From Candidatus Nomurabacteria bacterium GW2011_GWE2_34_25 (lineage in GTDB: Bacteria; Patescibacteriota; Minisyncoccia; Phycocordibacterales; UBA9973), in the NCBI GenBank assembly GCA_000990325.1, contig LBPS01000002.1, positions 9,562-73,561 on the forward strand: DNA of 64,000 nt. The letters run 5' to 3'. The notes below the pieces were generated by a model. It was not told the DNA's origin. It was given only the letters and a program-made list of their open reading frames with translations, and made no database searches. Made by a program: the position numbers and the translations under genes. Every line of letters begins with the position of its first letter. Positions within the stretch are counted from its first letter, which is position 1. This document shows positions 1-64,000 of this stretch, piece by piece.

Positions 1-25
1 GTGCCGAAAACTAAAGACAAGTAAA

Positions 26-136
26 AGAGAAGACGGAGAATATTAAAAATAAACTCGCTTATCCCTCTCCGCAAGTATTAACTTGCTCCGGCGCGCCCAC
101 ACCTACTCGTTTATTTTTAACATTCTCCGTCTTCTA
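26..136. repeat. Long imperfect hairpin / MITE-like element: perfect 14-bp terminal inverted repeats (AGAAGACGGAGAAT 28-41 / ATTCTCCGTCTTCT 122-135) plus nested 10-bp inverted repeat (AAAAATAAAC 46-55 / GTTTATTTTT 110-119) and an inner hairpin GCAAGT-attaa-ACTTGC
   Basis: Inverted repeats read directly from sequence; window edge prevents seeing upstream context. Confidence 0.35.
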
Positions 137-172
137 ACCCAGCCCTAAGCAACGCTTAGGGCTGGGTTTTGT
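136..172 (+). terminator. Rho-independent terminator (AACCCAGCCCTAAGC-aac-GCTTAGGGCTGGGTT followed by TTTT)
   Basis: 15-bp GC-rich stem followed by T-run. Confidence 0.6.
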
Positions 173-217
173 ATTTGCATAATAACCAGTTTTTAGCTAA
201 TATATAAGAGTTTAACA

Positions 218-291
218 TCCGCCCTTAGCTCAGTTGGTTAGAGCATCGAGCTTATACCTCGAGGGTCCCACGTTCGAATCGTGGAGGGCGG
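218..291 (+). tRNA. tRNA-Ile (anticodon TAT)
   Basis: Cloverleaf folds by eye: acceptor CCGCCCT/AGGGCGG, D-arm GCTC-AGTTGGTTA-GAGC, anticodon stem TCGAG/CTCGA with loop CTTATAC, T-arm CCACG-TTCGAAT-CGTGG, discriminator A. Confidence 0.8.
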
Positions 292-296
292 ACAAA

Positions 297-330
297 AATA
301 AAAAATCTCACAGTTATGTGAGATTTTTTA
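297..330. terminator. Bidirectional terminator hairpin (AAAAAA-TCTCACA-gtta-TGTGAGA-TTTTTT) between tRNA-Ile and recG 3' end
   Basis: Stem flanked by A-run and T-run. Confidence 0.6.
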
Positions 331-2643
331 TTCAAAATGCAATTTTAAATTCTTTTCCAAAAGTGTTTTTCCTAAAATAGGGTATTTCTTTAAATCTTCA
401 TCTTTCTCTATTATTCTAATAGCTTCTGTGCGGGCTGCTTCTACCATTTTAATATTCTTAATAGCTTCCATTCCTAAGTCTGTAATACCCCATTGTTTGT
501 CGCCAGAGAGAAGGCCAGCCCCGCGAAGCTGTAAGTCGAGCTCGGCAAGCTCAAAACCATTGGTAGCCTTAGTCAGAGCTTTTAGTCTATCTATGGTTTT
601 TTCACTTTTAGCATCAGCAAATAAGTAGCAGTATGACTGGTGGTTTGAACGGATGACTCGACCCCTTAGCTGGTGGAGCTGAGCAAGTCCGAACCTTTCA
701 GACCCTTCTATTATTATAACTGTTGCATTTGGAACGTTTACTCCGACTTCTATTACAGAAGTAGAAACAAGGATGTCTATTTTCTTTTCTGCAAAGTCCT
801 TCATGACCTTTTCCTTCTTATCCTTGGTCATTTTACTGTGCATTATATCAATGTTGTAATTTGGAAAAATATCTTTCTTGAGCCTCCTAGCTTCGGTGGT
901 TACTGCTTTGAGATCGGACATATTGTTCCCGTCAGCACGCAATAAAACCTTACTAGGTTTTTTACTAGTACTCGGACCGTCGTCCTCTGTAATGCTTCCT
1001 GGAATAATATGTCCGACCTCTTCGCTACCTTCTATCTTCGGACAAATAACATAAAGCTGTCGGCCCTCCGCCAGTTCTTTTTTAATTTTTTCATATGCTT
1101 CGACTCTTTTATTTTCAGGAACTATTTCGGTTATTACTTTTTTACGTCCCTCTGGCATTTCATCTATAATACTTAAATCTAAGTCTCCGTAGATAGTGAG
1201 AGCCAGTGTACGGGGGATAGGGGTGGCCGTCATGGAAAGATAGTGTGGGGCATGTCCGTCCTTTTTGGCAAGTTTCATTCTTTGATTTGTTCCAAAGCGA
1301 TGTTGCTCATCTATGATAACTAGACCCAAATTTTCAAATTCTACAGTTTTGGATATGAGAGCATGAGTACCGACAACTATCGGTATCTCTCCATTTTTGA
1401 TCCATTTGAGGAGCTGACTTTTAGAAATAGTTGTCCAAGTTTTTACTTGTGCTCCGTTCTCCCATCTTGCAGACTTGCTTGGGTATTTCCGACATCCAGA
1501 GCCTGTCATAAGAGCTATGGAAATACCTGTATGTTCAAAATACCCTATAAAGTTCTCAAACAGTTGCGTTGCCAGCACTTCGGTCGGAGCCATGTAGGCA
1601 ACTTGTAAATTACCAAAGTCTCCATATCGTGAAGTACCAGTTGTATTCTTTATAACTGCATAAGCAACAGTTGCAGCGACGAAAGTCTTACCAGACCCCA
1701 CGTCTCCCTCGATGAGGCGTGACATAGGCTTGTCTTTCACTAGGTCGTCTAGGATAGTATCGATAGCACCTGTCTGTGCTTTAGTCGGGGTGAAAGGGAA
1801 ACGGGAAATAAAGTCATTGATATCTTTGTGCGGAATTTTTAATTTATATGAAAAGAGTGATTCGTATTTTTTCTTTTCTTGTTGGCGAGCAAGTTGGACG
1901 AAGAAGACTTCTTCAAATGCGAATCTTTTGCGAGCAATCTCGGCATGCTCTTTCTTTTGTGGCATATGAACCCAGAATAGAGCCGTATGTAGGGCCGGTA
2001 ATTTGTAAGTATTTAATATATCAGTAGGGATGTAATCTAGAATTTTTGTCGTACAATCCTGTTTGAGTATTTTTTGTATTGCATGATAAAACCATTTAGA
2101 AGTTATACCACGAGATTCTCTATATACAGGGAATCCAAATTGAGTCTGTGCTCCCTTATTGCTGAAAAGTGAATCATGAATATCTATCGGAAGGATATCC
2201 TCTTTTGTTATTTCCGGGTTTGTAAGAGTAAGTCCATATGTTTTACTCTCTGTTACTTTGCCCGTTACTCGCACAGTAGAGCCCTCCTTCAGCATCTTTG
2301 CTAAATATGGCTGATGAAACCAAACTATGTTTATGGAGCCTGTTAAATCCGATAGGATTGCTTGGCCCATAGGAATCTTACTCTTAAACCCTTTTTTAGT
2401 TTTGAGGCTTGATATTTTCCCTAGGATTGTAACATTTTCTCCATCAGCCAGAGTATTTATATTCCTTACTTCACTGATATCGCTATATCGAGACGGGAAG
2501 TGATAAAGTAAGTCTTTCAAAGTAATGAGATCCAATTGTCTCAAAGCCTTTTTTTGATTTATATCGATTCGAAAATGATTTTCGATTTTATCAGCAAGAT
2601 TCATCTGTTTATTTGAATAATAACTTGTGTACAGTGAGAGCAA
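328..2643 (-). CDS. recG: ATP-dependent DNA helicase RecG
   Basis: 771 aa; wedge domain and helicase motifs (GDVGSGKT Walker A, DEQHRFG). Alternative start at M14 (nt 2604) gives an ATGA overlap with the mscL stop. Confidence 0.9.
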   Translation of the reverse strand: MLSLYTSYYSNKQMNLADKIENHFRIDINQKKALRQLDLITLKDLLYHFPSRYSDISEVRNINTLADGENVTILGKISSLKTKKGFKSKIPMGQAILSDLTGSINIVWFHQPYLAKMLKEGSTVRVTGKVTESKTYGLTLTNPEITKEDILPIDIHDSLFSNKGAQTQFGFPVYRESRGITSKWFYHAIQKILKQDCTTKILDYIPTDILNTYKLPALHTALFWVHMPQKKEHAEIARKRFAFEEVFFVQLARQQEKKKYESLFSYKLKIPHKDINDFISRFPFTPTKAQTGAIDTILDDLVKDKPMSRLIEGDVGSGKTFVAATVAYAVIKNTTGTSRYGDFGNLQVAYMAPTEVLATQLFENFIGYFEHTGISIALMTGSGCRKYPSKSARWENGAQVKTWTTISKSQLLKWIKNGEIPIVVGTHALISKTVEFENLGLVIIDEQHRFGTNQRMKLAKKDGHAPHYLSMTATPIPRTLALTIYGDLDLSIIDEMPEGRKKVITEIVPENKRVEAYEKIKKELAEGRQLYVICPKIEGSEEVGHIIPGSITEDDGPSTSKKPSKVLLRADGNNMSDLKAVTTEARRLKKDIFPNYNIDIMHSKMTKDKKEKVMKDFAEKKIDILVSTSVIEVGVNVPNATVIIIEGSERFGLAQLHQLRGRVIRSNHQSYCYLFADAKSEKTIDRLKALTKATNGFELAELDLQLRGAGLLSGDKQWGITDLGMEAIKNIKMVEAARTEAIRIIEKDEDLKKYPILGKTLLEKNLKLHFE

Positions 2644-3014
2644 CGCTTGGCATCTATGGGTATTTCACTTAGACACTCATTACACTTCTTTGTTGTTGGA
2701 TCAGATGGAGGTTCTTTGTGTGATCGTGAGACAAGTAAATTCATTGGCTTAACAACAAAAAAGAACACAGAAGAAGCTACCAACAAGAATGATATGAGAG
2801 TATTTATAAAGTGTCCGTATTTAAACTCACTCCCATTGATCGTGAATAATAATCCATTAAAATCAGGAACTTTTGCAATAGCAGAAATGAAGGGAGTAAG
2901 TAGATCTGTTACTAATGATGTAACAATAGTTCCAAAAGCCGCGCCAATAACGACACCGACGGCCAAGTCGACAACATTCCCTCGAAGTAAAAATTGTTTG
3001 AATTCTTTGAGCAT
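2601..3014 (-). CDS. mscL: Large-conductance mechanosensitive channel MscL (with C-terminal Cys-rich tail)
   Basis: N-terminus MLKEFKQFLLRGNVVDLAVGVVIGAAFG is the classic MscL signature. Confidence 0.85.
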   Translation of the reverse strand: MLKEFKQFLLRGNVVDLAVGVVIGAAFGTIVTSLVTDLLTPFISAIAKVPDFNGLLFTINGSEFKYGHFINTLISFLLVASSVFFFVVKPMNLLVSRSHKEPPSDPTTKKCNECLSEIPIDAKRCSHCTQVIIQINR

Positions 3015-3061
3015 AAAAATACCTTATTATTTAATAATATAAATTATAGCATATTTTATTT

Positions 3062-3148
3062 GCGGAGGCGGTGAGATTCGAACTCACGGTACCGATTAAA
3101 GTACGACGGTTTAGTAAACCGTTGATTTAAACCACTCATCCACGCCTC
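3062..3148 (-). tRNA. Type-II (long variable arm) tRNA, Ser-like, with unusual anticodon loop TTACTAA (anticodon ACT)
   Basis: Minus-strand fold: GGAGGCG-TG-GAT-GAGTGGTTTAA-ATC-A-ACGGT-TTACTAA-ACCGT-long arm-GTGAG-TTCGAAT-CTCAC-CGCCTCC-G. D-loop is nearly identical to E. coli tRNA-Ser; discriminator G. Confidence 0.6.
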
Positions 3149-3283
3149 CTCACTTCGTTCGTCGGCGTGTCTTCGTGTCCTTCCGGACCCTTCCCTCAAG
3201 CTAGTGCTCACACATAGCTTGTCGGATAAAAGTATCCGAACGGATGAAATATAAAGCAGTTTACATTTCATATCCACGCCTCC
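3149..3283 (-). ncRNA. Candidate structured ncRNA just upstream of the type-II tRNA, bounded by a 12-nt direct repeat of the tRNA 5' end. GC-rich, several hairpins, including GUCC-GGAA-GGAC resembling the SRP RNA domain IV tetraloop
   Basis: ATCCACGCCTCC at 3137-3148 and 3272-3283; local GC well above flanks; hairpins TCGGATA/TATCCGA, AAGCTA/TAGCTT, GTCC-GGAA-GGAC. Confidence 0.3.
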
Positions 3284-3374
3284 AATTTTTCTATCTTAGC
3301 ATATTTATCTTTAAATATAAAATTATAATTTTTGAGTAAAAATCATTAATATGATAAGGTATAATTGTAACAAA

Positions 3375-3461
3375 GGAGCCGTGTCAGAGTGGTCTAACGT
3401 ACCTCTTTGCTAAAGAGGCAGGGTGTAAAAGCCCTCGCGAGTTCGAATCTCGCCGGTTCCG
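3375..3461 (+). tRNA. tRNA-Ser (anticodon GCT)
   Basis: Acceptor GGAGCCG/CGGTTCC (one G-U), anticodon stem CCTCT/AGAGG with loop TTGCTAA, long variable arm, T-arm GCGAG-TTCGAAT-CTCGC, discriminator G. Confidence 0.85.
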
Positions 3462-3551
3462 CATTAGTTATTTTACTGCAAAGTTTGACAAAAATCATAT
3501 AAAAAGTAATGTATATAAAAAAGTAAATCCTAAATTTTAAAACATATCAAT

Positions 3552-4241
3552 ATGGATAAAATAGTTGAGGTAATGCAGTTTCATCACAATGCCGTGGTAG
3601 AATCACTAAGATATAAGAGAGGCATTGATTACTATCCAGTGGACAGAATTCATACTTATGAATATTTAAAATCTTTTCCTGAATGGACGGAGAAGATTGG
3701 AAAATATTTTGAAGAACTTCACAGTGAATCTTTAGGTGTGGTCCATGTAGATATATGTGGGCGAACTGAGGCTCAATCTCTTGGGGCTGACAAAAGCTAT
3801 TGCTTTTCACTGAAAGCATCTGACATTACTAGAGCTTTTGCTCCTCCCCATCAGCTATTCTTTGATGGTGATATTTTTAACACAACAGATTTTTCAAGTT
3901 TTATTAAGTTGATAAAAGATGAGAAGCCTGCTTTGATCACTTTTGAACCTCTTGCTGGGTTAGAAGATCACATGAACTCACCAGATAAAAATATCACGTA
4001 CAGCATTCTTTTGAAAAGACTGAGGTCTCTATTGAAGGTAATGCAGTCTGGTGGTTTTATCTACATATCGAAACCATTCAATGATATTGATATGGTGGTG
4101 GAGTTTATGGAAGGCAAATCACAATTCGAGTACACTTTCACTCATAAGTTGAAAGAATTTGTCAAAAGTTTGGATTGTCGTATTGAAGTTATTTCTTCGC
4201 TTGGCGGTCCATATTTCTTAATACAAAAGCTTAACTCCTAA
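3552..4241 (+). CDS. Hypothetical protein (weak methyltransferase-like motif VVHVDICGRTEA)
   Basis: 229-aa ORF with no recognisable family. Confidence 0.45.
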   Translation: MDKIVEVMQFHHNAVVESLRYKRGIDYYPVDRIHTYEYLKSFPEWTEKIGKYFEELHSESLGVVHVDICGRTEAQSLGADKSYCFSLKASDITRAFAPPHQLFFDGDIFNTTDFSSFIKLIKDEKPALITFEPLAGLEDHMNSPDKNITYSILLKRLRSLLKVMQSGGFIYISKPFNDIDMVVEFMEGKSQFEYTFTHKLKEFVKSLDCRIEVISSLGGPYFLIQKLNS

Positions 4242-4282
4242 TAAGATTTAAGCTTTTTAATTTTTTGATAAAAGTATGTTAA

Positions 4283-5581
<1,299 letters not shown>

Positions 5582-5732
5582 AGTACCGGGCTTCGAGTCG
5601 AATAGCTCTCTTAGGACTATTCTATCCCTTAGGTGATTCTGGTGAATCAAATTCTCTGCTGAGATTTTGCTCTTCTCGGTCCGTCGACCTGCGAAAGGCA
5701 TTTTTCAGAGACTATTTGGCTCTACGCCTTAA

Positions 5733-5948
5733 ATGCTTTTATTTTTGACTATTTTAAGTTACAATAAGTATATGGATTTTATACAAACATTAATACAAAC
5801 TATCTGGGCTTCAATATTATTATTAGGCTGGATTAAAGTTGCTATCGTGGTTGTCGCTATTTTATTTATTTCTAAGTATCAAGGCCTGCTGGGACTTCTA
5901 GCGACTGCTTTATTCATTGCTTACTTGGCTCATTGGATAAGTTTTTAA
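5733..5948 (+). CDS. Small membrane protein (2 TM), hypothetical
   Basis: 71 aa, hydrophobic, followed by terminator. Confidence 0.4.
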   Translation: MLLFLTILSYNKYMDFIQTLIQTIWASILLLGWIKVAIVVVAILFISKYQGLLGLLATALFIAYLAHWISF

Positions 5949-5960
5949 TTACTAGTTATA

Positions 5961-6000
5961 AAATACCCTGTGAGGCAAAGTCCAACAGGGTATTTGTTTT
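5961..6000 (+). terminator. Rho-independent terminator (AAATACCCTGT...ACAGGGTATTT + T-run)
   Basis: 11-bp stem followed by GTTTTTT. Confidence 0.65.
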
Positions 6001-6074
6001 TTGACAAAAAGCTAATAATAGGTTATATTATACTCAAATTGAACTAGCGTTTAGTTCAATAAAAATATTCTTTT

Positions 6075-6452
6075 ATGAGTGAAAAAAACAGATATTCGGA
6101 AGACGAGTTAGGAGAATTTAAACAACTAATTCTCGACAAGCTTGCAAAAGCTCAAAAGGACTACGAAATGTACAAAAGCTCCATAACCCAGAGCGATGGA
6201 AATGACACACAGGATACTGCTCCGACCTTTAAAGTTTTGGAAGAAGGAGCCGCAACCTTGTCTAAAGAGGAAGCAGGGAAACTGGCCCAACGCCAGCAAA
6301 AGTTTATTCAGTATCTGCAAGCCGCTTTGGTTCGTATCGAGAACAAAACTTACGGAATTTGTCGCGAAACCGGCAAGCTGATTTCGAAAGAACGTTTACG
6401 GGCTGTACCACACGCCACCTTGAGTATTGATGCTAAAAACAATCAGAAGTAA
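6075..6452 (+). CDS. DksA/TraR-family (YteA-like) regulator with degenerate C-terminal zinc finger
   Basis: Coiled-coil N-terminus and C-terminal GICRETGKLISKERLRAVPHATLS with a single Cys. Confidence 0.5.
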   Translation: MSEKNRYSEDELGEFKQLILDKLAKAQKDYEMYKSSITQSDGNDTQDTAPTFKVLEEGAATLSKEEAGKLAQRQQKFIQYLQAALVRIENKTYGICRETGKLISKERLRAVPHATLSIDAKNNQK

Positions 6453-6467
6453 AAAAACTTCTGAGGG

Positions 6468-6507
6468 GAGCTTGATTTACGTTTAGTGAATCAAGCTCTT
6501 TCTTTTG
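6468..6507 (+). terminator. Terminator hairpin GAGCTTGATT...AATCAAGCTC + T-rich tail
   Basis: 10-bp stem then TTTCTTTTG. Confidence 0.55.
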
Positions 6508-6540
6508 AAAAAATAATTTTTGAGGTATAATGCAAAATAT

Positions 6541-6693
6541 ATGAAACCACAATTTAATAAAACATGGTTAGTGATAGCCTTAGTTATTATTGGTAATATT
6601 ACAATTTTTTATTTCATGTCACAAAGTCTTGAAAGCTACGTGGCAGACAACATGATAGAGCATACTCAAATACCCGGAATTTCTGGTATTTAA
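6541..6693 (+). CDS. Unlisted small ORF (50 aa; one TM): MKPQFNKTWLVIALVIIGNITIFYFMSQSLESYVADNMIEHTQIPGISGI
   Basis: ATG-initiated ORF read manually; below the 60-aa cutoff of the ORF track. Confidence 0.25.
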   Translation: MKPQFNKTWLVIALVIIGNITIFYFMSQSLESYVADNMIEHTQIPGISGI

Positions 6694-6715
6694 TAGTTTA
6701 TAATTTTTAATATAG

Positions 6716-7258
6716 ATGAAGAACAATAATTTAACAACAAGCCAAGTGATTAAAAAAGATATATGGAAACACATATATAGATTTTTCCCTTGGGTTCAGG
6801 AACATTTTTTAAAATGGCATTTAGTCTGGCATGAAAAGGGCCGTCAGCCTTATCATATTGGATGGTTGGCTCCTGGTAAAACTCTCGAAGAACTTGAAAA
6901 ACATTTACACACGGAATGGGGCTTTGGTAATCACTTCGTGGCCTGGAAGGACAACGGGCAAGTTCTTTCTTGGCGTAAATTAGAAGATTTTGATAATCAA
7001 TATCACATTCGTGTTTTTAAAGATGGGGAGATAAGAGGTCACCACGAATTCACTCCTGAGAGTAAGCCCTTTGATCATTTTGTGGAAATAAATGAAGAAC
7101 AACGCCCAGATGAATTTAAAAAGTTTCTCGGACACTATATCGTTCAGAAGAAATATATATCACATTTGAAAGTTGACAGAAAGACAGCTCCGGATTCAGA
7201 GATAACCGTTGATGACCCACTTGATAAAAATGGAAGACACTATAGACTTGTAAAGTAG
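6716..7258 (+). CDS. Hypothetical protein (His/Trp-rich)
   Basis: 180 aa, no recognisable family. Confidence 0.45.
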   Translation: MKNNNLTTSQVIKKDIWKHIYRFFPWVQEHFLKWHLVWHEKGRQPYHIGWLAPGKTLEELEKHLHTEWGFGNHFVAWKDNGQVLSWRKLEDFDNQYHIRVFKDGEIRGHHEFTPESKPFDHFVEINEEQRPDEFKKFLGHYIVQKKYISHLKVDRKTAPDSEITVDDPLDKNGRHYRLVK

Positions 7259-7280
7259 AAAGTTATAAAGTTACAAATAA

Positions 7281-7312
7281 AATGCGTCGGCGTAACCGAC
7301 GTATTTTATTTA
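7281..7312. terminator. Bidirectional terminator (AAAATGCGTCGG-cgtaa-CCGACGTATTTT) between convergent genes
   Basis: Stem flanked by A-run and T-run. Confidence 0.6.
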
Positions 7313-7360
7313 TATTTAATATTTTTCCTTTATAAACTTTATAACCTTCAACTTTACAAA

Positions 7361-8560
7361 CTATTTAATCTTCGATTCTGGATAAATTATGTCCCAAAGA
7401 GCACCAGCAACGTTGCGGGGAGTTCCTACGAGGGGGAAGTGGTGGAGGTCTATGAATGGAGCAGAGTTACATTCTATAACTCCACTTCTTGGTTGATCTT
7501 TCCACGAGATCGATACATCGTTCATAATAAAGTCTACTCCGATAAGCGGATCATCGAGTACTTCGGCAATCTTCTCAAGCATTGCTATATTGTCAGGATG
7601 TATGACATCGGTCATATCTGTAATACCACCTCCGACGGCACGACTTGTCTTCTGTCCCAGGGTTACTATCTCTTTGTCTTTTGGAATTGTATCTGGAGTC
7701 TTACCCCAATTGGTAAGTTCTAGGGTAGCTTCATCGTCAAGTTTCAATTGGTGGAAAATAGGTCCGGCTCGAAGCGGATTTTTGTTTTCAATATCTATCA
7801 GTTCTTTTACTGTATGTACACCGTCACCTATAATATAAGCTGGTTCACGACGGAGGCAGGCAACAAATTTTTTACCAATAAGTGTACCTCTAAAGACATA
7901 TCCAGAAAGTTCTTCTTCTATCATAACCCAAGGAGAGAGAAGGTGGGCTGACTTGTAGGCTTTTATAAGTTCTTCTTCTGTTGATATATGAGTTCTCGTA
8001 TGGCGACTTCTTGAGCCTAAGTTTGGCTTTGTTATTACGGGCTTATTTATAGAGTTAAATATTTTAAGAGCCTGCTTCTTACTACTTGCGATACCTCCTT
8101 CTGCTACAGGGATTCCTGCTTTTTTAAAATGTTTTTTCATTTCATTTTTATTGTCCATCCATTCTAAGCCTTTTGGATTGTAGTCTTTAGTACGAGGCAG
8201 AACGTCGAAGAACCGAGTCTCACCTTTAAATTTTGAAGTGAAGATGTCACGGCCAATTCCAAATAGAAGGAATTCATTCATAGCTATATTTCTTTTTTTT
8301 GCTTCTTCCCACAATACTTTAGCCCTTAGGCTATCTTTCTTTGTTGGTTCATATATAAAATTACCTAAGTAGAGTAACGATAAAGTTTTGGTTAATATGG
8401 GTCCTAGCCATTCGAGCTTGTCTTCTGGTATAAGTCTGCCCATCCAGTTTGTCCAAGGCTCGATCATGGCACTTAGCCAGATAGAAATATAAACAAGTTT
8501 ATGATTCACCTGTGCCCCTCCACAATCCGCACAATAATTCTTCTTTTTTGTATCTTGCAT
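7361..8560 (-). CDS. Stand-alone ATP-grasp ligase resembling the N-terminal half of cyanophycin synthetase (CphA); lacks the Mur-ligase half
   Basis: Motif pattern RREPAYIIGDGVHTVKELI...NPLRAG...GGGITDMTDVIHPDNI...IGVDFI matches CphA ATP-grasp region. Confidence 0.5.
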   Translation of the reverse strand: MQDTKKKNYCADCGGAQVNHKLVYISIWLSAMIEPWTNWMGRLIPEDKLEWLGPILTKTLSLLYLGNFIYEPTKKDSLRAKVLWEEAKKRNIAMNEFLLFGIGRDIFTSKFKGETRFFDVLPRTKDYNPKGLEWMDNKNEMKKHFKKAGIPVAEGGIASSKKQALKIFNSINKPVITKPNLGSRSRHTRTHISTEEELIKAYKSAHLLSPWVMIEEELSGYVFRGTLIGKKFVACLRREPAYIIGDGVHTVKELIDIENKNPLRAGPIFHQLKLDDEATLELTNWGKTPDTIPKDKEIVTLGQKTSRAVGGGITDMTDVIHPDNIAMLEKIAEVLDDPLIGVDFIMNDVSISWKDQPRSGVIECNSAPFIDLHHFPLVGTPRNVAGALWDIIYPESKIK

Positions 8561-8577
8561 GGATATATAATATCAGA

Positions 8578-9252
8578 CTAGTGTGCTACTGCAAAGCCGA
8601 CGACTTTTTTAGCACCATTTTTCTTTAGGACTTTCATCATTTCAAGCATTGTACCACCGGTCGTTGTGACGTCGTCTATTATGATTATTGTTTTTCCTTT
8701 CACTGAAGCTCCAACACTCAATTCGAATGCTCCTTTTATGTTTTGTAATCTTCTTGTTCTGTTAGTTAGTTTGGCTTGAGGTATGGTGTTTGATTTTTTT
8801 ACTATGGTTTTATTTTTTAATTGGAAAATACTTTTCTCTGCAGAGTAGCAGAAACTTCTAGCAATTATTTCTGATTGATTGTATCCTCTATTCTTTTTTT
8901 TATCATGAGATATTGGTACAGGTACAACTAAGATAGGGAAGCCTTGAGAGAAGATTTGCAAAGAGGAGACCTCTTCTATAAGTTCTTTATAAAGTAGCTG
9001 TCCAAACCTCTGGCCTATATATGGAGTTTTATGATATTTGAGTTTCCAGATAGACTCTTTGACAATAGGGTCCCTATAATCATAGAGAGAGATTACATTA
9101 CTCGCTGTTTCTCTTTCTGTTAAATGTAATTTATTTACACAATCATCACACAATACGATACCCCGGAGATGACAACTAAGACATTTAGAAGGAAATAATA
9201 TTTCTAAAAATAGATTAAACCCTTTTTTAATTATAAAAATAGCCTTTTCCAC
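8578..9252 (-). CDS. comFC: ComF family protein (ComFC, phosphoribosyltransferase-like competence protein)
   Basis: N-terminal CxxC...CxxC zinc finger; C-terminal PRTase motif IIIIDDVTTTGGT. Confidence 0.8.
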   Translation of the reverse strand: MEKAIFIIKKGFNLFLEILFPSKCLSCHLRGIVLCDDCVNKLHLTERETASNVISLYDYRDPIVKESIWKLKYHKTPYIGQRFGQLLYKELIEEVSSLQIFSQGFPILVVPVPISHDKKKNRGYNQSEIIARSFCYSAEKSIFQLKNKTIVKKSNTIPQAKLTNRTRRLQNIKGAFELSVGASVKGKTIIIIDDVTTTGGTMLEMMKVLKKNGAKKVVGFAVAH

Positions 9253-9296
9253 TTCTTAATTTTACTATATATATGTTATACTAGGTAGTAATAATT

Positions 9297-10445
9297 ATGG
9301 ATAATTCACTTAAGAGTATAATATCATCTGGAATAGCTAGCTTTTCTGAAATTTTTTCTGGAGACAAATCTACTAAAAGTGTTTTAGGGGTGGATATTGG
9401 GTCTTCTGCTATAAAGGTTGTCCAACTAAAGAAAAAAAATGGCAAAGCTATTCTTGAGACATACGGAGCGATATCTCTTGGTCCCTATGGAAATACAGAT
9501 ATAGGGTCAGTCACCAATCTACAGGTTGATGACATTGTCCGTGCTTTAATGGACGTTATGAAAGAATCAAATGTGACTGTCTCATCTGGTGTTATGGCTA
9601 TCCCATCATCTTCAAGTTTAATTTTTACTATATCATTACCTGATAAAATTACAGAAGATAAATTTGCTAGTGTTATTCCTATAGAAGCTCGCAAATATAT
9701 TCCAGTACCTATATCTGAAGTTACACTTGATTGGTTTGTATTACCGAAAGATATTGAGTCGTCTGAAAATAATATAATGAACCAAAAAACTCCTCCCATT
9801 GCAGTTGATGTAAAAACAGAAGTTTTGGTTGTTGCTATTCATAATGATATCCTTTCTCGCTATCAAGAAATATTAAAAAAGACAGAACTAAAGTCTGAGT
9901 CATTTGAAATGGAAATTTTTAGTAATATCAGATCGTCTTTTTCTCATGATTTGGCGCCAGTATTACTTATGGATTTTGGAGCTTCAAAGACCAAGTTGTC
10001 TATTATAGAGGAAGGAGTTGTGCATGTTTTTCATGTTGTGAACAGAGGTGGCGCTGATATCACCAAAAATATTGCTTCTTCTCTCAGTATATCTTTTTCT
10101 GAAGCAGAAAAGCTCAAACGTGAAGTAGGACTAGATATGAATAGTAATCAAGAAGTAGCAGATATCATTCGTTTATCCACTGATTATATATTGTCAGACA
10201 CAAATAGTGTTGTGTTTGCTTATCAGAAGAAGTATAATAAAAATATCAGTAAGGTTATTTTGACAGGTGGAGGATCTATTACGAAAGGACTTATGGATAA
10301 AGTTGTAGCTAATTTTCGTACAGAAGTAGTTTTCAGTAACCCTTTTTCTAAAACGGAAGCCCCAGCATTTTTAGGTCCAATATTAGAAGTTAGTGGGCCA
10401 GAGTTTAGTGTCGCGGTTGGTTTGGCTTTGCGACAATTATTTTAA
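9297..10445 (+). CDS. pilM: Type IV pilus assembly protein PilM
   Basis: Actin-like ATPase N-terminus LGVDIGSSAIKVVQLKK typical of PilM; first gene of pilMNO. Confidence 0.8.
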   Translation: MDNSLKSIISSGIASFSEIFSGDKSTKSVLGVDIGSSAIKVVQLKKKNGKAILETYGAISLGPYGNTDIGSVTNLQVDDIVRALMDVMKESNVTVSSGVMAIPSSSSLIFTISLPDKITEDKFASVIPIEARKYIPVPISEVTLDWFVLPKDIESSENNIMNQKTPPIAVDVKTEVLVVAIHNDILSRYQEILKKTELKSESFEMEIFSNIRSSFSHDLAPVLLMDFGASKTKLSIIEEGVVHVFHVVNRGGADITKNIASSLSISFSEAEKLKREVGLDMNSNQEVADIIRLSTDYILSDTNSVVFAYQKKYNKNISKVILTGGGSITKGLMDKVVANFRTEVVFSNPFSKTEAPAFLGPILEVSGPEFSVAVGLALRQLF

Positions 10446-10447
10446 TT

Positions 10448-11125
10448 ATGGATAATTCATTTCAAACATCATTTATACCCAAAAAGCCTATTATTTCTAG
10501 TGGCTACAATGCTCCAAAGAACAAAACCCTTAGTATTTCTATGGTTGTATCTGTTTTTATTCTTATTGTAGTTTGTGGAGCAATGGGTGGACTTTTCGTT
10601 TACAAAGATTATCTTCAAAAAAATAAAGCTGAACTATCTGCTAATTTATTGAAAATAAAAGATAGTTTTAATAAAGATACAATAGCTCTACTTGAGATGT
10701 ATGACAAGAAATCCAGTGTAGCTACCCAGGTGCTAGATGGACATATGGTTCTCTCTCCTTTATTTGAAGCGATCAATGAATTTACTCTTTCTTCTATCCA
10801 GTATACTAAATTTGAATACAGTATTATAAACAATATAATATCTGTTAAAATGTCAGGGATAGCAAAAGATTACAAATCCATAGCTTTACAGGCAGATGTT
10901 TTTAGCTCTAACAAAGATAATACGTTTAAAGATCTAGTTTTTTCTAATTTAACTAAAGACAAGACTAATTTTGTTACATTTGATCTTGAGTTCAATACGG
11001 ATGTCAAACTCCTGTCTTATAAAGATAATATTATAACAAACATCAATAGTAATCCTGTCAGTGATTCTACTTCTGATACCGAAAATGTGATTGATACATT
11101 ACCAGAAACAAATCAAACTCAATAA
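10448..11125 (+). CDS. pilN: PilN-like pilus assembly protein
   Basis: Single N-terminal TM after short cytoplasmic segment; position after pilM. Confidence 0.45.
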   Translation: MDNSFQTSFIPKKPIISSGYNAPKNKTLSISMVVSVFILIVVCGAMGGLFVYKDYLQKNKAELSANLLKIKDSFNKDTIALLEMYDKKSSVATQVLDGHMVLSPLFEAINEFTLSSIQYTKFEYSIINNIISVKMSGIAKDYKSIALQADVFSSNKDNTFKDLVFSNLTKDKTNFVTFDLEFNTDVKLLSYKDNIITNINSNPVSDSTSDTENVIDTLPETNQTQ

Positions 11126-11127
11126 TT

Positions 11128-11721
11128 ATGAAATTCATTTTTTCAATTTTATTTATATTAATATCAATCGCGGTTTTTATTTTTGGTGTTAACCCTTTTT
11201 ATAAGCAAGTTTCAATATTAAGAGATGATATTGTCGTTTACAATACAGCTCTCAGTAATTCTACCAATCTTCAGAAGACGGAAGATTCTTTAATAAAAAC
11301 ATACAATGGAATAAAACAATCAGACAAAGACAGGTTGGATAAGTTTTTACCAGACTCTGTAGATAATATCCAATTTATTTTAGAGATTGAACGTATCGCC
11401 AATCTGCATCATATGCCGATAAAAGATATTAAATTTGAACCTATCAGAAAGAGTAGTACCCTTGATGCTTCCACTAATACTATAGTATCTGCAGTTTCTA
11501 CTGACACCCGCCCTTTTGGAGTATTTGAAATTCAGTTTACAACAGAAGGAGATTATGATTCCTTCATTCTTTTCTTAAAAGACTTAGAATCAAACCTTCG
11601 ATTAGTAGATGTTAAGGCCATATCTTTCGTAGTTCCTATTAATAGTGGTAAAATAGCTAAAGGGGAAGACCCCAATATTTATAAGTATTCATTAAAGGTT
11701 GAAACTTATTGGTTAAAATAA
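11128..11721 (+). CDS. pilO: PilO-like pilus assembly protein
   Basis: N-terminal TM plus periplasmic domain; synteny. Confidence 0.4.
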   Translation: MKFIFSILFILISIAVFIFGVNPFYKQVSILRDDIVVYNTALSNSTNLQKTEDSLIKTYNGIKQSDKDRLDKFLPDSVDNIQFILEIERIANLHHMPIKDIKFEPIRKSSTLDASTNTIVSAVSTDTRPFGVFEIQFTTEGDYDSFILFLKDLESNLRLVDVKAISFVVPINSGKIAKGEDPNIYKYSLKVETYWLK

Positions 11722-12368
11722 TTATGCATAAAAAGTACAGTAAATTTTTAATAGTATCTTTTGTTGGAGTATGTATACTTGGTGTTTACTCGTACTTTTA
11801 TAATGATTTAAAATCCGAAGCTGCTATAGATGAAGATAGCTCTCTTTCTTCATCTATAAATACAACAAATACGGCTTCTGTAGTTGCAGATTCAGGTACA
11901 AGAGCATCTGAAGATACAGCCTTCTTGATGAAGTTGGCTTCTCTCACAAGAATCAAGATCGACACATCCTTGTTTGCAAGCCAAGCCTTCAAATCTCTTG
12001 TAGATAATGATATCAAGTTAGAGCCAGCTCCATATGGACGTAAAAATCCATTTTCTCCAACAGAAAATTCTATCCTAGTAGATAAATTTGAACCCTCATT
12101 GAAAACTACTAATGCAAGTTCAATTACAAACAAATCTGCTGTTTTGAATGGATCGCTAGAAAATGCAACATCTAATAATATTTATTTTGAATATGGCACA
12201 ACTGAAACTTTAGGGAAGGTGACACCTAAAACTACCCCATCTTTAGTAGGTAGTTTTAGCTCAAATTTGAATTTACTTACACCAAAGACTACATATTATT
12301 ATCGTTCTGTAGCAAATATAAATGGTTTATTATCTTTTGGAGAAATAATGACATTTGACACAAATTAA
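11709..12368 (+). CDS. Pilus-locus hypothetical protein (N-terminal TM, Ser/Thr-rich)
   Basis: 219-aa ORF between pilO and pilB. Confidence 0.35.
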   Translation: MVKIIMHKKYSKFLIVSFVGVCILGVYSYFYNDLKSEAAIDEDSSLSSSINTTNTASVVADSGTRASEDTAFLMKLASLTRIKIDTSLFASQAFKSLVDNDIKLEPAPYGRKNPFSPTENSILVDKFEPSLKTTNASSITNKSAVLNGSLENATSNNIYFEYGTTETLGKVTPKTTPSLVGSFSSNLNLLTPKTTYYYRSVANINGLLSFGEIMTFDTN

Positions 12369-14097
12369 TATGATGCTATTAGAAGAATTAGTAAAACGAG
12401 GCCTTGTTTTAGAGAACCAAGTTCCTGAAATAGTCAAAATTGCAGAAGATAAATATAGTGGTGATATAGAACAAGCGCTTCTTAGTTATAAAATTGATGA
12501 AGATATAATTCTCGAAATAAAAGGGGCTATTTTTAATGTCCCAACAAAGAAAGTAGATCCTGGGTTAATTACAACTTCTATTTTAAAAATAATTCCAAGT
12601 GAGACAGCTAAAACATATCATTTTGTCCCAATTGGCGTAGCGAACAATGTTCTGGAAATTGGAATAACTGACCCTGAAAATGTTCAAGCGATTGATGTTT
12701 TGACTTTTATTACAGCCAAGCTCGATAAGCCTTTTAAGTTGTTTTTAATCAGCAATTCTGTTTATTCCAAAATACTTGAAAAGTATGACATTCTTGGAAG
12801 TGAAGTCGGACAAGCTTTATCGGAGCTTGATCAAGAAATCGCTAATGCAGGAGAAGATAAACAAAAAGATAAAAAAGAACAAAAACCAGGTGAATTAAAA
12901 GAAGAAGAGAAAATAACTGAAGATGCCCCTATTATTAAAATAGTTGCGGTTATTTTAAGACACGCAGTGGAGGGAAATGCTTCAGATATTCATATAGAGC
13001 ATGTAGGGGATCGGATCAAAGTTCGTTTTCGCGTGGATGGGATACTTCATACCTCACTTTCTTTACCTATTAGTGTTTATAATGGAGTTATCGCTCGTAT
13101 CAAAATTCTATCCAAATTAAGACTTGATGAAAAACGTAAACCGCAAGACGGAGGATTCTCTGCTAAGATGGAAGGACGTAAAATTGATTTTCGCGTATCA
13201 ACGATGCCTGCTTATTACGGAGAAAAAGTTGTGATGCGTATACTTGACTCTCAAAAAGGAGTTAAGCCATTGGGCGACCTAGATATGTCTCCTGAGAATC
13301 TTGCTTTGGTTCGTGCAGCCTTGGAACGACCTTATGGATTAATATTGATGACTGGACCTACTGGTTCTGGTAAAACAACAACTCTATACTCTATGATCAA
13401 TGAGCTTGATCATGAAGAAGAAAATGTAGTTTCACTAGAAGATCCAGTGGAGTACCACATTGATGGTATTAATCAATCACAAGTAGCACCTGAGATAGGT
13501 TATACTTTTGCTTCAGGGTTACGTTCTATTTTAAGACAAGACCCAGATGTAATAATGGTGGGAGAGATCCGCGACAAAGAAACAGCCGAGCTTGCTATTC
13601 AAGCTGCTTTGACTGGGCACTTAGTTTTCTCTACACTCCACACCAATAGTGCTGTTGGTGCAATTCCTCGTCTCATAGATATGGGGATTGATCCTTACCT
13701 GATTGCCCCTACTTTAGTTCTTTGTATGGCGCAACGCCTAGCTCGTAAGATATATCCAGATTCTCAAAAACAAACTCCTATGGACGAAGCAACAAAAATA
13801 ATGATAGAGAAACATTTTGAAGATTTACCTAAAGAATTTAAATCAAAAATTAATATAGGTGATTTTGTTTATGAATCAACCCCTTCACCTGAATGCCCAT
13901 CTGGAATGCTTGGACGTGTTCCTGTTTATGAAATGTTTGAAATTGACAAAGAAATGCAACAGGTAATACTTAAAAAACCACAAGAACAAGATATATACAA
14001 GCTAGCTCGTTCGCGCGGAATGCTTACTATTCGAGAAGATGCCATAGTAAAGAGTATAAAAGGGCTCATTCCATTTAAAGAAGTGTATAATTTTTAG
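12355..14097 (+). CDS. pilB: Type IV pilus assembly ATPase PilB (GspE family)
   Basis: N-terminal GSPII_E_N domain, Walker A GPTGSGKTTT, Asp box, tetracysteine-like region. Confidence 0.9.
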   Translation: MTQINMMLLEELVKRGLVLENQVPEIVKIAEDKYSGDIEQALLSYKIDEDIILEIKGAIFNVPTKKVDPGLITTSILKIIPSETAKTYHFVPIGVANNVLEIGITDPENVQAIDVLTFITAKLDKPFKLFLISNSVYSKILEKYDILGSEVGQALSELDQEIANAGEDKQKDKKEQKPGELKEEEKITEDAPIIKIVAVILRHAVEGNASDIHIEHVGDRIKVRFRVDGILHTSLSLPISVYNGVIARIKILSKLRLDEKRKPQDGGFSAKMEGRKIDFRVSTMPAYYGEKVVMRILDSQKGVKPLGDLDMSPENLALVRAALERPYGLILMTGPTGSGKTTTLYSMINELDHEEENVVSLEDPVEYHIDGINQSQVAPEIGYTFASGLRSILRQDPDVIMVGEIRDKETAELAIQAALTGHLVFSTLHTNSAVGAIPRLIDMGIDPYLIAPTLVLCMAQRLARKIYPDSQKQTPMDEATKIMIEKHFEDLPKEFKSKINIGDFVYESTPSPECPSGMLGRVPVYEMFEIDKEMQQVILKKPQEQDIYKLARSRGMLTIREDAIVKSIKGLIPFKEVYNF

Positions 14098-14111
14098 GAA
14101 TTTAATTATAA

Positions 14112-14537
14112 TTGTATTATACTATAATAGATATGAAGTCAAATAAAAAAATTCTTATTATTGATGATGATAATTTCCTTTTGGACATGTACTCTTTAAA
14201 GTTCAGTAAATATGATTTTTCTGTTACTGCAGCCGCTGGTCCTGATGTAGCACTTGAAACTCTTCGTTCTGGGCTTCTACCAGATGTTATTCTGCTCGAT
14301 ATTGTTATGCCTGTCATGGACGGATTTGAATTAATGGAAAAAATGAAAGAAGAGAATTTGGCAACTGATGCTATCAAAATTGTGTTATCAAATAGAGGTC
14401 AACCTTCAGATATTGCTCGCGGGGAAGCATTGGGAGCATCTGGCTATATAGTAAAAGCTTCTAGTACCCCATCTGAAGTTATAGAAAAAGTTCAGAGTAT
14501 TATTAACGAGAAAAATAAAACAAAAAATGGATTATAA
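14112..14537 (+). CDS. Stand-alone response-regulator receiver domain protein (PilH/CheY-like)
   Basis: ILIIDDD...LLDIVMPVMDG receiver motifs; 141 aa. Confidence 0.8.
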   Translation: MYYTIIDMKSNKKILIIDDDNFLLDMYSLKFSKYDFSVTAAAGPDVALETLRSGLLPDVILLDIVMPVMDGFELMEKMKEENLATDAIKIVLSNRGQPSDIARGEALGASGYIVKASSTPSEVIEKVQSIINEKNKTKNGL

Positions 14538-15585
14538 TAAATTTTTAGATGAAGTATTAACAAGTTTGATTCATGAAGATGGGTCAGATTTGCACTTAGG
14601 TGCAGGAAGGAAGCCAGCTGTTCGTATAAATGGACAACTCGTTTTTCTCTCTGCCAAAGAAGTTTTAAAACAAGATGACATGATAGGTATTTTAAAAATT
14701 CTTCTTGGAGCAGAAAAAACAAAAAAATTCCTTGAAGACAAGGAAGTAGATTTTTCTTTTGCTTTTAAAAATACAACCCATTTAAGAGGTAATGCATTCT
14801 TTCAAAGAGGCAATATTTGCGTTGCAATTCGATTAGTTCCTAAGGCAAGAACTTTTGAAGAGTTAAATATTCCAGAAATTTTAAAAACTTTCGCAATGAA
14901 GAAGCAAGGATTCTTCCTAGTTGTGGGGCCTGTTGGACAAGGTAAATCTACTACTCTTTCCACAATGATTAATTATATAAATAAAGAAAGTACTACTCAT
15001 ATAATAACAATTGAAGATCCTATAGAATATGTTTATAAACAAGATAAATCTATTATAGATCAGCGTGAGATTGGGCTTGATACTAAAGATTTCCCTGAAG
15101 CACTTAAGTCCGTTTTCCGAGAAGACGTCAATGTTATTCTTATTGGAGAAATGCGTAGCAATGAAACTATGTCAGCCGCAGTTACTGCTGCTGAAACAGG
15201 TCACTTGGTATTTTCAACACTTCATACCAATAATGCGTCTCAGACTATTGATCGTATTATTGATTCATTCCCATCAAATCAACAGGAACAGATCAGACTA
15301 CAGTTAGCGGCAAGCTTACTCGGTATATTGTCTCAACGTCTGATACCTCGTATTACTGGTGGGCGTATTCCCGCTTTTGAGTTACTTATAAACAACAATG
15401 CTACTGCCAATCTTATCAGAGAGAAGAGAACTCATGAGATAAATACTGTAATAGAAACTTCTTCAGAGCAAGGAATGATAGATATGAATAGATATTTAGT
15501 AGAACTTGTAGCCAAAGGCGAGATAACACTCGAAAGTGCTTACCAATATTCATTTAATCCAAAAGCTCTTGAGCATATGATTTAA
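14527..15585 (+). CDS. pilT: Twitching motility / pilus retraction ATPase PilT
   Basis: Walker A GPVGQGKSTT; PilT-family length and motifs. Confidence 0.9.
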   Translation: MDYNKFLDEVLTSLIHEDGSDLHLGAGRKPAVRINGQLVFLSAKEVLKQDDMIGILKILLGAEKTKKFLEDKEVDFSFAFKNTTHLRGNAFFQRGNICVAIRLVPKARTFEELNIPEILKTFAMKKQGFFLVVGPVGQGKSTTLSTMINYINKESTTHIITIEDPIEYVYKQDKSIIDQREIGLDTKDFPEALKSVFREDVNVILIGEMRSNETMSAAVTAAETGHLVFSTLHTNNASQTIDRIIDSFPSNQQEQIRLQLAASLLGILSQRLIPRITGGRIPAFELLINNNATANLIREKRTHEINTVIETSSEQGMIDMNRYLVELVAKGEITLESAYQYSFNPKALEHMI

Positions 15586-15590
15586 AATTT

Positions 15591-16796
15591 ATGTTATTTA
15601 AATATGAAACAATCACAAATACAGGAGATAAAAAGATAGGAACTATTGAAGCATCTTCAAAAGATTCCGCTATTTCCGCTCTTCAACGCAGGGGGTTTAT
15701 AGTTTCATCTATATTTGAAGAAGGGGCTAGTAGCAGCATGTTGCACCTATCTTTTTTAGAAAAAAGGGTAAAAATGAAGGACATAGTTATCATGTCACGA
15801 CAGATATCAACTCTTTTTGAAGCACAGGTATCTGCTTTGAAAGCTTTCAATCTTTTGGCTACAAACACTGGGAATCCTGCTTTAGTGAAAATACTAAATA
15901 CTATATCAACTGATATACAATCGGGAGTTTCTATTTCTGAGGCTTTATCTCGTCATCCTGACGCTTTTTCTATTTTTTATATAAACATGGTTAAGGCAGG
16001 AGAAGAATCAGGTAAGCTCACTCAGACATTTTCATATTTAGCGGATTATCTTGATCGTCAGTATCAACTCACTTCTAAAACTAAAAATGCCCTTATCTAT
16101 CCAGCATTTGTCATTGGAGTTTTCTTTATTGTCATGGTATTGATGTTTACATTTATAGTTCCTAAACTTGCTGAGATCATAAAGGACTCTGAACAAGCAA
16201 TTCCATTTTCAACAAAAATAGTTTTTGCCCTAAGTGCATTGATGGTAAATTATGGTTTATATTTAGCAATTGGAGCATGCCTATTGGGAGTATATTTATA
16301 CAAACTTAGTAATACAGGTTCTGGAAAGTTATATTTAGACAAATTAAAGTTGACTTTTCCTGTTATAAAAAATATATATGGTAAATTATACCTTTCTCGT
16401 ATAGCTGACAATATGGACACCATGCTTTCTTCGGGGATCAACATAGTTCGTGCTATTGAACTTACTTCTGTTGTTGTTGGTAATAGAGTTTTTGAAGATT
16501 TATTAAAAGATGCCGCCGAGAAAGTCAAAGGGGGAAGTTCTCTTTCAGATACCTTTTCTTCTTATCCAGAAATTCCACCTATCATGGCAGGGATGATTCA
16601 CGTTGGAGAAGAAACAGGGTCACTGGGGAGTATCTTGAAAACATTAGGTAAATTTTATGCTCGAGAGGTAAACGAAGCAGTTGATACAATGGTCAGTCTC
16701 ATTGAACCTATGATGATTGTTGCTCTAGGCTTAGGAGTAGGACTCCTCCTCACTTCAGTCTTGATGCCGATTTATAATATTGCAGGAGGAATATAA
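15591..16796 (+). CDS. pilC: Type IV pilus inner-membrane platform protein PilC (GspF family)
   Basis: Two GspF repeats, 3 TM, 401 aa. Confidence 0.9.
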   Translation: MLFKYETITNTGDKKIGTIEASSKDSAISALQRRGFIVSSIFEEGASSSMLHLSFLEKRVKMKDIVIMSRQISTLFEAQVSALKAFNLLATNTGNPALVKILNTISTDIQSGVSISEALSRHPDAFSIFYINMVKAGEESGKLTQTFSYLADYLDRQYQLTSKTKNALIYPAFVIGVFFIVMVLMFTFIVPKLAEIIKDSEQAIPFSTKIVFALSALMVNYGLYLAIGACLLGVYLYKLSNTGSGKLYLDKLKLTFPVIKNIYGKLYLSRIADNMDTMLSSGINIVRAIELTSVVVGNRVFEDLLKDAAEKVKGGSSLSDTFSSYPEIPPIMAGMIHVGEETGSLGSILKTLGKFYAREVNEAVDTMVSLIEPMMIVALGLGVGLLLTSVLMPIYNIAGGI

Positions 16797-16811
16797 TAAT
16801 TACTGATTAAT

Positions 16812-16857
16812 CTGTGGACAAGTTTTCTGGAGATTATTACCGAAAACTTGTCCACAG
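16812..16857 (+). terminator. Strong hairpin after pilC (perfect 16-bp stem CTGTGGACAAGTTTTC / GAAAACTTGTCCACAG, 14-nt loop); no T-run, so may be processing or attenuation rather than full termination
   Basis: Perfect inverted repeat read from sequence. Confidence 0.45.
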
Positions 16858-16911
16858 GTGCCAAATCTTGTGCTTTTAATAATCTTATATGATATAATAT
16901 ATTTGTTATAA

Positions 16912-17040
16912 AATAAGGTCGCGTCTTTTGTAAAAAAGACAAATTATTATAAGTTTTAAATATTTTCCGCTAAAGCGGATCCGCATAAAAGCGGAAAATA
17001 AATTATGAAAAAAAATAAAGGTTTTACGCTTATTGAACTT
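16912..17040 (+). repeat. Pilin leader repeat copy 1 (near-identical to 17527-17655): conserved 5' UTR with palindromes GTCTTTTgtaAAAAGAC and TTTTCCGCTAAAGCGGATCCGCATAAAAGCGGAAAA, plus first ~35 codons
   Basis: Two ~130-nt tracts almost identical when aligned by eye, differing at tttaaatatttt versus tttattatatttt. Confidence 0.8.
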
Positions 17041-17511
17041 CTAGTTGTTATTGCCATTATTGGTATTTTGGCTTCAGTCGTTCTCGCTTCACTTACAAGT
17101 GCTAGAACAAAGGCTAAGGTTGCCGCTATGCAATCAACATTGTCTTCTATGAGAGCTCAGGCTGAAATAGGAATAACAAGTAACGGTAAGTATGTTGTAA
17201 ATGTTTGTAGTGCAGGAGCAACTCAGGGTGGCTTAGCAGCATTGATAGCTTCTCTAAATACTACAGCTTCTAAGGTAACAGGTATTAAATGTTCACAGGA
17301 CACTGCAGTTGGTGTAGCTCCACTTAAATGGGCAGTAGAAGCATCTATAGTATCAGGGGGTTCCACTATCTTCTATTGTGCTGATAGTACCGGATATTCA
17401 GGTCTTTCAGGAGGAACTGGTGCCGCTACAGCAATAACAGGTACCGCACAGACACCAGTCGCTACAATTGCTCCAGGATATTCTGCTGCTGATACGGTTT
17501 GTTCATCATAG
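17005..17511 (+). CDS. pilA: Type IV pilin (PilA-like) paralog 1
   Basis: Prepilin leader MKKNKG^FTLIELLVVIAIIGILASVVLA (class III signal, E+5). Confidence 0.9.
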   Translation: MKKNKGFTLIELLVVIAIIGILASVVLASLTSARTKAKVAAMQSTLSSMRAQAEIGITSNGKYVVNVCSAGATQGGLAALIASLNTTASKVTGIKCSQDTAVGVAPLKWAVEASIVSGGSTIFYCADSTGYSGLSGGTGAATAITGTAQTPVATIAPGYSAADTVCSS

Positions 17512-17526
17512 TAGTTTTTATTATTA

Positions 17527-17655
17527 AAATAAGGTCGCGTCTTTTGTAAAAAAGACAAATTATTATAAGTTTATTATATTTTCCGCTAAAGCGGATCCGC
17601 ATAAAAGCGGAAAATAAATTATGAAAAAAAATAAAGGTTTTACGCTTATTGAACT
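17527..17655 (+). repeat. Pilin leader repeat copy 2
   Basis: See copy 1. Confidence 0.8.
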
Positions 17656-18100
17656 CTTAGTTGTTATCGCCATTATTGGTATCTTAGCTTCAGTCGTTCT
17701 TGCTTCTCTTTCTTCAGCTCGTGATAAAGGGAAAGATGCAGCTGTGAAGTCCCAGCTTGCTGCTATGAAAGCTCAAGCAGAACTTTATTATTCTACAGCT
17801 GAAAGTTATTCAGGTATTTGTGCTGCAACTCAAGCAACTAATGGATTTGGTGATACTACTGGTCCAGGATTACTTAAGGCTGCCTCAGATTCTTCTGGTA
17901 TATCAAATACCATTTCTGTAACTTTGGCTACCGCTGGTTTATACAACCAAACATTGTGTCATGATTCAGCTGATGCTTGGGCAGTAGAAGCACCTCTGTC
18001 TACTAGTGTTTCAGGTACACCTAAGATGTATTGTTCAGATAGTACAGGTGTTTCCAAAGAGAAATCTGCTGTTCTTGCAGCAAGTGCTGTCGCTTGTTAA
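17621..18100 (+). CDS. pilA: Type IV pilin (PilA-like) paralog 2
   Basis: Identical prepilin N-terminus; divergent C-terminal globular domain with Cys pair. Confidence 0.9.
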   Translation: MKKNKGFTLIELLVVIAIIGILASVVLASLSSARDKGKDAAVKSQLAAMKAQAELYYSTAESYSGICAATQATNGFGDTTGPGLLKAASDSSGISNTISVTLATAGLYNQTLCHDSADAWAVEAPLSTSVSGTPKMYCSDSTGVSKEKSAVLAASAVAC

Positions 18101-18117
18101 TAAACTATTACAGTTTC

Positions 18118-18150
18118 AAAAAACCAATCCGCATACCGGATTGGTTTTTT
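18118..18150 (+). terminator. Rho-independent terminator after second pilin gene (AAACCAATCCG-catac-CGGATTGGTTT + TTTTT)
   Basis: Stem followed by T-run. Confidence 0.7.
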
Positions 18151-18206
18151 GTTGGTATAGGTGTTTACCTATACCAAAATTTACTGGGGGGTGTTATACT
18201 ATATGT

Positions 18207-19019
18207 ATGGATATTCTTATTTTTGTCTTTATTTTTTTACTAGGAACTATTATTGGAAGTTTTTTGAATGTTGTTATTTTCAGATTTAACACAGGCAAAG
18301 CTATTACAAAAGGGAGATCAATATGTATGACTTGTAGTCGTACGCTACGTTGGTACGAGCTTATTCCAGTTTTGTCTTACTTGTTTCAGCTTGGTAAATG
18401 CAGAAGATGTGCTGAAAAGATATCTCATCAGTACCCTATAGTTGAATTTGTCACAGGATTGATCTTTGTCCTAATAGCGTATCATTTCATCCCAGCACTT
18501 TTCTTTGCTCCGTTTTTATATCTATTCCTTGTTACTTTTTATGTTTTTATTTTTTCAATTTTAATAGTTATTTCTGTTTATGACATTCGTCATAAGGTCA
18601 TTCCAGATAAGCTTGTTGTTATTTTTATTATCACTTCTTTTCTTTCTCTCTTTATAAATCATTTTGGTATTGGACCTCTATTTATTTTGCCATCGATTCC
18701 TTTTGTTATAGCAGGACCAGTATTAGCCCTACCTTTTGCTTTCTTGTGGCTAGTGTCAAAGGGTAAATGGATGGGTCTAGGCGATGCAAAGCTTATGTTA
18801 GGAATTGGTTGGATGCTGGGTCTTTCGATTGGACTTGCTTCGATAATATTGGCCTTTTGGATTGGAGCTATAGTAAGCTTGTCTATTATGTTCTTTACTC
18901 TTAAGAAAATAAGTATGAAGACGGAGATTCCATTTGCCCCATTTCTAATAATAGGAGCCTTGATAGCTTTTCTGTTTAGTCTAAATATTTTTTCATTAGC
19001 CTCTTTATTCCAGTTTTAA
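18207..19019 (+). CDS. pilD: Prepilin peptidase PilD (A24 family)
   Basis: ORF track begins at 18006 inside the pilin gene; conserved protein starts at MDILIFVF (nt 18207), with CxxC...CRRC zinc motif and multi-TM peptidase body. Confidence 0.85.
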   Translation: MDILIFVFIFLLGTIIGSFLNVVIFRFNTGKAITKGRSICMTCSRTLRWYELIPVLSYLFQLGKCRRCAEKISHQYPIVEFVTGLIFVLIAYHFIPALFFAPFLYLFLVTFYVFIFSILIVISVYDIRHKVIPDKLVVIFIITSFLSLFINHFGIGPLFILPSIPFVIAGPVLALPFAFLWLVSKGKWMGLGDAKLMLGIGWMLGLSIGLASIILAFWIGAIVSLSIMFFTLKKISMKTEIPFAPFLIIGALIAFLFSLNIFSLASLFQF

Positions 19020-19031
19020 TTAATTATATAA

Positions 19032-19763
19032 ATGTATAGAAATATTAAAAAAATAATAAATAATTGTAAAATATCTACAGAGAAGGGCTCCCGTTTTATT
19101 AAGTTGTATTCAACTTGTTTAAAACGCAGTCCTGAGTACTCGAAGGGCCTAACCCTTGTAGAATTGATGGTTGTTATTTCTATCTTTCTTATTATTACTG
19201 GGGTTGTAATTTTTAATTATGGTAATTTTAGCTCTACTGTTTCTCTGCAAAATCTCACAGATGATATAGCCCTATCTATCCGTAAAGCACAAGGGTTTGC
19301 TATTGGGGCTCGTGCGGCCAAAGATACAACTGGAAATCTAGATTTTAACTACAGTTATGGTATTCATTTTTCTGTAAATACAGGTGGCGCTGACTTAGAA
19401 GGGTCAAATAGATCTTTTGTATTATTTTCTTCTCCAAATAAAGAGTATAATCCGACTGGAACTGTATGTGATGGGTCTAATGAATGTGTGGAATTATTTA
19501 ATATTTTAAGTATAGATGAAATAAAAGAAATAAAAGCATATGATGCGTCTGGAAATTTAATCCCTAATTCAGAAACTTCTTCTGTTGATATTGTTTTTAC
19601 TCGCCCAAACCCCAAGGCAGATTTCTGCTACAAGAGATTGGTCAGTAGTAGTTGTGAAACTGCTTCATATGTTGAAGTTAAAATATCAAATGGCCGAGCA
19701 GGTGATGAATACAAAGAAAAAGTTATCTCAGTTCAAAATACTGGACAGATAAGTATACAATAA
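19032..19763 (+). CDS. Minor pilin / pseudopilin with prepilin-type N-terminal domain
   Basis: KG^LTLVELMVVISIF motif; unusually long leader, possible alternative TTG start at 19104. Confidence 0.7.
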   Translation: MYRNIKKIINNCKISTEKGSRFIKLYSTCLKRSPEYSKGLTLVELMVVISIFLIITGVVIFNYGNFSSTVSLQNLTDDIALSIRKAQGFAIGARAAKDTTGNLDFNYSYGIHFSVNTGGADLEGSNRSFVLFSSPNKEYNPTGTVCDGSNECVELFNILSIDEIKEIKAYDASGNLIPNSETSSVDIVFTRPNPKADFCYKRLVSSSCETASYVEVKISNGRAGDEYKEKVISVQNTGQISIQ

Positions 19764-19767
19764 TAAT

Positions 19768-20376
19768 ATGAATATTTTAAACAAATTAAAAAAGAATAAG
19801 GAAGGATTTACTCTAATAGAACTTATGGTTGCTACAAGTTTATTTACAATTGTCATGCTTATGGGAGTTGGAGCCCTTGTTACTTCTTCAAACTCATCAA
19901 AATCTGCTCAAAAATTGAGAATTGCTGTAGATAATGTAAATCTTGCTATGGAAACTATGACGCGTGAACTTCGTACAGGGACTCATTTTTATTGTGGGGG
20001 GAATATGACTCCTTACTTTGTGGGAGATTGTCCCGCCGGAACTTTTGGTGATATTATTACTTTTAACCCACAACAAGTGGGAGTAAATCCACCATCGAGG
20101 GTTGGATATTATTTGAAGAAAAGAGTAGTCAATGGAGTTGATCAAGGAACCTTTACCCTACAGAGATGTGAGGTATTTGCTACTAATTGTTCGGATATAG
20201 TTTCATCAAATGTTAATGTAACGAAACTCAAGTTTTATGTTAAAGGATCAGAACTTCCTCCTACGGATACCATTCAACCTTCTGTTGAAATTTTGATGAA
20301 TGGAGTTGTAAAAATAAAAGGCAAAGAGGTACCATTCACACTTCAATCAATGGCTACACAAAGGTCATCAGAATAA
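19768..20376 (+). CDS. Minor pilin (PilV/FimT-like)
   Basis: KEG^FTLIELMVATSLF prepilin motif. Confidence 0.8.
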   Translation: MNILNKLKKNKEGFTLIELMVATSLFTIVMLMGVGALVTSSNSSKSAQKLRIAVDNVNLAMETMTRELRTGTHFYCGGNMTPYFVGDCPAGTFGDIITFNPQQVGVNPPSRVGYYLKKRVVNGVDQGTFTLQRCEVFATNCSDIVSSNVNVTKLKFYVKGSELPPTDTIQPSVEILMNGVVKIKGKEVPFTLQSMATQRSSE

Positions 20377-20450
20377 TAGGGCTTTACCCCCACACCAAAT
20401 TTAGTGTTATTGTGTAGTATTTCAAACAGTTTTAATATAATATTTAATAT

Positions 20451-21110
20451 ATGAAGATCAAATTTTTTACAAATTTAATAAAGCGACACAATAAAAATAC
20501 GACACTAAATTTAGTGTCGGGGTTTACTATTATCGAAGCACTCGTAGCGGTATTCATTTTGTCCGTTTCAGTTGCTTCAATGTTGGGTGTTACTGCAACC
20601 AGTGCCTCTCATGCTAGATATGTAAACAATGAAATAACAGCCAACTATCTTTTGCAGGAAGCTATTGACTCAATACGCAATAGTCGCGATACTATAGCAT
20701 TTCAAATGAAAGATGATTTAGTTAATGGAGGTTGGAATAATTTCTTAAAGAGATATGGATATGATATTAGTAATGGAGCTAAAACTAAATGTTTTTCTGA
20801 TAAAGGTTGTTATTTGGAAATAGACAAATTTGAAGCCAAAAACTTATCCAGTCCTGACATTTCTGAGTGTGATACAGCAGGATGTAAATCTTTAAGCTAT
20901 GATCCTACTTTAACTTCTTCACTTTTCTATTATTATAGTACAGACAACACTAATCTCAGCTTTTTTAATCGAAAGATAATTATGGTTATAAACCCTACCA
21001 ATCCTGATGAAGTTAAAGTTACTGCAAAAGTAGAATGGAGGAATGTTGATTATACTTCAAACACAAAGACTCAAGAGTTATCAATCAGTCTTTTAAATTG
21101 GCAAAATTAA
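20451..21110 (+). CDS. Minor pilin (PilW/PilE-like)
   Basis: SG^FTIIEALVAVFIL prepilin motif after a 23-aa leader. Confidence 0.65.
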   Translation: MKIKFFTNLIKRHNKNTTLNLVSGFTIIEALVAVFILSVSVASMLGVTATSASHARYVNNEITANYLLQEAIDSIRNSRDTIAFQMKDDLVNGGWNNFLKRYGYDISNGAKTKCFSDKGCYLEIDKFEAKNLSSPDISECDTAGCKSLSYDPTLTSSLFYYYSTDNTNLSFFNRKIIMVINPTNPDEVKVTAKVEWRNVDYTSNTKTQELSISLLNWQN

Positions 21111-21572
21111 ATGAAAACAAAAAATAGAAAAATAAATAATGGAGGGTATGCAATATTATTTACAGTAGTAATTGTGGGTATTATTACTGCCATTACTATT
21201 GGATTGTCTACTTCTGCATACAAACAAGCTATTCTTTCTTCTGTCGCAAGAGATTCAACAACGGCTTTTTATCAAGCCGATATAGGGTCTGAATGTGCTT
21301 TATATGCCGAAAAAGTTCAAGTACTAGATCCTAATAATACGAATACTACATTTACATGTGCGGGTACCACATTAGATTTTAACAGTCCTAGTGCAAATCA
21401 ATACACGTTATACCCACAAGATGAAACATCACTTTCTAAATGTTTTCGTATTGATGTTAATAAAGATATATCATTGGGTCCTATTTCGACCGAGATAGTG
21501 ACAAGAGGGTACAATAAATGCAAAAAAGATAATATCAGGACTGTTGAACGTGGAATTAAAATTACATATTAA
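21111..21572 (+). CDS. PilX-like minor pilin
   Basis: NGG^YAILFTVVIVGIITAI N-terminal hydrophobic helix; position at end of minor-pilin operon. Confidence 0.5.
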   Translation: MKTKNRKINNGGYAILFTVVIVGIITAITIGLSTSAYKQAILSSVARDSTTAFYQADIGSECALYAEKVQVLDPNNTNTTFTCAGTTLDFNSPSANQYTLYPQDETSLSKCFRIDVNKDISLGPISTEIVTRGYNKCKKDNIRTVERGIKITY

Positions 21573-21575
21573 AAA

Positions 21576-23588
21576 ATGGAAGATCTAAAAATAAAAAATC
21601 GAATATTGAAACTTCGGGAGGAGATTTCGAGATTACGAAATGAATATCATGTAAAGAATAATCCAAAAGTGACAGATGACGTCTATGAATCCCTGACTCG
21701 TGAGCTGGATGGACTTGAAAGTAAATATCCAGAATTTGCAGACGAGAATAGTGCTGTCCGTAGAGTTGCTGGAGTGCCTTTGTCAAAATTTAAGAAAGTA
21801 AAACATGAGAGTAGGATGCTTTCGATGAATGATACTTTTTCATATGACGAAGTGAAAGAATGGGAAACTCGTATATCTAAACTTTTAAATAAAAAGCACT
21901 CATATTTTTGCGAAGTAAAGTTTGATGGTTTGTCAGCCTCTCTTATTTATAAAGATGGGGCTTTTGTAGAAGGTTCAACGAGGGGTGATGGATATATAGG
22001 GGAGGATGTCACAGAGAATTTAAAAATGATAAATAGCATTCCTCTTAAGTTAACCCCTCCGTATCCTTCTCATCTAGAAGTTCATGGAGAAGTATTAATG
22101 CCCAAAAAAGTTTGGATTGCTCTAAATAAAATACAAGAACGTGAAGGGAAGCCAACTTTTGCCAATACTCGCAATGCCGCCGCCGGCTCTCTTCGTCAGC
22201 TAGACCCCAAAATTGTTCAAGAAAGGAAATTAGACTTTTTCCCTTGGGATTTAGCTTCTATTGAATATAATGGTAAAAAATTAGAGATTAAAAATCATTC
22301 CGATAAACATAAAATTTTAAGAGATTTAGGATTTTTTCTAGATCCTCATGAAAAAAAAGCCCAAGATTTAAAAGAGGTATTTTCTTTTATTGAAGATATT
22401 GGGAAAATTCGAGCCGATTTACCTTATGGCTCAGACGGTGTTGCTATCTCTGTCGATGAATTAGACTTACAAGAGAAATTGGGAATAGTTGGAAAAGCTC
22501 CTCGTTATATGACAGCTTTTAAATATCCAGCCGAAAGAGCGACAACTATTGTGACAAATATTACGGTGAGTGTAGGGCGTACCGGAGTTTTGACTCCGGT
22601 GGCACATTTCAATTCTACTTTTGTTGCAGGTTCAAGTGTATCAAAAGCAACATTGCACAATATGGATCAAATAGAAAGACTTGATATTCGCATAGGTGAT
22701 ACGATTGTTATTCAAAAGGCGGGGGATGTTATTCCAGAGGTAGTAGAAGTTCTGACTAAGATGAGAGGTGGTAAAGAAAAGAAATTTAAAATGCCAAGTA
22801 TTTGTCCGATGTGTGAATATAAGGTAGAGCAAAGAAAAGCTGGACTCGCAGGAAACTCCTCATCTGTCGCCTTTTACTGTACAAATAAAAATTGCCCAGC
22901 CAGAAACAGTAGAGGGATGCAACACTTTGTAAATGCTTTTGAGATTTATGAGATCGGCCCAAAAATTATTGATAGATTAAAAGAAGAAGGACTTATCGGA
23001 GATAGTGCTGACTTATTTACACTAGAAAGTGCCGACCTTTCCGGATTGGAAAGATTTGGAGAAAAATCAGCCGATAATATTATAAATTCTATAGAAGAAC
23101 ACAAAAAAGTTCTATTTTGGCGGTTTATTTACGCTCTTGGTATTATTCACGTCGGAGAACAAACAGCTCGAGATTTGGCAAATCATTTCCATAATCTAAA
23201 AAACCTAATGAGTGTAAGCATAGAGGATATAAATAATATAGAGAACATTGGACCAATCGTTTCGGAGAGTGTCTTTAATTATTTTCATGATAAAAGTAAT
23301 TTACATTTCATAGAAAAGCTTTTAGTAAATGGAGTTTCTATTATTGAAGAAAAGAAAAAGACAGGAAATCTAACTGGTAAGATTTTTGTTCTGACTGGTA
23401 CACTTCCAACCCTTTCTCGTGAAGATGCCAAAAAGAAAATAATAGAAAATGGAGGGAAGGTTTCTTCTTTGGTTTCCATTAAGACAGACTATGTGTTAGT
23501 GGGTGTTGAAGCTGGTAGTAAATACAAAGAGGCACAAAAACTTGGTATAAAAATTATAACAGAGTCCGAATTTCTGAAAATGCTATAA
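21576..23588 (+). CDS. ligA: NAD-dependent DNA ligase LigA
   Basis: Adenylation motif KFDG (EVKFDGLS), OB fold, Zn finger CxxC...CxxC, HhH and BRCT regions. Confidence 0.95.
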   Translation: MEDLKIKNRILKLREEISRLRNEYHVKNNPKVTDDVYESLTRELDGLESKYPEFADENSAVRRVAGVPLSKFKKVKHESRMLSMNDTFSYDEVKEWETRISKLLNKKHSYFCEVKFDGLSASLIYKDGAFVEGSTRGDGYIGEDVTENLKMINSIPLKLTPPYPSHLEVHGEVLMPKKVWIALNKIQEREGKPTFANTRNAAAGSLRQLDPKIVQERKLDFFPWDLASIEYNGKKLEIKNHSDKHKILRDLGFFLDPHEKKAQDLKEVFSFIEDIGKIRADLPYGSDGVAISVDELDLQEKLGIVGKAPRYMTAFKYPAERATTIVTNITVSVGRTGVLTPVAHFNSTFVAGSSVSKATLHNMDQIERLDIRIGDTIVIQKAGDVIPEVVEVLTKMRGGKEKKFKMPSICPMCEYKVEQRKAGLAGNSSSVAFYCTNKNCPARNSRGMQHFVNAFEIYEIGPKIIDRLKEEGLIGDSADLFTLESADLSGLERFGEKSADNIINSIEEHKKVLFWRFIYALGIIHVGEQTARDLANHFHNLKNLMSVSIEDINNIENIGPIVSESVFNYFHDKSNLHFIEKLLVNGVSIIEEKKKTGNLTGKIFVLTGTLPTLSREDAKKKIIENGGKVSSLVSIKTDYVLVGVEAGSKYKEAQKLGIKIITESEFLKML

Positions 23589-23606
23589 ATATGTTATTCT
23601 CTAATT

Positions 23607-23906
23607 ATGACCTTAGAAGATATTAAAAAATTAGCAAATCTGGCTCGTATAGATATGGAGGAAGTTGAAATGGGAGAAATTGCCAAGGATTTTGATGCTA
23701 TTTTGGCGTATGTTGGACAAGTGCAAGAAGCTGCTATGGAAGGTGGTACTAGAGGAGAAGTTTCAAAAGTATCCGAAAGTTATCCTTTATATAACATAAT
23801 GAGAGAAGATGTTGTCACAAATAAAGAAGAAGAATTTACGGATAAGATTATGAAACTTGCCCCAAATACTGAGAATGGATATCTTAAAGTAAAACAAATA
23901 TTATGA
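23607..23906 (+). CDS. gatC: Asp-tRNA(Asn)/Glu-tRNA(Gln) amidotransferase subunit C
   Basis: 99 aa; LANLARI...DILAYV pattern; immediately upstream of gatA with a 4-nt overlap. Confidence 0.8.
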   Translation: MTLEDIKKLANLARIDMEEVEMGEIAKDFDAILAYVGQVQEAAMEGGTRGEVSKVSESYPLYNIMREDVVTNKEEEFTDKIMKLAPNTENGYLKVKQIL

Positions 23907-25321
23907 TTGATTTAAAAAGTTTAACAATAGAAAATACACATAATCATTTTAAGAATGGTGATTTTACTATTAGAGAATTAGTAGATGAATATCTAAAAGT
24001 AATTAAAAATAATAATGAAAGAATAAATGCGTACTTAGAAGTCTATGATGATATAGATGAACAGATAAAAAAAGCAGAGGAAATGTTTAAGGGTGGTACT
24101 GCCACCATCTTGACGGGGATACCTTTTTCATTAAAAGATAACATTTTGATGGAAGGGCACATTGCTTCATCTTCTTCAAAAATTTTAGAAAATCACGTAG
24201 CTACTTACGATTCTTTTGTTGTAGCAAAATTAAAAAAAGAAGGTGTAATATTTCTAGGTAGAACAAATATGGATGAATTTGCAATGGGAAGTTCTACTCA
24301 GACGAGTGCTTATGGAATAACCCGAAATCCACTAGATGAATCTCGGGTTCCTGGTGGTTCTTCGGGTGGTCCTGCTGCATCTGTAGCAGGGGATATGGCT
24401 CTTGTAGCTTTAGGAACCGAGACTTGTGGTTCTATTAGACAGCCTGCTGCTTTTTGTGGGCTTGTGGGCTTAAAACCAACATATGGAATGATTTCTCGTT
24501 CTGGAGTTATTTCTTTGGCTAGTTCTTTAGATCAAGTTAGTCCTCTGGGTAGAACTGTAAAGGATACAGAAATTATTTTTAATGCGATGTCATTTCATGA
24601 TGAGAAAGATAGTACTTCTATTCCAAACGAAATGAGAATAATAAAAGATAAAACAATACAAAAAAGGATTGGTATTCCTAGAAAGTTTTTATCAGGAGAA
24701 GGTATTGATAAAGAAGTAATGAAAAATTTCGAAGAAAGTTGTGATAAATTGAAAAAAGCAGGTTACGAATTAGTGGATGTAGACTTACCCTCCATAAAAT
24801 ATTCTCTTGCTGTTTATCATGTGCTTATGCAAGCTGAAGCCTCAAGTAATCTAGCTCGCTTTGATGGTATAAGATATGGAAGAAGTGTTGAGAGTGACAA
24901 GCTTTATGATGTTTATGCAAAGAGTAGAGGAAGTGGTTTTGGTAAAGAGACTCGTAGAAGAGTATTACTTGGGACGTATATTTTGTCTCATGGGTACTAT
25001 GACGCTTATTATAATTCAGCATTAAAAGTTAGACAGATGATTAAAGATGAACTGACAAGCTTTTTTAAAGATTTTGATGTATTTATGACACCAACTGTAC
25101 CTTTTTTGCCATTTAAACTTGGCGAGAAATTAGATGATCCTATTGGTATGTATTTGTCAGATTTATTTTCTGCCCCTGCTAATTTAGCAGATATTCCTTC
25201 AATAGCGATTCCTTCTGGCAAATCAGAAAGTGGATTACCCTTTAGTATTCAATTTACCGCCCCTTACTTACGTGAAGATATCCTCTTTACTATTGGGAAA
25301 GAATTTGAAAAACTAGTATAA
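23903..25321 (+). CDS. gatA: Asp-tRNA(Asn)/Glu-tRNA(Gln) amidotransferase subunit A
   Basis: Amidase signature GGSSGGPAASVA with catalytic Ser-cisSer-Lys context. Confidence 0.9.
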   Translation: MIDLKSLTIENTHNHFKNGDFTIRELVDEYLKVIKNNNERINAYLEVYDDIDEQIKKAEEMFKGGTATILTGIPFSLKDNILMEGHIASSSSKILENHVATYDSFVVAKLKKEGVIFLGRTNMDEFAMGSSTQTSAYGITRNPLDESRVPGGSSGGPAASVAGDMALVALGTETCGSIRQPAAFCGLVGLKPTYGMISRSGVISLASSLDQVSPLGRTVKDTEIIFNAMSFHDEKDSTSIPNEMRIIKDKTIQKRIGIPRKFLSGEGIDKEVMKNFEESCDKLKKAGYELVDVDLPSIKYSLAVYHVLMQAEASSNLARFDGIRYGRSVESDKLYDVYAKSRGSGFGKETRRRVLLGTYILSHGYYDAYYNSALKVRQMIKDELTSFFKDFDVFMTPTVPFLPFKLGEKLDDPIGMYLSDLFSAPANLADIPSIAIPSGKSESGLPFSIQFTAPYLREDILFTIGKEFEKLV

Positions 25322-25330
25322 TAACAAAGT

Positions 25331-25945
25331 ATGCAACCAACAACTGTTGTACAAACAATAAATCAAAAGCCTATCTTTGATCCGACATATTTAAACATGG
25401 AGTATGTTTTTGATAAAATAGCAAATTCTATAAATCCAATTATTTCAGCTATTACCGATGTAAATACATGGCAGACTATTGGAATAATATCAGTTCTCAT
25501 ATCAATACTTGCTCTTTTTGTAATAATTTTTTCACTTGTTCGAATGTATGAGATACAAGTCTTCGATAGGGAAGAAATTGAACACGAGATTAATCATGCT
25601 TTGGCAAAAGATAAGGAAATGGAAAGACTTTTAAATCCAAAATGGAAATACATCCTTACTTTAATTGAAAGTCCAAATGAATCTGATTGGCGAATTGCAG
25701 TAATGGAATCGGATTCTCTTCTTGAAGAAAGTTTCAAAGAACGTGGGCTCATCGGGAGTACAATGTCGGATCTATTAGAAGAGGCAAAGCTAAACGGCTA
25801 TCCGGGTATCCAGGGGGCTTGGGATGCGCATCTGATTCGTAATAAAATCGCTCATGAAGGGTTAGATTATCCTTTTACACAAATAGAGGCGCGTCGCGTC
25901 GTAAAGTTATATCAAAATGTTTTTGAAGGATTAGGAGTAATTTAA
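25331..25945 (+). CDS. Hypothetical membrane protein
   Basis: 204 aa, one TM. Confidence 0.45.
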   Translation: MQPTTVVQTINQKPIFDPTYLNMEYVFDKIANSINPIISAITDVNTWQTIGIISVLISILALFVIIFSLVRMYEIQVFDREEIEHEINHALAKDKEMERLLNPKWKYILTLIESPNESDWRIAVMESDSLLEESFKERGLIGSTMSDLLEEAKLNGYPGIQGAWDAHLIRNKIAHEGLDYPFTQIEARRVVKLYQNVFEGLGVI

Positions 25946-25971
25946 AAAGAGTAGCTAAAGCTACTCTTTTT
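25944..25971. terminator. Terminator hairpin (AAAAA-GAGTAGC-taaa-GCTACTC-TTTTT)
   Basis: Stem flanked by A-run and T-run. Confidence 0.55.
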
Positions 25972-25977
25972 AAATTG

Positions 25978-26051
25978 CGCGGTCGACCGGACTTGAACCG
26001 GCAACCTCTCACGTGACAGGCGAGTGCTCTAACCAGTTGAGCTACGACCGC
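25978..26051 (-). tRNA. tRNA-Asp (anticodon GTC)
   Basis: Acceptor GCGGTCG/CGACCGC, anticodon loop CTGTCAC, T-loop TTCAAGT, discriminator G. Confidence 0.85.
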
Positions 26052-26099
26052 ATTTTTAAAACATAACATAAAATAGAAAATAATTCCATTTTATTGTGT

Positions 26100-26175
26100 C
26101 GATGGGAGGGCTCGAACCTCCGACCTTGGGCTTATGAGTCCCACGCTCCAGATTCTTCTTCGGGTTCATGGACAT
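26100..26175 (-). pseudogene. Degenerate tRNA-like sequence (CAT anticodon loop CTCATAA, good T-arm GGAGG-TTCGAGC-CCTCC, no foldable D-arm or acceptor)
   Basis: 3' half folds as tRNA; 5' half has only GTCCATG as a 6/7 acceptor match and no D-stem. Confidence 0.4.
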
Positions 26176-26202
26176 GTTTTTGGTATGTCACTTACCGAAT
26201 TG

Positions 26203-26273
26203 TTGCGGGAGGTCGAATCGAACGACCGTCTTAAGGTTATGAGCCTTACGAGATACCATTTCTCTATCCCGCT
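26203..26273 (-). tRNA. tRNA-Met (anticodon CAT), initiator-like (1-72 mismatch, A11:U24)
   Basis: Acceptor AGCGGGA/TCCCGCA with A1·A72 mismatch, D-arm GAG-AAATGGTAT-CTC, anticodon stem TAAGG/CCTTA with loop CTCATAA, T-arm GGTCG-TTCGATT-CGACC. Confidence 0.75.
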
Positions 26274-26347
26274 ATATAATATTAAATTTTACAAACATCT
26301 ATTTTTTCAAAGACTCATAACCGGTTATTCGCGCTATTAGTCCTTTC

Positions 26348-26378
26348 GGAGATACAATTTCTCTATCCCGCTATATAT
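26348..26378 (-). repeat. Partial duplicate of the tRNA-Met 5' end plus 7 nt of 5' flank (30/31 nt identical to 26250-26280), continuing into a decayed tRNA copy
   Basis: gagatacaatttctctatcccgctatata versus gagataccatttctctatcccgctatata. Confidence 0.7.
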
Positions 26379-26556
26379 TTAAACGTATCAAGAACGTTTA
26401 TCTTACTTAAGAAAAAAACCTTAATAAAGGCTTATAACACTGTTACTAGCTCTTTCTCTCAATATTTAAGTATAATAACCCGAATTAATAATTTTTGCAA
26501 TGATTGAAAATAAGCTTATTCTATAGTATTCTTAGGTAGTTAGTTTTTTTATTGTA

Positions 26557-26628
26557 GCCGTCATAGCTTAGTGGTAAAGCACTGTCTTGGTAAGACAGAG
26601 ACCGTGAGTCCGATTCTCACTGACGGCT
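26557..26628 (+). tRNA. tRNA-Thr (anticodon GGT)
   Basis: Acceptor GCCGTCA/TGACGGC, anticodon stem CTGTC/GACAG with loop TTGGTAA, T-arm GTGAG-TCCGATT-CTCAC. Confidence 0.85.
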
Positions 26629-26664
26629 CCGCAATTAAAGCCACATCGTTTTTAGCGAAATTTT

Positions 26665-26688
26665 GGCGGGCGGAGCGAAGCTCCGCCC
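26665..26688. other. Isolated GC-rich hairpin (GGGCGGAGC-gaa-GCTCCGCCC, 9-bp stem) at the island boundary; no T-run
   Basis: Conspicuous GC-only stem in an AT-rich spacer. Confidence 0.5.
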
Positions 26689-26773
26689 AAGGATTTAAAG
26701 GATTTCCATATGCTTTTTGTTTTTGGAGGGTGAGTTTTAAGTTTACTCATTAAAATATGTAAATTATGTTAAT

Positions 26774-27628
26774 ATGTATTTATATATGAAGACAGAAATA
26801 ATAAAATCACATATAAGCAACTTTGAATCAAATTCACACAAGACCAGTGAGGGAGTTGAATTCTGGCTTGCTCGTGATTTACAAGAGCTTTTAGGATATG
26901 ACAAGTGGGATAATTTCATAAAAGTTATATCAAAAGCTAAAATAGCTTGTGAAAATAGCAAACAAGTAGTTTCTGACCATTTTGCCGACGTCGGGAAAAT
27001 GGTTAAACTTGGTTCAGGAAGCGAGCGGGAAATTGCAGATATAATGCTTACTAGATATGCTTCTTATTTGGTAGCTCAAAATGGTGATTCTAAAAAAGAG
27101 GAAATTTCTTTTGCTCAAAATTATTTTGCAGTGCAAACAAGAAAGTTTGAAATTATAGAAAAACGAATACAAGAATTTGAACGAGTTACTGCTAGGCAAA
27201 AATTAACAGAAACTGAAAAAGAATTATCAGGTATTATTTATCAACAAACTGGCAGTGATAAGAATTTTGGATTGATTAGAAGTAAAGGGGATAAAGCCTT
27301 GTTTGGTTTTACAACTGGAGAAATGAAAAAGCGACTTGGTGTTCCGGAAGGTCGAGCACTTGCTGATTTTCAGCCAACAATTATTTTGAAAGCAAAAGAT
27401 TTTGCAACAGAAATCACTATTTTCAATTCAAAGAACAAAAATTTAAAAACAGAACAAGCTATTTCAGAAGAACATATTACAAATAATCGTAGTGTCAGAA
27501 AAACACTCATTGGTCGTGGAATTATTCCAGAGAGACTTCCAAAAGAAGAAGATATCAAAAAGATTGAACGAAAACTAAAATCTGATGAAAAGAAAGGCTT
27601 GAAAAAGGTAGATAAGCTTGGAAAATAA
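26774..27628 (+). CDS. DinD-like protein (DNA-damage-inducible protein D family)
   Basis: Matches E. coli DinD as recalled from memory: EFWLARDLQELLGY..W.NF.KV..KA..AC..S.....DHF.....KMV.LGSG.EREI.D..LTRYA.YLV.QNGD. Confidence 0.75.
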   Translation: MYLYMKTEIIKSHISNFESNSHKTSEGVEFWLARDLQELLGYDKWDNFIKVISKAKIACENSKQVVSDHFADVGKMVKLGSGSEREIADIMLTRYASYLVAQNGDSKKEEISFAQNYFAVQTRKFEIIEKRIQEFERVTARQKLTETEKELSGIIYQQTGSDKNFGLIRSKGDKALFGFTTGEMKKRLGVPEGRALADFQPTIILKAKDFATEITIFNSKNKNLKTEQAISEEHITNNRSVRKTLIGRGIIPERLPKEEDIKKIERKLKSDEKKGLKKVDKLGK

Positions 27629-27631
27629 TGT

Positions 27632-28399
27632 ATGAACCTAACTTTCAAAATAGAAATAGCCGATAAGTATATAAGCTATTCTCAAAAAGCACGCGTATTA
27701 ACTGAAGATTGGGTATTGAGTGAAATATATTGCCCGAGTTGTGGTAATAGTATTTATGATTATGATAACAATAAACCTGTCGCAGATTTTTACTGTAAAA
27801 GATGCTCAGAAGATTTCGAATTAAAATCTAAAAAAGGAAAGATTGGTAAAAAAGTTTCTGCTGGAGCTTATTCTCAGATGATAAAGAGAATTAATTCGTC
27901 CCAAAAACCGAATTTCTTTTTTATGGGGTACATGGTCGAAATGTGGAATGTGAATGATTTTTTTGTTATTCCAAAACACTTTTTTGTATCAGAAATTATT
28001 GAAGAAAGAAAACCGCTTACAGAAAGTGCCAGACGAGCTGGCTGGGTTGGTTCAAATATACTATTTTCAAAAATACCAAAAGCGGGGCAAATTTTTTATG
28101 TTGAAAACGGGAAAGAGCTAGAGAAAAAAGATGTTTTGGAAAAATGGCAGAAAACAGTATTTCTAAAGCAAATTAAAAAAGCTGATGCCAAAGGTTGGAT
28201 TTTGGATATTATGAACTGCATTGATGCTTTAAATAAGAAAGAGTTTATACTACAAGATGTCTATGATTTTGAAAAAGATTTATCTGTTATTCACCCTGAA
28301 AACAAAAATATAAAGCCGAAAATCAGACAGCAATTACAATTTTTGAGAGATAAAGGTTATCTTGAATTTATTGAGGCTGGGAAGTATCGACTTAAGTAG
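27632..28399 (+). CDS. DpnI-like methyl-directed (G-m6A-TC) type II restriction endonuclease
   Basis: Collinear with S. pneumoniae DpnI as recalled: SQKARVLTEDWV...YCPSCGN...PVADFYCKRCSEDFELKSKKG...NFFFMGY...RKPL...ARRAGWVGSNI...IRQQLQFLRDKG. Confidence 0.8.
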   Translation: MNLTFKIEIADKYISYSQKARVLTEDWVLSEIYCPSCGNSIYDYDNNKPVADFYCKRCSEDFELKSKKGKIGKKVSAGAYSQMIKRINSSQKPNFFFMGYMVEMWNVNDFFVIPKHFFVSEIIEERKPLTESARRAGWVGSNILFSKIPKAGQIFYVENGKELEKKDVLEKWQKTVFLKQIKKADAKGWILDIMNCIDALNKKEFILQDVYDFEKDLSVIHPENKNIKPKIRQQLQFLRDKGYLEFIEAGKYRLK

Positions 28400-28435
28400 T
28401 TGACTTTATTTTTTATTTGATCAAGGATATAGTAT

Positions 28436-28627
28436 ATGAATACAAAATTACAATTATTAGAAAAAGAAATAGAAGTGTTGGCGAACAATTACAGGACTGA
28501 TTGGAAGGAGGACTTATGGGAAAGTGAAAAAATTGAGGAATACGGTTTAAACGAATTTATTGGTGGTAAAGCAGATGCTTACGAAGATTGTTTAGATTTA
28601 ATTAAAAAATGTATACAAACTAGCTAA
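28436..28627 (+). CDS. Small acidic hypothetical protein (63 aa)
   Basis: ORF track only. Confidence 0.3.
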   Translation: MNTKLQLLEKEIEVLANNYRTDWKEDLWESEKIEEYGLNEFIGGKADAYEDCLDLIKKCIQTS

Positions 28628-28652
28628 CCAATGGTATTCAGTAAGAGTTTTA

Positions 28653-28728
28653 GCCATCCTAGCTCATCTGGTAGAGCAATTCATTCGTAATGAATAGGTG
28701 CCGAGTTCGAGACTCGGGGATGGCTCCA
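28653..28728 (+). tRNA. tRNA-Thr (anticodon CGT), CCA encoded
   Basis: Acceptor GCCATCC/GGATGGC, anticodon stem ATTCA/TGAAT with loop TTCGTAA, T-arm CCGAG-TTCGAGA-CTCGG. Confidence 0.85.
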
Positions 28729-28730
28729 GT

Positions 28731-29912
28731 TTATTTATAGAATTTTTTAATTCTCTCCGACGCCTCTTTCACTTGTTTAAGTGGTGGTACTAAAGCAAAC
28801 CTTACAAAATTTTTTCCTGGATTAAATCCATCTTTATCTACATCAGAAATCCATGCTCCAGGGGTGACTACTATGGCGATATCTTTATCTAGAAGTTGTT
28901 TGGCAAATTCAACAGAATTAATTCCATTTGGAGTTTTAAGCCACAGGTAGAAAGTGGCTTCACTTTTACAATTTGTCCAACCTATTTGCTTAAAAGTTTC
29001 TAGCATTATATCTCTTTTTTCTTTATATTCATCTCGCATCTGTTTTGCATGAGCTTCATCATTTAGTGCAGAGATTGCAGAAGTTTGTATAAAGTCGGGA
29101 GTTCCTGAATCGATATTTGTTTTTAATTTTTTAAACTTTTCTATTATTCTCTGGTCTCCGGCAACCCAGCCGACTCGATACCCGGTCATATTGTTTCTCT
29201 TACTCAAAGAATAGAAAGTTATGATACCCTCCTTTGCAATCTCAAGTATTGAAATTGGTTTTTTGTCGAAATATGTATCTATATAGCACCCTTCATCGGC
29301 AGCTATAATTATATTGTGTTTGTGTGCCCAGTTTATCAATCCTTCATAGTATTCTTTCGTAGCGCATGCGCCAGTAGGGGAATTGGGATAATTAATCCAA
29401 ATTATTTTTGCTTTCTTTATTATATCTTCTGGTATGGATTGATAATCCAGCAAGAAGTCACTCTCTTCTTTCAAAGAAACAAAGTAAGGTATACCCCCTG
29501 CGAATATTGTTCCAGTCTTCATAGGAGGGTAGCCCGGGTTTGGAAGTATGACAATGTCACCCTCGTTTATAAAGGCTTGTGGAAAGTGAAATACTGCTTC
29601 TTTTGAGCCAAGTGTTGAGCAAATTTCAGTCTCACCGTCTATCCCTATTCCAAACCTTCTATTCATCCATCTGGAGACTGCTTGTCTGTATTCTTTCTGG
29701 CCTATATAGCTTGGATACCCAGCTTTTGAATATGAATCTAAGGCAATCTTTACAGCATCTCTCACAAACTCTGGAGTTTCGGCTGTTGGGTCTCCAACTC
29801 CAAAATCTATAGGAGTTACCCCCTCACTTTTAAGCTTAGCCACTATTTTGTTCACTTCATCGAAAGCGTAGCCTCCTATTTTATTTAATTTATCTGAGCC
29901 TGTTATATTCAT
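28731..29912 (-). CDS. Class I/II aminotransferase, LL-diaminopimelate aminotransferase (DapL)-like
   Basis: Fold-type I PLP enzyme; N-terminus GGYAFDEV...FGVGDPTAETPEFV resembles DapL; sits with dapA and dapB. Confidence 0.55.
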   Translation of the reverse strand: MNITGSDKLNKIGGYAFDEVNKIVAKLKSEGVTPIDFGVGDPTAETPEFVRDAVKIALDSYSKAGYPSYIGQKEYRQAVSRWMNRRFGIGIDGETEICSTLGSKEAVFHFPQAFINEGDIVILPNPGYPPMKTGTIFAGGIPYFVSLKEESDFLLDYQSIPEDIIKKAKIIWINYPNSPTGACATKEYYEGLINWAHKHNIIIAADEGCYIDTYFDKKPISILEIAKEGIITFYSLSKRNNMTGYRVGWVAGDQRIIEKFKKLKTNIDSGTPDFIQTSAISALNDEAHAKQMRDEYKEKRDIMLETFKQIGWTNCKSEATFYLWLKTPNGINSVEFAKQLLDKDIAIVVTPGAWISDVDKDGFNPGKNFVRFALVPPLKQVKEASERIKKFYK

Positions 29913-29940
29913 AATTTATTTGAATTTAAAGCGAAGCAAA

Positions 29941-30849
29941 TTATTTTATAATATCCATCTTTTTAAGTACTGCTTCTACCTGTCCTCCATTCTCTTCAGC
30001 TATTTCACACATTGGAAGTCGATAAATATTTTGGCATAGTCCCATTTTGTATGATGCATACTTTACTGGGATTGGATTCGTCTCTATGAAAAGTATTTTG
30101 AATAAGTCGGCTAGTTTTGCATTTACTTCTTCTGCATTTGCAAAATCTTTCTTAAGAGCACTACTTACCATTTCTACCATGTCTTTGGGAACTATGTTTG
30201 AAGCGACTGATATGATCCCATCTGCTTCGTAATTTTTTATTATTTCAAGTGTTATATTGTCATCCCCTGAGAGAACAGTGAAGTCATTTAACTCTAGTTC
30301 GCACGCAGACTTGATCTGGTTCAGATCTCCCGAAGCTTCTTTAACCCCTACAATGTTTTTTACTTCTGTGGCTAGTTTATACAAAGTAGTAGTTTCTAAA
30401 TTTACCCCTGTACGTCCTTTTATATTGTACAAAAATACAGGAAGACTAGTGGATTCTGCTATTGTTTTAAAATGAAGATAGAGGCCTTTTTGAGTAGGCT
30501 TGTTGTAGTAGGGATTCACAAGTAGCACTATGTCTGCTCCTGCTTCTTCTGCAGATTTTGTCTTCTCGACTGACTTCTTCGTATTGTTCGTGCCAGTCCC
30601 TGCCATTATAAAACACTTATCACCTACTTTTTCTTTGGCTCTTTTGATAAGATCTATACATTCTTCATCGGTTATAGTTGGGGACTCTCCTGTAGTTCCA
30701 TTGATTATGATTCCTGTTACTTTCGCTTCCACTTGTCTTTCTATAAGCTTATCGAAAGATCTCCAATCTATACTCCCGTCTTCATTGAAGGGGGTTATCA
30801 TTGCTGTCCACACACCTTTGTATTTGTTGTTTTCCATATTATTTTTCAT
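29941..30849 (-). CDS. dapA: 4-hydroxy-tetrahydrodipicolinate synthase
   Basis: GTTGESPTIT motif; 302-aa TIM-barrel lyase family. Confidence 0.85.
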   Translation of the reverse strand: MKNNMENNKYKGVWTAMITPFNEDGSIDWRSFDKLIERQVEAKVTGIIINGTTGESPTITDEECIDLIKRAKEKVGDKCFIMAGTGTNNTKKSVEKTKSAEEAGADIVLLVNPYYNKPTQKGLYLHFKTIAESTSLPVFLYNIKGRTGVNLETTTLYKLATEVKNIVGVKEASGDLNQIKSACELELNDFTVLSGDDNITLEIIKNYEADGIISVASNIVPKDMVEMVSSALKKDFANAEEVNAKLADLFKILFIETNPIPVKYASYKMGLCQNIYRLPMCEIAEENGGQVEAVLKKMDIIK

Positions 30850-31579
30850 TTAGAAAATCATTCATATTAAATAGACCTTTTTTGTTCTCCATCCACTCTA
30901 TTGCCTTGACCGCCCCTAGTGCATACCCGCCCCTGTCTCTTGCACTGTGCGTGATAGTGATAGTGTCTGACGCTGAATCAAAACCTACAGTGTGACTGAA
31001 GTTTACAGGCCCACCTCGTGTTGAAGAGAAGTGAATTTCATTTGGTTCTATTTTTCTATCTAGTTTGTCGTAAAATACTTCACTTTTTCTTCCTATTTTC
31101 TCCAAGAGTATTTTTGCTATTTCTTTAGCTGTACCTGAGGGGGAGTCTGACTTGTTCTTGTGATGTAGTTCTGTACCCCAGATGTCATATTCATCATACT
31201 CATTTATTAGCTCTCCTGCTTTCGCTATTATTTGATAGTACATATTTACTCCGATAGAGAAGTTGGCTGACCACATTATTCCGATATCATTTTCTTTTGC
31301 AATTTTTTCAATTTCAGGTAGTTTTTCGTACCAGCCAGTTGTTCCAATTACTAGATTCTTCTTTGCGAGGGCTACTCTCTTGGCATTTTCTATTATAGAT
31401 GAAGACTCCGAAAAGTCGACAACTAAGTCAACGTCTTCTAGGGGTGCTTCGTTTGTAGTTTTATGAGTTGCCTCTTTGTTGTTGGGATCTATGGTGATAT
31501 CTACTTTGTGTCCTTTAGATTCTGCTATTTCTTTGACAGACTTTCCCATAGAACCAAGACCGATAATAGCTATACGCAT
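30839..31579 (-). CDS. dapB: 4-hydroxy-tetrahydrodipicolinate reductase
   Basis: N-terminal Rossmann MRIAIIGLGSMGKSV; 246 aa. Confidence 0.8.
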   Translation of the reverse strand: MRIAIIGLGSMGKSVKEIAESKGHKVDITIDPNNKEATHKTTNEAPLEDVDLVVDFSESSSIIENAKRVALAKKNLVIGTTGWYEKLPEIEKIAKENDIGIMWSANFSIGVNMYYQIIAKAGELINEYDEYDIWGTELHHKNKSDSPSGTAKEIAKILLEKIGRKSEVFYDKLDRKIEPNEIHFSSTRGGPVNFSHTVGFDSASDTITITHSARDRGGYALGAVKAIEWMENKKGLFNMNDFLNEK

Positions 31580-31674
31580 ATATTGTATTAAAAGTTAAAT
31601 AGTTTTTAATGTATAAATTCTAGCAAAAATAGGGATTTTTTGCTAGAAAGATTTATTTTTGATAGAATTTAAAA

Positions 31675-32697
31675 ATGCAAAACAAAAAACTAGCTATTGT
31701 AGGGGTGACTGGTTTGGTAGGGCAAGAAGTTTTAAATATATTAGTTTCAAAAAAGATTGTTCCCGATATAGACGTGGACAATCTACTGTTTGTGGCCTCA
31801 GATAAATCTGTAGGGAAGGTTATTTCTTTTTTAGGAAAAGAAGTCAAGGTAATATCTGTTGAAGACGCGATTTTAGAAAAGCCAGACTATGTGATCATGT
31901 CAGCTGGAGCAACTCTTTCAAAAGAAGTTGCCCCCAGATTTGTCGAAGGGGGAGCTATTGTCATAGACAATTCATCTGCATGGAGAACTTTCCCCGAAAT
32001 TCCACTTATTGTTCCAAGTATTCCAAACCCTCTTTTAGATTTAAATATGAAGTCTGGCATTATTGCCAATCCAAACTGTGTTGCAATTATGATCGCTATT
32101 GCCATCGCTCCTTTCTCTAGTATGGGTGTAGATATGGTACTGGTGAGTGTTATGCAGTCTGTTTCAGGAGCAGGGTATAAAGGTATAAATGCTTTAAGAG
32201 AAGAGTTAGAAAATAACGACGGGGTAAAAGCTTCCATGTCTTCGTTTGTTTCAAATATTGCAAACAATATAATTCCTGCCTCGGCTATGAGTAGTACCGT
32301 TCCAAAATATAATGATGAAGAAGCTAAGATGATGTTTGAAGTTCCAAAGATTTTAGGTAAGTCGGTAAAGTTCTCCTCTCAATCCTGTAGAGTTCCTGTG
32401 GCAAGAGGGCATAGTGCGATGATGCGAGTTTTCTTTAAAGAAGAACAAGATGAAGCAAACTTGATAGATATTCTAAAAAAGGCACCCCAGATCAAATATT
32501 CCGAAGAACCTCTTGGTCCTTATGATACAGTTGGTAAAGATTATGTAATAGTTAGAAGCTTCCGCCAAGATATCAACAACAAGAATGTCTTTGAATTCTT
32601 CGTAGCTTCAGACAATCTTCGTGTTGGGGCTGCTTATAATGCAGTCGCTATATTGGGGAAATTATTAGGTGTATATAACGAGAAGAATTATTCTTAA
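31675..32697 (+). CDS. asd: Aspartate-semialdehyde dehydrogenase
   Basis: N-terminal AIVGVTGLVGQE and active-site IANPNC. Confidence 0.85.
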   Translation: MQNKKLAIVGVTGLVGQEVLNILVSKKIVPDIDVDNLLFVASDKSVGKVISFLGKEVKVISVEDAILEKPDYVIMSAGATLSKEVAPRFVEGGAIVIDNSSAWRTFPEIPLIVPSIPNPLLDLNMKSGIIANPNCVAIMIAIAIAPFSSMGVDMVLVSVMQSVSGAGYKGINALREELENNDGVKASMSSFVSNIANNIIPASAMSSTVPKYNDEEAKMMFEVPKILGKSVKFSSQSCRVPVARGHSAMMRVFFKEEQDEANLIDILKKAPQIKYSEEPLGPYDTVGKDYVIVRSFRQDINNKNVFEFFVASDNLRVGAAYNAVAILGKLLGVYNEKNYS

Positions 32698-32698
32698 T

Positions 32699-33607
32699 AT
32701 GGAAATACAAGTATTTAAATGTGGGGGTAAATTTTTTGTTTCAAATATTATTCAATCGTTTTTTAACGAATTAAAAGACAAGATAGAAAGTCATAGAACT
32801 GTTTTTGTTATTTCAGCCATGGCAGGTATTACTAGACTTCTTCGACTTATTTTCATAATAAAAACAGAAGTAAAAATAGACGAAGAATTAAAGACTCTCA
32901 TGATATCGCTCTGTATGAATGAATTTAAGAGGTACCACACTGAATTTATTTTTAAATTATTCTCTGAGACAGATAGGGGGGCGGTGATCGATAATTTTGA
33001 ACTATTGTTTAGTAAATTAGAAGGTACTATCAATCTTTATAAATCAGAAGATAGAAAGGACTTATTTTATGCATCAGTATTGCAATACGGCGAAATTGCT
33101 AGTTCGGAGATTTTAAGTAAGTATATAAATACTTTAGGTATAAAGAATAAATGGTTTGATGCGAGAGAGTATGTAGTAACCGACAGTAATTACAGAGAAG
33201 CCGAAATTTTAAATATTAAAAATGATTTTAAAGAATTTTTTAAGGAGGGAGATATTCTCATTACTCAAGGTTTTATCGGTCGTGATGAAAAAGGGGAGAA
33301 TACAGTCGTCGGGTTTGATGGTAGTGACTACTCAGCAGCAGAGTTTGCTAATTCTCTTTCAGAGTCTGGTGGGGAGGTTTCTCTTACTTACTGGAAGGAT
33401 GTCGATGGAGTTTACGAGGAGAACCCTGTGAAGAACCCTGAAGCCAAATTAATAGACCAGATGACCCGCAAGGAATATATACAAAATACAGTAAAGAACA
33501 ATTCCTTCGTTGTTCGCCCTGATTCTATCTCAAGCCTAAACGAAAACATTGAAGTCACCATCCGCTCCTTCATGAACTTCGAAAATCAGGGCACAAAAAT
33601 AAAATAA
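32699..33607 (+). CDS. lysC: Short aspartokinase (amino-acid-kinase domain; reduced ACT region)
   Basis: VFKCGGKF...VFVISAMAGITRLL kinase motifs. Start moved to ATG 32699 (MEIQVFKCGG), immediately after the asd stop. Confidence 0.6.
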   Translation: MEIQVFKCGGKFFVSNIIQSFFNELKDKIESHRTVFVISAMAGITRLLRLIFIIKTEVKIDEELKTLMISLCMNEFKRYHTEFIFKLFSETDRGAVIDNFELLFSKLEGTINLYKSEDRKDLFYASVLQYGEIASSEILSKYINTLGIKNKWFDAREYVVTDSNYREAEILNIKNDFKEFFKEGDILITQGFIGRDEKGENTVVGFDGSDYSAAEFANSLSESGGEVSLTYWKDVDGVYEENPVKNPEAKLIDQMTRKEYIQNTVKNNSFVVRPDSISSLNENIEVTIRSFMNFENQGTKIK

Positions 33608-33671
33608 TTTTAGGAATGATGTATGAGGCCTTGCCTCACACATCATCATAAAAACATATTTAATAGTTGCG

Positions 33672-33688
33672 CACAGGTCAGACCTGTG
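33672..33688. repeat. REP-like palindrome CACAGGTC-A-GACCTGTG (copy 1, upstream of transposase)
   Basis: Perfect palindrome read from sequence. Confidence 0.8.
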
Positions 33689-33720
33689 ACATATCTATTT
33701 AATATGATAATATAATAGAT

Positions 33721-34401
33721 ATGGCTATTCGAGATAAAAATTTAGTTCCAGAAGAATATTATCATTTGTATAATCGTGGAAATGATAAAAAGAAAATTTT
33801 TTTAGACGAAGAAGATTATGATCGTTTTGTAAAGCTATTATACATATGTAACTCCAAAAAAGAATTCAAATTTAAATATTCTGTAATACGAAGTAAAATA
33901 GATGCTTTTGATTTCGAAAGAGGAGAACCCCTAGTTTCTGTTCTTTCTTGGGTTTTAATGCCGAACCATTTTCACATAATTTTAATTTGTCACAGGTCCG
34001 ACCTGTGTACCGAGAAGTATAATCCTATTACAGAATTCATGAGAAAGGTTTCTACTGCATATGTAATGTATTTTAATAAAAAGTATGAAAGAACAGGAGG
34101 ATTGTTTGAGGGTAGGTTTAAATCAAGACACATAGGAGAAGAAAATTATTTTAATTATATTTTTTCTTATGTACACTTAAACCCTATAAAGTTAATTCAG
34201 AAAGATTGGAAAGAGAAAGGGATTTTTGACAAGAATAAAGCTAAAGATTTTCTAGAAAATTATAAATATTCTAGTTTTCAGGATTATTTTGGTAAAAAGA
34301 GGAAAGAAGAGGGAATAATAGATAAAAAGTCTATTCCTGAGTATTGCCTTTGTAATCATGCAAAAGACCTATTTGTGTGGATTAATAAAGGTGCATATTA
34401 G
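33721..34401 (+). CDS. IS200/IS605-family HUH (Y1) transposase, REP-associated tyrosine transposase (RAYT)-like
   Basis: HUH motif MPNHFHIIL and catalytic Tyr region YVHLNP; flanked by REP palindromes. An in-frame REP copy encodes ICHRSDLC right after the HUH motif. Confidence 0.7.
   Translation: MAIRDKNLVPEEYYHLYNRGNDKKKIFLDEEDYDRFVKLLYICNSKKEFKFKYSVIRSKIDAFDFERGEPLVSVLSWVLMPNHFHIILICHRSDLCTEKYNPITEFMRKVSTAYVMYFNKKYERTGGLFEGRFKSRHIGEENYFNYIFSYVHLNPIKLIQKDWKEKGIFDKNKAKDFLENYKYSSFQDYFGKKRKEEGIIDKKSIPEYCLCNHAKDLFVWINKGAY
33991..34007. repeat. REP-like palindrome CACAGGTC-C-GACCTGTG (copy 2, inside the transposase ORF, in frame)
   Basis: Perfect palindrome within coding sequence. Confidence 0.8.
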
Positions 34402-34405
34402 TTGT

Positions 34406-34422
34406 CACAGGTCGGACCTGTG
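34406..34422. repeat. REP-like palindrome CACAGGTC-G-GACCTGTG (copy 3, 5 nt after the transposase stop)
   Basis: Perfect palindrome. Confidence 0.8.
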
Positions 34423-34493
34423 AATGCTTCTAGACATATTGTGAATATTTTATACAGGCCATCACTAATATTATTTAGTGAAAATTTTAGTAT

Positions 34494-35090
34494 ATGATAC
34501 AATATACTTATATGAAAATAGGAATAACTCTTACATCTTCACTCTCGGTCGGGCAAGAATATATTAATCTTACTCGTACTGTTGCCGAGATTCTTGCTCG
34601 CGAAGGATTTAGTATTGTGTATGGAGGTACTGAATATGGAATGATGGCCGAGCTTGCAAAAAGTTACAAAGAAGCCGGTGGCACTGAATTGATTGGTGTT
34701 ATGTCTGAAGAATTAAAAAGTGTAACAAAAGGATATAAGGCATTTGAAAATCTTGATAAAACTATTTGGACAAATCAAATGGGTGAACGTATCCGTACAA
34801 TTAGTGATATTTCTGATGGATTTGTGATTCTTCCAGGAGGGTATGGGACTCTCGAAGAGATAATGAGTATCGTAGGAGGAAAAGCTAATAAAATTTATGA
34901 CAAACCTATTATTGTATTAAATCATAGTCATTATTACGATACTCTACTTTCATTTTTTGATGAAATGCAAAAAAAGCAATTTAGTAAGATTAAAATACAA
35001 GAATTAGTCCATGTATGTGAAAATCCAGATGATATAGTAAATTACTTTAAATCTTATTCTCAAACTATTTTGCCTGATAAGTTTGTGTAG
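34494..35090 (+). CDS. LOG-family protein (cytokinin riboside 5'-monophosphate phosphoribohydrolase-like Rossmann protein)
   Basis: PGGYGTLEE and GxGxxG-type motifs of LOG/TIGR00730 family. Confidence 0.75.
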   Translation: MIQYTYMKIGITLTSSLSVGQEYINLTRTVAEILAREGFSIVYGGTEYGMMAELAKSYKEAGGTELIGVMSEELKSVTKGYKAFENLDKTIWTNQMGERIRTISDISDGFVILPGGYGTLEEIMSIVGGKANKIYDKPIIVLNHSHYYDTLLSFFDEMQKKQFSKIKIQELVHVCENPDDIVNYFKSYSQTILPDKFV

Positions 35091-35212
35091 ATCTCTGAAC
35101 ATTCTCTTAATTTCGGAGTTATTTAATATAAAAAACCAAAGAAACACAAAAAACCATGAAAATTTCGTAAATTTCATACATACAATTTCATACATACAAC
35201 TAAAATCTGCTC

Positions 35213-35241
35213 TTGACAATAGTGACCACAAGGAATAATCT
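35213..35241 (+). promoter_or_regulatory. Sigma70-like promoter TTGACA-N17-TAATCT upstream of 35298 gene, preceded by direct repeat TTCATACATACAA x2
   Basis: Consensus -35 with 17-nt spacer to a -10-like hexamer; about 55 nt upstream of the ATG. Confidence 0.4.
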
Positions 35242-35297
35242 TAAAGAAAACAATTTTTAACTAAAAATCAATTTTTTAACTCTTTAAATTTATAGCC

Positions 35298-35867
35298 ATG
35301 AAAAAAATTATTGCATTAATTGTTATTTTTTGTGCTTTCAATGTAGCACGAGTAGAGGCGCAGATTGATTCAAAACCAGTTGCAGAATTTGAATTTACTG
35401 TTCCCACTTCTTACGATCACGATAATCAAATTGACGTATCGGTGAAGAGAGCAAAGCTAGATAAGCTTTATTCATCTGTTGAAAATTTAACAAGTGAAAA
35501 TTTTGCTAAAGTTACTAATAAATTAGTCTCTGGGAAAACTTACATTGTTAAAATTTTCGAAATGAATCCTGAAGGAGCAACAAGTCAAGAATGTTTGGCT
35601 TTTTTAAAAAATCAAGATGTCATTTTGGTTGGAGCTCAAGGTTTAACTCTCGTGTATGATCTAATGAAAGAAAAATTACCGAAAGATAAAGTAATTTTTT
35701 CTTTTGATAAAAAAGAAAATCTATGGACTTCTTCTGATGGGAATCACGGAATTCCTTTTCTAAGGACATACACAAAAGAAGAAGGTGATTATGCTTTTGG
35801 TGTAAACACTTTTGAGTATGACTTTGTTGGCAATAATGGTTGCCTGATGGCTTTCTTTGAAAAGTAA
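35298..35867 (+). CDS. Secreted hypothetical protein (signal peptide MKKIIALIVIFCAFNVARVEA)
   Basis: 189 aa with classic signal peptide. Confidence 0.5.
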   Translation: MKKIIALIVIFCAFNVARVEAQIDSKPVAEFEFTVPTSYDHDNQIDVSVKRAKLDKLYSSVENLTSENFAKVTNKLVSGKTYIVKIFEMNPEGATSQECLAFLKNQDVILVGAQGLTLVYDLMKEKLPKDKVIFSFDKKENLWTSSDGNHGIPFLRTYTKEEGDYAFGVNTFEYDFVGNNGCLMAFFEK

Positions 35868-35962
35868 CATTTTTAATTAGTTGAATTATAAATTTGAGCG
35901 AGGATTTTATCCCCGCTCATTTTTAATTTCTGAAAAATCGGACATTTTGGTATGATAGGAGA

Positions 35963-36850
35963 ATGGTAGTAGATACAGAAGGGATAAAAAAAGAAATAGA
36001 GAAGCTTGAGAATGATATGATCCAGGGGGATTTCTGGTCTGATAAAGTAAGGGCCCAAGAATCTATTAAGAAATTGGGTGAACTTAAGGATGAACTTTTA
36101 GGCAGTGAGAAATACGATAAAGGTAATGCTATCCTTTCTATTCTCTCGGGGGCTGGGGGAGATGATGCGGAGGACTTCTCGGGAATGCTTCTTCATATGT
36201 ATTTAAAATATATTGAAAACAAGGGCTGGCAAGCAACATTAATTCATGAAAACAAGAATGATGTAGGAGGGTATCGTAATGTATCTATAGAAATCACAGG
36301 CAAGAGTGCTTATGGTACGCTTAAGAATGAGTCTGGAGTCCATCGCCTTGTACGCATTTCACCATTTAATGCAAATGCGAAGAGGCATACCTCCTTTTCT
36401 TTAGTTGAAGTTATTCCTAAATTAGAAAAGAACAACGATGTCATAGTCATACCCCCAGAAGATTTGAAAATTGAATTTTCAAAGTCAGGTGGCCCTGGTG
36501 GGCAGAATGTAAATAAAAGGGAAACAGCCGTTCGAGTCGTTCACTTACCTACCAGTATATCCGTAGCAGTTTCGACAGAACGTTCCCAAGAGCAGAATCG
36601 TGAAAAAGCAATAGAAATGCTAAAAGGCAAGCTTTTCAAGAAAAGGGAAGTTGACGAAGCTCGAGAAAAGGCCGGACTCTCCATTTCAAAGACAACAGAG
36701 ATAGAGTGGGGAAGCCAAATCCGCTCATATGTACTCCATCCTTACAAGATGGTCAAGGATCATAGGACAGGAGTAGAACTTCGGGATGTTGACGCCGTGC
36801 TCGAAAGTGGCATGATAGATGAATTTATTGTTGCGGAGGCAACATTGTGA
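35963..36850 (+). CDS. prfB: Peptide chain release factor 2
   Basis: SPF tripeptide (RISPFNANAKRHTSF) and GGQ motif (GGPGGQNVNK). Confidence 0.85.
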   Translation: MVVDTEGIKKEIEKLENDMIQGDFWSDKVRAQESIKKLGELKDELLGSEKYDKGNAILSILSGAGGDDAEDFSGMLLHMYLKYIENKGWQATLIHENKNDVGGYRNVSIEITGKSAYGTLKNESGVHRLVRISPFNANAKRHTSFSLVEVIPKLEKNNDVIVIPPEDLKIEFSKSGGPGGQNVNKRETAVRVVHLPTSISVAVSTERSQEQNREKAIEMLKGKLFKKREVDEAREKAGLSISKTTEIEWGSQIRSYVLHPYKMVKDHRTGVELRDVDAVLESGMIDEFIVAEATL

Positions 36851-36866
36851 TAAAATTAGAGAATTA

Positions 36867-37547
36867 ATGATTTACTTTGATAATGTTACAAAAAAATATA
36901 AAGATAATTCTTCCCTAGAAGAGGTAACCTTGTCTATTACTGCAGGAGAATTCGTCTCTATCGTTGGACATTCAGGAGCAGGTAAGACTACTCTCACCAA
37001 GCTTATACTGGCCGAAGAGGCTCCAACATCTGGAACTGTTTTTTTTGAATCTACAGATATTCACAAGCTTTCTAAACGTGACCTTATGAATTTCCGTCGC
37101 AAGGTTGGTGTTGTTTTTCAAGATTTTCGCTTATTACAAGGCAAGACAGCTTATGAAAATATTTCCTTTGCTATGGAAGCAACCGGGAAGAGCGATGAAG
37201 ATATCATAGAAGATGTGCCTCATGTCCTAGAGCTTGTTGATCTTACCAATAGAGCTTTTCATTTCCCCCATCAGCTTTCAGGTGGAGAGAAGCAACGTCT
37301 AGCTATTGCTCGTGCTATAATCACTCAGCCAGATTTAATAATAGCAGATGAACCTACTGGTAATCTTGATCCGACAAATGCCGCTGAAGTCATAAACATT
37401 CTTAAAAAGATTAATTCGCTAGGAACTACTGTGATCCTCACTACTCACAACAAGGGAATAGTAGACCAAATAAATAAACGAGTTATAACTCTTGAAAATG
37501 GTCGCATAATCAGAGATGATAAAGAAGGTAAATATATGTTAAAATAG
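36867..37547 (+). CDS. ftsE: Cell-division ABC ATPase FtsE
   Basis: Start moved to MIYFDNVTKKY; Walker A GHSGAGKTT, signature LSGGEKQR, Walker B IIADEPTGNLD. Confidence 0.85.
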   Translation: MIYFDNVTKKYKDNSSLEEVTLSITAGEFVSIVGHSGAGKTTLTKLILAEEAPTSGTVFFESTDIHKLSKRDLMNFRRKVGVVFQDFRLLQGKTAYENISFAMEATGKSDEDIIEDVPHVLELVDLTNRAFHFPHQLSGGEKQRLAIARAIITQPDLIIADEPTGNLDPTNAAEVINILKKINSLGTTVILTTHNKGIVDQINKRVITLENGRIIRDDKEGKYMLK

Positions 37548-37552
37548 AATAT

Positions 37553-38476
37553 ATGTTAATTCATGCTAAAAGAATTATAAGGTCAGGATGGCATAGCTTC
37601 GTACGAAGTGGCTTTACTTCGATTGCTAGTGTTCTCATTATGACGATCACGATATTTGTAATTACATCACTTATATTTGTCCAAGCATCTCTCAATGCAT
37701 CCCTCAATGACATTAAAGAAAAGGTAGATCTCACTATTTACTTTATACCAGGAGCAGAAGAGGTTTCTATTAAGAAAGTTGAAGAATCTTTAGTTAAATT
37801 ACCAGAGATTAATAGTATTTCATATACAAGCGCATCAGATGCATTGTCCAATTTTAAAGACAAACATGCCAATGATTATCTTACTTTACAAGCGCTAGAT
37901 GAGCTCAACGAGAATCCACTAGGAGCATCACTGAATATTAAAGCCAATGATCCCTCTCAATACGAGAGCATTGCTAAATATTTCGAGAGTGATAATGCTT
38001 TGTCAAAAGGAGCTCTTACTATTATAGACAAGATAGATTATCACCAGAATAAAATTGTTATTGATAGACTTACATCTATCATAAAAGGTGCAAAGAGTTT
38101 AGGCTTTGCTGTTTCTCTCGTTCTCATTATTATTTCCATAATCATTACCTTCAATACAATTCGCTTAATTATCTACATGTCCAAAGATGAGATTAGCGTC
38201 ATGAAGTTGGTAGGAGCTGGTTTGAAGTATGTGCAGGGCCCATTTATAGTTTCAGGTATATTAGTAGGAATATCTGCTTCTATTCTCTCGATTATTATTT
38301 TCATCCCTATTTCTATCTGGTTAGGAAATCACATGACTGATTTTATAGGTATCAATCTTTATCAGTATTACAAATCAAATTTCTTGCAATTATTTATAAT
38401 AATGCTTGGCTCCGGAATTTTCCTCGGAGGTATTTCCAGTTTCTTTGCTATTAGTAGATATTTAAGAAGAAAATAA
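37553..38476 (+). CDS. ftsX: Cell-division permease-like protein FtsX
   Basis: 4-TM FtsX topology with large extracellular loop; follows ftsE. Confidence 0.8.
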   Translation: MLIHAKRIIRSGWHSFVRSGFTSIASVLIMTITIFVITSLIFVQASLNASLNDIKEKVDLTIYFIPGAEEVSIKKVEESLVKLPEINSISYTSASDALSNFKDKHANDYLTLQALDELNENPLGASLNIKANDPSQYESIAKYFESDNALSKGALTIIDKIDYHQNKIVIDRLTSIIKGAKSLGFAVSLVLIIISIIITFNTIRLIIYMSKDEISVMKLVGAGLKYVQGPFIVSGILVGISASILSIIIFIPISIWLGNHMTDFIGINLYQYYKSNFLQLFIIMLGSGIFLGGISSFFAISRYLRRK

Positions 38477-38479
38477 AAT

Positions 38480-40156
38480 ATGAAATCATCCGTATCAAAG
38501 CTAGAGAGTAAATTATCTAACTGTAAGTATATCTTTGTAGTTGGTGGAGTTATCTCTGGCGTTGGGAAGGGAGTCGCTGCCTCTTCTATCGGCCTCCTTA
38601 TGCAGTCCAGAGGTTACAAAGTAACTTCTATAAAAATTGATCCATATATAAATATTGACGCAGGGACCATGAATCCGACAGAGCACGGAGAAGTCTTTGT
38701 GTTGGACGATGGAGATGAATGTGATCAAGATATGGGGAATTACGAGCGATTCTTAGGGGTTGATCTGTGTCGTACAAATTATATGACGACTGGTCGTGTG
38801 TATCAAGAAGTTATTCGCAAAGAGCGTAACCTAGAATACAAAGGCAAAAATGTTGAAGTTGTTCCCGATGTTCCACTTGAAGTTATTCATAGGATTAAAG
38901 AAGCAACGAGGATAACTGGTTCCGATATAACTATAATTGAAGTAGGTGGAACTGTGGGTGAATATCAAAATGTCCTATTCCTTGAAGCTGCACGTATGCT
39001 CAAAACGAAATATCCAGCTGATGTAGCCTTTGTGCTAGTTTCTTATTTGCCAGTACCTTCAAATCTAGGGGAAATGAAAACAAAACCAACTCAATACGCT
39101 TCAAGGACTTTAAACTCCGCTGGAGTTCAAGCGGATATAATAATTGCTCGTGGACCTATAGCTCTTGATAAAAAACGCAAAGAGAAGATTGCCCTATTCT
39201 GTAATGTCTCTGAAGAAAATGTCATATCTGCTCCCGATGTCAAAAGTATTTACGATATTCCAATAAATTTTGAGAAAGATAAAATGGGGGAGACTCTTGA
39301 GAGAGTCCTTAGTTTACCCAAGCGTACAGCCAATCTAACTAAATGGAAAAATTTTGTATCTAAGACGAAGAATGGTAAAGAGAAGATAAAAATAGCCGTA
39401 GTTGGAAAGTATTTTGATTCAGGTGACTTTGTCCTTTCTGATGTGTATATATCTATTCTTGAAGCATTGAAATTCTCTTCATATGAGTCAGGTGTTGGTG
39501 TAGATATTTCTTGTGTAAATTCTAAAGATTTCGAATCCAAAAAGATTCCAGTATCTATGCTAAAGAAATACGATGGAGTAATTGTTCCAGGAGGTTTTGG
39601 TGAGAGTGGAATTGAGGGGATCATCATGGCCATAAATTATGCGAGAACTCACAATATTCCTTACTTTGGACTTTGTTATGGTATGCAACTCATGGTTATA
39701 GAATATGCAAGGAATGTATTGGGCCTGAAAGATGCCAATACTCGTGAGATAAATCCAGGCTCGAAGAATCTTGTGATAGATGTTATGGAGGACCAAAAGG
39801 CTAAAATTGAAAGTAAAAATATGGGAGGTAGTATGCGTTTAGGAGCATATCCTGCCAAATTAACAAAGGGGACAGTGGCACAAAAGGCTTATGGAACATC
39901 AGAGATATCAGAGCGTCATAGACATCGCTATGAAGTCAATAATGCTTACAGGGAGGCTCTGGAGAGTGCAGGACTGGTCTTTTCAGGTCTTTCACCTGAC
40001 GGCAAGCTTTGTGAAATAGCTGAATTACCAGAAAGTAAGCACCCATTCTTCCTAGGTACCCAATTTCATCCAGAATTCAAGGCTAGACCATTAAATCCTC
40101 ATCCATTGTTTACGGCGTTTATAAAAGCATGCAAGAAATTAGGTTCTAGTAAATAG
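38480..40156 (+). CDS. pyrG: CTP synthase
   Basis: N-terminal synthetase GGVISGVGKG and C-terminal class I glutamine amidotransferase (GLCYGMQ, HRHRYE). Confidence 0.95.
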   Translation: MKSSVSKLESKLSNCKYIFVVGGVISGVGKGVAASSIGLLMQSRGYKVTSIKIDPYINIDAGTMNPTEHGEVFVLDDGDECDQDMGNYERFLGVDLCRTNYMTTGRVYQEVIRKERNLEYKGKNVEVVPDVPLEVIHRIKEATRITGSDITIIEVGGTVGEYQNVLFLEAARMLKTKYPADVAFVLVSYLPVPSNLGEMKTKPTQYASRTLNSAGVQADIIIARGPIALDKKRKEKIALFCNVSEENVISAPDVKSIYDIPINFEKDKMGETLERVLSLPKRTANLTKWKNFVSKTKNGKEKIKIAVVGKYFDSGDFVLSDVYISILEALKFSSYESGVGVDISCVNSKDFESKKIPVSMLKKYDGVIVPGGFGESGIEGIIMAINYARTHNIPYFGLCYGMQLMVIEYARNVLGLKDANTREINPGSKNLVIDVMEDQKAKIESKNMGGSMRLGAYPAKLTKGTVAQKAYGTSEISERHRHRYEVNNAYREALESAGLVFSGLSPDGKLCEIAELPESKHPFFLGTQFHPEFKARPLNPHPLFTAFIKACKKLGSSK

Positions 40157-40172
40157 TTTCTAGTGGTCAGTA

Positions 40173-40205
40173 AAAGCCCAGCCGACTTTGTCGGCTGGGC
40201 TTTTG
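40173..40205 (+). terminator. Rho-independent terminator (GCCCAGCCGAC-ttt-GTCGGCTGGGC + TTTT)
   Basis: 11-bp GC stem followed by T-run. Confidence 0.75.
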
Positions 40206-40246
40206 GATAGCATTTCTACTAGAACCTAATCACTAGAAACTAGAAC

Positions 40247-40972
40247 CTAGTTAAGTTCATCCTCCCCAGTTCTTATTTTACTATATTTTATTATTTCTAA
40301 TATCTGATCTACATCATCTGTAACTATGAACCTTTCTAGATCAGGGGCAGAGATTGTTTTGTATTTCTCTACAAATTGTTCTTCCAATATCTTTTTAATT
40401 GGATTCCAAAATTCTGTTCCGTACAAGATTATAGGAATCGGTCCTACCTTGCCAGTTTGTAAGTGAGTAAGCATTTCAAAGAATTCATACATTGTACCAG
40501 TTCCTCCAGCACAGTAGATACAAGCTTCAGTTGTGTATTGCATAGAGACTTGTCTTGCAAAGAAGAAATGAAATGGAACTTCTTTTGTCACATAAGGGTT
40601 TGTACTTTGTTCACGAGGAAGTCGAATAGTAAGACCTACTGACTCTACTCCTGCATCAAATGCTCCTTTATTAGCAGCTTCCATAAGGCCACCTCCACCA
40701 CCAGTTATAACTATATATCCTAATTCTTTAGCTATTCTATTTGCTAAATTATATGTTTTTATGTATTCAGGGTGATCGGGCTTTAATCTTGCTGAACCGT
40801 AAAAGGTAACAGAAGGTCCAATATCCTTAACAGTATCTATTCCATCACGGAATTCTTCCTGTATCATACAGAGCTTTGTTTCTTCTCCGTCTCCTCCTGT
40901 AAGAGTTATACAACCATTTTTAATATCATCTGTCGTTATGTGCCTAGGCTCATATTTTATTTCTGTAGTCAT
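40247..40972 (-). CDS. LOG-family protein paralog (TIGR00730-type)
   Basis: ITGGGGGLMEAANKGA and CAGGTGTMYEFFEMLT motifs. Confidence 0.75.
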   Translation of the reverse strand: MTTEIKYEPRHITTDDIKNGCITLTGGDGEETKLCMIQEEFRDGIDTVKDIGPSVTFYGSARLKPDHPEYIKTYNLANRIAKELGYIVITGGGGGLMEAANKGAFDAGVESVGLTIRLPREQSTNPYVTKEVPFHFFFARQVSMQYTTEACIYCAGGTGTMYEFFEMLTHLQTGKVGPIPIILYGTEFWNPIKKILEEQFVEKYKTISAPDLERFIVTDDVDQILEIIKYSKIRTGEDELN

Positions 40973-41088
40973 GAGTTACATTCTACCTTATTATCCTATG
41001 ACTTTCAATTGAATTTTTAGCATTTTGTGGTAATATGTTAAATAATTGCCGAATGGTTATGAGTTTGGAATAATTAAAGTTTTAATCT

Positions 41089-41159
41089 TGCCGAATGGTG
41101 TAATGGTAGCACGTCTCCCTCTGGAGGAGAAAATTGGGGTTCGAATCCCTGTTCGGCAG
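41089..41159 (+). tRNA. tRNA-Gln (anticodon CTG)
   Basis: U1-A72 acceptor TGCCGAA/TTCGGCA, anticodon stem TCTCC/GGAGA with loop CTCTGGA, T-arm TGGGG-TTCGAAT-CCCTG. First 12 nt duplicated at 41046-41057. Confidence 0.75.
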
Positions 41160-41293
41160 CAAAAATTGTTTAGGCAATTTTTGATGCCGAAAGCAAATGA
41201 ACTGCTTCATTTGCGTCAGGGATGAGAAAGGCTTTTCGTTATCGAAGATTGAAAAGCACCCGCGACGGTAGTCGAGAAAAGTGTACTCACGCT

Positions 41294-41310
41294 CCCTGTT
41301 CGGCAGCCAA
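41294..41310 (+). repeat. Direct repeat of the tRNA-Gln 3' end (CCCTGTTCGGCAGC) carrying an encoded CCA, 133 nt downstream of the tRNA
   Basis: 14-nt identity with 41147-41160; downstream copy reads ...GGCAGCCA while the gene copy reads ...GGCAGCAA. Confidence 0.7.
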
Positions 41311-41376
41311 GTCGTGAATAGCTCGGGATATGTTGAAGCCTATTAATTTATATTGTTTAGATATATAATATAAATC

Positions 41377-41937
41377 ATGAATATATCAAAATTAAGAATC
41401 GCATTAGGAATATTGGGAACATTTTTTCTATCTATTATTGCTACTTATTTATATGATATATTTTTTAAAAACTTTTTTATAAATATTACAACTTGGATTT
41501 TAGATTTTTTTCATAAATATAGAGATAAATTTATATATGAAGAAGTTGCAAAAGGGTTTCATAATTATGAATCCCAGTTAATGTTTGCTATGATGATTGG
41601 AATATTTTGTGGTTTGTGTGTATTTATTATTGTTAAACATATAAAATCTAAATACTCAGATAAAATAATTAATGATCAAAAAATTAAGAAAAGTTTTTGG
41701 TTCGATATAACTTTTGCTACTTTTTTCTTTTTTGTTATGTTTATACAGCAGACACAACTTTCACTAATAAATAAACTAACAACGAATTTTTATCAAAAAC
41801 TAAATACAGCAACACCATACATGAATATACACGAGAAAGATATTTTTATTTCTAATTTTTCAACAATTAAAAGCAAAAAAGATTACGAAAAAATAATTGA
41901 AAATCTTGACATATTAAAATCTCAGAATATTAACTAA
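41377..41937 (+). CDS. Hypothetical membrane protein
   Basis: 186 aa, multiple TM, AT-rich. Confidence 0.4.
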   Translation: MNISKLRIALGILGTFFLSIIATYLYDIFFKNFFINITTWILDFFHKYRDKFIYEEVAKGFHNYESQLMFAMMIGIFCGLCVFIIVKHIKSKYSDKIINDQKIKKSFWFDITFATFFFFVMFIQQTQLSLINKLTTNFYQKLNTATPYMNIHEKDIFISNFSTIKSKKDYEKIIENLDILKSQNIN

Positions 41938-41991
41938 TTATAGTGCTAGAGACTCGTCGTTGTGATTTTATAAAAATATTAAAAACAAATA

Positions 41992-42402
41992 ATGAATACT
42001 ATAGGAACAATTATTATAACAATAGCCAGTGGATTAATAGGTGGTTATATATCTTATTATTTTGCTCAGAAAACTGAAAATTATAAATTTATTCAGTTAC
42101 AAAAACAAAAAGCAGAATCTATAGCTAAATTGTTTGCTCGATGGATAAAGTATCAAGGAAAAGAGGTAGATATTTTAAATGATAAAGAGTTAAAAGACTA
42201 TTTTGAGGATCTAAATAGAATGTCTTTAGAATTAACTTTGTGGATAAAAGATGAGCAATTGTTGAACAATATTATGCTTAGACTACAAAATCATGAGAGT
42301 GCAAAAGATGTTAGAAATATTGTTGGAGATGTTAGAAAAATGATAATTGAAAATCAAAATGATAAGTTTGATAGTTCTCAGATAACTTTGTGGCCTAAAT
42401 AA
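41992..42402 (+). CDS. Hypothetical protein (N-terminal TM)
   Basis: 136 aa. Confidence 0.4.
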   Translation: MNTIGTIIITIASGLIGGYISYYFAQKTENYKFIQLQKQKAESIAKLFARWIKYQGKEVDILNDKELKDYFEDLNRMSLELTLWIKDEQLLNNIMLRLQNHESAKDVRNIVGDVRKMIIENQNDKFDSSQITLWPK

Positions 42403-42427
42403 TGCTCGAGACTGGTAATTATGGAGC

Positions 42428-42446
42428 AGCAAGGACTGTCCTTGCT
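42428..42446. repeat. Palindromic repeat family B copy (AGCAAGGA-ctg-TCCTTGCT)
   Basis: Same palindrome core recurs at 43717-43739 and, degenerate, at 46626-46648. Confidence 0.7.
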
Positions 42447-42496
42447 ATGATCCTTCATAAATAAATGTTATAAATTTAACACTTATTCCATATAGC

Positions 42497-43075
42497 GTGA
42501 GATGCTATAATGAGACTATGAAAAAAGAACTCGGTCTTAAAAAGGGCTTTGTTAAGATAGAAAAATATAATCCAGAATGGCAAAAAGGGTTTAATAAAGA
42601 GAGAAAAAACTTGAAAAAAATTTTTGGTGATGTTGCTATATCAATAGAACATGTAGGATCTACTTCAATTGTAGGCTTGTCCGCAAAACCAATAATTGAT
42701 ATTGCTATTGGGGTTCATTCACTAGAAGACATGGACAAAGTTAAGGATAAAATATTCAAGTTCTCGCATTATTCAATCAAGGAAAATAACTCAGACGGTG
42801 AAATTCTTATGAGAAGAGGTTTGCCTATCAAGCTGGGTGAAAATAAACCAAGTTTTATAACGCATTTTATTCACATTATGGAAATAGACGGTAGAAGGTA
42901 CAAGGAAACACTATTATACCGTGATTATCTAAGAAAAAATAATAAAGTCCTAAAAGAATATGATAATCTAAAACAAAAGTTAGCTATTAAATACCAGAAT
43001 GACAGAAAAGCTTATGCTAAAGCAAAGGATGAATTCATTAAAAGTATTTTAAGTAAGTGTGATAGCTCTAAGTAG
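42497..43075 (+). CDS. GrpB-family (UPF0157) nucleotidyltransferase-fold protein
   Basis: GS motif HVGSTSIVGLSAKPIIDIAIGV and length typical of GrpB. Confidence 0.65.
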   Translation: MRCYNETMKKELGLKKGFVKIEKYNPEWQKGFNKERKNLKKIFGDVAISIEHVGSTSIVGLSAKPIIDIAIGVHSLEDMDKVKDKIFKFSHYSIKENNSDGEILMRRGLPIKLGENKPSFITHFIHIMEIDGRRYKETLLYRDYLRKNNKVLKEYDNLKQKLAIKYQNDRKAYAKAKDEFIKSILSKCDSSK

Positions 43076-43154
43076 CAAGTGCTTCTTTTTGTGTTTGCTT
43101 TAATTCCTAATAGTGCTATTGTATAAATAAAATAAACCAATTAATCTTTACCGT

Positions 43155-43376
43155 ATGAAAAATTCTTGTTTGGCTTGTGGTACACCAAAAAGTAGCAATA
43201 TTTATGGTGATATGGATTGTCCAAAATGCAATTCAGAGCGCTTCTTTGGTTTCACTAACAAAGCAAAGAGTATCTTTGTTGGTGTTGCTAACTCTTTCAC
43301 TGAGGTTAATCAGGTAGATTCTCCTGTTTTTGTAGGAGAAGATCATGAAGTTTTAGAATTTAAATCTGAAGACTAA
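43155..43376 (+). CDS. Small zinc-ribbon protein (CLACGTP...CPKCNS)
   Basis: 73-aa ORF, 4 Cys. Confidence 0.35.
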   Translation: MKNSCLACGTPKSSNIYGDMDCPKCNSERFFGFTNKAKSIFVGVANSFTEVNQVDSPVFVGEDHEVLEFKSED

Positions 43377-43667
43377 ATGGAAGAAAACGAACGCTTTAGA
43401 AGGTTTCCTACTACAGACAATATTGAAATCGAGTTTGATACAGCAGATCATGTATGTATGCGATTTGGTTTCAAGGCTGGAGAAACAGCTCTTCATCCAA
43501 AAGGTGCAGAGACGGTGACATTTATAGGTGTTGCTCCTGCATATGGTAAGGCTTGGGAGCCTGCACTATGGTACGTAATACACCATCCTTCAGTAAAAGG
43601 CAAAGCCTGTTGTTGGGGTGGTGTGTCTAATCTTCTTGAAGCAGGATTCACAAGAATATCTGCTTGA
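43377..43667 (+). CDS. Hypothetical protein; locally elevated GC
   Basis: 96 aa; ATG abuts the preceding stop; GC visibly above window average. Confidence 0.4.
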   Translation: MEENERFRRFPTTDNIEIEFDTADHVCMRFGFKAGETALHPKGAETVTFIGVAPAYGKAWEPALWYVIHHPSVKGKACCWGGVSNLLEAGFTRISA

Positions 43668-43678
43668 ACTAATAAATG

Positions 43679-43708
43679 ATAAGGTCTCAGCAATGAGACC
43701 TTATTTTA
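43679..43708 (+). terminator. Terminator (ATAAGGTCTCA-gcaa-TGAGACCTTAT + TTTAT)
   Basis: 11-bp perfect stem. Confidence 0.6.
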
Positions 43709-43716
43709 TAGAAGAA

Positions 43717-43739
43717 ATAGCAAGGATGGTCCTTGCTAT
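43717..43739. repeat. Palindromic repeat family B copy (ATAGCAAGGA-tgg-TCCTTGCTAT)
   Basis: 10-bp perfect palindrome arms. Confidence 0.7.
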
Positions 43740-43803
43740 AGGCACAAAAACTTATATAATTACTACATTCAACATTTTTGAAATATCATATATAATATAT
43801 ATT

Positions 43804-44370
43804 ATGAAAACAGCAATAATAATTCATGGGTATAATAATAAATCTGAATTTTTAGACGAAAGTCGTCCTTCATCTTCCAATGATCATTGGCTTCCGTGGC
43901 TTCAAAGACAGCTATTGTTGAACGGTATTGAAGCACAAACTCCTGAGATGCCGGGTTTTTATGAGCCTAATTATGAAAAATGGAAGGATTTGTTAGACAA
44001 ATTTGAACCCGATCTGGATACGATGCTGGTTGGACACAGTTGTGGTGGAGGTTTCCTTATGAGATGGTTGAGTGAGAGTAATAAAAAAGTAGGTAAGGTT
44101 GTTCTAGTTGCTCCATGGTTAGATCCAAATAAAAAAATTGACCCTAATTTCTTTAATTTCGAAATTGACCCAAACATTGTTTCAAGGACTAATGGTATTA
44201 TCATAATGTATTCTACTGATGATAATTCTGAAATATTTAAAAGTATAGATATGCTCAAATCAAAAGTAGAGAATCTCCAAATAAAAGAATTTACTGGGAA
44301 AGGACATTTTATATTAAATCACATGAAGACAGAAAAATTCCCTGAGCTTTTAGCAATACTTTTGGAATAA
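43804..44370 (+). CDS. Alpha/beta-hydrolase, YdeN/RBBP9-like serine hydrolase
   Basis: Start moved to MKTAIIIHG; nucleophile elbow GHSCGG; ORF-track start at 43618 spans terminator and repeat. Confidence 0.6.
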   Translation: MKTAIIIHGYNNKSEFLDESRPSSSNDHWLPWLQRQLLLNGIEAQTPEMPGFYEPNYEKWKDLLDKFEPDLDTMLVGHSCGGGFLMRWLSESNKKVGKVVLVAPWLDPNKKIDPNFFNFEIDPNIVSRTNGIIIMYSTDDNSEIFKSIDMLKSKVENLQIKEFTGKGHFILNHMKTEKFPELLAILLE

Positions 44371-44405
44371 TGCCGGAGAGGTGTTTTTTTTGATATAATA
44401 AAGCA

Positions 44406-44993
44406 ATGAATATTCAAAGACCAAAATCAAAACAACCAATACCAGAACATGCCACAAAAGTTTTTCAAGGTGTGTTGTTCGATGTTTATCATTGGGATCA
44501 AGAACAGTTTGATGGAAGTAAGAAAACTTTTGAAAAGATAAAAAGATCTGATACTGTCGTTGTTTTCCCTGTACTTAATGACGGGAAGATTATTCTAACT
44601 AAACAGGAACAGCCAGGTAAAGAACCATTTATTGGAACTACGGGAGGAAGAGTAGATGAAGGAGAAGACATACTAACTGCTGCAAAAAGAGAACTATTAG
44701 AAGAAAGTGGTTACGAAGCTGACGAATTTATCCTATGGGATGCTCAACATCCAACTAGTAAGATTGATTGGGTAGTATATACATTTATCGCAAAAGGATT
44801 AAGAAAGATAGATGTACCGCATTTAGATTCAGGAGAAAAAATAGAATTAATGTTTGTGACCTTAGATGAATTAATCGAAGAAGGGATTAAAAAGAATTTT
44901 TCTGAACATGAGATCATAAATCATTTATATGAGGCAAAATTTGATGCAAATAAGAAAGAAGAATTGAGAGAACTATTTAAACCTATAATATAA
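44406..44993 (+). CDS. NUDIX hydrolase
   Basis: Nudix box GGRVDEGEDILTAAKRELLEESG. Confidence 0.85.
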   Translation: MNIQRPKSKQPIPEHATKVFQGVLFDVYHWDQEQFDGSKKTFEKIKRSDTVVVFPVLNDGKIILTKQEQPGKEPFIGTTGGRVDEGEDILTAAKRELLEESGYEADEFILWDAQHPTSKIDWVVYTFIAKGLRKIDVPHLDSGEKIELMFVTLDELIEEGIKKNFSEHEIINHLYEAKFDANKKEELRELFKPII

Positions 44994-44995
44994 TC

Positions 44996-45676
44996 ATGAA
45001 TAAAGAATTTAAAATAATAGATCTAACTCATAAGCTTTCACCCGAAGCTCCTTCTTGGGATGGAAGTTGTGGTTTTGAATTATCTATTAGTACAGATTAC
45101 AAAGATTGTACGCCTCCAGATTTGTTTCGTATACAAAAAATAAAGTGTGGTGCAGGAATGGGTACTCATATGGATGCACCTGCACATGTTGTACCAAACG
45201 GAAGAACGATAGATGAATTAAATTTTGAAGAATTAGCAACAGACTGCGTTGTAATTGATGTTAGTAAAGAAGCAAATGCAGATTATGTAATTCTGCCAGA
45301 AGTTGTTGAAAAATTTGAGAAAGAATATAGTGAAATTAAATCAAATAGTTTTGTGATTTTTTATACTGGCTGGGATAAACATTGGAATAATAGAGAGAAG
45401 TATAATAATGATCATAAATTTCCTAGTATGGACATATCCACCGCTGAACTTCTTCTCCAAAGAAATATTGCAGGGATAGGAACGGATACTTTATCTGTAG
45501 ATACAGGAAAGAATGGATTCCCAGTTCATCATGCGATATTAGGAGGTAATAAATACCTTGTAGAGAATGTTGCAAATGCAAAAGAATTACCACCGATCGG
45601 ATCAAAAAGTTTAGTTTTACCAATGAAGATTAAAGAAGGTACGGAAGCACCTATTCGGTTAATTGCATTAATTTAA
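44996..45676 (+). CDS. Cyclase-family protein (kynurenine formamidase-like)
   Basis: Metal-binding HMDAPAHV motif typical of putative cyclases. Confidence 0.65.
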   Translation: MNKEFKIIDLTHKLSPEAPSWDGSCGFELSISTDYKDCTPPDLFRIQKIKCGAGMGTHMDAPAHVVPNGRTIDELNFEELATDCVVIDVSKEANADYVILPEVVEKFEKEYSEIKSNSFVIFYTGWDKHWNNREKYNNDHKFPSMDISTAELLLQRNIAGIGTDTLSVDTGKNGFPVHHAILGGNKYLVENVANAKELPPIGSKSLVLPMKIKEGTEAPIRLIALI

Positions 45677-45680
45677 ATTT

Positions 45681-46550
45681 ATGAACCAAACAAATACTAA
45701 TTTAATCTTAAATACAGGTGCTACAATGCCTATAATAGGTCTTGGCACATGGAAATCTGTACCAGATAAGGCAGGAAAGGCAGTTGAATATGCACTTTCT
45801 GAGTGTGATTATCATCATATCGATTGCGCAGCTATATATCGTAATGAAAAAGAAATTGGAGAAGCTTTTATAAAAGTATTTGGAAGTGGAAAAGTAAAAA
45901 GGGAAGATATTTTCATTACTAGTAAGCTTTGGAATTCTGAGCATCATAAAGAATCTGTACGAAAGGCATGTAAGAAAACTCTTGCTGATTTAAACCTTGA
46001 ATATTTAGATCTATATCTTATGCATTGGGGGATAGCTATCCCTTACAATGATGCACTCACAAACAATCCAACGGGGAGGTGGAATGAACAACTCGACGAA
46101 AATGGTTTTTTAATTACTGAAAAAGTTTCTATTAGAGAGACATGGGAAGCAATGGAAGAACTTGTGCAGGCAGGCCTTGCAAAAGCTATAGGTGTATCAA
46201 ATTTTACTGCACCTATGCTTAATGATTTACTTTCTTATGCCAAAATAAAACCTGCTGTTAATCAGATTGAATTACATGTGTATCTACAACAGCCTGAATT
46301 AATAGAATTTTGTAAATACAATGATATTGTTGTCACAGCTTATTCTCCGCTTGGATCTCCTGGTAATTATAAAGATAAGGGATTCCCAGAATTAATTGAG
46401 GATAAGACTATAAAAGAAATTGCAAAAAATCATAGAAAATCTCCAGCGCAAGTATTAATTCGTTGGGGTATACAGAGGGGCACAGTTTTAATACCAAAGA
46501 GCACTACACCAGAAAGAATAAAAGAAAATATAGATGTATTTGATTTTTAA
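45681..46550 (+). CDS. Aldo/keto reductase
   Basis: IGLGTWKS, catalytic tetrad context (D, Y, K, H), LWNSEHH; 289 aa. Confidence 0.85.
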   Translation: MNQTNTNLILNTGATMPIIGLGTWKSVPDKAGKAVEYALSECDYHHIDCAAIYRNEKEIGEAFIKVFGSGKVKREDIFITSKLWNSEHHKESVRKACKKTLADLNLEYLDLYLMHWGIAIPYNDALTNNPTGRWNEQLDENGFLITEKVSIRETWEAMEELVQAGLAKAIGVSNFTAPMLNDLLSYAKIKPAVNQIELHVYLQQPELIEFCKYNDIVVTAYSPLGSPGNYKDKGFPELIEDKTIKEIAKNHRKSPAQVLIRWGIQRGTVLIPKSTTPERIKENIDVFDF

Positions 46551-46625
46551 TAAAAATTTACGTTTTGTTAATCCCGGTATATGGTGGAAGATTCCTTATT
46601 TTAATTAAACTTATAATTTATGAAC

Positions 46626-46648
46626 TAGCAAGGACCATTCTTGCTAAA
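46626..46648. repeat. Palindromic repeat family B, degenerate copy (TAGCAAGGA-ccat-TCTTGCTA)
   Basis: One mismatch in the right arm. Confidence 0.5.
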
Positions 46649-46689
46649 TATTTATTCAATATTTAAAAATTTGATATAATATATACATA

Positions 46690-46869
46690 TGAAAAATAAT
46701 ATATCAAACGGTGGAGGAGGATGTATTTATGGGCTTGCTCTCATAGGTTCATTAATTTATTTCTTGAAAGGGGCTGTCTCTTTTGGGGCTATTATGCTTG
46801 CAATAGGGAAGTCAATTGTATGGCCTGGAGTACTCGTCTATCATTTACTAAAATTCTTACAAATTTAAT
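46690..46869 (+). CDS. Unlisted small membrane protein (59 aa; Gly-rich N-terminus, 2 TM)
   Basis: ATG ORF read manually: MKNNISNGGGGCIYGLALIGSLIYFLKGAVSFGAIMLAIGKSIVWPGVLVYHLLKFLQI. Confidence 0.35.
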
Positions 46870-46874
46870 ATTTT

Positions 46875-48098
46875 TTAATGCACTCCTGGGAAAGAATTTC
46901 CTCGTTGTCTTCCGTTGCCCTTTAGTGAGGAGGCATGTTTGATTGCATTGTGTCCAAATTTATCTCTAATCTTATCGCTTACTTCTTCAATAATATTCTT
47001 TGTTTCTGATGTATCTTGTGTACCAAATAAATCCTTGGGTACATCCTCATTACGACGTAGATTACGCAAGGTAATACCAGTCGAGCGAATTTTCTCACCG
47101 TTTTTTAAGAGTTTGTACAACAATGGTTCAACTTTATTCAATATCATATTAGGGGTGTTTGTATATAGTGGCAAGTGGCAGTCATCAGTATGATGGACAA
47201 AATTACTATTTTTTACAAAAAATGATACAGAGTTAGTCATCAGCTCAAGTCTACGTGCATGTTCACATGCACTTTCGATATTTTCTGAAAGTTCAGCAAA
47301 GATTACTTTTGGGTCGCTAGAAGGTGGCTTGAATGTTGCTGTTGATTGTATGGACTTCTGATCTCGGGGATCAGGATTTGCATCAAATTCATACATGGGA
47401 ATACCAGAAAGTTCTTGTTGTAAATGATACAAGGGTAGTGAGAAATATTTCTCAATTTGTTCACCTGAGCAATTTACAAAATCATATGCAGTTTTCATAC
47501 TCATATTTCTTAAACGGGGAATTGTTTGCCTTCCGATACCCCAGACATCATCTATTGAAGTATTTTTAAGTGCGCGCTCTTCATCTTGTTGATTCAATAG
47601 TAATACTAATCCATTTGGTTTCTCTAATTTCGAAGCAGTCTTGGCAAGTGACTTCGTTCGTCCAAGGCCGAATGAATACGTTACCCCGAGAGTATTTTGT
47701 ATTTCATCTTTTATTGTTTTTAATAGCATCTCTGCACCGCCTGCATGAACAATGTCTGAATGTTTTACAATAGCGAAGCATTCATCAATGCTATATATTT
47801 CAACAGACTCAAGGTAAGACGAGATAATACGGTAAACACTATCAGAAATATTTCTGTATAGATCAAAATGATGCGAAAGAATTATAACTCTAGGGAACTC
47901 TTTCTTTATTTTAAATACAGGCATACCACGAGTCACGCCAAGCTTCTTGGCTTCATAACTCATTGCAACAGCGATTCCTCTATCCTCACCGACGACAACA
48001 GGCATCCCTTTATATTTTGGATTTTGTGATATTTCACATGCGACGAAGAAGGAGTCCCCATCAGCATGTAGGAAAAGGTTTTGCGAAACTTTACTCAT
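46875..48098 (-). CDS. dinB: DNA polymerase IV (Y-family, DinB)
   Basis: N-terminus LHADGDSFFVACE (IMS/UmuC family), little-finger C-terminus; 407 aa. Confidence 0.85.
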   Translation of the reverse strand: MSKVSQNLFLHADGDSFFVACEISQNPKYKGMPVVVGEDRGIAVAMSYEAKKLGVTRGMPVFKIKKEFPRVIILSHHFDLYRNISDSVYRIISSYLESVEIYSIDECFAIVKHSDIVHAGGAEMLLKTIKDEIQNTLGVTYSFGLGRTKSLAKTASKLEKPNGLVLLLNQQDEERALKNTSIDDVWGIGRQTIPRLRNMSMKTAYDFVNCSGEQIEKYFSLPLYHLQQELSGIPMYEFDANPDPRDQKSIQSTATFKPPSSDPKVIFAELSENIESACEHARRLELMTNSVSFFVKNSNFVHHTDDCHLPLYTNTPNMILNKVEPLLYKLLKNGEKIRSTGITLRNLRRNEDVPKDLFGTQDTSETKNIIEEVSDKIRDKFGHNAIKHASSLKGNGRQRGNSFPGVH

Positions 48099-48105
48099 TC
48101 TCGTA

Positions 48106-48531
48106 TTGTACCAAATTGTTCGTTTGAGTTATAATAATGTTATGAAGAAATACGAAGGCGAAATAAGGCAATATTTAGAAGAGCGTAATTGGCATAAATT
48201 AAGGCCTGGAGACCTTGCAAAATCTATTGCCATTGAGTCTGCCGAATTACTGGAACTCTTTCAGTGGACAAATCAGAGCCTAGATGAAGTAAAAAATGAC
48301 AAAGAAAAAATGGAGCAAATAAAGAAGGAACTGGCAGATGTTCTGACTTATTGTCTAGATATGAGTGTGCTTTTAGAATTTGATACTGGTCAAATTGTAT
48401 TAGACAAACTTGAGAAAATTAAATTAAAATACCCTGCTCATCTATTTAAAGATAGAGGGGAAGAAATCGAACCTGGCTCAGAAGAAATATATTGGAAAAT
48501 TAAAAAGGAACATAGAATGAAAGGGGAGTAA
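48106..48531 (+). CDS. MazG-like nucleotide pyrophosphohydrolase (YpjD-type)
   Basis: EERNWHKL...SIAIESAELLELFQW MazG-domain pattern; 141 aa. Confidence 0.65.
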   Translation: MYQIVRLSYNNVMKKYEGEIRQYLEERNWHKLRPGDLAKSIAIESAELLELFQWTNQSLDEVKNDKEKMEQIKKELADVLTYCLDMSVLLEFDTGQIVLDKLEKIKLKYPAHLFKDRGEEIEPGSEEIYWKIKKEHRMKGE

Positions 48532-48537
48532 TAAAAA

Positions 48538-48572
48538 GACAGGGAGAAAACGTTAGTTTTCTCCCTGTTGTT
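48538..48572. terminator. Bidirectional terminator (ACAGGGAGAAAAC-gtta-GTTTTCTCCCTGT)
   Basis: 13-bp perfect stem between convergent genes. Confidence 0.7.
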
Positions 48573-49080
48573 ATAATTCTCTCACATATTTTTTGAGGTC
48601 CTTTGTTTTAAAGACTCTACTGTAAATTTTTGAAAAAAGTGGTTGGTATAATTTAAACAACTCTTCATTGTTTTCATAAATATACTCAAATCCAAATTCC
48701 TCAAATTTAGAATAATTCCATTCCGAGGGTTCAGATCTTAAAGATTCAAAGATTTCAAGGGCCAATTTTTTACTTATTGGCCCTACTATTTGCCCAAAGA
48801 CATAATTATGGGCTTCATAGTAAAATCTCAAATAGATACTTTTTTTACTTTCGGTTTTAATAAATGCCACCATTTGGCAATTATTAACAATAACAAAAAT
48901 TACTTTTTTTGTAGTAGAGGGGAACCTAGAATCAAGTTCGTAATAAACAGGATTCCCCCATACTCTAAGGTGTGTCTCCGGTACACGATTTCTTAGATAA
49001 ATTAGTATGTCTTTCATATCTATATTTATTTTTTTGTTAACTTTTTCTTTTACAGTATTCCTAATAATACATATTGTCAA
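48571..49080 (-). CDS. Hypothetical protein downstream of the alarmone-synthetase gene
   Basis: 169 aa, no family recognised. Confidence 0.4.
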   Translation of the reverse strand: MTICIIRNTVKEKVNKKINIDMKDILIYLRNRVPETHLRVWGNPVYYELDSRFPSTTKKVIFVIVNNCQMVAFIKTESKKSIYLRFYYEAHNYVFGQIVGPISKKLALEIFESLRSEPSEWNYSKFEEFGFEYIYENNEELFKLYQPLFSKIYSRVFKTKDLKKYVREL

Positions 49081-49128
49081 ATTTGCTTAAATTGACTCGC
49101 GAGGACCGTTTTACTACAGTAAGAATAA

Positions 49129-49815
49129 TCATTCAACGTCTTCATTGATGATGTCTTCGAGTTCAAGGGCTGCTTTCTTGATATATCTCTCCATTAATTG
49201 CGTCATTCGGTGTTTCATTATTTCAAATTTTTCTGGATCACGATTTTTCAAACCATTGATATCTTTATAGATCAGATCATGTTCAATCTCAGCCCAAGCA
49301 TGGTGGAGGATGGAAGTAATCTGTATTTCACTTTTCAAGTTATTAAAATGTTTATATTCACTTAGTTTTATTCTTTTAGGACCGAAAGACATGATGATGT
49401 GGGTAGCTTGATAGCCATTATCTTTTTCTATTTCCTCTACTTTTAGAAGCCCACTCATCTCACTTTTAATTTTTTTTATGAACTTTTCTTTATCATGTTC
49501 AGTATAGAAAATAATTCGAAGACCAACCAAGTCTTCAATATCATCAAGAGAGTTGTACTGTATACCAGCTTCTTTTTTACGAATAAGTTTCTCCTTCAAT
49601 CTTTCTGGGGTTTTGGTTCGGGATAGTATTTGGTATTTATATCCTTGTTCTTTTAAAAGAGCCTCAATGGCCTTATGCGAAGCTGATCTAAATTCTTCAT
49701 AATTTGGACGTTTATTCTTGTATTCAATTAAAATATTGTCGATATAACTCTTCTCTCCTCTGTATGTTTGTGGATTAATAATAGTTCGGATTTTGTCTAT
49801 TAAACTGATGTTCAT
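49129..49815 (-). CDS. RelA/SpoT-domain small alarmone synthetase-like protein
   Basis: Synthetase-domain pattern SRTKTPERLKEKL...DLVGLRIIFYTEHD; 228 aa with no hydrolase or regulatory domains. Confidence 0.6.
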   Translation of the reverse strand: MNISLIDKIRTIINPQTYRGEKSYIDNILIEYKNKRPNYEEFRSASHKAIEALLKEQGYKYQILSRTKTPERLKEKLIRKKEAGIQYNSLDDIEDLVGLRIIFYTEHDKEKFIKKIKSEMSGLLKVEEIEKDNGYQATHIIMSFGPKRIKLSEYKHFNNLKSEIQITSILHHAWAEIEHDLIYKDINGLKNRDPEKFEIMKHRMTQLMERYIKKAALELEDIINEDVE

Positions 49816-49915
49816 ATGTGTTAATTATAGCAAATTTAGGGCTTTAAATATCATAAAATAATGAAATGTTGTGTTATAATATATGTTCCCTCATATACAA
49901 CAATGTCATTTTATA

Positions 49916-49951
49916 CAACATAAAACACCCATTGATGGGTGTTTTATGTTG
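49916..49951. terminator. Terminator hairpin (CAACATAAAACACCCAT-tga-TGGGTGTTTTATGTTG) 3' of the surface-protein gene
   Basis: 16-bp perfect inverted repeat. Confidence 0.65.
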
Positions 49952-49990
49952 TATCGGTTTTTTGTTTATGAATTCTTTGTTGATAATTTT

Positions 49991-51109
49991 CTAGTTTGTT
50001 GCAAACGTAGCTTCACTAGAAACGGCTACATTGTTTGAACTATCAGCAGACTTAATAATAAAGTGATAGAGAGTGCTTGATAATAAACTTGGGATACTTA
50101 ACGAATGATTTGTTGTAAGTGTTCCACTTACTACTTTTGGTGTGAGTATTGCATTAACATCTACTGGTGTACCAATAGAATAAAATACATTAGATGTAGC
50201 TGGTTCATTTGTTGTCCATGAAACTGTAGTGATAGAACCCGTTACTGTTGTCGTTACTCCACTTATTACAGGAGCTGTTGTGTCTGTGGTAGCAACTGCG
50301 GTTACTACTATTTTCATTGGATATGTTACTTTTTTACCATCACTGTTTGTAATTGTGAATTTTGCAACATATGTTCCTACTATATTATATACATGGGTTA
50401 CTGTTACAGACCCAGTGAATGCTAACTGTGTGGTAGTATTACCATCTCCCCAGTCAGTTCCGTAAGTTAATATCTTACTTTGTGGATCATATGCATTAAT
50501 TGTGACACTTGCGGTCTCACCAGTCTTTATTGTTGCAGGACCTACGACACTTGTTATCACAGGTACGCTTGCATTGGTTATAACTGCTCCAGTTGTGAAT
50601 GACACAACAGACGATTTCACCATACCCTTATTATTGGCACCTCCAACTATTACATAATATTTTGTGTTTGGCTGTAACTTTTTTATTTCAAATTTATGCT
50701 TTAAAACTCGATCGTTACGCTTCATGTTCGGACTGAGAGATGTATCAACGGGGGATGTAGTACTATACCAGACGAAACTATTTGAACGAACGTCAGTATT
50801 CCATTTTAGTGTAGCCTTACTTCCTTTATTTGAAGATACAATTAAGTCACTTATAACAGGGACACTAATTGCAACTTTCGGACCTTTACCATTGAACCAA
50901 CCAGAACTAAACCAGTTATTAAATTTATTATTTCTTTCCTCACTCCTTTCTTCTCTCTGGTTTTCTTTTTGTTCTTTTTTGTCTTCTCTCTTTTCTTCTC
51001 CACGGCCCTTGTCTTTGTCATTATCTGCGAAACTCATAGCCGGGCTTACTACCATAATTGCAGTCATAATAGAACCTACAATTAATTTTTTATAATTTTT
51101 CATATACAA
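49991..51109 (-). CDS. Secreted/surface protein with signal peptide, charged low-complexity linker, FN3-like region and PKD domain
   Basis: PKD consensus YGTDWGDGNTT; Thr/Val-rich beta-sandwich repeats; N-terminal MYMKNYKKLIVGSIMTAIMVVSPAMSFA. Confidence 0.55.
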   Translation of the reverse strand: MYMKNYKKLIVGSIMTAIMVVSPAMSFADNDKDKGRGEEKREDKKEQKENQREERSEERNNKFNNWFSSGWFNGKGPKVAISVPVISDLIVSSNKGSKATLKWNTDVRSNSFVWYSTTSPVDTSLSPNMKRNDRVLKHKFEIKKLQPNTKYYVIVGGANNKGMVKSSVVSFTTGAVITNASVPVITSVVGPATIKTGETASVTINAYDPQSKILTYGTDWGDGNTTTQLAFTGSVTVTHVYNIVGTYVAKFTITNSDGKKVTYPMKIVVTAVATTDTTAPVISGVTTTVTGSITTVSWTTNEPATSNVFYSIGTPVDVNAILTPKVVSGTLTTNHSLSIPSLLSSTLYHFIIKSADSSNNVAVSSEATFATN

Positions 51110-51289
51110 TTAATAATTTTTTAAACTAATAATAATGTGCACTGAAGAATAAAAATTCTTCAATAAGCGACCTTACACTGGAGTAGACGTTGTCATCGCC
51201 AGTTTTCTTACATAGACAATTACCCCAATTTGTTGTACTTTTAGTATATGGACAATGTAAGAAATGTGTATCATGTCCGTCTTTAATAT

Positions 51290-51832
51290 ATGAAGAAAGA
51301 TAAAAAGAGTACATTTGAAGCAATATACAAGAATGAATCGGATGCTATATTCCGATTTTGTTTGCTTCGTGTATCTAATCGCGATCAAGCCCTAGATCTC
51401 GTCCAGGAAACCTTCTTGCGTCTATGGCAAAGTTTACAGAAAGACGAAGACATTTTAAATAGTAAAGCATTTCTTTTTACCATAACTCGTCATCTAATTA
51501 TTGATTATTATCGCAAAAAGAAAAGTATTCCTTTTAAAGATATGGCTTCTACTGACGAAGAAGAGGGGTATGATCCAGCGAATGATATTACAACCGACAA
51601 TCTTATAAGTGGAATTGAGGGCAGATATCTTTTAAACAAAATAAATGAGCTTCCGCAGTCTTATAGAGAACCTCTGTATTTACGATTTGTCGAAGATTTG
51701 TCACCGCCAGAGATAGGAGAAATATTGGGGGTTTCAGCTAATGCTGCTTCGGTTCGAATTAATCGTGGACTTGAAGAACTAAGGAGGGTATCTGGTTATA
51801 GTAAGGATGATTTAAATAAGTTAAATATATGA
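51290..51832 (+). CDS. ECF-type RNA polymerase sigma factor
   Basis: Region 2 (LVQETFLRLWQ, IDYYRKK) and region 4 HTH (EIGEILGVSANAASVRINRG). Confidence 0.8.
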   Translation: MKKDKKSTFEAIYKNESDAIFRFCLLRVSNRDQALDLVQETFLRLWQSLQKDEDILNSKAFLFTITRHLIIDYYRKKKSIPFKDMASTDEEEGYDPANDITTDNLISGIEGRYLLNKINELPQSYREPLYLRFVEDLSPPEIGEILGVSANAASVRINRGLEELRRVSGYSKDDLNKLNI

Positions 51833-51952
51833 TCCCGTTAGAGATGATTTTAGTAAGATTACGGGATTATAAAAAAATAAGTTTTGTTTATATTATTAGA
51901 TAAATTTAATTAAGGTACGTCCCATCTAATGAGGGACTATCTCTAACGGGAT
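51832..51952 (+). promoter_or_regulatory. Long-range 14-bp perfect inverted repeat (ATCCCGTTAGAGAT / ATCTCTAACGGGAT) joining the sigma stop codon to the anti-sigma start codon, with an internal competing ACGGGAT copy and a GTCCC/GGGAC hairpin
   Basis: Left arm begins 2 nt after the TGA of the sigma gene; right arm ends in ...GGGATG, the ATG of the downstream gene. Confidence 0.5.
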
Positions 51953-53009
51953 GAATGATAAAAAATTAAAAAATGGAATAGATGAAATAAAAAATATTGT
52001 CATGACTAATGCTGAGAAAAAGCATATAATTGATAATATTTTAAGTACTTCTAATGTAAATCCAAAGGCAATAAAGAGCCCTTGGTCTTTTTATTCATTT
52101 ATACTAATAACTAGAAAGAGTCAATTAGTTTATTATATAGTAATTCCCTTGATCATACTTCTTTCAAGTGGAGGAGTAGTTTTTGCATCACAAGATAGTC
52201 TACCAGACAGTATTTTGTATCCACTAAAGGTTAATGTTGTTGAACCAATAGGTGGAGCTCTGAAATTTTCTTTAAATAAAAAGGCAAAATATGAAAGTAG
52301 CCTAGCTACCAAGCGTCTCGTTGAGGCTGAGACCTTAGTGAATCAAGGAAAACTTGATAAAATAAAAGAAGACAAAATAAATAGCTTACTAACTAAACAC
52401 ACCAATGCTTTAAATCTTGCTATCAATGAATCTACTTCAGAAGATGTAAATGAGGAAATGAGTACGGTTGCTACAGATTTTAGGGCGCAAATGAATGCTC
52501 ATGCAAAGGTTCTAGACGTTCTTTCAAATGAGAAAGAATCCAAGAAAGAAAAAAATATAGAGATAGAAAAAGAAACAGAAATAGAAACAAAAGCAAAAGC
52601 AGAAGCAGATATTTCTGATATCAAAATATCAAACACAGCAAGGTTAAGTGCGGATAAGATTAAAGATAGTTCAAATAATAAAAATGATAAAAAAATAAAA
52701 AATTTCAAGGAAAAAAAGGACAAGGTTAGATTTATTGTTGAAGATGCGGACAAGAATATGAATTCAGTAATAGTAAATGACAAAACAACGAATGATCCTG
52801 TATCAGAAGATTCTTATAAAAAGCTAGATCAGGCAAAAGCTTATCTTTATGATGCAGATAAGAAAGATGAAGAGGGGAAGCATGAGGAGGCTTATACTTC
52901 CTTGTTAGATTCTCTAGTTTCAGCCAAAGAAGCCGAAATTCTTCTAAAAGAGGGTCAAAAAATTGAGAAAAATAAGGAGATTATGAATTTAATAGAAATA
53001 GACGATTGA
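51951..53009 (+). CDS. Putative membrane anti-sigma factor (DUF5667-like extracytoplasmic domain, K/E-rich coiled-coil tail)
   Basis: Short cytoplasmic N-terminus, single TM, then SQDSLPDSILYPLK...; positioned right after the ECF sigma gene. Confidence 0.4.
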   Translation: MNDKKLKNGIDEIKNIVMTNAEKKHIIDNILSTSNVNPKAIKSPWSFYSFILITRKSQLVYYIVIPLIILLSSGGVVFASQDSLPDSILYPLKVNVVEPIGGALKFSLNKKAKYESSLATKRLVEAETLVNQGKLDKIKEDKINSLLTKHTNALNLAINESTSEDVNEEMSTVATDFRAQMNAHAKVLDVLSNEKESKKEKNIEIEKETEIETKAKAEADISDIKISNTARLSADKIKDSSNNKNDKKIKNFKEKKDKVRFIVEDADKNMNSVIVNDKTTNDPVSEDSYKKLDQAKAYLYDADKKDEEGKHEEAYTSLLDSLVSAKEAEILLKEGQKIEKNKEIMNLIEIDD

Positions 53010-53068
53010 TAGCTTAAGTCAAATATCTTTGGTATAATTTACGTATTATAATAACTAATACATTTTAT

Positions 53069-53818
53069 ATGTCCCCATTAATTTTATATGTTTTAGGTGG
53101 TCTATTCTTACTTGTGGTTACAAGTATTCGTCAGGTAAACCAATATGAGAGAGGAGTGAAGTTTACTCTAGGTAAATTTACTTCTATTATGGAACCTGGC
53201 TGGAGAATTGTTTGGCCAGTTATCCAAGGATATCAAAAGGTTGATATTCGTACAAAAGCTGTTGATGTTCCCGATCAAAATGCTATCACAAGGGACAATG
53301 TTTCAGTTAAAGTCAACGCTGTTATTTATTATAAAGTTAGTAACGCCAATATGGCCATCATTGAAGTTGAAGACTTCAGGTATGCGATTTCTCAATATGC
53401 TCAGACAACCATGAGAAATATTGTCGGGGAAGTTACTCTCGATGAGCTTCTTTCAAGTAGAGACAAAATTGCCGATCGGATTCGTGAGATTGTCGACAAA
53501 GAAACAGATGCTTGGGGTCTTAAGGTTCAAAATGTAGAACTCAAAGATGTTAGTCTTCCTTCAGATATGGAAAGGACCATTGGTAAGCAAGCTGAAGCTG
53601 AGAGAGAAAAAAGAGCAGTTATTATAAATTCAGAAGGAGAACTTGCTGCCTCAGAGAATATAGCTCGTGCTGCTAAAATGCTAGCTGCTACCCCCGGGGC
53701 TCTCCACTTGAGAACTTTGCAATCTATCAATGATATGGCTTCAGATCAAAGTAATACTGTCGTTTATATGGTTCCAGTAGAAGCGTTGAAGGCTCTTGAG
53801 GGTTTTATAAAAAAATAA
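53069..53818 (+). CDS. SPFH/band-7 (stomatin/prohibitin-like) protein
   Basis: N-terminal TM then band-7 domain with ...ERE...R..A motifs; 249 aa. Confidence 0.8.
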   Translation: MSPLILYVLGGLFLLVVTSIRQVNQYERGVKFTLGKFTSIMEPGWRIVWPVIQGYQKVDIRTKAVDVPDQNAITRDNVSVKVNAVIYYKVSNANMAIIEVEDFRYAISQYAQTTMRNIVGEVTLDELLSSRDKIADRIREIVDKETDAWGLKVQNVELKDVSLPSDMERTIGKQAEAEREKRAVIINSEGELAASENIARAAKMLAATPGALHLRTLQSINDMASDQSNTVVYMVPVEALKALEGFIKK

Positions 53819-53898
53819 GATTCTATTGATTGTTTATAGCTGAAAACCTTGCTCTTTTGGAACAAGGTTTTTTGTTTTGTATATGTTAAAATAAAAAC

Positions 53899-54891
53899 AT
53901 GAATATAATTTCTGTGAAAAATCTATCCAAAGAGTTTACTTTCCCAGTTAAAAATACCAAATATAGTTGGTTGAAGAATTTATTCTATCCTGAGATAAGA
54001 AAAGTCGTAGCAGTTTCAGGTATTTCATTTGATGTTAAAAGAGGAGAAAGGATAGCTTTTATAGGGCCTAATGGAGCAGGTAAGTCTACAACGATTAAAA
54101 TGCTTTCGGGGATACTTTTCCCTTCGGGGGGAGACGTAGATATCTTGGGTTTAAATCCTTCAAAAGATAGAAAAAAGTTAGCTTATCGTATAGGAACTGT
54201 CTTTGGACAGAGGTCACAATTACTTCCCAATTTACCACTTACAGACTCCTTAGAATTTTATGGAGTTATGTATGACATGACAAATGAACAAATAAAAATC
54301 CGTATCAAAGAATTAGTAGAAATATTTGGGCTCGAATCTTTTATGGACCAACCGGTTAGAAAACTTTCTTTAGGCCAAAGAATGCGAGCAGAAGTAGCAG
54401 TTTCTCTTATTCATAAGCCTGAAATTATATTCTTGGATGAACCTACAATAGGGCTAGATGTCGTTGCCAAGAAGTCTCTTCGTGACTTGTTACTTAAGAT
54501 TAATAAAGAAGAAAACACAACTATATTTTTAACTTCTCATGATGTAGGTGACATAGAGTCTCTTTGTGATCGGACGATAATTATAAATCATGGAACTCTC
54601 ATTAAAGATTTGCCCACCGAAGATCTAACTAAAACATTCTTTAGTGAGAAATATATTGATATAATTCCTATTCATAAATTTAAAGATTTTCCGGTTTTAA
54701 CACATGGGATAGAATATTTAACAAAAGAGCCGAATAAAATTACGATCCGTGTAGATATAAATAAAATTAGTGTGAAAGATTCTCTTAAGGAATTACTTGA
54801 TATTTTTGATATAGAAGATATAGATGTATATTATTCAGATTTAGAAACAGTAATTCGAAATATTTATGAAAGGGATTCGACTAGCATTTAA
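53899..54891 (+). CDS. ABC transporter ATP-binding protein (ABC-2 type, with C-terminal extension)
   Basis: Walker A GPNGAGKST, signature LSLGQRMR, Walker B IIFLDEPT. Confidence 0.85.
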   Translation: MNIISVKNLSKEFTFPVKNTKYSWLKNLFYPEIRKVVAVSGISFDVKRGERIAFIGPNGAGKSTTIKMLSGILFPSGGDVDILGLNPSKDRKKLAYRIGTVFGQRSQLLPNLPLTDSLEFYGVMYDMTNEQIKIRIKELVEIFGLESFMDQPVRKLSLGQRMRAEVAVSLIHKPEIIFLDEPTIGLDVVAKKSLRDLLLKINKEENTTIFLTSHDVGDIESLCDRTIIINHGTLIKDLPTEDLTKTFFSEKYIDIIPIHKFKDFPVLTHGIEYLTKEPNKITIRVDINKISVKDSLKELLDIFDIEDIDVYYSDLETVIRNIYERDSTSI

Positions 54892-55666
54892 AATAATAAA
54901 TACCCTTACTAAGGATAGCTTTCACTATCCTAATAGATTGTATGCCAATATGCTCATTCTCGTTTCGAGACTTGGAGTTTTACTCGCATTGTATTGGTAC
55001 GTTTTTAAATTAAATGGTGGAATTATAAATGGGGTAACTTTTATAGTTGTCGCTTGGAGTATGTTCTTTTATTTTTCATTTTCGAATTTTAATCTACGCA
55101 GAATATCTAGACTCATAATGGAAGATGTCCAATCGGGTAATGTAGAAGTTTTTTTATGCAAACCTATATCTTATCTTTCATATAAAATATGGTGGACTTT
55201 TGGTCTCGGTTTTTACAATTTTATATTTATAGGATTTTTAGGTTTTATAATTTTAGCACTAGTGATTAGCGTGCCTGCTTCGATGACTATAGGTTTATTT
55301 ATTCCTACTTTAATATTAGAGCTTATACTTGCAACGATTCTTACTTTCATCATCTATTCGATTGTAGGGCTTTTGGCTTTTTGGATAGAAGATGTAAATC
55401 CGGTTTTCTGGATTAATGATAAATTTGTAATGATTCTAGGAGGTTCATATCTTCCCGTTGCTTTGTTTCCAGATTATTTATATAAAATTGCTATATATAG
55501 TCCATTTGGAGCATCAATGTTTGTGTCACATATTGTATATGACTCATGGAAAGTTGATTGGTTAAAGTTGATGGGTATACAAATTTTTTGGATTATTACC
55601 TTAGGGATTTTTCTTATCTGGCTCTTTAAGAAAGCACGAGGAAAAGTATCTGTTAATGGAGGATAA
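54866..55666 (+). CDS. ABC-2 family permease
   Basis: 6-TM hydrophobic protein co-operonic with the ATPase. Confidence 0.6.
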   Translation: MKGIRLAFKIINTLTKDSFHYPNRLYANMLILVSRLGVLLALYWYVFKLNGGIINGVTFIVVAWSMFFYFSFSNFNLRRISRLIMEDVQSGNVEVFLCKPISYLSYKIWWTFGLGFYNFIFIGFLGFIILALVISVPASMTIGLFIPTLILELILATILTFIIYSIVGLLAFWIEDVNPVFWINDKFVMILGGSYLPVALFPDYLYKIAIYSPFGASMFVSHIVYDSWKVDWLKLMGIQIFWIITLGIFLIWLFKKARGKVSVNGG

Positions 55667-55672
55667 AATTAT

Positions 55673-56467
55673 ATGATGAAAGAAATTAAATTTGCATTAT
55701 ATGCAATAAAAAAGAATATACAAAGTAGCAGAGAATTACGCACCAGCTTCCTGATGAATGTTATTGGTATGGCGATAAATAATATCGCTTTTGTATTTCT
55801 TTGGGTTTACTTTGTTAAATCAGTTGGTGTTATAGGGGGATGGACCACTTATGATATTATAGGTCTCAATGGTTTTACGGCATTATCCTATGGTATTATC
55901 GTTTCTATATTTATGGGTACAAAAAAGATTCCAGAATATGTGACGACGGGGTCTTTTGATAGATTCATGTTATCCCCTAAGAACTTAATTCTCAGGGTAG
56001 CAACATCTGCATTTAGTCCATCAGCAATAGGAGACGCAATTTTCGGAATTATTTGTCTTTCTGTTTATGGATTCTTAATACACATAACTATTGTTCAAAT
56101 AATATTTGTAGTTTTATTAATAATTTTTGGTGCCATAATATTTTTCTCAATGTCACTTATTATCAATGGTCTTTCTTTTTATTTTGTTGATGCCAGTTCC
56201 TTTACTGACAGTGTATTCCAATTATTTATGACACCGACCCTTTTCCACGGTGGAGCATTTCATGGAGTTACAAGATTTATATTTACTTTTATAATTCCCT
56301 CGCTTCTTATTGCTGCTATTCCCACAGAGACAGTGAAAAATTTATCTTTTCATAATCTTATATATATAGGAGTGGGGTCATTTATTTGGCTTTATATTGC
56401 CATTAGACTTTTTAAAAATTCAGTACGTAGATACGAAAGTTCAAATTTTATGACTTTTGGAAATTAA
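55673..56467 (+). CDS. ABC-2 family permease (second subunit)
   Basis: 6-TM hydrophobic protein. Confidence 0.6.
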   Translation: MMKEIKFALYAIKKNIQSSRELRTSFLMNVIGMAINNIAFVFLWVYFVKSVGVIGGWTTYDIIGLNGFTALSYGIIVSIFMGTKKIPEYVTTGSFDRFMLSPKNLILRVATSAFSPSAIGDAIFGIICLSVYGFLIHITIVQIIFVVLLIIFGAIIFFSMSLIINGLSFYFVDASSFTDSVFQLFMTPTLFHGGAFHGVTRFIFTFIIPSLLIAAIPTETVKNLSFHNLIYIGVGSFIWLYIAIRLFKNSVRRYESSNFMTFGN

Positions 56468-56503
56468 ATAAAAAGATCCAAATAGTTGAGACTAGATGAA
56501 TCT

Positions 56504-56935
56504 TTAAAATAATTGTTTTAGAAAAATGAATCCTATTAAATTGGTTATAAATATACTACTAATAAATAATAAATAAATTTTAATAGTTGGAATATTATTC
56601 CACTGGTATGATCCATCCCTGTAATATATTACAACAAAGAATGAGTCATACGTCATAATTGATATCATTACTAGTATTTTTTTAAACCAGTTAATTTTAC
56701 TTTCTCTATCTATTATTTTACGAGCTTCTACTAACAAGAAATCAACTTGTGTTGAATCATAAAAAAATATCATAAAGATTGTGAAAAAAAATGTAAATGA
56801 ACACATATAAATCAAGCTATTTATGTTTTCCCCAAATTCAAAAAATATAAATATACTCATGGAAGCCTTTATTGCGTTCATTATTTTGTATGTGATAAAA
56901 CCAACACCTATTTGCTTATTGGGTATAGTTCTCAT
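56504..56935 (-). CDS. Hypothetical membrane protein
   Basis: 143 aa, 4 TM. Confidence 0.4.
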   Translation of the reverse strand: MRTIPNKQIGVGFITYKIMNAIKASMSIFIFFEFGENINSLIYMCSFTFFFTIFMIFFYDSTQVDFLLVEARKIIDRESKINWFKKILVMISIMTYDSFFVVIYYRDGSYQWNNIPTIKIYLLFISSIFITNLIGFIFLKQLF

Positions 56936-57074
56936 TAGAATATCCTCTCTTTCTTTGTTTTTAGTAACTTTCTATGAAATCTTATACCAATAAAGGGTTT
57001 TATACAAGTACTCAAAATTTGCTTATTTATGTTAATATATAGATATATAAATAACTAATAGTTAATCATTTTTT

Positions 57075-58379
57075 ATGAAATTATACTATGGTGAAGAAAC
57101 TAAAAAAGCCTTAAAGAATTTCCCTTTTTCAAGGAATAAGACAAGGATGGAATTTATTTGGGCGATTACGAAGATCAAGAAAGCCGGAGCTGTAGCTAAT
57201 TATAAAGCTGGGAATATAAATAGAGAAGTCAGGGATGCTATCATCAAGGCTTGTAATGAAATATTAAAAGGGGGATATGAAAGCCAGTTCCCATTATCTA
57301 GCTTGCAGGGTGGCGCGGGAACGGCTAGCCATACGAATGTCAATGAAGTAATTGCAGGTATGGCAACAGAGTCTTTGAAAAATAAAGTCAAAGTTCATCC
57401 AAATGATCATGTGAATGCTAGTCAATCGACGAACGATGTCAATCCTTCAGCTCTGAAAATTTCTATTTATGATTTATTAAAAAATTTAAATTTAAATTTA
57501 TCTTCACTTATAAAATCTTTTCAAAAAAAATCACAAGAATTCAAAAATATAAATAAACTTGGTCGGACACATTTGCAAGATGCTGTGCCGACAACTCTGG
57601 GTCAAGAATTTTTGGTCTATACTGATAATTTAAAAAGACATCTAATAGAGATAAAGAGAGTAGAGGGTTTGTGTCTAACTTTAAACTTAGGTGGAACTGC
57701 TATTGGAAATTCTATCAATGCCAACCCTGTTTATATCAAAGAAGTTTATAAAGAATTAAATATTATAACAGGCGCTAAATTTACGAAAGCCAATAATCTA
57801 ATGGCCAAGACTAGTGGACAAACTGACTTCCTGATTATTTCTCAGATGATTACAGCCCTATGTGTTGATCTTTCAAAGATTGCCAATGATTTCAAGTTTA
57901 TGGCTTCTGGTCCCCGTGGAGGGATAGGTGAAATAATTTTGCCAGAATTACAAAAAGGATCAACAATTATGCCAGGAAAAGTAAATCCGGTGATGCCAGA
58001 GACTGTGAATCAGATGTATTATTTAGTTTCAGGAAATAATATTGCTATCGAGAAGGCTGTCGCTGGTGCCCAAATGGAGCTCGGTGTTATGTTGCCTGTT
58101 ATTGTAGATCTTCTAATAGAATCGATAACAATGACCTTGGAGGTAATTGGTCAATTTGATAAATTATGTGTCAGAGGACTAAGGGCTAATAAGGAAAATT
58201 GTAAATATCATCTAGAGAATGGGATGGCATATGCAACACTTCTCGTTCCTTATTTAGGTTATGATATTGTCGGAGAGATAGTCAAAAAATCTATTGCAAA
58301 TAATAAAACATTAAGAGAGATAGTGGTCGGAGAGAAATATCTAAAAGAAAGTGAATTTGATAAAATAATCGGATCTTAA
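57075..58379 (+). CDS. Aspartate ammonia-lyase / class II fumarase family lyase (aspartase-like)
   Basis: Family signature GSTIMPGKVNPV and QGGAGTASHTNVNEVI. Confidence 0.7.
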   Translation: MKLYYGEETKKALKNFPFSRNKTRMEFIWAITKIKKAGAVANYKAGNINREVRDAIIKACNEILKGGYESQFPLSSLQGGAGTASHTNVNEVIAGMATESLKNKVKVHPNDHVNASQSTNDVNPSALKISIYDLLKNLNLNLSSLIKSFQKKSQEFKNINKLGRTHLQDAVPTTLGQEFLVYTDNLKRHLIEIKRVEGLCLTLNLGGTAIGNSINANPVYIKEVYKELNIITGAKFTKANNLMAKTSGQTDFLIISQMITALCVDLSKIANDFKFMASGPRGGIGEIILPELQKGSTIMPGKVNPVMPETVNQMYYLVSGNNIAIEKAVAGAQMELGVMLPVIVDLLIESITMTLEVIGQFDKLCVRGLRANKENCKYHLENGMAYATLLVPYLGYDIVGEIVKKSIANNKTLREIVVGEKYLKESEFDKIIGS

Positions 58380-58424
58380 TTTTTGAGATAAAAAAGAGTC
58401 ATTTTACGTAATAATACATAGATC

Positions 58425-59003
58425 ATGGTAAATATGGAATCCTGCGACAATAAAACAGATGAAGAACTAGTCGAATTGTCCTTAAAAGATTCCGACCACT
58501 TTTTTTGTTTATCCAAGAGATATGAAGAAAAGCTTTTAAAGTACATCGGAAGAATTTCAAAATTTAGCCGTGAAGATGCTGAAGATGTTCTCCAGGAGGT
58601 TTTTATTAAGACGTATTATAATTTAAATGGTTTTGATCCAGAGCTTAAATTTTCATCTTGGATATATCGAATAGCTCACAATGAGGCCGTCAGTGCGATA
58701 AGAAAAAAGGCTGTCAGGCCAACTATACATTTAGAAATCGGCGACTTGGAAAGATTTGGGGATGTTTTTGATATGGCGGGGGATATAGATAATTCTCTTG
58801 ATAGAAAAATGATAGATATTGCTCTATCTCATCTAGACGAAAAATATCGCGAGGTTTTAGTTTTACGATTTTTAGATGAAAAGGATTATGTTGAAATTGC
58901 TGATATCTTAAAGAAGCCTACTAGCACCATTGGAAATTTAATATCCAGAGGCAAGAAACTTTTTAAAGAAGAGTATGAAAAATTAATAGGAGTTAGCGTA
59001 TAG
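58425..59003 (+). CDS. ECF-type sigma factor (second)
   Basis: Region 2 (DVLQEVFIKTYYNL, IYRIAHNEAVSAIRKK) and region 4 HTH. Confidence 0.8.
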   Translation: MVNMESCDNKTDEELVELSLKDSDHFFCLSKRYEEKLLKYIGRISKFSREDAEDVLQEVFIKTYYNLNGFDPELKFSSWIYRIAHNEAVSAIRKKAVRPTIHLEIGDLERFGDVFDMAGDIDNSLDRKMIDIALSHLDEKYREVLVLRFLDEKDYVEIADILKKPTSTIGNLISRGKKLFKEEYEKLIGVSV

Positions 59004-59039
59004 TCGTCATAGTGAGTAAAATATTATTAAAAAAATAAC

Positions 59040-59741
59040 ATGGAGAATAGAAATATAAGTCAATTGGCACTAGAAAGAATAAAAGAAGAGGGGATAAAAC
59101 CGATCTCACGTAATATTTTTAGTATTAAGCGAGTACTTTTCTGGGTTTTAGTTGCTATCTCATTTATAATTGGAGCTCTTACTTTCTCTCTCATTTTATC
59201 AGCTTTGTTCAATAATGATTGGGATTTATATAATAAATTTGGATTTAGTTTTATATTTAGAACCTTGCCTTATTTTTGGTTAATTTCTTTAGCTGTTTTT
59301 ACTATTTTAGGAGAATATTATTATAGAAAAACATATTTAGGACATAGGCGTGGTTTTATTTTAATTATGGGTGTTTACTTGATATCCACAACTGTTTTTG
59401 GTTCTTTATTTTATTTAATTGGCACAGGTAGGTTCATAGAGCAGTCTTTAGAGAATGAAGCACCGATTTATCGTCATATTATGCTCAACAGATATGAAGT
59501 TTGGTCTCATCCAGAAGCTGGATTTCTCTCTGGTAAAATCATACGTGTTATGGGAGAGGAAATAGAAGTTATTGATTCCAATGGTTTTATTTGGATTATA
59601 AATATGCAAGATGTATATCTTCGAGGAAGGGTAGAAATAGAAACAGGTGAAAGAATAAAAATTATAGGTAGATGTCTTGAGACTATTTGTATTGCAGATG
59701 AGATACGGCCTTGGATAGGAATGAGAAAGATGATGAGATAA
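59040..59741 (+). CDS. Membrane protein downstream of the sigma gene, putative anti-sigma factor
   Basis: Cytoplasmic N-terminus then 4 TM; position only. Confidence 0.35.
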   Translation: MENRNISQLALERIKEEGIKPISRNIFSIKRVLFWVLVAISFIIGALTFSLILSALFNNDWDLYNKFGFSFIFRTLPYFWLISLAVFTILGEYYYRKTYLGHRRGFILIMGVYLISTTVFGSLFYLIGTGRFIEQSLENEAPIYRHIMLNRYEVWSHPEAGFLSGKIIRVMGEEIEVIDSNGFIWIINMQDVYLRGRVEIETGERIKIIGRCLETICIADEIRPWIGMRKMMR

Positions 59742-59846
59742 AATACAAAGTCCTTGCGTATTATAAGTGTAGGTAATGACGATTGCTTACATTTACAAAT
59801 CTAAATTTAAATTATTTTGGAACACATAACAAAATAATAAAAACTA

Positions 59847-60266
59847 ATGAAAAATAGAAACAAATTGATAATGAGTGGATTATTGGCTTTGACATTAGGA
59901 TTGGGAGTTTCTGGTACAGCTTTCGCTTATCAAGGAGACTACACAAAAAAGGGACCAAACTATAGTCAAGAATTTGAATCAGATATGACTAGGGTTATGA
60001 CAAATAATGATTATGAAGGATGGAAAAATCTCGTCAAAAATAAAGTTGGAAGAGTAGATGAAGTCATAACCAAAGATAATTTCTCTAAATTCGCTCTAGC
60101 TTGGAGTCTTGCAAAAGAAGGGAAGATAAAGGAAGCCAATATTATTCGCAAGGAATTGGGACTAAGGACCTCAGACGGAGCAAGGAATGCAAATGGTATG
60201 GGTAGAGGAATGGGCAGAGGTCATGGCATGGGGAATAGAGCAGGTTTCCATCAAGTAAACAGTTAA
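59847..60266 (+). CDS. Small secreted protein with Gly/Met/Arg-rich C-terminal repeats (GMGRGMGRGHGMGNRAG)
   Basis: Signal peptide; 139 aa. Confidence 0.45.
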   Translation: MKNRNKLIMSGLLALTLGLGVSGTAFAYQGDYTKKGPNYSQEFESDMTRVMTNNDYEGWKNLVKNKVGRVDEVITKDNFSKFALAWSLAKEGKIKEANIIRKELGLRTSDGARNANGMGRGMGRGHGMGNRAGFHQVNS

Positions 60267-60277
60267 TAAATAAACAA

Positions 60278-60305
60278 AATAAGGCCGTAAAACGGCCTTA
60301 TTTTC
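60278..60305 (+). terminator. Terminator (ATAAGGCCGT-aaa-ACGGCCTTAT + TTTT)
   Basis: Perfect stem followed by T-run. Confidence 0.75.
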
Positions 60306-60367
60306 GTCTGGGTTTAATTTTTATGATAATGGTATAATATACATTTAGGTGCAAAATATAATATATT

Positions 60368-61033
60368 ATGAATTTAAATATTAAAACAACTAAAGACATG
60401 AAGGAAGTTGCGGACTTTGTTGCCTCTTCTATTAATAAAAAATTAGAAGAGGGTAAAAAAGTTCTATGGTTTGTTTCTGGTGGTTCTGCTATTCCAATGG
60501 AAGTTCTTGTTGCAAAAAAAATTAAAGAAAAATTATCTGATAATTTAGTTGTAGCTTTAGTAGATGAGAGATATGGTCCTGTTGGTCACCCAGACTCTAA
60601 TTGGTTTAAATTAGAAATTGCAGGTTTTAAAATAAAAGGAGCTAAGATGATTCCTATTCTTATAAATAAAAATATGAAAGAAACGATAGAAAAGACAAAA
60701 GATATTATGACTCATGAATTAAATAAGGCAAAATACAAGATTGGAATATTTGGAATAGGTATAGATGGTCATACTGCTGGTATCTTGCCTCACACTATTG
60801 CTCTTAAAAGTAATGATATAATTTGTACTTACGATACAGACTTGCATAGTAGGATTACCATAACACCAAAGACAATAGAAAAGCTAGACGAGGCAATCCT
60901 TTATGCTATGGGAGAAAGTAAGTGGGCCTCTATAGAATTATTAAAAAAAGATATATCCATAGAAGATGAACCAGCTCAAATATTAAAAAAAGTTCCATTA
61001 TTAACAATTTTTACAGATTATAAAAAAATATGA
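60368..61033 (+). CDS. pgl: 6-phosphogluconolactonase (NagB/RpiA/DevB superfamily)
   Basis: VLWFVSGGSAIP motif; followed by gnd and zwf. Confidence 0.65.
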   Translation: MNLNIKTTKDMKEVADFVASSINKKLEEGKKVLWFVSGGSAIPMEVLVAKKIKEKLSDNLVVALVDERYGPVGHPDSNWFKLEIAGFKIKGAKMIPILINKNMKETIEKTKDIMTHELNKAKYKIGIFGIGIDGHTAGILPHTIALKSNDIICTYDTDLHSRITITPKTIEKLDEAILYAMGESKWASIELLKKDISIEDEPAQILKKVPLLTIFTDYKKI

Positions 61034-61932
61034 AAATAGCAATCTTTGGTTTAGGTAGAATGGGTTCGCAAATTGCTCGCAAGCTCCACGAAGGCGGGCA
61101 CGAGATCATTGCTGCCAATAGAAGTCGTGGGCCTGTCGATGAAATGAAAAATTTAGGTATGATGGTTGCTTATACTAAAGAAGAAGTTGTAAATTTATTT
61201 GGCGATGAACAAATAATCATTTGGTTAATGGTTCCCTCCGATGTTGTTGATAGTGAATTAGATATTTGGCTTGATTTAATTCCACGTCGCAGTATTTTGA
61301 TTGATGGTGGCAATTCTAAATGGAGTGATACAAGAGAGATGGCCAAGAAAGTTTTAAAGAAAGGCTCTCAATTGTTAGATATTGGAACTAGTGGGGGAGT
61401 TTGGGGTTATCAGAACGGTTTTTCGATGATGGTTGGGGGCGATAGTGCTTCCTTTGAAATTATCAAACCTTTCCTTGAAACATTGAAAGCTCCAACTGGA
61501 GATTATCAATATTTTGGAAATAATGGTAGTGGGCACTATGTCAAAATGGTACACAATGCCATCGAATACGGTATGATGGAAAGTCTAGCTGAAGGATATC
61601 GGCTTTTGAAAGAAGGTCCATATAAAGATTTAGATTTATATAAGGCTGGAGTTGTCTGGCAGAAGAGGAGTGTGATTACTTCTTGGTTAAATGAGCTCGT
61701 GAGAGATATAATGAAAGATAATCCCAATCAAGATGGAGTAGGAGGTGAGGTGGCCGAATCAGGTGAGGCTCGTTGGGCACTCGAGGTAGCCAAAGAGTTT
61801 AATATTGAAGCTCCTGCCATTCAATCTTCATTTGATGTCAGGCTTGATTCAGAGAAGGGGAAGGTTAATTTTGCCACTAAATTACTGGCTTCTATGCGTA
61901 ATGCTTTCGGTGGTCATAAAATAAATAATTAA
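61030..61932 (+). CDS. gnd: 6-phosphogluconate dehydrogenase (decarboxylating), short YqeC/GntZ-like form
   Basis: N-terminal Rossmann MKIAIFGLGRMGSQIARKL; Gnd-like C-terminal region. Confidence 0.8.
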   Translation: MKIAIFGLGRMGSQIARKLHEGGHEIIAANRSRGPVDEMKNLGMMVAYTKEEVVNLFGDEQIIIWLMVPSDVVDSELDIWLDLIPRRSILIDGGNSKWSDTREMAKKVLKKGSQLLDIGTSGGVWGYQNGFSMMVGGDSASFEIIKPFLETLKAPTGDYQYFGNNGSGHYVKMVHNAIEYGMMESLAEGYRLLKEGPYKDLDLYKAGVVWQKRSVITSWLNELVRDIMKDNPNQDGVGGEVAESGEARWALEVAKEFNIEAPAIQSSFDVRLDSEKGKVNFATKLLASMRNAFGGHKINN

Positions 61933-61950
61933 TAAAAGATTTTAAATAGG

Positions 61951-63285
61951 ATGAAAAACGATCAACCCACAATTTTAATTATTATAGGTATCTCTGGAGA
62001 CTTGTCGAAGAGGAAGCTTCTTCCTGCTATTGGAGAAATAGCAAAAACTGGAATGATTCCCTCGCAATTTAAAATTGTAGGAGTTACTCGTCAGTCCAAT
62101 ATTAGTTTAGAAAATTTATTGAAACACACTATAAATAAAGATTATCTTTTAAAAAATACAGAATTATTCGAAATGAACCTAGAAAAAGAGGAAGATTATG
62201 AGAAATTAGGGAATCGTTTAGGAGAAATAGAAAAAGAATTTGGATCTTCTTCTCAATACTTATTTTATCTTTCTGTCCCTCCAAATACTTCAAAATCAAT
62301 TATTGAATTCTTGGGTAAGGGAGGTCTAGCAAGGAGAGACAATACTAAACTCCTACTTGAGAAACCCTTCGGTATTGATTTAGAGAGTGCCACACAATTA
62401 GTTGATCATATAGATAAATATTTTAAAAGGGAACAGATTTATCGTATTGATCACTATTTAGCCAAAGAGACAGCTCAGAATATTATTATTTTTCGGGAAG
62501 GGAATTCTCTGTTTAAGAAAACATGGAATAAAGATTTTATAGAAAAAATAGAGATCACAGTTAGTGAAGAAATTGGAATAGAAGGAAGATCAAATTTTTA
62601 TGAACAAACTGGGGCACTGCGAGATCTTATTCAGAGTCACTTGCTTCAATTGCTCGCTTTGACCCTAATGGATATACCTAAAGAAGGTCACCTAGAAGAA
62701 GTACCTCATCTACGTTATGAAGCCTTAAGGCAGATAAGAATTCCGTCTATTCCTTCATTGATAACGTATGTCAAGCGTGGTCAATATAAGGGTTATCGTG
62801 AAGAAGTAAACAATCTGGATAGCATGACTGAAACTTTTGCTTCTATTGATTTAGAATCTACTGATCCTAAATGGCAAGGAGTAAAAATAAATTTAACGAC
62901 AGGCAAAGCCCTCAAGGATAAATTTACAGAAATTAAAATTTTATACAAAAAAGACAATGACCATGAGTCAAATGAATTACTTCTAAGACTTCAGCCTGAT
63001 GAGGGGATATCTTTTTCTGTCTGGGCAAAGCGTCCAGGATATGAGCACCAAGTTAGTCGTCATGCTTTGAATTTTTCTTTTAAAGATCACTATACTGCAC
63101 TTCCAGAGGCTTATGAGCAGGTTCTTTTTAACGCTATCAATGGGGATCATAGTCTTTTCTCAACAAGTGAAGAAGTTGTTGAAACTTGGAGAATATTAGA
63201 TGAATTACAAAAGATTTGGGCTACTTCTGCTTATGATTTGATTATTTATAAGAAGGGGAGCACAATTGAAGAGATTATTAGTTAA
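61951..63285 (+). CDS. zwf: Glucose-6-phosphate 1-dehydrogenase
   Basis: GISGDLSKRKLLPAI NADP-binding motif and active-site RIDHYLAKE. Confidence 0.9.
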   Translation: MKNDQPTILIIIGISGDLSKRKLLPAIGEIAKTGMIPSQFKIVGVTRQSNISLENLLKHTINKDYLLKNTELFEMNLEKEEDYEKLGNRLGEIEKEFGSSSQYLFYLSVPPNTSKSIIEFLGKGGLARRDNTKLLLEKPFGIDLESATQLVDHIDKYFKREQIYRIDHYLAKETAQNIIIFREGNSLFKKTWNKDFIEKIEITVSEEIGIEGRSNFYEQTGALRDLIQSHLLQLLALTLMDIPKEGHLEEVPHLRYEALRQIRIPSIPSLITYVKRGQYKGYREEVNNLDSMTETFASIDLESTDPKWQGVKINLTTGKALKDKFTEIKILYKKDNDHESNELLLRLQPDEGISFSVWAKRPGYEHQVSRHALNFSFKDHYTALPEAYEQVLFNAINGDHSLFSTSEEVVETWRILDELQKIWATSAYDLIIYKKGSTIEEIIS

Positions 63286-63295
63286 TTATTAAGGG

Positions 63296-63354
63296 CCATA
63301 GGTCGGACCTAGGGACACAATTTTTTAAAGAAAGACCCTAGGTCCGACCTATGG
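63296..63354. repeat. Inverted pair of REP-like palindromes (CCATAGGTCGGACCTAGGG ... CCCTAGGTCCGACCTATGG, 19-nt arms, 21-nt spacer); core AGGTC-N-GACCT shared with the RAYT-flanking REPs
   Basis: The two arms are exact reverse complements; each is also internally palindromic. Confidence 0.75.
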
Positions 63355-63365
63355 ATTAACAACAT

Positions 63366-63962
63366 ATGAATAAAAAAACATTAAATATTATATTTATAAT
63401 TATTATTTTAGTTCTAATGGGAATTGTTTTTTGGCAGTATAGAAACTCGAAATTAAAAAGAGATGATATTGTAGTTCCACCCGTAGATACTTTAACGAAC
63501 GATAGTATTGATAAAGTTGATGAGAAGAAAGTAGTTAATCCTCCGCCTCAAACATTTCCCAAGGTTACTGCTCCAGCTAAGGACGAAGAAGCACTGAGAA
63601 GTAAATTTACTTATGAAGTGCCAATAAGTAAAATATTAAATAAAAAATGGGAATGGGTAGAAGCTATCAATTACGATGAGAGTATTTTTATTCCTAAGAA
63701 AAGTAGTGTCTTTAGTTTAACTTTTAAAAAAGACGGTACATTCAGTGGCACAACCGATTGCAATGGTATTTTTGGAAAATACACAGTCAAGGATAGTAAA
63801 ATCACTCTTTCTTCTATTGGTCAGACGATGATGTATTGTGAAGGATCAGAAGAAATTAAATTTACGACTTATTTGAGTCAAGTGAACGGATTTATGTTTA
63901 ATGGAGAGGAAAATTTAGTTCTTGGATTAGAATTTGATTCCGGTTCTATGATTTTTAAATAA
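63366..63962 (+). CDS. META-domain (HslJ-like) protein with N-terminal TM
   Basis: Pattern FKKDGTFSGTTDCNGIFGKYTV...MMYCEG...EIKFTTYL typical of META/DUF306. Confidence 0.5.
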   Translation: MNKKTLNIIFIIIILVLMGIVFWQYRNSKLKRDDIVVPPVDTLTNDSIDKVDEKKVVNPPPQTFPKVTAPAKDEEALRSKFTYEVPISKILNKKWEWVEAINYDESIFIPKKSSVFSLTFKKDGTFSGTTDCNGIFGKYTVKDSKITLSSIGQTMMYCEGSEEIKFTTYLSQVNGFMFNGEENLVLGLEFDSGSMIFK

Positions 63963-64000
63963 AATGTTATAATGAAATTATTAATTAAATAAATAATTTA

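Follow-up and report, generated by a model that had tools for sequence, protein, structure and literature searches.

The 134 bases at positions 3150-3283 on the minus strand of the window (the whole stretch of 64,000 nucleotides that was analysed) are read here, with a probability of about 0.5, as a site-specific insertion element which has no open reading frame, encodes a structured RNA, is carried within the precursor of a serine tRNA, and is removed from that precursor by RNase P. The element would lie exactly between the promoter of the tRNA-Ser(ACU) gene and the first base of the tRNA, and it would behave like an intron whose removal comes from an ordinary tRNA-processing enzyme. Its tripartite design, which combines the end of the tRNA, an anti-sequence, and a decoy copy of the tRNA end, suggests one of two novelties: selfish DNA may have a new means of residing in essential RNA genes without harming them, or the maturation of a tRNA may be gated in a new manner. 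The parts of the locus are listed below, where "type A" denotes the architecture of the present element and its homologues.

3062-3149, minus strand: tRNA-Ser(ACU), type II, with G73 and no encoded CCA (ARAGORN and the Rfam tRNA model)
3150-3163, minus strand: mini-hairpin GACGA-AC-GAA-GU-GA abutting position +1 of the tRNA (covarying pairs AU:6/GC:2 and CG:3/UA:3/UG:2)
3164-3174, minus strand: conserved GAAGA, then the anti-sequence CACGCC, complementary to nucleotides 4-9 of either copy of the tRNA end
3175-3190, minus strand: hairpin H4, GGGUCC-GGAA-GGACAC, "SRP-like" (stem covaries, CG:6/UA:2; loop varies)
3191-3197, minus strand: purine-rich junction GAGGGAA (nearly invariant in the type A alignment)
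3198-3220, minus strand: hairpin H3, AAGCUA..UAGCUU (5 of 9 pairs change on both sides)
3221-3241, minus strand: hairpin H2, UCGGAUA / UAUCCGA (two-sided changes at 3 of 6 pairs in the eight members of type A)
3244-3271, minus strand: hairpin H1, 12 bp, with loop AACUGCUU (CUGC tetraloop; covariation AU:4/GC:4 at one pair and GC/AU at another)
3272-3283, minus strand: upstream copy of tRNA nucleotides 1-12 (GGAGGCGUGGAU), the left direct repeat and decoy strand (exact repeat)
3293-3301, minus strand: likely promoter of the extended -10 type, TGCTAAGAT, preceding the upstream copy by 9 nt (a reading of the sequence, with a presumed function)
3375-3462, plus strand: tRNA-Ser(GCU), the divergent partner (ARAGORN and Rfam)

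The serine tRNA with anticodon ACU

ARAGORN calls a tRNA-Ser with anticodon ACT at 3062-3149 on the minus strand, and this gene scores 57.1 bits with the Rfam tRNA model, for which the gathering score is 29; its variable arm is 17 nt long and its acceptor stem is followed by G, as in a type II serine tRNA. The long-arm tRNA that a first-pass annotation had recognized on this strand is thus real, as is the neighbouring tRNA-Ser with GCT, at 3375-3462 on the plus strand. The same annotation had called A34 unusual for a tRNA-Ser, and that point stands; we know of no bacterial tRNA-Ser(ACU) that has been described, and a literature search on this tRNA and on A34 in CPR bacteria found none.

A34 is retained in 127 of 130 metagenomic relatives of the tRNA, which occurs in metagenomes as about 70 sequence variants with compensatory changes in the acceptor, variable-arm and T-stem; the acceptor variants include GGAGGCG/CGCCUCC, GGAGAGA/UCUCUCC, GGAGGAU/AUCCUCC and GGAAGUG/CACUUCC. 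Judged from these sequences, tRNA-Ser(ACU) is a conserved CPR gene family and not a one-off mutation, and the pseudogene status that had been entertained for it is rejected in view of the conservation of the gene, its compensatory changes and its retention of A34. The divergent GCU/ACU pair also recurs in loci L018, L046 and L063 and in many metagenome loci, with an intergenic distance of about 70 nt where no leader is present.

Bacterial tRNAs with A34 include the tRNA-Arg with anticodon ACG, which is edited by TadA, and the Mycoplasma tRNA-Thr with anticodon AGU. As in these tRNAs, the wobble A of tRNA-Ser(ACU) is encoded in the genome, but its anticodon, unlike theirs, belongs to a split codon box. 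Because inosine at position 34 would also read the arginine codon AGA, which is the commonest arginine codon here (207 occurrences, against 262 of AGU and 61 of AGC), A34 of this tRNA is expected to remain unedited. If this holds, a serine tRNA with a wobble A in a split box is conserved over many CPR lineages, and it has implications for decoding rules and for the way in which A34 escapes A-to-I editing.

The duplicated tRNA end and the insert that it bounds

The 12-nt sequence GGAGGCGTGGAT occurs exactly twice in the 64 kb, at 3138-3149 and at 3272-3283, both times on the minus strand and against a chance expectation of 0.09, and the repetition of the tRNA 5' end noticed in the first-pass annotation is therefore exact. 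The spacer between the two copies measures 122 nt, where about 123 nt had been estimated, and the upstream copy and spacer together make up the 134 bases of the element. Spacer GC content is 46%, rising to 51-52% in 100-nt windows, compared to 34% for the whole window and 21-30% for the flanks, and the leader by itself has a folding energy of -49.7 kcal/mol (z = -5.0), a value which none of 200 shuffled sequences equalled. The earlier description of the insert as richer in GC than its surroundings and folded into several hairpins is accordingly borne out.

No open reading frame was found in the element, which matches no Rfam family and no described RNA family. The insert has no second copy in the 64-kb window and is without terminal inverted repeats, as the two ends of the element (AUGAAAUG... 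and ...GAAGUGA) are not inverted copies of one another; its neighbourhood contains neither a transposase gene nor an integrase gene. Twenty-two contigs from the same species are 100% identical over 611 nt and so display no strain variation; the contig breaks among them fall in k-mers common to both tRNAs and not at an indel.

In relatives, the upstream copy tracks the acceptor sequence of the host tRNA, yet it carries substitutions which are incompatible with a tRNA. These are A7, A2, A9 or U14, which break tRNA pairs or the invariant A14 (A7-C66 in L215 and L214, A2-C71 in L193, U14 in L202), and the downstream copy is always intact. Comparison of the copies thus assigns the downstream one, and not the upstream one, to the tRNA. 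An intron in the D arm would entail the reverse, with the upstream copy serving as the true 5' exon and the next 134 nt being spliced out. In the RNAalifold structure, and likewise in the single-sequence minimum-energy fold, the partner of the upstream copy is the 3' acceptor strand, as such an intron would have it, but the tRNA-breaking substitutions found where the copies differ effectively exclude this reading, to which we give a very slight probability. In addition, an intron does not create a duplication, 134 nt is below the size of known self-splicing cores, and no group I or group II Rfam model matches the leader in the window or the leaders of four relatives.

Promoter position

The putative promoter TGCTAAGAT has positional homologues in L046 and L018, where TGCTATAAT / TGTTATACT precede the leaderless tRNA by 13-14 nt. 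In most leader-bearing loci an extended -10 hexamer of the TGn type precedes the copy by 9-19 nt, and none is found within 20 nt of the tRNA itself. Since the only recognisable promoter stands upstream of the upstream repeat, the element would form an obligatory leader, about 140 nt long, of the pre-tRNA, and one of the three readings proposed in the first-pass annotation, that of a tRNA leader with structure, is physically true. The leader is probably transcribed together with the tRNA and separated from it by a cut at 3149/3150, for which RNase P is the presumed enzyme; this cut would yield the mature tRNA. The leader contains neither a terminator nor a ribosome-binding-site platform.

Structure, covariation and alternative folds

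The leader RNA would consist of four covarying hairpins and the mini-hairpin, with the anti-sequence CACGCC, along with AUCC after H1, pairing with the upstream decoy copy. In this closed fold 96.9% of cells are paired, compared to 34-38% in slid controls, and the eight members of type A show 14 pairs with changes on both sides; G-U pairs occur on the tRNA-sense strand only. In all eight members the mini-hairpin's closing C is paired with G+1 of the tRNA, and three deletion derivatives, L116, L145 (upstream unit) and L157, have kept the mini-hairpin. The helix between the anti-sequence and the copy is 87.5% paired over the eight members, and in L193 it covaries (GGUGUG with CAUACU), tracking the host tRNA.

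The closed fold, if formed co-transcriptionally, would keep the anti-sequence off the true 5' strand of the tRNA so that the cloverleaf can form, and the decoy/anti-sequence pairing may in this sense be protective. Nearest-neighbour energies nevertheless favour, by about 7 kcal/mol (-87.3 vs -80.5 kcal/mol), a non-productive fold over the productive one; in the non-productive fold the anti-sequence is predicted to trap the real tRNA 5' strand. Because the trapped fold is the more stable of the two, the element may not be harmless, and the same result suits a regulatory role equally well.

The covariation also disfavours the idea that the insert is the functionless remnant of a partial tandem duplication, that is, a decaying pseudo-tRNA. 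Such an origin would accommodate the upstream 5' copies that tRNA-Met and tRNA-Gln in the window also possess, the resemblance of the H1 loop CUGCU to nucleotides 32-36 in the anticodon loop of tRNA-Ser(GCU), and the resemblance of GUUCGGAU in H2 to a T loop, but it is very improbable given 14 covarying pairs and 97% pairing over eight diverged copies, a GC content far above background, and the recurrence of the same 122-nt interior in different species with different flanks.

The hairpin GGGUCC-GGAA-GGAC that had been likened to SRP RNA is present at 3175-3190 on the minus strand, and the 12 nt around its tetraloop (GGUCCGGAAGGA) are identical to the corresponding stretch of E. coli 4.5S RNA. 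The proposal of an SRP RNA gene adjoining the tRNA nonetheless fails and retains next to no probability. SRP RNA (bacterial small SRP RNA, RF00169) has no Rfam match at the gathering score in the 64 kb, and at E-values up to 10 no match to SRP, tmRNA, RNase P or 6S RNA was found in 2950-3500. The tetraloop is not conserved among seven homologous elements (GGAA, GGGA, AAGA, GAGA, AGUA), the 3' side reads CACGAAG and not AGCAGC and so lacks the AGCA of the symmetric loop, a local stem of 4-6 bp stands in place of the long closing helix, and the element is missing in most relatives although SRP RNA is essential. The GA-cis RNA (RF02987) was also considered and rejected, with a score of 20.3 bits compared to a gathering score of 34.7 (E = 0.09) and no match in the type A homologues L137 and L154 at E-values up to 1.

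Presence and absence among relatives

Relatives of the locus were retrieved through the tRNA itself, and the sampling of loci is consequently biased. Type A comprises eight diverged copies, 78-90% identical and from different metagenomes, each of which lies directly 5' of tRNA-Ser(ACU); the covariance model R1, run over 1.15 Mb of sequence, matches these eight tRNA-Ser(ACU) leaders and nothing else. Other relatives have at the same site a second architecture, type B, which is unrelated to type A. Fourteen pairs covary in type B, and its helix between copy and anti-sequence is 94.8% paired, contains two pairs with three pair types, and has an anti-sequence that strongly tracks the host tRNA.

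Identical tRNA sequences are found with a type A leader, a type B leader, a short remnant or no leader, and about 80% of loci, including loci with identical tRNA, have no leader at all, so that both the 130-nt block and the plain tRNA envisaged in the first-pass annotation exist among relatives. In two pairs of filled and empty loci, L215 vs L113 and L193 vs L158, the flanks are collinear and the difference amounts to exactly the 12-nt copy and the element, a clean indel of 134 nt with the 12-bp repeat at its borders. These pairs support, as a description, the earlier reading of a small element with a target-site duplication. Tandem units are present in L194, L202, L184 and L145, and deletion derivatives in L116, L123, L140, L147 and L157.

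The element would appear to be gained and lost quickly among close relatives; it is presumably mobile, and a machinery for its movement and a function may be supposed as well. Precise loss, via the 12-bp repeats, from an ancestral leader could give the same pattern of polymorphism. What also counts against insertion is the lack of any copy away from the tRNA-Ser(ACU) target in the 1.15 Mb covered by R1. Since, besides, terminal inverted repeats are lacking and neither a transposase nor an integrase lies nearby, no known mobility mechanism fits, and a 12-bp duplication is long for a transposase. Scans of viral contigs for the insert and for the tRNA gave no match. When synteny was followed via the neighbouring 229-aa protein, an 82%-identical relative and more distant ones were without the tRNAs. 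The closest MscL homologues (88-92% identity) have different neighbourhoods, which makes MscL unfit as a phylogenetic proxy; a scan of genomes with MscL gave three loci with the tRNA pair.

The distribution also bears on two functional readings. In the first, which we consider unlikely, the leader is a cis-regulatory switch on tRNA maturation in which the decoy, the anti-sequence and the true 5' strand pair alternatively. A factor or ligand on the H1-H4 domain would set the partner of the anti-sequence, so that pairing with the decoy would allow the tRNA to fold and be processed, and pairing with the real 5' strand would trap the precursor. The copy, the tRNA 5' end and the anti-complement agree across lineages with different acceptor sequences, the folds are at most 7 kcal/mol apart and the predicted minimum-energy fold flips once the downstream copy is transcribed, the conserved purine-rich junctions GAGGGAA and GAAGACA could make a binding pocket, and the 3' hairpin of the leader pairs with G+1 at the RNase P cleavage site. 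The alternative pairings of a riboswitch or attenuator exist and covary, but a terminator, a ribosome-binding site or any other expression platform does not accompany them, neither a ligand nor a partner is known, the site is shared by two unrelated architectures, and the absence of the leader from about 80% of loci, even with identical tRNA, implies that the device would be dispensable and short-lived.

The second reading, which is less probable still, is that of an independent small RNA gene whose product of about 135 nt is released and acts in trans, its 5' end being provided by the tRNA promoter and initial transcribed sequence and its 3' end by RNase P. The structure is strongly conserved, including loop and junction nucleotides, the closed fold is compact, and relatives at tRNA 3' ends (see below) are closed tRNA-like RNAs; against this, presence is patchy even with identical tRNAs, R1 never finds the RNA away from tRNA ends in 1.15 Mb, and its internal sequence tracks the neighbouring tRNA and not an external target.

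Comparison with known systems

The insertion element favoured here resembles the introns of group I that interrupt tRNA genes of the same phylum in being a structured RNA without an open reading frame and with a patchy distribution, and both would be tolerated in a tRNA gene because they are removed at the RNA level. Unlike those introns, it has no group I core or Rfam match, its place is the 5' end and not the anticodon loop, a 12-bp duplication bounds it, and its removal would be by RNase P cleavage and not by splicing. With integrative elements that target tRNA genes (att sites) it shares a direct repeat of a tRNA segment and the regeneration of an intact tRNA. As far as is known, however, integrases duplicate the 3' part of the tRNA, and the elements carry kilobases of DNA including the integrase gene, whereas the present duplication covers the 5' 12 nt, structured RNA of 122 nt makes up the cargo, and there is no integrase in the vicinity.

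MITEs are likewise small and free of open reading frames, and they too display a repeat like a target-site duplication, presence/absence polymorphism, and tandem and deleted derivatives. The target-site duplication and the filled/empty polymorphism of a MITE are found here, but terminal inverted repeats are not, nor are dispersed copies in the window or in the 1.15 Mb covered by R1; there is one target only, with a single copy per locus, and the element shows strand-specific RNA covariation including G-U pairs. Attenuator and T-box style leaders similarly have three competing segments (decoy, anti-sequence and true strand) and complementarity to a tRNA, but the target in the present case is the element's own downstream tRNA and not an mRNA, no terminator or ribosome-binding-site platform is present, and the element is dispensable in most relatives. 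The R2 retrotransposon, which is co-transcribed with 28S rRNA and released by a ribozyme, offers an analogy only: it too is site-specific within a structural-RNA transcription unit, is processed out, and has an RNA that contains or pairs with the host target, but the present element has no reverse transcriptase and no known ribozyme motif, and its host is bacterial.

Related elements at tRNA ends

The first hairpin, with its CUGC loop, connects the element with two other families that occupy tRNA ends in this group of bacteria. Its loop motif is also found in type B leaders and in elements of a third, unclassified family at tRNA 3' ends. In this 3'-type family, which has about 25 matches and forms closed tRNA-like RNAs, 23 of 38 pairs covary. 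Its covariance model (also designated R2) matches 41183-41308 in the window at 105 bits and does not match 3150-3283, which has only the AACUGCUU H1 hairpin in common with the 3'-type. Empty and filled sites of a 3'-type element have flanks that are not collinear, which makes their comparison uninformative.

Tentatively, and with somewhat less than even chances, these families may jointly represent a class of undescribed RNA-structured elements without open reading frames which home to the ends of tRNA genes in CPR bacteria of the Paceibacteria type. Such elements would bear a guide complementary to the duplicated tRNA segment, and a shared CUGC hairpin, the putative recognition site, which a trans-acting factor would recognise; they would live in the leader or trailer of the pre-tRNA and be removed by RNase P and RNase Z, and would thus be functionally introns "spliced" by RNase P. 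The window would contain two members, at tRNA-Ser(ACU) (3150-3283) and at tRNA-Gln (41183-41308). The leader and its relatives amount to no fewer than three structured RNA families with good support (covarying pairs: 14, 14 and 23), all absent from Rfam and associated with the ends of tRNA genes in bacteria whose genomes are very small; in the literature on tRNA-like or structured RNAs in Patescibacteria, only the work on group I introns proved relevant. Of 38 hairpins of the H1 type, 33 have a tRNA no more than about 110 nt away.

Results

The tRNA-Ser(ACU) gene and its decoding

The region in which a duplicated tRNA 5' end had been noted contains two tRNA genes, the repeat and an extended -10 sequence:

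3062-3149, minus strand: tRNA-Ser, anticodon ACT (ARAGORN; Rfam tRNA model, 57.1 bits)
3375-3462, plus strand: tRNA-Ser(GCT), divergent from the ACT tRNA (ARAGORN; Rfam tRNA model, 42.8 bits)
3272-3283, minus strand: exact repeat of the first 12 nt of tRNA-Ser(ACU), GGAGGCGTGGAT
3293-3301, minus strand: extended -10, TGCTAAGAT, 9 nt upstream of the upstream copy

The type-II ACT tRNA-Ser and its divergent GCT neighbour, as described in the first-pass annotation, are thus called by both programs, and the same divergent pair occurs in three other species (loci L018, L046 and L063, from a genome scan with MscL; L numbers denote the CPR genome or metagenome loci compared with the window), where the two genes are separated by 70-82 nt rather than by the 225 nt found in the window. 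A metagenome scan with a pattern of the 36-nt tRNA core, in which A or G was permitted at position 34, matched at least 119 stretches; among the matches listed, position 34 is A in 127 of 130 tRNAs and G in 3, at least about 70 distinct tRNA sequences are represented, and their variation in acceptor stem, variable arm and T stem is compensatory. tRNA-Ser(ACU), which has the discriminator G73 and the long variable arm expected for serine, is a conserved gene, and no description of a bacterial tRNA-Ser(ACU) was found in the literature searched.

AGU is used 262 times and AGC 61 times in the ORFs of the window, and AGA, at 207, is the most frequent Arg codon. Because inosine at position 34 would, under established decoding rules, read AGA as well, A34 is expected to stay unedited and to read the dominant AGU codon by Watson-Crick pairing. 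A tRNA-Ile with anticodon UAU, which is uncommon in bacteria, lies at 219-293 (plus strand) and is also found in 16 related loci; ATA is about as frequent as ATT in the ORFs of the window (604 and 648).

The structured insert and the SRP reading

The 12-nt sequence has no match in the 64 kb beyond its two copies (chance expectation 0.09); the duplication is confirmed. The 122 nt between the copies have a GC content of 46%, compared to 34% for the window and 21-30% for the immediate flanks, and the whole leader (134 nt, 3150-3283, including the upstream copy) folds at -49.7 kcal/mol, far better than shuffles (z = -5.0), in keeping with its earlier description as a GC-rich folding insert. The hairpin with a GGAA loop is likewise found, as GGGUCC-GGAA-GGACAC at 3175-3190 (minus strand), but the SRP (4.5S) RNA gene that it had suggested is rejected. 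Scanned against Rfam at a permissive cutoff (E up to 10), 2950-3500 gave only the two tRNAs, antisense artefacts of tRNAs and a GA-cis match below threshold (20.3 bits, threshold 34.7), with no match to SRP, tmRNA, RNase P or 6S; the tetraloop varies among homologues (GGAA, GGGA, AAGA, GAGA, AGUA); and the element is missing from most relatives. The probability of this reading is negligible.

Two leader architectures at one polymorphic site

Relatives were retrieved only through the tRNA or MscL, and they include both loci with the block and loci with a plain tRNA, the latter in the majority. An upstream copy of the tRNA's own first 12 nt (at most 2 mismatches) is present in 21 of 106 distinct loci with enough upstream sequence; when ARAGORN calls are counted by tRNA (at most 1 mismatch, copy at most 250 nt upstream), the copy accompanies Ser(ACU) in 20/104 cases, Ser(GCU) in 2/76 and Ile(UAU) in 0/16.

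Full-length leaders have two architectures. Type A (the window, L137, L145, L154, L169, L193, L212 and L215; 78-90% identity) consists, in order, of the 12-nt copy, H1 (a 12-bp hairpin with a CUNC loop), CC, H2, H3, GAGGGAA, H4, GAAGACA with the anti-sequence (a segment complementary to the tRNA 5' strand), a GACGA mini-hairpin and the tRNA. In type B (L133, L138, L184, L188/L214, L194, L202 and L211), a 15-18-nt copy leads into H1, which bears the same AACUGCUU motif, and then into H2; there follow an anti-D-arm sequence, a small hairpin, C(C)UCC(G/A) and, before the tRNA, an AU-rich spacer. R1, a covariance model built on the type A core, hits the eight known type A copies in 1.15 Mb and nothing else, all directly 5' of tRNA-Ser(ACU), and four relatives scanned with Rfam gave no family match.

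The element is polymorphic for insertion/deletion. Loci that share an identical 86-nt tRNA sequence may carry type A, type B, a short remnant or no leader; the window's tRNA variant is leaderless in L165, and L137 (type A) and L214 (type B) share the same tRNA. Filled and empty loci with near-identical flanks (L215 and L113, L193 and L158) differ by exactly the 12-nt copy plus the element, which agrees with the earlier suggestion of an inserted element with a target-site duplication. L194 (about 240 nt upstream of the tRNA), L202, L184 and L145 (2800-2881) have tandem units, with a diverged or internally deleted second unit upstream of the full unit and the promoter preceding the first unit, and L116, L123, L140, L147 and L157 have derivatives shortened by deletion, in which the copy, the 3' mini-hairpin or both are retained. 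The change may have been a gain by insertion, as the two architectures at a single site and the tandem arrays suggest; ready loss by way of the direct repeats would be expected too.

Covariation and alternative folds

In the closed fold of type A, 96.9% of cells are paired (slid controls 34-38%), in that of type B 92.8% (34-43%), and in each type 14 pairs are altered on both sides; for each type, 0 of 500 shuffles reached the observed value, for samples that are small (7-9 sequences). The presence of G-U pairs on the tRNA-sense strand identifies the structure as that of an RNA of this strand.

Two type A segments are complementary to either copy: CACGCC to nt 4-9, and AUCC, which directly follows H1, to nt 9-12. 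The tRNA segment of L193 is GGUGUG, and there the anti-sequence reads CAUACU. The type B anti-sequence tracks each host tRNA (CCAAU with AUUGG, CCAUC with GAUGG, CCGCC with GGUGG, CCCAUC with GAUGGG, CCACG with CGUGG); the helix between copy and anti-sequence is 94.8% paired, with three pair types at two of its pairs, and positions -1 to +4 of either copy pair with a further segment, CUCC(G/A), position -1 showing covariation. The upstream copy, or decoy, the true tRNA 5' strand and the complement of the anti-sequence therefore agree in every lineage. In the nearest-neighbour model, a trapped fold with the anti-sequence on the real 5' strand (-87.3) is 7 kcal/mol more stable than the closed leader with a cloverleaf (-80.5), energies which leave out tertiary structure and base modifications; in simulated transcription the decoy-anti helix is the first to form.

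Assignment of the copies and position of the likely promoter

Where the copies differ, the downstream copy obeys tRNA rules and the upstream copy violates them, with A7 opposite C66 in L215 and L214, A2 opposite C71 in L193, A9 in L184, and U14 replacing the invariant A14 in L202. This means that the upstream copy does not serve as a 5' exon, and a D-arm intron is effectively excluded, though energy-based predictions do pair the upstream copy with the 3' acceptor strand.

The extended -10 TGCTAAGAT is positionally homologous to TGCTATAAT or TGTTATACT, found 13-14 nt upstream of leaderless tRNAs. In most loci with a leader, the copy has a -10-like hexamer 9-19 nt ahead of it, often TGn-extended, and in no locus with a leader do the 20 nt next to the tRNA hold an extended -10. 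The 85 leaderless loci gave 43 counts of extended -10 hexamers, nearly all 9-18 nt from +1. From these promoter positions we infer that the element would be an obligatory 5' leader of the precursor, in line with the structured tRNA leader among the readings of the first-pass annotation. A sigma-70-like match (TGGATA, 17 nt, TATATT) at 3248-3276 (minus strand) spans the upstream copy and H1, and is probably due to chance, because the region is no richer in such matches than shuffles (2 found, 2.6 expected).

Interpretation and known systems

The best-supported account, to which we assign a probability of about 0.5, is that of an ORF-less, site-specific insertion element which encodes a structured RNA and is removed by RNase P, the enzyme that cuts off 5' leaders in tRNA maturation. 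The element would reside in the pre-tRNA leader, bounded by the 12-bp duplication; pairing of decoy and anti-sequence would close its own fold and leave the true tRNA strand free, and RNase P would take it off at 3149/3150. A mobility machinery and a role for the CUGC hairpin would also belong to this account. The main rival, a regulatory switch on tRNA maturation, has the same anatomy, but about 80% of loci can do without the leader, among them loci whose tRNAs are identical, and we consider a switch unlikely. A small RNA acting in trans is less likely still, and a neutral remnant of the duplication is improbable. These readings are not all mutually exclusive.

The systems closest in working to the proposed insertion element are the tRNA introns already known in Patescibacteria (PMC13011429), since the element would likewise be tolerated via removal at the RNA level, but it has no catalytic core. 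Integrative elements that target tRNAs and MITEs resemble it in duplication and in presence/absence polymorphism; unlike the former it duplicates the 5' rather than the 3' end and has no integrase, and unlike the latter it has neither inverted repeats nor dispersed copies. It fails the defining tests of all three.

Elements at other tRNA ends

In 1.3 Mb there are 38 hairpins whose loop end is AACU(N)CUU; 33 of the 38 are within about 110 nt of a tRNA gene, most of them 33-61 nt downstream of tRNA-Ser, Glu, Gln or Ile genes. These downstream hairpins are contained in a 3'-type element of 125-150 nt, whose 5' GCGGAGNCG and GUGAGA pair with a 3' UCUCAC-CGNCUCCGC in acceptor-like and T-stem-like helices, whose 3' 12-19 nt in many cases duplicate the adjoining tRNA's 3' end, and in which 23 of 38 pairs covary. 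It matches no Rfam family. R2, a model of this element, has about 25 significant matches in CPR loci, including one in the window (105 bits):

41183-41308, plus strand: 3'-type element, 126 nt, downstream of tRNA-Gln (41089-41160)

In this copy UGCCGAA and CAGGGA, which flank a GCAAAUGAACUGCUUCAUUUGC hairpin, are complementary to the last 15 nt of tRNA-Gln, and those 15 nt are duplicated at 41293-41307. Since the type A leader gives no match with R2, the link between the two is limited to a common hairpin motif and a common logic of tRNA end, anti-sequence and copy, rather than being one of established homology. A new class made up of type A, type B and the 3'-type element together is a serious possibility, though not the likelier one. 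In L117, L129, L204 and L215 the acceptor-like helix of the 3'-type element (GGAGACG/CGUCUCC) mismatches the adjoining tRNA, so that these copies are self-contained and not local duplications; a rearrangement between the two tRNA-Ser genes is possible.

Copies of 5' ends also precede other tRNAs. In 26274-26372 (minus strand), ahead of tRNA-Met(CAU) (26202-26273), nt 1-24 of this tRNA are repeated 99 nt upstream with a single mismatch; both 5' copies are preceded by AATAT(T)ATAT, and within the 75-nt spacer GGTTATGAG is complementary to the tRNA's anticodon loop with its 3' stem (CTCATAACC). tRNA-Gln has a copy of its nt 1-11 at 41047-41057 (plus strand), 42 nt upstream, with a TAATAT -10-like hexamer about 10 nt before it, and this looks like a short, deleted version of a 5' leader. 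Upstream of tRNA-Ser(GCU) in L105 (9263-9421, minus strand) and L201 (4330-4491, plus strand), nt 1-17 of the tRNA come first, followed by a structured insert of about 90 nt, by nt 20-35/37 and by a spacer; the insert contains a covarying hairpin and a common AGCCGGAGCGCGA motif. About 28 nt of upstream flank are duplicated as well in L201.

Genomic setting

The flanking genes encode RecG, MscL, a 229-aa hypothetical protein (annotated in Candidatus Nomurabacteria GW2011_GWF2_35), enolase, a DksA-like protein, a ComF-like protein and PilM, and the host genome belongs to the CPR/Patescibacteria. An identical MscL occurs on 22 contigs from several collections, and the loci taken from these contigs show 100% identity over whatever part of the 611-nt region they include, which leaves no within-species variation to draw on. 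A TGCTATAAT extended -10 lies in 3015-3061 (minus strand), between the 3' end of tRNA-Ser(ACU) and the MscL start; because of this sequence, MscL probably has its own promoter and need not share a transcript with the tRNA. The MscL of the window (2601-3014, minus strand) has a C-terminal extension with two CxxC pairs (CNEC...CSHC), and several close homologues have an extra Pfam domain, PF10571, which matches this extension.

Follow-up and report, generated by a model that had tools for sequence, protein, structure and literature searches.

A conserved leader repeated in front of two tandem pilin genes of an uncultured Nomurabacteria bacterium is a candidate cis-acting RNA element

How genes are regulated in the uncultured classes of Patescibacteria is almost entirely unknown. 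An uncultured groundwater bacterium, Candidatus Nomurabacteria, has two adjacent pilus-subunit genes, each with a leader of about 100 bases, and the two leaders are so similar that one may ask whether they act as DNA, act as RNA or are left over from a duplication. We addressed this question in a window of 64,000 nucleotides, which is the whole stretch of DNA that was analyzed, and in related loci. In cultivated Patescibacteria, type IV pili serve for host attachment, movement and DNA uptake, according to two publications (PMC11623550, PMC10187176).

The two genes lie in a type IV pilus cluster that runs from pilM, pilB (T2SSE), pilT and pilC (T2SSF) through the pilins to pilD (Peptidase_A24) and minor pilins:

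15591 to 16796, + strand: pilC, T2SSF platform protein (ORF with Pfam T2SSF_N/T2SSF)
17005 to 17511, + strand: pilin 1, 168 aa, class III signal peptide MKKNKG/FTLIE, Pfam N_methyl
17621 to 18100, + strand: pilin 2, 159 aa (ORF with Pfam N_methyl)
18117 to 18151, + strand: intrinsic terminator (A-run, 15-bp stem, T-run) closing the pilin 1-pilin 2 unit
18192 to 18209, + strand: extended -10 element TGTTATACT, 6 nt 5' of the pilD ATG (18207)

pilC is the final gene of the preceding pilM..pilB-RR-pilT-pilC unit. Both pilin ORFs open with MKKNKGFTLIELLVVIAIIGILASVVLASL and encode a class III signal peptide, the G/FTLIE cleavage/methylation motif and a hydrophobic N-terminal helix, and Pfam PF07963 (N_methyl) was recorded for both. 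Over their whole length, the two proteins are 47% identical. The terminator is of the same type as the others in the window, and pilD, by the look of the spacing between its -10 element and ATG, is apparently a leaderless transcription unit of its own. Shine-Dalgarno sequences are nearly absent from the source genome (5/67 genes), and many of the first genes appear to lack a leader. A structured leader of 100 nt is therefore exceptional in this genome.

The leader forms a direct repeat with an offset of 616 nt:

16909 to 17004, + strand: leader copy 1, putative 5' UTR of pilin 1 (covariance model score 70.8 bits)
16914 to 16922, + strand: core TAAGGTCGC in leader copy 1
16923 to 16940, + strand: hairpin A of copy 1, GTCTTTT-GTAA-AAAAGAC
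16941 to 16953, + strand: spacer AAATTATTATAAG in leader copy 1
16961 to 17000, + strand: twin hairpin B of copy 1, with the compound palindrome TTTTCCGCTAAAGCGGATCCGCATAAAAGCGGAAAA at 16963-16998
16960 to 17039, + strand: 80-nt block exactly identical to 17576-17655, crossover interval of a putative deletion haplotype
17525 to 17620, + strand: leader copy 2, the intercistronic spacer (covariance model score 63.2 bits)
17539 to 17556, + strand: hairpin A of copy 2, GTCTTTT-GTAA-AAAAGAC
17577 to 17616, + strand: hairpin B of copy 2, with the compound palindrome TTTTCCGCTAAAGCGGATCCGCATAAAAGCGGAAAA at 17579-17614

The near-identical tract that the initial annotation had seen upstream of both pilins was confirmed: 93/96 bases (97%) agree, and the three differences are clustered at 16957-16959, where copy 1 has TAA and copy 2 has ATT. 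Identity extends into both coding sequences over nt 1 to 35 (17005-17039), giving 131 nt of near-identity in all. Beyond nt 35, only synonymous differences were found (seven in codons 13 to 30), and pilin residues 1 to 30 are identical; the some 35 common codons first proposed are thus 30 codons at the amino-acid level, 35 being the number of identical coding nucleotides. Identity falls to 65% over 17110-17166 and to 34% further 3', and it is 41% 5' of 16909. The GTCTTTT/AAAAGAC palindrome is present in both copies as annotated, except that its loop is GTAA, of 4 nt, rather than GTA. Hairpin A has little stability (about -5 to -7 kcal/mol), and hairpin B has two alternative folds that are indistinguishable. 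The motif TCCGC-N6-GCGGA occurs twice in the window, compared with 0.01 expected.

A few familiar roles were considered for these elements and rejected. No U-run follows either hairpin, and the T-run and A-run of hairpin B are themselves paired, which argues against a terminator or attenuator. A leader peptide or small ORF was discarded because the leader has no conserved start codon, as was the sequestration of a Shine-Dalgarno sequence by hairpin B, since the genome hardly uses such sequences and relatives without hairpin B have none. A search of the window for a trans-pairing partner of the core motif returned complements at chance level only. On the minus strand, the ORFs 16772-16942 and 17373-17558 have 11 residues in common only because both begin inside the repeat.

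Transcription signals and a further hairpin were found between pilC and the repeat:

16812 to 16857, + strand: hairpin after pilC, with perfect 16-bp arms (16812-16827/16842-16857), a 14-nt loop and no T-run
16848 to 16856, + strand: DnaA-box-like TTGTCCACA, matching TTATCCACA at 8/9 positions, 36 nt 5' of the -10 hexamer
16868 to 16873, + strand: TTGTGC hexamer, 19 nt before the -10, conserved in clade A
16890 to 16898, + strand: extended -10 promoter TGATATAAT, TGnTATAAT conserved in relatives, predicted start at ~16905

The leaderless genes of this genome have 6 nt between the -10 element and the ATG, and the start at ~16905 is predicted from that distance. The repeat begins ~4 nt 3' of this predicted start, and the promoter consensus lies directly upstream, outside the repeat. 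This position relative to TGnTATAAT fits a transcribed leader, as predicted from the start site, and not a promoter. No promoter or terminator was seen 5' of leader copy 2, either in a consensus scan or on reading the sequence, and because nothing of that kind precedes copy 2, pilin 2 is probably co-transcribed by read-through from the pilin 1 promoter. The description of the two pilins as being driven by the duplicated leader is thus not supported.

TTGTGC was not retained as a canonical -35 element, as 19 nt from the -10 is the wrong spacing. A sigma-54 promoter was also rejected: the TGTGGATAAC-N4-TTGC of relatives has a GG-to-GC spacing of 11 instead of 10, the -24 element does not fit, the clade of the window has the box in inverted orientation and no enhancer-binding protein is present. 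The perfect 16-bp hairpin without a T-run that had been noted after pilC is indeed there (fold z = -5.5; -33 kcal/mol for the 111-nt segment). Its stem is GC rich as in an intrinsic terminator, but that function was rejected since the stem is followed by GTGCCAAATCTTG with no T-run, and the real terminators of this genome have A-run/T-run arms. In two relatives (L002 and L004), this place is taken by perfect hairpins of 20 bp whose distal stems are unrelated.

The 3' arm of the hairpin after pilC contains the DnaA-box-like 9-mer, and the 5' arm an inverted copy (16813-16821). Related species keep this 9-mer at a fixed distance from the pilin promoter, and its orientation flips between clades. 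Many relatives have the perfect TTATCCACA, with 28 of the 45 occurrences in 884 kb located just upstream of a pilin promoter and 10.6 expected in all. DnaA acts at promoters as a transcription factor via single or paired boxes (PMC8203912, PMC11317965). The pilin-promoter box resembles these in being the consensus 9-mer in many relatives and an 8/9 match in the window, and it is a candidate by sequence only. We know of no pilin gene under DnaA control. Neither dnaA nor a DnaA signature was found in the window or among the genes called in a further 20 kb (~84 kb of source contig), and there is no DnaA-box cluster near the pilin locus.

We then compared the leader with those of relatives. It is 87 to 91% identical to the leaders of three other species (L002, L004 and L007), whereas the four-fold sites of pilC in the same genomes are 38 to 54% identical, compared with 35% by chance. 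The leader is thus conserved above the neutral background, the synonymous sites of pilC being near saturation. The initial annotation had held that the leader is not neutral sequence, and conservation across species, far above the synonymous-site background, bears this out; the recent duplication lacking conservation that it had set against this view was not found.

When all leaders of clade A were aligned with MAFFT, the 3' arm ended up in the wrong place in several of them. A covariance model, R1, was built from seven well-aligned leaders, and the remaining leaders were realigned by the model. In 948 kb, R1 matched 17 sites, each on the coding strand and immediately 5' of a pilin ATG; the only other match was at chance level (E = 0.96). 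Nine more metagenome loci showed one match per pilin locus. The stem of hairpin A varies among relatives (GTCTTTT/AAAAGAC, TTCTTTT/AAAAGAA, GTCTCTA/TAGAGAC, GTCTTCTT/AAGAAGAC, GTGTA/TACAC and GTTCTTC/GAAGAAC) and its loop from 3 to 9 nt, and the pairing is preserved by compensatory and G-U changes. Of the cells in the model alignment, 94.9% pair, compared with 53 to 76% in slid controls. Three pairs have changed on both sides, a value reached in 0/500 shuffles, and there are four G-U pairs against one C-A. This covariation rests on few species, most stem positions being conserved in sequence.

Hairpin B is present in the window and in L002, L004 and L007 and absent from L003, L006 and L008, which are at equal PilC distance. 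Most additional examples of it had their stems fixed by the search pattern, so stem covariation is not informative there. Relatives carry GC-rich hairpins of unrelated sequence at this position, and of the 55 CCGC..GCGG hairpins in 884 kb, 13 are located in pilin leaders. The short promoterless spacers between the tandem pilins of L003, L016, L020 and L007 keep the core AGTCG/AGGTC ... ATTATTA, and that of L020 also keeps hairpin A. At the gathering threshold, Rfam 15 returned only tRNAs for the whole window; at E <= 10, the region 16750-17700 gave only sub-threshold miRNA/snoRNA-type hairpin matches and no c-di-GMP riboswitch. For ten unrelated twin-hairpin loci, Rfam gave one tRNA and nothing else. 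Literature searches returned no description of this pilin leader.

The reading that we favor, and hold to be somewhat more probable than not, is that the repeated tract is the lineage-typical 5' UTR of the major-pilin mRNA, duplicated here, and that it acts on RNA. A cis-acting RNA leader is preferred to an operator because of the conservation, the pairing kept with variable loops, the occurrence at pilins only and the empty Rfam searches. The leader probably acts on the pilin mRNA and not as a DNA switch, most likely through mRNA stability or translation. Of the two options left by the initial annotation, operator or structured 5' UTR, the covariation and G-U pairs thus speak for the latter, and the changing stems and 3- to 9-nt loop fit the former poorly.

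The following sequence of events can be proposed. Transcription from the extended -10 promoter would start at ~16905, and the 5' part of the transcript would consist of a conserved single-stranded motif, AAUAAGGUCGC, and the 7-bp hairpin A. A conserved AU-rich spacer, AAAUUAUUA, and the GC-rich twin hairpin B would follow, the latter ending 4 nt before an AUG that lacks a Shine-Dalgarno sequence. Both pilins, which appear to be ancient paralogues, would be transcribed as one unit to the terminator at 18117-18151. The ancestral spacer between them may have been a short leader-like sequence, which gene conversion, anchored in the conserved core and the common N-terminal codons, would have replaced with the full leader. 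The leader might set the lifetime of the mRNA, translation initiation or both for each pilin cistron. For instance, the hairpins may stop RNase J from degrading the message in the 5'-to-3' direction, and each cistron would then still have its 5' end shielded once read-through or processing has taken place. RNase J, RNase III and PNPase are retained in CPR bacteria (PMC12641178). Against the RNA leader, hairpin A is weak and is predicted to begin ~18 nt from the 5' end. Classical 5' stabilizers tolerate less distance than that. Hairpin B cannot be essential to the function of the leader, because it is absent from the equally close relatives L003, L006 and L008.

It is rather improbable that the conserved blocks and palindromes are operators, with a repressor bound at +10 to +95 controlling the transcription of both pilins. 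In favor of this, the core AAGGTCGC and the spacer AAATTATTA have kept their sequence, as would equally be expected of a site where a protein binds DNA. The sister clade has a perfect 16-bp palindrome, TAATAATCGATTATTA, in the same place in 22 loci and nowhere else, and a separate conserved box lies upstream of the promoter. However, leader copy 2 has no promoter to regulate, and relatives have hairpins of unrelated sequence at the leader position. A dimeric regulator is expected to have half-sites of fixed spacing and conserved sequence, whereas those of hairpin A are 3 to 9 nt apart and its arms change in a compensatory way, with G-U-type changes that pair only in the sense RNA (L020 and L021, and GATTGTTA in L065/L072 of the sister clade). 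The cluster encodes no DNA-binding protein; the co-encoded response regulator that had been suggested as a binder has a receiver domain only (PF00072), which makes direct binding unlikely. We also consider it quite improbable that copy 2 contains its own promoter, AAGACA-17-TATATT (17552-17580), from which pilin 2 would be transcribed independently from inside the leader. This site is picked up by the consensus scan in copy 2 alone, where the TAA-to-ATT difference turns AATATT into TATATT. Nevertheless, it is a 9/12 match with no TG extension, of which seven were found compared with 5.7 expected in shuffled sequence; real promoters here have TGnTATAAT, and a start at that site would fall inside hairpin B. 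An explanation limited to hairpin B, which is possible but on the unlikely side, is that it is a passenger, a small REP/RPE-like palindromic insertion later copied to the second leader. Its patchy distribution among equally related species, a presence/absence polymorphism, would suit such an element. Its a-a'-a-a' design, with TCCGC(C)/(G)GCGGA stems and a central GGATCC, was found in 75/113 unrelated metagenome matches, although a match to the search pattern could lack the last arm. Multicopy repeats at contig ends account for some of these matches, and one twin hairpin is in frame inside pilD of a relative (L033). On the other hand, the many copies per genome typical of REP/MITE elements were not found: the search for further palindrome copies proposed initially gave none besides those in the two leaders in ~84 kb of the source contig or, L033 apart, in 884 kb of relatives. 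In addition, the hairpin B stems are invariant across species, only the loops varying, which suggests constraint, and TCCGC/GCGGA hairpins recur in the pilin leaders of a second clade (L040, L057, L061 and L077).

The history of the gene pair bears on the remaining explanations. The orthologues of pilin 1 are the first pilins of L003 and L020, and those of pilin 2 are their second pilins, which indicates that the pair is ancient. Because of this, the near-identity of the two leaders looks like gene conversion between old paralogues, a better explanation than the recent gene duplication first considered. In other genomes, tandem pilins are homogenized in the N-terminal codons only and not in the upstream region. 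That the leader is a functionless, neutral by-product of a recent tandem duplication of a pilin with its upstream DNA is very improbable indeed: the 97% identity of the copies would be expected, but it is contradicted by the conservation of the leader where synonymous sites are saturated, by the separate orthologues in L003 and L020, and by the seven synonymous differences just 3' of the identical tract. A minor but real chance is given to the leader copies being mainly a recombination substrate for pilin variation, which is compatible with the RNA-leader reading. A crossover would delete pilin 1 and place pilin 2 behind the promoter, conversion would move sequence between the genes, and competence-mediated uptake could restore or exchange cassettes. 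Two contigs, L207 (991 nt) and L208 (695 nt), correspond base for base to 16793-17039 of the window joined to 17656 onward; their upstream part has the TAA of copy 1 and their downstream part pilin 2, and they match exactly the recombinant expected after deletion of pilin 1. The identity tract ends abruptly on both sides, like a conversion tract, and the age of the pair makes the identity secondary. Yet the recombinant is seen in two short contigs only, possibly the same reads assembled twice, and an iterative-k assembler working at low coverage can produce a join across a repeat of 80 nt. The two-gene arrangement is carried by 19 long contigs, and deletion between direct repeats is one-way. 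L207 and L208 may thus be a real deletion haplotype or an assembly chimera. Logan contigs, in which more copies of the junction were sought, break where a 31-mer enters the repeat. In any case, recombination cannot be the reason for the existence of the leader, since it is conserved in species with a single copy. As for the common control element or pilin switching proposed initially, the leader in front of both pilins agrees with the former, and the latter gains a lead from the two recombinant-like contigs. A broader scheme, which we regard as improbable, is that the locus of these ultra-small bacteria is a recombination-driven variation system, in which the leader and N-terminal codons form a portable homology arm that allows genes to be converted, deleted, as in L207 and L208, and possibly exchanged via pilus-dependent DNA uptake, with expression tied to the replication initiator via the DnaA-box 9-mer.

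With a cis-acting RNA leader as the preferred reading, the locus offers a defined cis-element conserved in dozens of species, in which a box upstream of the promoter, an extended -10 promoter and a leader of modular hairpins are combined. Such an element is unusual in a genome of seemingly leaderless, Shine-Dalgarno-free messages, and the leader is a candidate for a new RNA family. A real deletion haplotype would mean that pilins vary by recombination between repeats in natural groundwater populations. No new principle is involved, as leaders with structure, paralogous pilins and the concerted evolution of their N-termini are familiar.

Several known systems resemble parts of this locus. Gene conversion between pilE and pilS underlies pilin antigenic variation in Neisseria. 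There as here, paralogous pilins have conserved 5' segments in common, which provide the homology for non-reciprocal recombination in Neisseria and would do so in the present locus (for background on the Neisseria system, see PMC4402397). In contrast, the two tandem genes here are complete and look expressed, there are no silent cassettes and no G4 element, and the sole variant is a putative deletion. Repetitive extragenic palindromes and Rickettsia palindromic elements are small palindromic insertions, some of them in frame in genes. Hairpin B resembles them in that its compound-palindrome design is found in many unrelated contigs and once in frame, in the L033 pilD; unlike them, it is not multicopy in the source genome, and no transposase or target duplication is evident.

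In the pilD-pilB2-pilC2-pilA2 cluster of Clostridium perfringens, RNase Y processing between pilC2 and pilA2 was proposed to stabilize the pilin mRNA (Obana et al. 2017, as summarized in PMC6958937); PMC6958937 itself disputes the RNase Y case and finds a separate pilA2 promoter. Both clusters have pilC followed by the major pilin, and in both an RNA-level event in the spacer would set the pilin message apart from that of the machinery genes and let it accumulate to higher levels. However, the two loci are not similar in sequence, the RNases reported to be retained by CPR bacteria do not include RNase Y (PMC12641178), and in the present locus the pilin is served by a promoter of its own and a second copy of the leader lies between two pilins. 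In Acinetobacter baumannii, the sRNA Arp represses pilin translation via the pilA 5' region, according to a preprint (bioRxiv 10.1101/2025.07.19.665661). The likeness would be post-transcriptional control of a major type IV pilin via its mRNA leader; the difference is that Arp acts in trans, in a proteobacterium that uses Shine-Dalgarno sequences, whereas no partner RNA was found in the window.

The leaders of E. coli ompA and B. subtilis aprE have 5'-proximal stem-loops that protect the mRNA from RNase E or RNase J1. The pilin leader shares with them short hairpins, here in a predicted 5' UTR, a very highly expressed gene for an envelope or secreted protein, and conservation of structure rather than sequence. 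It differs in the window in that hairpin A is weak, ~18 nt from the predicted 5' end, and preceded by a conserved single-stranded motif. A hairpin within a few nt of the 5' end, as in ompA and aprE, is thus not predicted for the leader in the window and is found in the sister clade, where it begins at +1/+2 of the predicted transcript.

The window, with a G+C content of 34%, has its closest genomes among Candidatus Nomurabacteria / Paceibacteria MAGs, and genes identical to its own occur in Rifle aquifer assemblies. It is contained in contig Ga0209319_1000180 of JGI metagenome 3300025010, and about 84 kb of the source genome was read in total. The type IV pilus cluster runs on the plus strand in the order pilM, three small genes, pilB, response regulator, pilT, pilC, two pilins, pilD and minor pilins.

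Features of the pilin locus
12355-14097, plus strand, pilB
14112-14537, plus strand, response regulator between pilB and pilT (PF00072 on record; 134 aa as called)
15591-16796, plus strand, pilC
16812-16857, perfect 16-bp hairpin with a 14-nt loop
16890-16898, plus strand, extended -10 of pilin 1, TGATATAAT
16909-17004, leader copy 1 (hairpin A at 16923-16940, hairpin B at 16961-17000)
17005-17511, plus strand, pilin 1
17525-17620, leader copy 2 (hairpin A at 17539-17556, hairpin B at 17577-17616)
17621-18100, plus strand, pilin 2
18117-18151, plus strand, terminator after pilin 2, the sole canonical one in the pilin 1-pilin 2 unit

The initial annotation had described near-identical tracts upstream of two pilin genes that share their starts and then diverge. 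This was confirmed: the two leader copies match at 93 of 96 positions, with the three mismatches together at 16957-16959, and the identity continues 35 nt into the genes, with only synonymous changes up to codon 30. Past that codon the proteins diverge (47% identity overall), and 5' of 16909 the similarity of the two copies drops abruptly to 41%. The hairpin A palindrome, the compound TCCGC/GCGGA palindrome of hairpin B and the perfect hairpin without a T-run at 16812-16857 were likewise present as described. Minus-strand ORFs at 16772-16942 and 17373-17558 were rejected as genes, as they bear no sign of coding; they share their first 11 residues (MSFLQKTRPYF) only because each starts from a TTG that lies in a copy of hairpin A.

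We compared the 130 nt 5' of each major-pilin-like gene across 80 related pilC loci (L002 to L081). The first pilin 3' of pilC had a constant upstream layout throughout the loci read: from 5' to 3', a 9-mer box (TTATCCACA or its inverse), the hexamer TTGYRC, an extended -10 (TGnTATAAT), ATTAAAAAnTAAG(G)TCG about 6 nt past it, at least one hairpin, the AATTATTA motif, and an AU-only stretch followed by ATG. The -10 hexamers of this genome peak sharply 6 nt 5' of the ATG of apparently leaderless genes (exactly 6 nt in 12 genes, 5-9 nt in 24 of 67), and by this spacing the pilin transcript is predicted to start near 16905. The repeat would begin about 4 nt into the transcript, leaving the promoter outside it, and would be transcribed leader, not promoter. 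Copy 2 starts directly past the pilin 1 stop codons, and neither the sequence read nor a consensus scan revealed a promoter- or terminator-like site between those codons and the copy. The simplest reading is a bicistronic pilin 1-pilin 2 unit, predicted to be co-transcribed, with the second leader copy as intercistronic spacer. The observations of the initial annotation stood, and its interpretation is partly right. The receiver-domain protein, put forward there as a possible binding partner, has the receiver domain alone on record, without output or DNA-binding domain, and is therefore CheY/PilH-like, not a transcription factor. Downstream of the terminator at 18117-18151, the ATG of pilD is preceded at six nt by a separate extended -10. 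Directly adjoining that terminator, at 18152-18177 and 5' of the pilD promoter, is a second hairpin, perfect over 11 bp (TTGGTATAGGT-gttt-ACCTATACCAA).

Shine-Dalgarno (SD)-like matches, even of 4 nt, were found for 5 of the 67 long ORFs in the window. The first genes of operons look mostly leaderless in this genome (for instance at 44406, 44996, 42518, 48142, 46875-48098 on the minus strand, and 18207), and internal genes start after AATAATT-ATG. Since SD sequences are nearly absent and many messages apparently start at ATG, a 100-nt structured leader is special to the pilin genes.

The window leader is 87-91% identical to those of L002, L004 and L007, whose PilC proteins are 80-82% identical, whereas identity at the four-fold degenerate sites of pilC is 38-54% in the same comparisons (chance level, 35%). 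A lack of conservation in relatives, which the initial annotation had named as part of what would refute its reading, is therefore not seen, and these figures indicate that the leader is under selection. The arms of hairpin A change with pairing kept, as in TTCTTTT/AAAAGAA (L002, L004), GTCTCTA/TAGAGAC (L012), GTCTTCTT/AAGAAGAC (L014), GTGTA/TACAC (L080) and GTTCTTC/GAAGAAC (L175, a metagenome match), around a loop of 3-9 nt. A covariance model built on seven cleanly aligned leaders gave 18 matches when searched against both strands of 948 kb. Seventeen lay on the coding strand immediately 5' of the ATG of a pilin gene, among them the two copies in the window and the one at the second L020 pilin; the eighteenth had E = 0.96. 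In the model alignment, which was fitted to the model itself and so favours structure, and most of whose stem columns are nearly invariant, 94.9% of hairpin A cells pair, versus 53-76% with slid partners, and three pairs are changed on both sides, a value reached in none of 500 shuffles. The non-Watson-Crick cells (four G-U, one C-A) fit a sense RNA. Because the alignment was model-fitted and the stem columns hardly vary, support for hairpin A as an RNA structure is real but modest. No Rfam family matched the leader, either in a scan of the window or in a permissive scan of the pilin region. Other clades carry other hairpins: a second clade has GC-rich ones, of many unrelated sequences, between AAGTCGAAA and ATTATTAG, and a sister (third) clade has ATTACAAA-loop-TTTGTAAT from the first or second predicted transcribed base, followed by a perfect 16-nt palindrome, TAATAATCGATTATTA. 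The latter occurs at 22 loci (L028, L034, L038, L042, L044, L049, L051, L054, L065-L068, L071-L074, L076, L078 and L081 among others), about 40-90 nt 5' of the pilin ATG, and nowhere else in 884 kb; in L065 and L072 it is altered to GATTGTTA, where pairing survives only as U-G in RNA.

Hairpin B is optional, being present in the window, L002, L004 and L007 and absent from L003, L006 and L008, which are equally distant by PilC. Where present, its stems are invariant and its loops variable. It can fold as a pair of adjacent 5-bp hairpins or as one outer stem of 11 bp capped by a small hairpin; the former is favoured, given that L061, L077 and L046 have two adjacent hairpins with different stems. 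Besides the two leaders, no copy of the palindrome was found in the ~84 kb of this genome. A metagenome scan for TTTTCCGCNNNNGCGGATCCGC matched at least 120 stretches (L082-L201). Among the matches listed, nine are Nomurabacteria-type leaders, about 20 nt 5' of a pilin ATG and each with hairpin A and the core (the conserved single-stranded motif 5' of it) upstream; the remainder listed, about 110, lie in unrelated, mostly higher-GC contigs. In 75 of 113 unrelated matches listed, the TCCGC(C)/(G)GCGGA stem recurs in a second hairpin, with GGATCC at the centre; this was unexpected, as the search pattern did not require it. Several unrelated matches sit at contig ends with identical flanks, that is, in a multicopy repeat, and ten sampled loci gave no Rfam match on the motif. 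The pilD (prepilin peptidase) gene of the relative L033 contains, in frame at 8150-8190, the twin hairpin TTTTCCGCC-CAA-GGCGGA-TCCGCC-TCT-GGCGGA. It encodes ..KFSAQGGSASGGQE.. and resembles a palindromic insertion element in coding sequence. As twin hairpins recur in unrelated contigs and in this pilD, hairpin B may have arisen from a small insertion element of palindromic type. Other unrelated matches lie between a TTGACA promoter and SD plus ATG.

Pilin 1 and pilin 2 each have a separate orthologue in L003 and L020, and their globular parts share 51-63% identity with the orthologue and about 38% with one another, so the gene pair is older than these species. Tandem pilins of L002, L003, L016 and L035 have near-identical first 96 coding bases (36/36 and 59/60 nucleotides of the N-terminal coding segment in L002). 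In L002, L003 and L016 the upstream regions differ nonetheless, which indicates concerted evolution confined to the start of the coding sequence; L035 carries an exact duplication of terminator-flanked promoter, leader and N-terminus. The window is the only case in which the identity covers the whole leader, optional hairpin B included. The best account is gene conversion, in which a full leader would have overwritten a short ancestral spacer, with the conserved core as its left anchor and the N-terminal codons as its right one; we infer that the leader was duplicated in this genome when two ancient paralogues recombined. Exact matches to pilin 2 were found in 19 long contigs and two short ones, L207 (991 nt) and L208 (695 nt), from Rifle groundwater. 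Base for base, these equal window 16793-17039 joined to 17656 onward: the pilC end, hairpin, promoter and leader copy 1 with its TAA variant are followed by pilin 2, and pilin 1 is missing together with leader copy 2. This is the exact product expected of a crossover inside the 80-nt identical block, and it could be a real population variant, a deletion haplotype. It could also be a chimera of iterative-k assemblers at low coverage, and the two contigs possibly derive from the same reads. The recombination and the DnaA box described below are leads worth follow-up.

On the sequence evidence, the element is an undescribed but conventional one, a conserved structured mRNA leader specific to the major pilins of one CPR class. 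We propose that it acts at the RNA level, where it would set the lifetime and/or translation initiation of each pilin cistron, since copy 2 has no promoter to regulate and a structured leader is exceptional in a near-SD-free, leaderless-type genome. Spacers between tandem pilins in relatives have their own extended -10 in 32 of 51 cases, usually after a terminator; the short promoterless ones (L003, L016, L020, L007) nevertheless keep the core and the ATTATTA motif, with hairpin A also in L020, which argues for the same role. Hairpins are a classical obstacle to 5'-to-3' exonucleases such as RNase J. CPR genomes are reported to retain RNase J, RNase III and PNPase (PMC12641178), and their RNase J could be obstructed in this way. 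A pilC-pilin processing/stabilisation model, proposed for Clostridium perfringens pilA2 (PMC6958937), also favours the proposal. Against it, hairpin A is weak and lies about 18 nt into the predicted transcript, and hairpin B ends only 4 nt 5' of the AUG, where initiation might equally be hindered or helped.

The 3' arm of the hairpin after pilC carries TTGTCCACA (16848-16856), 36 nt 5' of the -10, with an inverted copy at 16813-16821. In the window's clade the box reads TTATCCACA(G) and is fixed 36-37 nt 5' of the major pilin -10; a second clade has it in the opposite orientation (TGTGGATAAC), 29-31 nt 5' of that element. Perfect 9-mers number 45 in 884 kb of relatives, versus 10.6 expected, and 28 of the 45 lie just 5' of the first pilin promoter (L002-L081; dozens of species). 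The 9-mer is the DnaA-box consensus (PMC11317965, PMC8203912), making it a candidate DnaA box; dnaA was not found within the ~84 kb of the source genome read. At the same position L002 and L004 have perfect 20-bp hairpins that carry the box at their base and whose distal stems are unrelated, so the structure itself seems selected; other relatives have ordinary terminators in its place. The window hairpin, unlike the real terminators of this genome, lacks a T-run. It may be a 3' end, barrier or RNase III site for the upstream operon, and may have been built by inversion of the promoter box. Where pilM meets the following gene (10406-10447), GTCGCGGTTGGTTTGGCTTTGCGAC followed by AATTATTTTAATT-ATG loosely resembles the leader layout (GTCGC hairpin, ATTATT motif, ATG), which may be coincidence.

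Follow-up and report, generated by a model that had tools for sequence, protein, structure and literature searches.

Matching hairpins before, within and after a RAYT-like HUH/Y1 gene in a Patescibacteria genome

Why does the gene of a putative hairpin-processing enzyme carry, inside its own reading frame, the same palindrome that brackets it? The gene lies in a 64 kb stretch of DNA, which is called the window below. A sequence-only reading had described it as a RAYT-like HUH transposase with three REP palindromes, and had offered two origins for the in-frame copy, i.e., a tolerated self-targeting insertion or a pseudogenising event. The features of the locus are as follows.

33614..33650, no strand assigned: separate REP-like hairpin of another type, ATGATGT-A-TGAGG-CCTTG-CCTCA-C-ACATCAT, located after the aspartokinase stop and ahead of the cassette
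33672..33688, no strand assigned: upstream hairpin, CACAGGTC-A-GACCTGTG, overlapping the -35 position of the gene's promoter-like site
33686..33713, + strand: promoter-like site, GTGACA, 16-nt spacer, TG-n-TAATAT (a consensus match only)
33721..34401, + strand: RAYT-like HUH/Y1 gene, 226 aa, intact ORF
33991..34007, + strand: internal in-frame hairpin, CACAGGTC-C-GACCTGTG, encoding H91 R S D L C96
34405..34423, no strand assigned: downstream hairpin, T-CACAGGTC-G-GACCTGTG-A, 3-4 nt past the stop codon

The 226-aa protein has the HUH motif HFHIIL at residues 83-88 (NHFH at 82-85; HUH codons at 33967-33975) and the Y-x-x-x-N-P motif YVHLNP at residues 150-155 (34168-34185), and H83, H85, Y150, H152, L153 and N154 are invariant among 30 homologues with 61-88% identity. 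The W-motif position reads F-E (LFEGRF), and a 70-aa C-terminal tail carries an invariant SSF. The protein belongs to a very large family that is specific to Patescibacteria, with 6132 homologues found. Its matches to NCBIfam NF047646 REP_Tyr_transpos (E 2e-12, 47.2 bits vs. a cut-off of 80) and to Pfam PF01797 Y1_Tnp (17.6 bits vs. a cut-off of 23) lie below both curated cut-offs; it is a divergent relative rather than an equivalog. A profile search of PDB sequences with the family alignment gave no meaningful match. Using the AF2 model (pLDDT 77, pTM 0.81), the best Foldseek match in the PDB is 4er8_A (E 3.8e-6, target TM 0.64), the E. coli REP-associated tyrosine transposase with bound REP hairpin, followed by the TnpA proteins of IS608 and ISDra2. 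The invariant motifs and this fold agree with the earlier assignment to the RAYT/IS200 type, whereas the intact ORF, the invariant catalytic residues and the 6132 homologues contradict the proposal of a pseudogenising event. By analogy with these relatives, the ORF probably encodes an intact ssDNA nuclease/ligase of the HUH/Y1 class, nearest to RAYT/TnpA-REP, the activity being a prediction. In the model, HRSDLC lies in a low-confidence surface loop (91-101) between the HUH strand (83-90) and the helix 102-121.

The palindrome CACAGGTCNGACCTGTG occurs in exactly three exact copies in the 64 kb window, at 33672-33688, 33991-34007 and 34406-34422. Hairpin matches with up to three mismatches number five, against 0.04 expected by chance from shuffles; a related doublet of AGGTCNGACCT palindromes (63297-63313 and 63337-63353), confirmed here, is the only addition to the three. 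As ssDNA, each copy folds into a stem of 7-8 bp with a 3-nt loop (-6.3 to -7.3 kcal/mol). The end of the upstream copy is 32 nt from the ATG (33 nt had first been reported), and the downstream copy begins 4 nt past the stop codon (not 5 nt), or 3 nt if it is extended to TCACAGG..CCTGTGA. The internal copy keeps the frame and is translated past the HUH motif, as had been claimed: its codons CAC AGG TCC GAC CTG TG(T) read H91-R-S-D-L-C96, five residues past the second HUH His. The gene is thus bracketed by its own hairpin, and the description of the arrangement as REPtron-like holds. The palindrome is a real nucleic-acid element and not the by-product of a conserved peptide, but it does not qualify as a REP in the strict sense: the three copies are preceded by GTTGCG, ATTTGT and AGTTGT and have no GT[AG]G foot, and the window shows no high-copy population beyond these copies and the related doublet. 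Across the family, the stem foot reads T(T)CCC...GGGA(A) or is variable. The separate hairpin at 33614..33650 (-11 kcal/mol, z -5.1) has a core of the GGCCTTGCC/GGCAAGGCC type, which flanks paralogous genes elsewhere (compare loci L060 and L036).

From the promoter-like site, transcription is predicted to begin near the A of the ATG, so that the mRNA would be leaderless. Among 73 family genes, 62 have a -10-like box, which in 41 cases precedes the ATG by exactly 6 nt; a Shine-Dalgarno-like motif is present in only 2. The upstream hairpin of homologous loci mostly stops 5-22 nt short of the -10 box, and the downstream hairpin overlaps the stop codon or lies within ~30 nt of it. No intrinsic-terminator-like site was found at the locus, and an Rfam search of the region returned no matching family.

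The arrangement was surveyed in 74 homologous genes of other Patescibacteria, in 80 GTDB loci. A perfect internal palindrome follows the HUH motif in 35 of the 74 genes, ~265-290 nt into the gene and with a stem of 8-15 bp, and the same inner stem is found again upstream of the ATG, at a distance of 15-60 nt, and at or shortly past the stop codon. Counted over genes with a perfect internal palindrome, both flanks match in 27/37 and at least one flank in 35/37. Both the hairpin and the encoded peptide vary widely between genomes, whereas within a genome the internal copy almost always equals the flanks of that gene; for example, the internal palindromes CCCTAGGTCNGACCTAGGG, GCCGGTAACCCGGTTACCGGC and GCGGAAGCAAGGCTTCCGC encode PRSDLG, PAGNPVTG and AEARLPQ, respectively. 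HRSDL-like residues come with palindromic DNA, and distant homologues have other residues with other palindromes, which is the opposite of a native peptide whose palindrome is accidental. In 20/32 cases the upstream and internal copies have opposite orientations, and the two flanks are mostly inverted with respect to each other. The internal stem is often longer than the upstream one (13-15 bp in L013, L020 and L029). Extra copies are rare, with ~10 within +/-10 kb of the 35 homologous genes (roughly 0.5 Mb). The three-copy arrangement is common to a deep clade; the internal copy did not arise recently in this gene. The perfect internal palindrome persists in 35 genes across ~50% protein divergence, as would also be expected of a functional internal copy.

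The reading towards which we lean, with restrained confidence, is that of a REPtron-like cassette in which the internal hairpin is a tolerated cognate copy that is kept matched to the flanks. One hairpin would sit at the -35 position of a leaderless promoter, a second in the loop after the HUH motif and a third against the stop codon, all of them cognate to the enzyme. The enzyme would bind these hairpins in single-stranded DNA and cut and rejoin the DNA beside them, like E. coli TnpA-REP and IS608 TnpA; we infer this binding and cleavage from relatives of only ~10% sequence identity. Recognised copies would be repeatedly replaced by the currently active variant, or be forced to match the specificity of the enzyme, and either process would leave the three copies identical within a genome while they diverge between genomes. 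The internal copy may then be an ancient one whose palindrome is actively maintained in a permissive surface loop, although the protein has no need of it.

That the protein can do without the internal copy is indicated by two sets of genes. The first is a sister clade of 30 genes (class B) with a 13-aa loop that is 7 aa shorter, in which the internal copy is absent and the matching flanks are kept. The second comprises at least seven lineages in which the internal copy is degenerate and the flanks are perfect (L002, L004, L017, L018, L060, L072 and L087); in L002, the hairpin decayed largely via synonymous changes and RSDL was kept. Compared with the canonical RAYT model, genes with the longer loop (class A) have the canonical length and class B is ~8 residues shorter, which is why we no longer regard the palindrome as inserted with respect to RAYTs at large. 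The word insertion would apply only relative to the sister clade with its 7-aa shorter loop, and the NJ, midpoint-rooted tree is compatible with either a gain or a loss of the ~21-nt unit. Of the earlier proposal of a tolerated self-targeting insertion, the tolerance in an intact gene fits the preferred reading, whereas the event is not recent and is an insertion only in this restricted sense.

The hairpin is not confined to such genes. At least 120 metagenome stretches contain the exact palindrome, only 15 of them together with a homologue of the gene, and the palindromes far from the gene often have extended stems or form doublets. Among low-GC sites, 38/82 lie inside ORFs of at least 120 aa, with Pfam-confirmed hosts that include a class-I aminoacyl-tRNA synthetase, topoisomerase I, enolase, a Mur ligase, SecA and MnmA. 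In enolase, linkers of 21-31 aa (usually 16-18 aa) contain in-frame hairpins of differing sequence at one site. In-frame persistence inside genes thus appears to be a general habit of this hairpin family in compact genomes, suggesting that short hairpins survive there by lying in frame in loops of essential proteins, like the Rickettsia palindromic elements.

An alternative is that the internal hairpin is a functional third operator: a dimeric enzyme would bind the hairpin or palindrome both at its -35 region and in its coding strand, thereby restraining its own production or sensing the presence of its gene, and selection for this circuit would hold the three copies identical. Such a role would fit the place of the upstream copy at the would-be -35 element, before a conserved leaderless promoter, and the internal palindrome, which is perfect in 35 genes over ~50% protein divergence and often longer than the upstream copy; the inversion of the upstream copy relative to the internal one in 20/32 cases suggests a preferred geometry. 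However, the 30-gene sister clade lacks the internal copy and keeps the flanks, the internal copy has decayed in at least seven lineages with the gene and the flanking hairpins intact, and similar in-frame hairpins, perfectly paired and co-varying, occur in enolase, SecA, topoisomerase I and further genes, where no such circuit is expected. We therefore consider a third operator possible but unlikely. A bolder form appears rather improbable to us, i.e., a selected self-referential circuit in which a site in the enzyme's own coding strand, together with the site at -35, limits or switches production, with a loop peptide that possibly recognises its own hairpin and with translated hairpins in Patescibacteria. 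If the extreme form of this circuit were true, the specificity of the enzyme and its target would be the same DNA stretch and would have to change together. If the broader form were true, Patescibacteria would have an undescribed system of translated, RPE-like REP-like hairpins in essential genes, driven by the present enzyme family.

The genomic setting bears on whether the cassette moves by itself. The location of the cassette differs among close relatives: the nearest homologues (83-88% identity) adjoin trmD or precede rpoB, and the window neighbours asd, aspartokinase, LOG, hyp189 and prfB showed no shared synteny across the 80 homologous loci. In relatives whose aspartokinase is 70-84% identical, aspartokinase is followed directly by prfB, whereas the window has 2.3 kb more there. 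This extra 2.3 kb also includes LOG and a hypothetical gene, so the cassette's own boundaries cannot be defined from these relatives. An empty site was also sought, and the window has no trmD/rpsP/rpoB region to set against the context of the nearest homologues. Several genomes (DATKGV01, CAZXCD01 and JBBTYD01) have two or three paralogues, which are divergent within one genome (~50-68% identical to the query), each with its own hairpin.

These observations could be taken to mean that the cassette is an autonomous IS200-like insertion sequence, with the flanks as transposon ends and the internal copy as an alternative end or a relic, rather than a domesticated RAYT that serves a dispersed REP population. 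The differing chromosomal sites in close relatives, the 2.3-kb lineage-specific segment, the scarcity of extra hairpins within +/-10 kb of the genes and the two or three paralogues in several genomes are all consistent with an insertion sequence. The paralogues, however, are divergent and have their own hairpins, whereas active insertion sequences are expected as identical copies. In addition, the tyrosine motif is the Y-x-x-x-N-P of the RAYT class rather than Y-x-x-x-Q, the flanks are usually inverted whereas IS200/IS605 ends share one strand, and the palindrome is frequent at sites distant from these genes, often in doublets. An autonomous insertion sequence is, in our judgement, quite unlikely.

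The codons and base pairs of the hairpin show on which molecule the constraint acts. Inside the hairpin, GAC encodes Asp in 15/16 cases, compared with 15% in the remainder of these genes; the corresponding figures are 6/6 against 20% for AAG as the Lys codon and 9/10 against 19% for AGG as the Arg codon. Across 38 internal hairpins, double-sided changes were found at all 10 stem pairs (103 cells), a number reached by 0/500 shuffles, and G-T pairs are essentially absent at stem positions 3-9. The codon choice and the strict Watson-Crick covariation show that it is DNA pairing, rather than the peptide, that is constrained. The upstream copy, which the predicted transcript does not include, has the same sequence as the transcribed copies.

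The same data bear on the proposal that the hairpins act as RNA, with the internal and stop-codon copies tuning mRNA stability or stalling ribosomes, as Liang, Rudd and Deutscher reportedly described in 2015 for REPs near stop codons in E. coli. The internal and downstream copies do lie within the predicted transcript, and in most loci the downstream copy is at or a few nt from the stop codon. We rank this proposal as very improbable because pairing is strictly Watson-Crick (one or two G-U in 380 cells) and an identical upstream copy lies outside the predicted leaderless transcript; in addition, copies occur in both orientations and Rfam has no matching family. Finally, we dismiss the proposals that the palindrome is a coincidence of a conserved HRSDL peptide or a disabling insertion in a decaying gene: although R92 and L95 do not vary among the 30 nearest homologues, S93 and D94 hardly do, and L002 keeps RSDL despite its decayed hairpin, rare GC-rich codons stand exactly where pairing needs them, unrelated palindromes encode unrelated peptides at the same site in distant homologues, an identical palindrome flanks the gene, and the ORF is uninterrupted, retains every catalytic residue and has thousands of full-length homologues.

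We also considered, and rejected, that the inverted upstream and internal copies form a site-specific inversion switch; the gene is collinear in all of the 80 or more loci, which is a weak test. We know of no Y1 enzyme that inverts DNA.

With the REPtron-like cassette and its tolerated internal copy as the preferred reading, the family offers material for a more general problem. REP/RAYT systems are widespread, yet how the enzymes recognise and move their hairpins and co-evolve with them is poorly understood. The family supplies dozens of natural enzyme/hairpin pairs with a graded series of compensated changes, i.e., a data set for decoding recognition, and the three copies in and around each gene identify its cognate hairpin without ambiguity. 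Synonymous recoding could remove the internal hairpin and leave the protein untouched, which would be a clean experiment. The locus also extends the REPtron idea to Patescibacteria, and a literature search found no report of REPtrons or RPE-like elements in this group.

We compare the cassette with several known systems. The E. coli REPtron (TnpA-REP, RAYT, YafM; Nunvar 2010, Ton-Hoang 2012, Messing 2012, PDB 4ER8) likewise has an HUH/Y1 enzyme with Y-x-x-x-N-P, and its gene is also bracketed by cognate REP/BIME, with an own hairpin family per gene. The E. coli elements, however, have a GTAG foot, imperfect stems and no internal copy, whereas the hairpins here have no foot and perfect stems; the two proteins share ~10% sequence identity, and the high-copy dispersed REPs of the E. 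coli type contrast with three copies and one related doublet in the 64 kb window. The IS200/IS605 TnpA proteins (IS608, ISDra2) share the fold and recognise gene-end hairpins on single-stranded DNA. They are ~150 aa long with Y-x-x-x-Q, their ends lie on one strand and they occur in many identical copies per genome, whereas the protein here has 226 aa with a C-terminal tail and Y-x-x-x-N-P, and its flanks are mostly inverted and its paralogues divergent.

In-frame palindromes are known from the Rickettsia RPE (Ogata 2000, as cited in PMC3733652), which lie in functional and often essential genes. RPE and intragenic REP (Di Nocera 2013) are described as translated in loops or linkers, like the hairpins in enolase, SecA and topoisomerase I here. 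The RPE measure 100-150 bp, whereas the units here are ~17-31 bp and their hosts are Patescibacteria.

By motif comparison only, the best-fitting set is that of subclass 2.1 / Bertels group 1 / TIRYT (Di Nocera 2013, PMC3733652; Quentin 2018), for which Table 1 of Quentin gives NH[YF]H, an FQ-like motif, Y[IV]HLNP, SS in the C-terminal tail and a median of 238 aa. Subclass 2.1 reportedly lacks REP-like hairpins and is in some cases flanked by long terminal inverted repeats, whereas short matching hairpins are present at every gene examined here.

The closest precedent for the internal copy is subclass 2.4 of the tnpA-REP genes, in which Quentin, Siguier, Chandler and Fichant 2018 (BMC Genomics 19:475, PMC6006769) described in-frame internal REPs and termed them 'unique' to that subclass. 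There, the loop that receives the REP is peripheral and variable and lies between beta3 and alphaC, and both this position and its interpretation match the present case. We note several differences. First, the motifs of subclass 2.4 are NH[IFV]H / WQ / YIxNNP without a C-terminal tail domain, whereas the motifs here are NHFH / FE / Y[IV]HLNP with an SS motif in the tail, so that, by motif comparison only, just the HuH fits. Second, the hosts of subclass 2.4 are Cyanobacteria, Bacteroidetes and others, whereas here they are Patescibacteria. Third, the REPs of subclass 2.4 are long and GT[AG]G-tagged or 'double-foot', whereas those here are short perfect palindromes without GT[AG]G. Locus-by-locus co-variation of the internal and flanking copies is not reported in the accessible part of PMC6006769. 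An in-frame REP inside tnpA-REP genes is therefore already known (Quentin 2018), and the present case is a variant of it in Patescibacteria.

Exact matches in the window confirm a gene with three copies of the palindrome CACAGGTCNGACCTGTG, one of them in frame:

33721..34401, + strand: RAYT-like HUH/Y1 gene, 226 aa, with NHFH at residues 82-85 and YVHLNP at residues 150-155
33672-33688: upstream copy of CACAGGTCNGACCTGTG, exact match
33991-34007, + reading frame: internal in-frame copy of CACAGGTCNGACCTGTG, exact match
34406-34422: downstream copy of CACAGGTCNGACCTGTG, exact match

The 64 kb window holds no further exact copy, and allowing up to three mismatches adds only two sites, at 63297 and 63337 (0.04 matches in shuffles). 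The sequence-only reading had the three copies right, whereas their distances are 32 nt before the ATG (33 had been claimed) and 4 nt after the stop (5 claimed). The internal copy is translated as HRSDLC (H91 to C96), with the third position of the Ser codon as the central base of the palindrome. As single-stranded DNA, each copy folds into a 7-8 bp stem with a 3-nt loop (−6.3 to −7.3 kcal/mol).

A protein named 'Transposase' from Candidatus Nomurabacteria bacterium GW2011_GWF2_35_66 shares its whole sequence with the window protein (100% identity), and homologues in the protein collection number 6132. The window protein matches the profiles NCBIfam REP_Tyr_transpos (E 2e-12) and Pfam Y1_Tnp, under the curated cut-off in both. 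Both His residues, the Tyr and the H/L/N of the tyrosine motif are invariant in 30 homologues with 61-88% identity. In an AlphaFold model (pTM 0.81), the HUH strand (83-90) is followed by a low-confidence loop (91-101) and a helix (102-121); among solved structures, this model is closest to 4er8_A, in which a REP hairpin is bound by the E. coli REP-associated tyrosine transposase, and next to IS608 TnpA and ISDra2 TnpA. Based on the invariant motifs, the profile matches below cut-offs and the fold match, the gene is predicted to encode an intact, conserved but divergent HUH/Y1 enzyme of RAYT type, which bears out the identity first proposed from motifs. With the reading frame intact and the catalytic residues invariant, the pseudogenising event suggested earlier finds no support.

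Eighty homologous loci were drawn from GTDB genomes, Patescibacteria MAGs without exception; their DNA was read and 74 genes were scored. A perfect palindrome (stem 8-15 bp, loop 1-5) lies directly after the HUH motif, ~265-290 nt into the gene, in 35 of the 74, and a degenerate one in nine more long-loop genes; the other 30, called class B, have a 13-aa loop, seven residues shorter, from which the palindrome is absent. By a rough estimate, chance would place a perfect 8-bp palindrome in the same 60-nt stretch in well under 1% of genes. The recurrence at the same place speaks against a one-off insertion in the window gene. The HRSDL residues are conserved among the closest homologues, which alone is compatible with a native peptide, the alternative that homologues carrying these residues without palindromic DNA had been expected to reveal. 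However, the palindrome varies between loci (CCCTAGGTCNGACCTAGGG, CCATAGGTC.., CCACCAGTCGGACTGGTGG, GCCGGTAACCCGGTTACCGGC, GCGGAAGCAAGGCTTCCGC, CCCCTATCCCCGGGATAGGGG), as do its peptide (PRSDLG, HRSDLW, HQSDWW, PAGNPVTG, AEARLPQ, PIPGIG) and its reading frame.

Locus by locus, the inner stem of the internal copy is found again 15-60 nt ahead of the ATG and a third time at the stop or immediately behind it. Matching flanks are found on both sides in 27 of 37 genes and on at least one side in 35. The core reading of a REPtron-like gene with an in-frame internal hairpin was right and the finding is real. The asymmetric centre gives the orientation of the flanking copies relative to the internal one: 20 upstream copies are inverted and 8 direct, and of the downstream copies 14 are direct and 13 inverted. 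The pattern is confirmed in L081 and L087, whose genes are closely related to that of the window: CACAGGTC occurs four times in L081, and L087 has a perfect GCCTAGGTC.. upstream with one mismatch in its internal copy (CAT/His, left arm), an intermediate state. The fourth copy of L081 (L081:7211) lies behind the next gene, a 148-aa ORF without Pfam match, which is thereby hairpin-bracketed too. In the homologue P0027, the reading frame runs on into the downstream hairpin and ends in ...FHRSDL, the peptide of the internal copy. Comparison of the loci indicates that the three-copy arrangement is ancient, conserved and co-evolving.

Genes with the [RK]SDL peptide are AT-rich and elsewhere avoid the codons that pairing requires, yet use them within the hairpin: GAC for Asp in 15/16 (15% elsewhere in the same genes), AAG for Lys in 6/6 (20%) and AGG for Arg in 9/10 (19%). 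Centre alignment of 38 internal hairpins gave two-sided changes at all ten stem pairs (103 cells), matched by no shuffle and lost on sliding the partner column; the set was chosen for palindromes, which partly builds in the paired percentage, but not the diversity of pair types. Stem positions 3-9 are essentially free of G-T pairs. The internal hairpin is thus constrained in its DNA pairing and not in its peptide.

A −10-like box is present in 62 of 73 genes among L001-L080. Its end is separated from the ATG by exactly 6 nt in 41 genes and by 7-9 nt in another 15, and a Shine-Dalgarno-like motif is present in just two of the 73. The whole family, including the window gene (33700-33720), thus appears to make leaderless transcripts. 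In most genes, the upstream hairpin stops 5-22 nt 5′ of the −10 box, i.e., at the −35 position; in the window, GTGACA overlaps its right arm. With a leaderless start, the upstream copy is probably outside the transcript of the gene's own promoter, though identical to the transcribed copies. This, together with the strict Watson-Crick pairing, favours a DNA-level over an RNA-level element. An Rfam search of the window region gave no family match.

Class A genes (long loop, with the internal copy or a remnant) exceed class B genes by 7-8 codons, approximately the length of the hairpin unit. In a midpoint-rooted NJ tree, class B forms one clade beside two or three class-A clades, which fits either one gain or one loss of the unit; compared with the canonical RAYT model, class A matches it in length and class B falls ~8 residues short. 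The hairpin behaves as a discrete block either way, and we weight gain and loss equally. Class-B genes, too, are flanked by matching hairpins at these two positions, so the flanking hairpins are family-wide and the internal copy is an extra of one part of the family. Seven loci (L002, L004, L017, L018, L060, L072, L087) combine a degenerate internal copy with perfect flanks and an intact reading frame, whereas an internal copy without flanks occurs in at most two (L019, with a truncated gene, and L022). These loci, and the 30 class-B genes, mark the internal copy as the most dispensable of the three.

The exact 17-mer was found in at least 120 stretches of metagenome contigs, of which, among the matches listed, only 15 contain a homologue of the window gene. 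Among these listed matches, the stem is extended by at least 3 bp at 54 of 137 distinct sites (1.6% by chance), doublets 22 or 41 nt apart occur at several sites, and in low-GC contigs 38 of 82 sites lie within ORFs of at least 120 aa. All three frames are used (HRSDL[WC], TG[LQRP]TC, QVRPV), with HRSDLW, TGLTC and QVRPV as examples in housekeeping ORFs; CACAGGTCNGACCTGTG is in frame in L113, L114, L117, L126, L132, L136, L154, L158, L166, L170, L192, L198, L205 and L206. Pfam confirms class-I aminoacyl-tRNA synthetase, topoisomerase I, enolase, Mur ligase, SecA and MnmA as hosts; those of L158 and L192, read from sequence only, are presumably a PIF1-like helicase and an indolepyruvate oxidoreductase. 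In topoisomerase I of L126, two different hairpin-derived peptides, TQVRPVS and then LPRSDLWQ, are adjacent at about residue 200, suggesting that hairpins of two types have built up there.

In enolase and MnmA, the hairpins fall in inter-domain linkers. The linker between the N- and C-domains of enolase is usually 16-18 aa among Patescibacteria homologues and 21-31 aa in many, the longer ones holding one or two in-frame hairpins at one site, with a sequence that differs by genome (ACAGAGGTCGGGCCTCTGT, ACACAGGTCTGACCTGTGT, ACCTAGGTCCGACCTCGGT):

L215:8001-9272: enolase gene, perfect 13-bp stem with ACAGAGGTCGGGCCTCTGT core
L214:257-1543, L213:1406-2680 and L117: enolase genes, perfect or decaying hairpins, usually two in tandem
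L132: enolase gene, in-frame hairpin ACACAGGTCTGACCTGTGT

In an essential enzyme, one site thus carries hairpins that recur or co-evolve. In-frame hairpins that persist and co-vary are therefore not special to the transposase-like gene, which argues for a general process that keeps family copies alike and against a function specific to that gene. A regulatory role of the internal copy, whose pairing is conserved but which 30 class-B genes do without, we regard as unlikely. Most likely, the locus is a REPtron-like cassette, in which the internal hairpin would be a cognate copy that is tolerated and stays matched to the flanks.

The neighbours of the window gene are shared by none of the 80 homologous loci, and its closest homologues (83-88% identity) sit after rpsP-KH-trmD and/or before rpoB. 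In four relatives (aspartokinase 70-84% identical), aspartokinase is directly followed by prfB with a conserved promoter region, whereas the window has an extra 2.3 kb between them (33608-35962), containing a REP-like hairpin, the cassette, a LOG-family (Lysine_decarbox/SLOG) gene and a 189-aa hypothetical protein without Pfam match; beyond this segment, the prfB promoter region ATTTTGGTATGAT is conserved. The differing neighbours and the extra segment suggest that the cassette relocates on evolutionary time scales. A transposase-like gene also lies beside or near prfB in three class-B loci (L048, L073, L080), and 1.5 kb from it in the window; this proximity may be coincidence or a preferred neighbourhood. 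The aspartokinase-prfB spacer of relatives L088 and L091 also contains hairpins. Further hairpins in the window are:

33614-33650: a second REP-like hairpin, of another kind, immediately behind the aspartokinase stop and just 5′ of the cassette, with TGAGGCCTTGCCTCA as core and an extended stem (−11 kcal/mol)
63296-63354: intergenic pair between two + strand genes, CCATAGGTCGGACCTAGGG with its exact reverse complement, 40 nt apart
136-168, 40172-40204, 42428-42446 with 43717-43739, 48539-48568 and 60276-60304: other GC-rich perfect hairpins, stems 9-15 bp, mostly intergenic

In other genomes, class-B paralogues are flanked by hairpins of the TGAGGCCTTGCCTCA core type. The pair at 63296-63354 is a REPIN-like doublet, forming a 19-bp hairpin as single-stranded DNA (−22.4 kcal/mol, z −8.5); each unit contains a single mismatch and unites two stem types, CATAGG and CCTAGG, that other family members show. 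The remaining GC-rich perfect hairpins may be terminators or other REP-like families; of such hairpins, the window has 26 with a stem of 8 bp or more, where shuffled sequence gives 0-6. The one at 136-168, CCCTAAGCAACGCTTAGGG, is similar in type to the hairpin of family member L050.

In the library searched, we found no paper joining REPs with Patescibacteria or CPR, nor the in-frame housekeeping pattern there. In-frame REPs inside tnpA-REP genes are described by Quentin et al. 2018 (PMC6006769) as unique to subclass 2.4. The motifs of the Patescibacteria family (NHFH, F-E, Y[IV]HLNP, SS tail) differ from those of subclass 2.4 and, by motif comparison only, fit subclass 2.1, for which the same paper reports that no REPs were found. 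Unlike canonical REPs, the family's hairpins are without GT[AG]G, and their hosts are Patescibacteria. The in-frame copies in housekeeping genes resemble Rickettsia palindromic elements, and PMC3733652 provides precedent for them in intragenic REPs of other genes and Rickettsia RPEs. The arrangement is a variant of a phenomenon already described, rather than a first.
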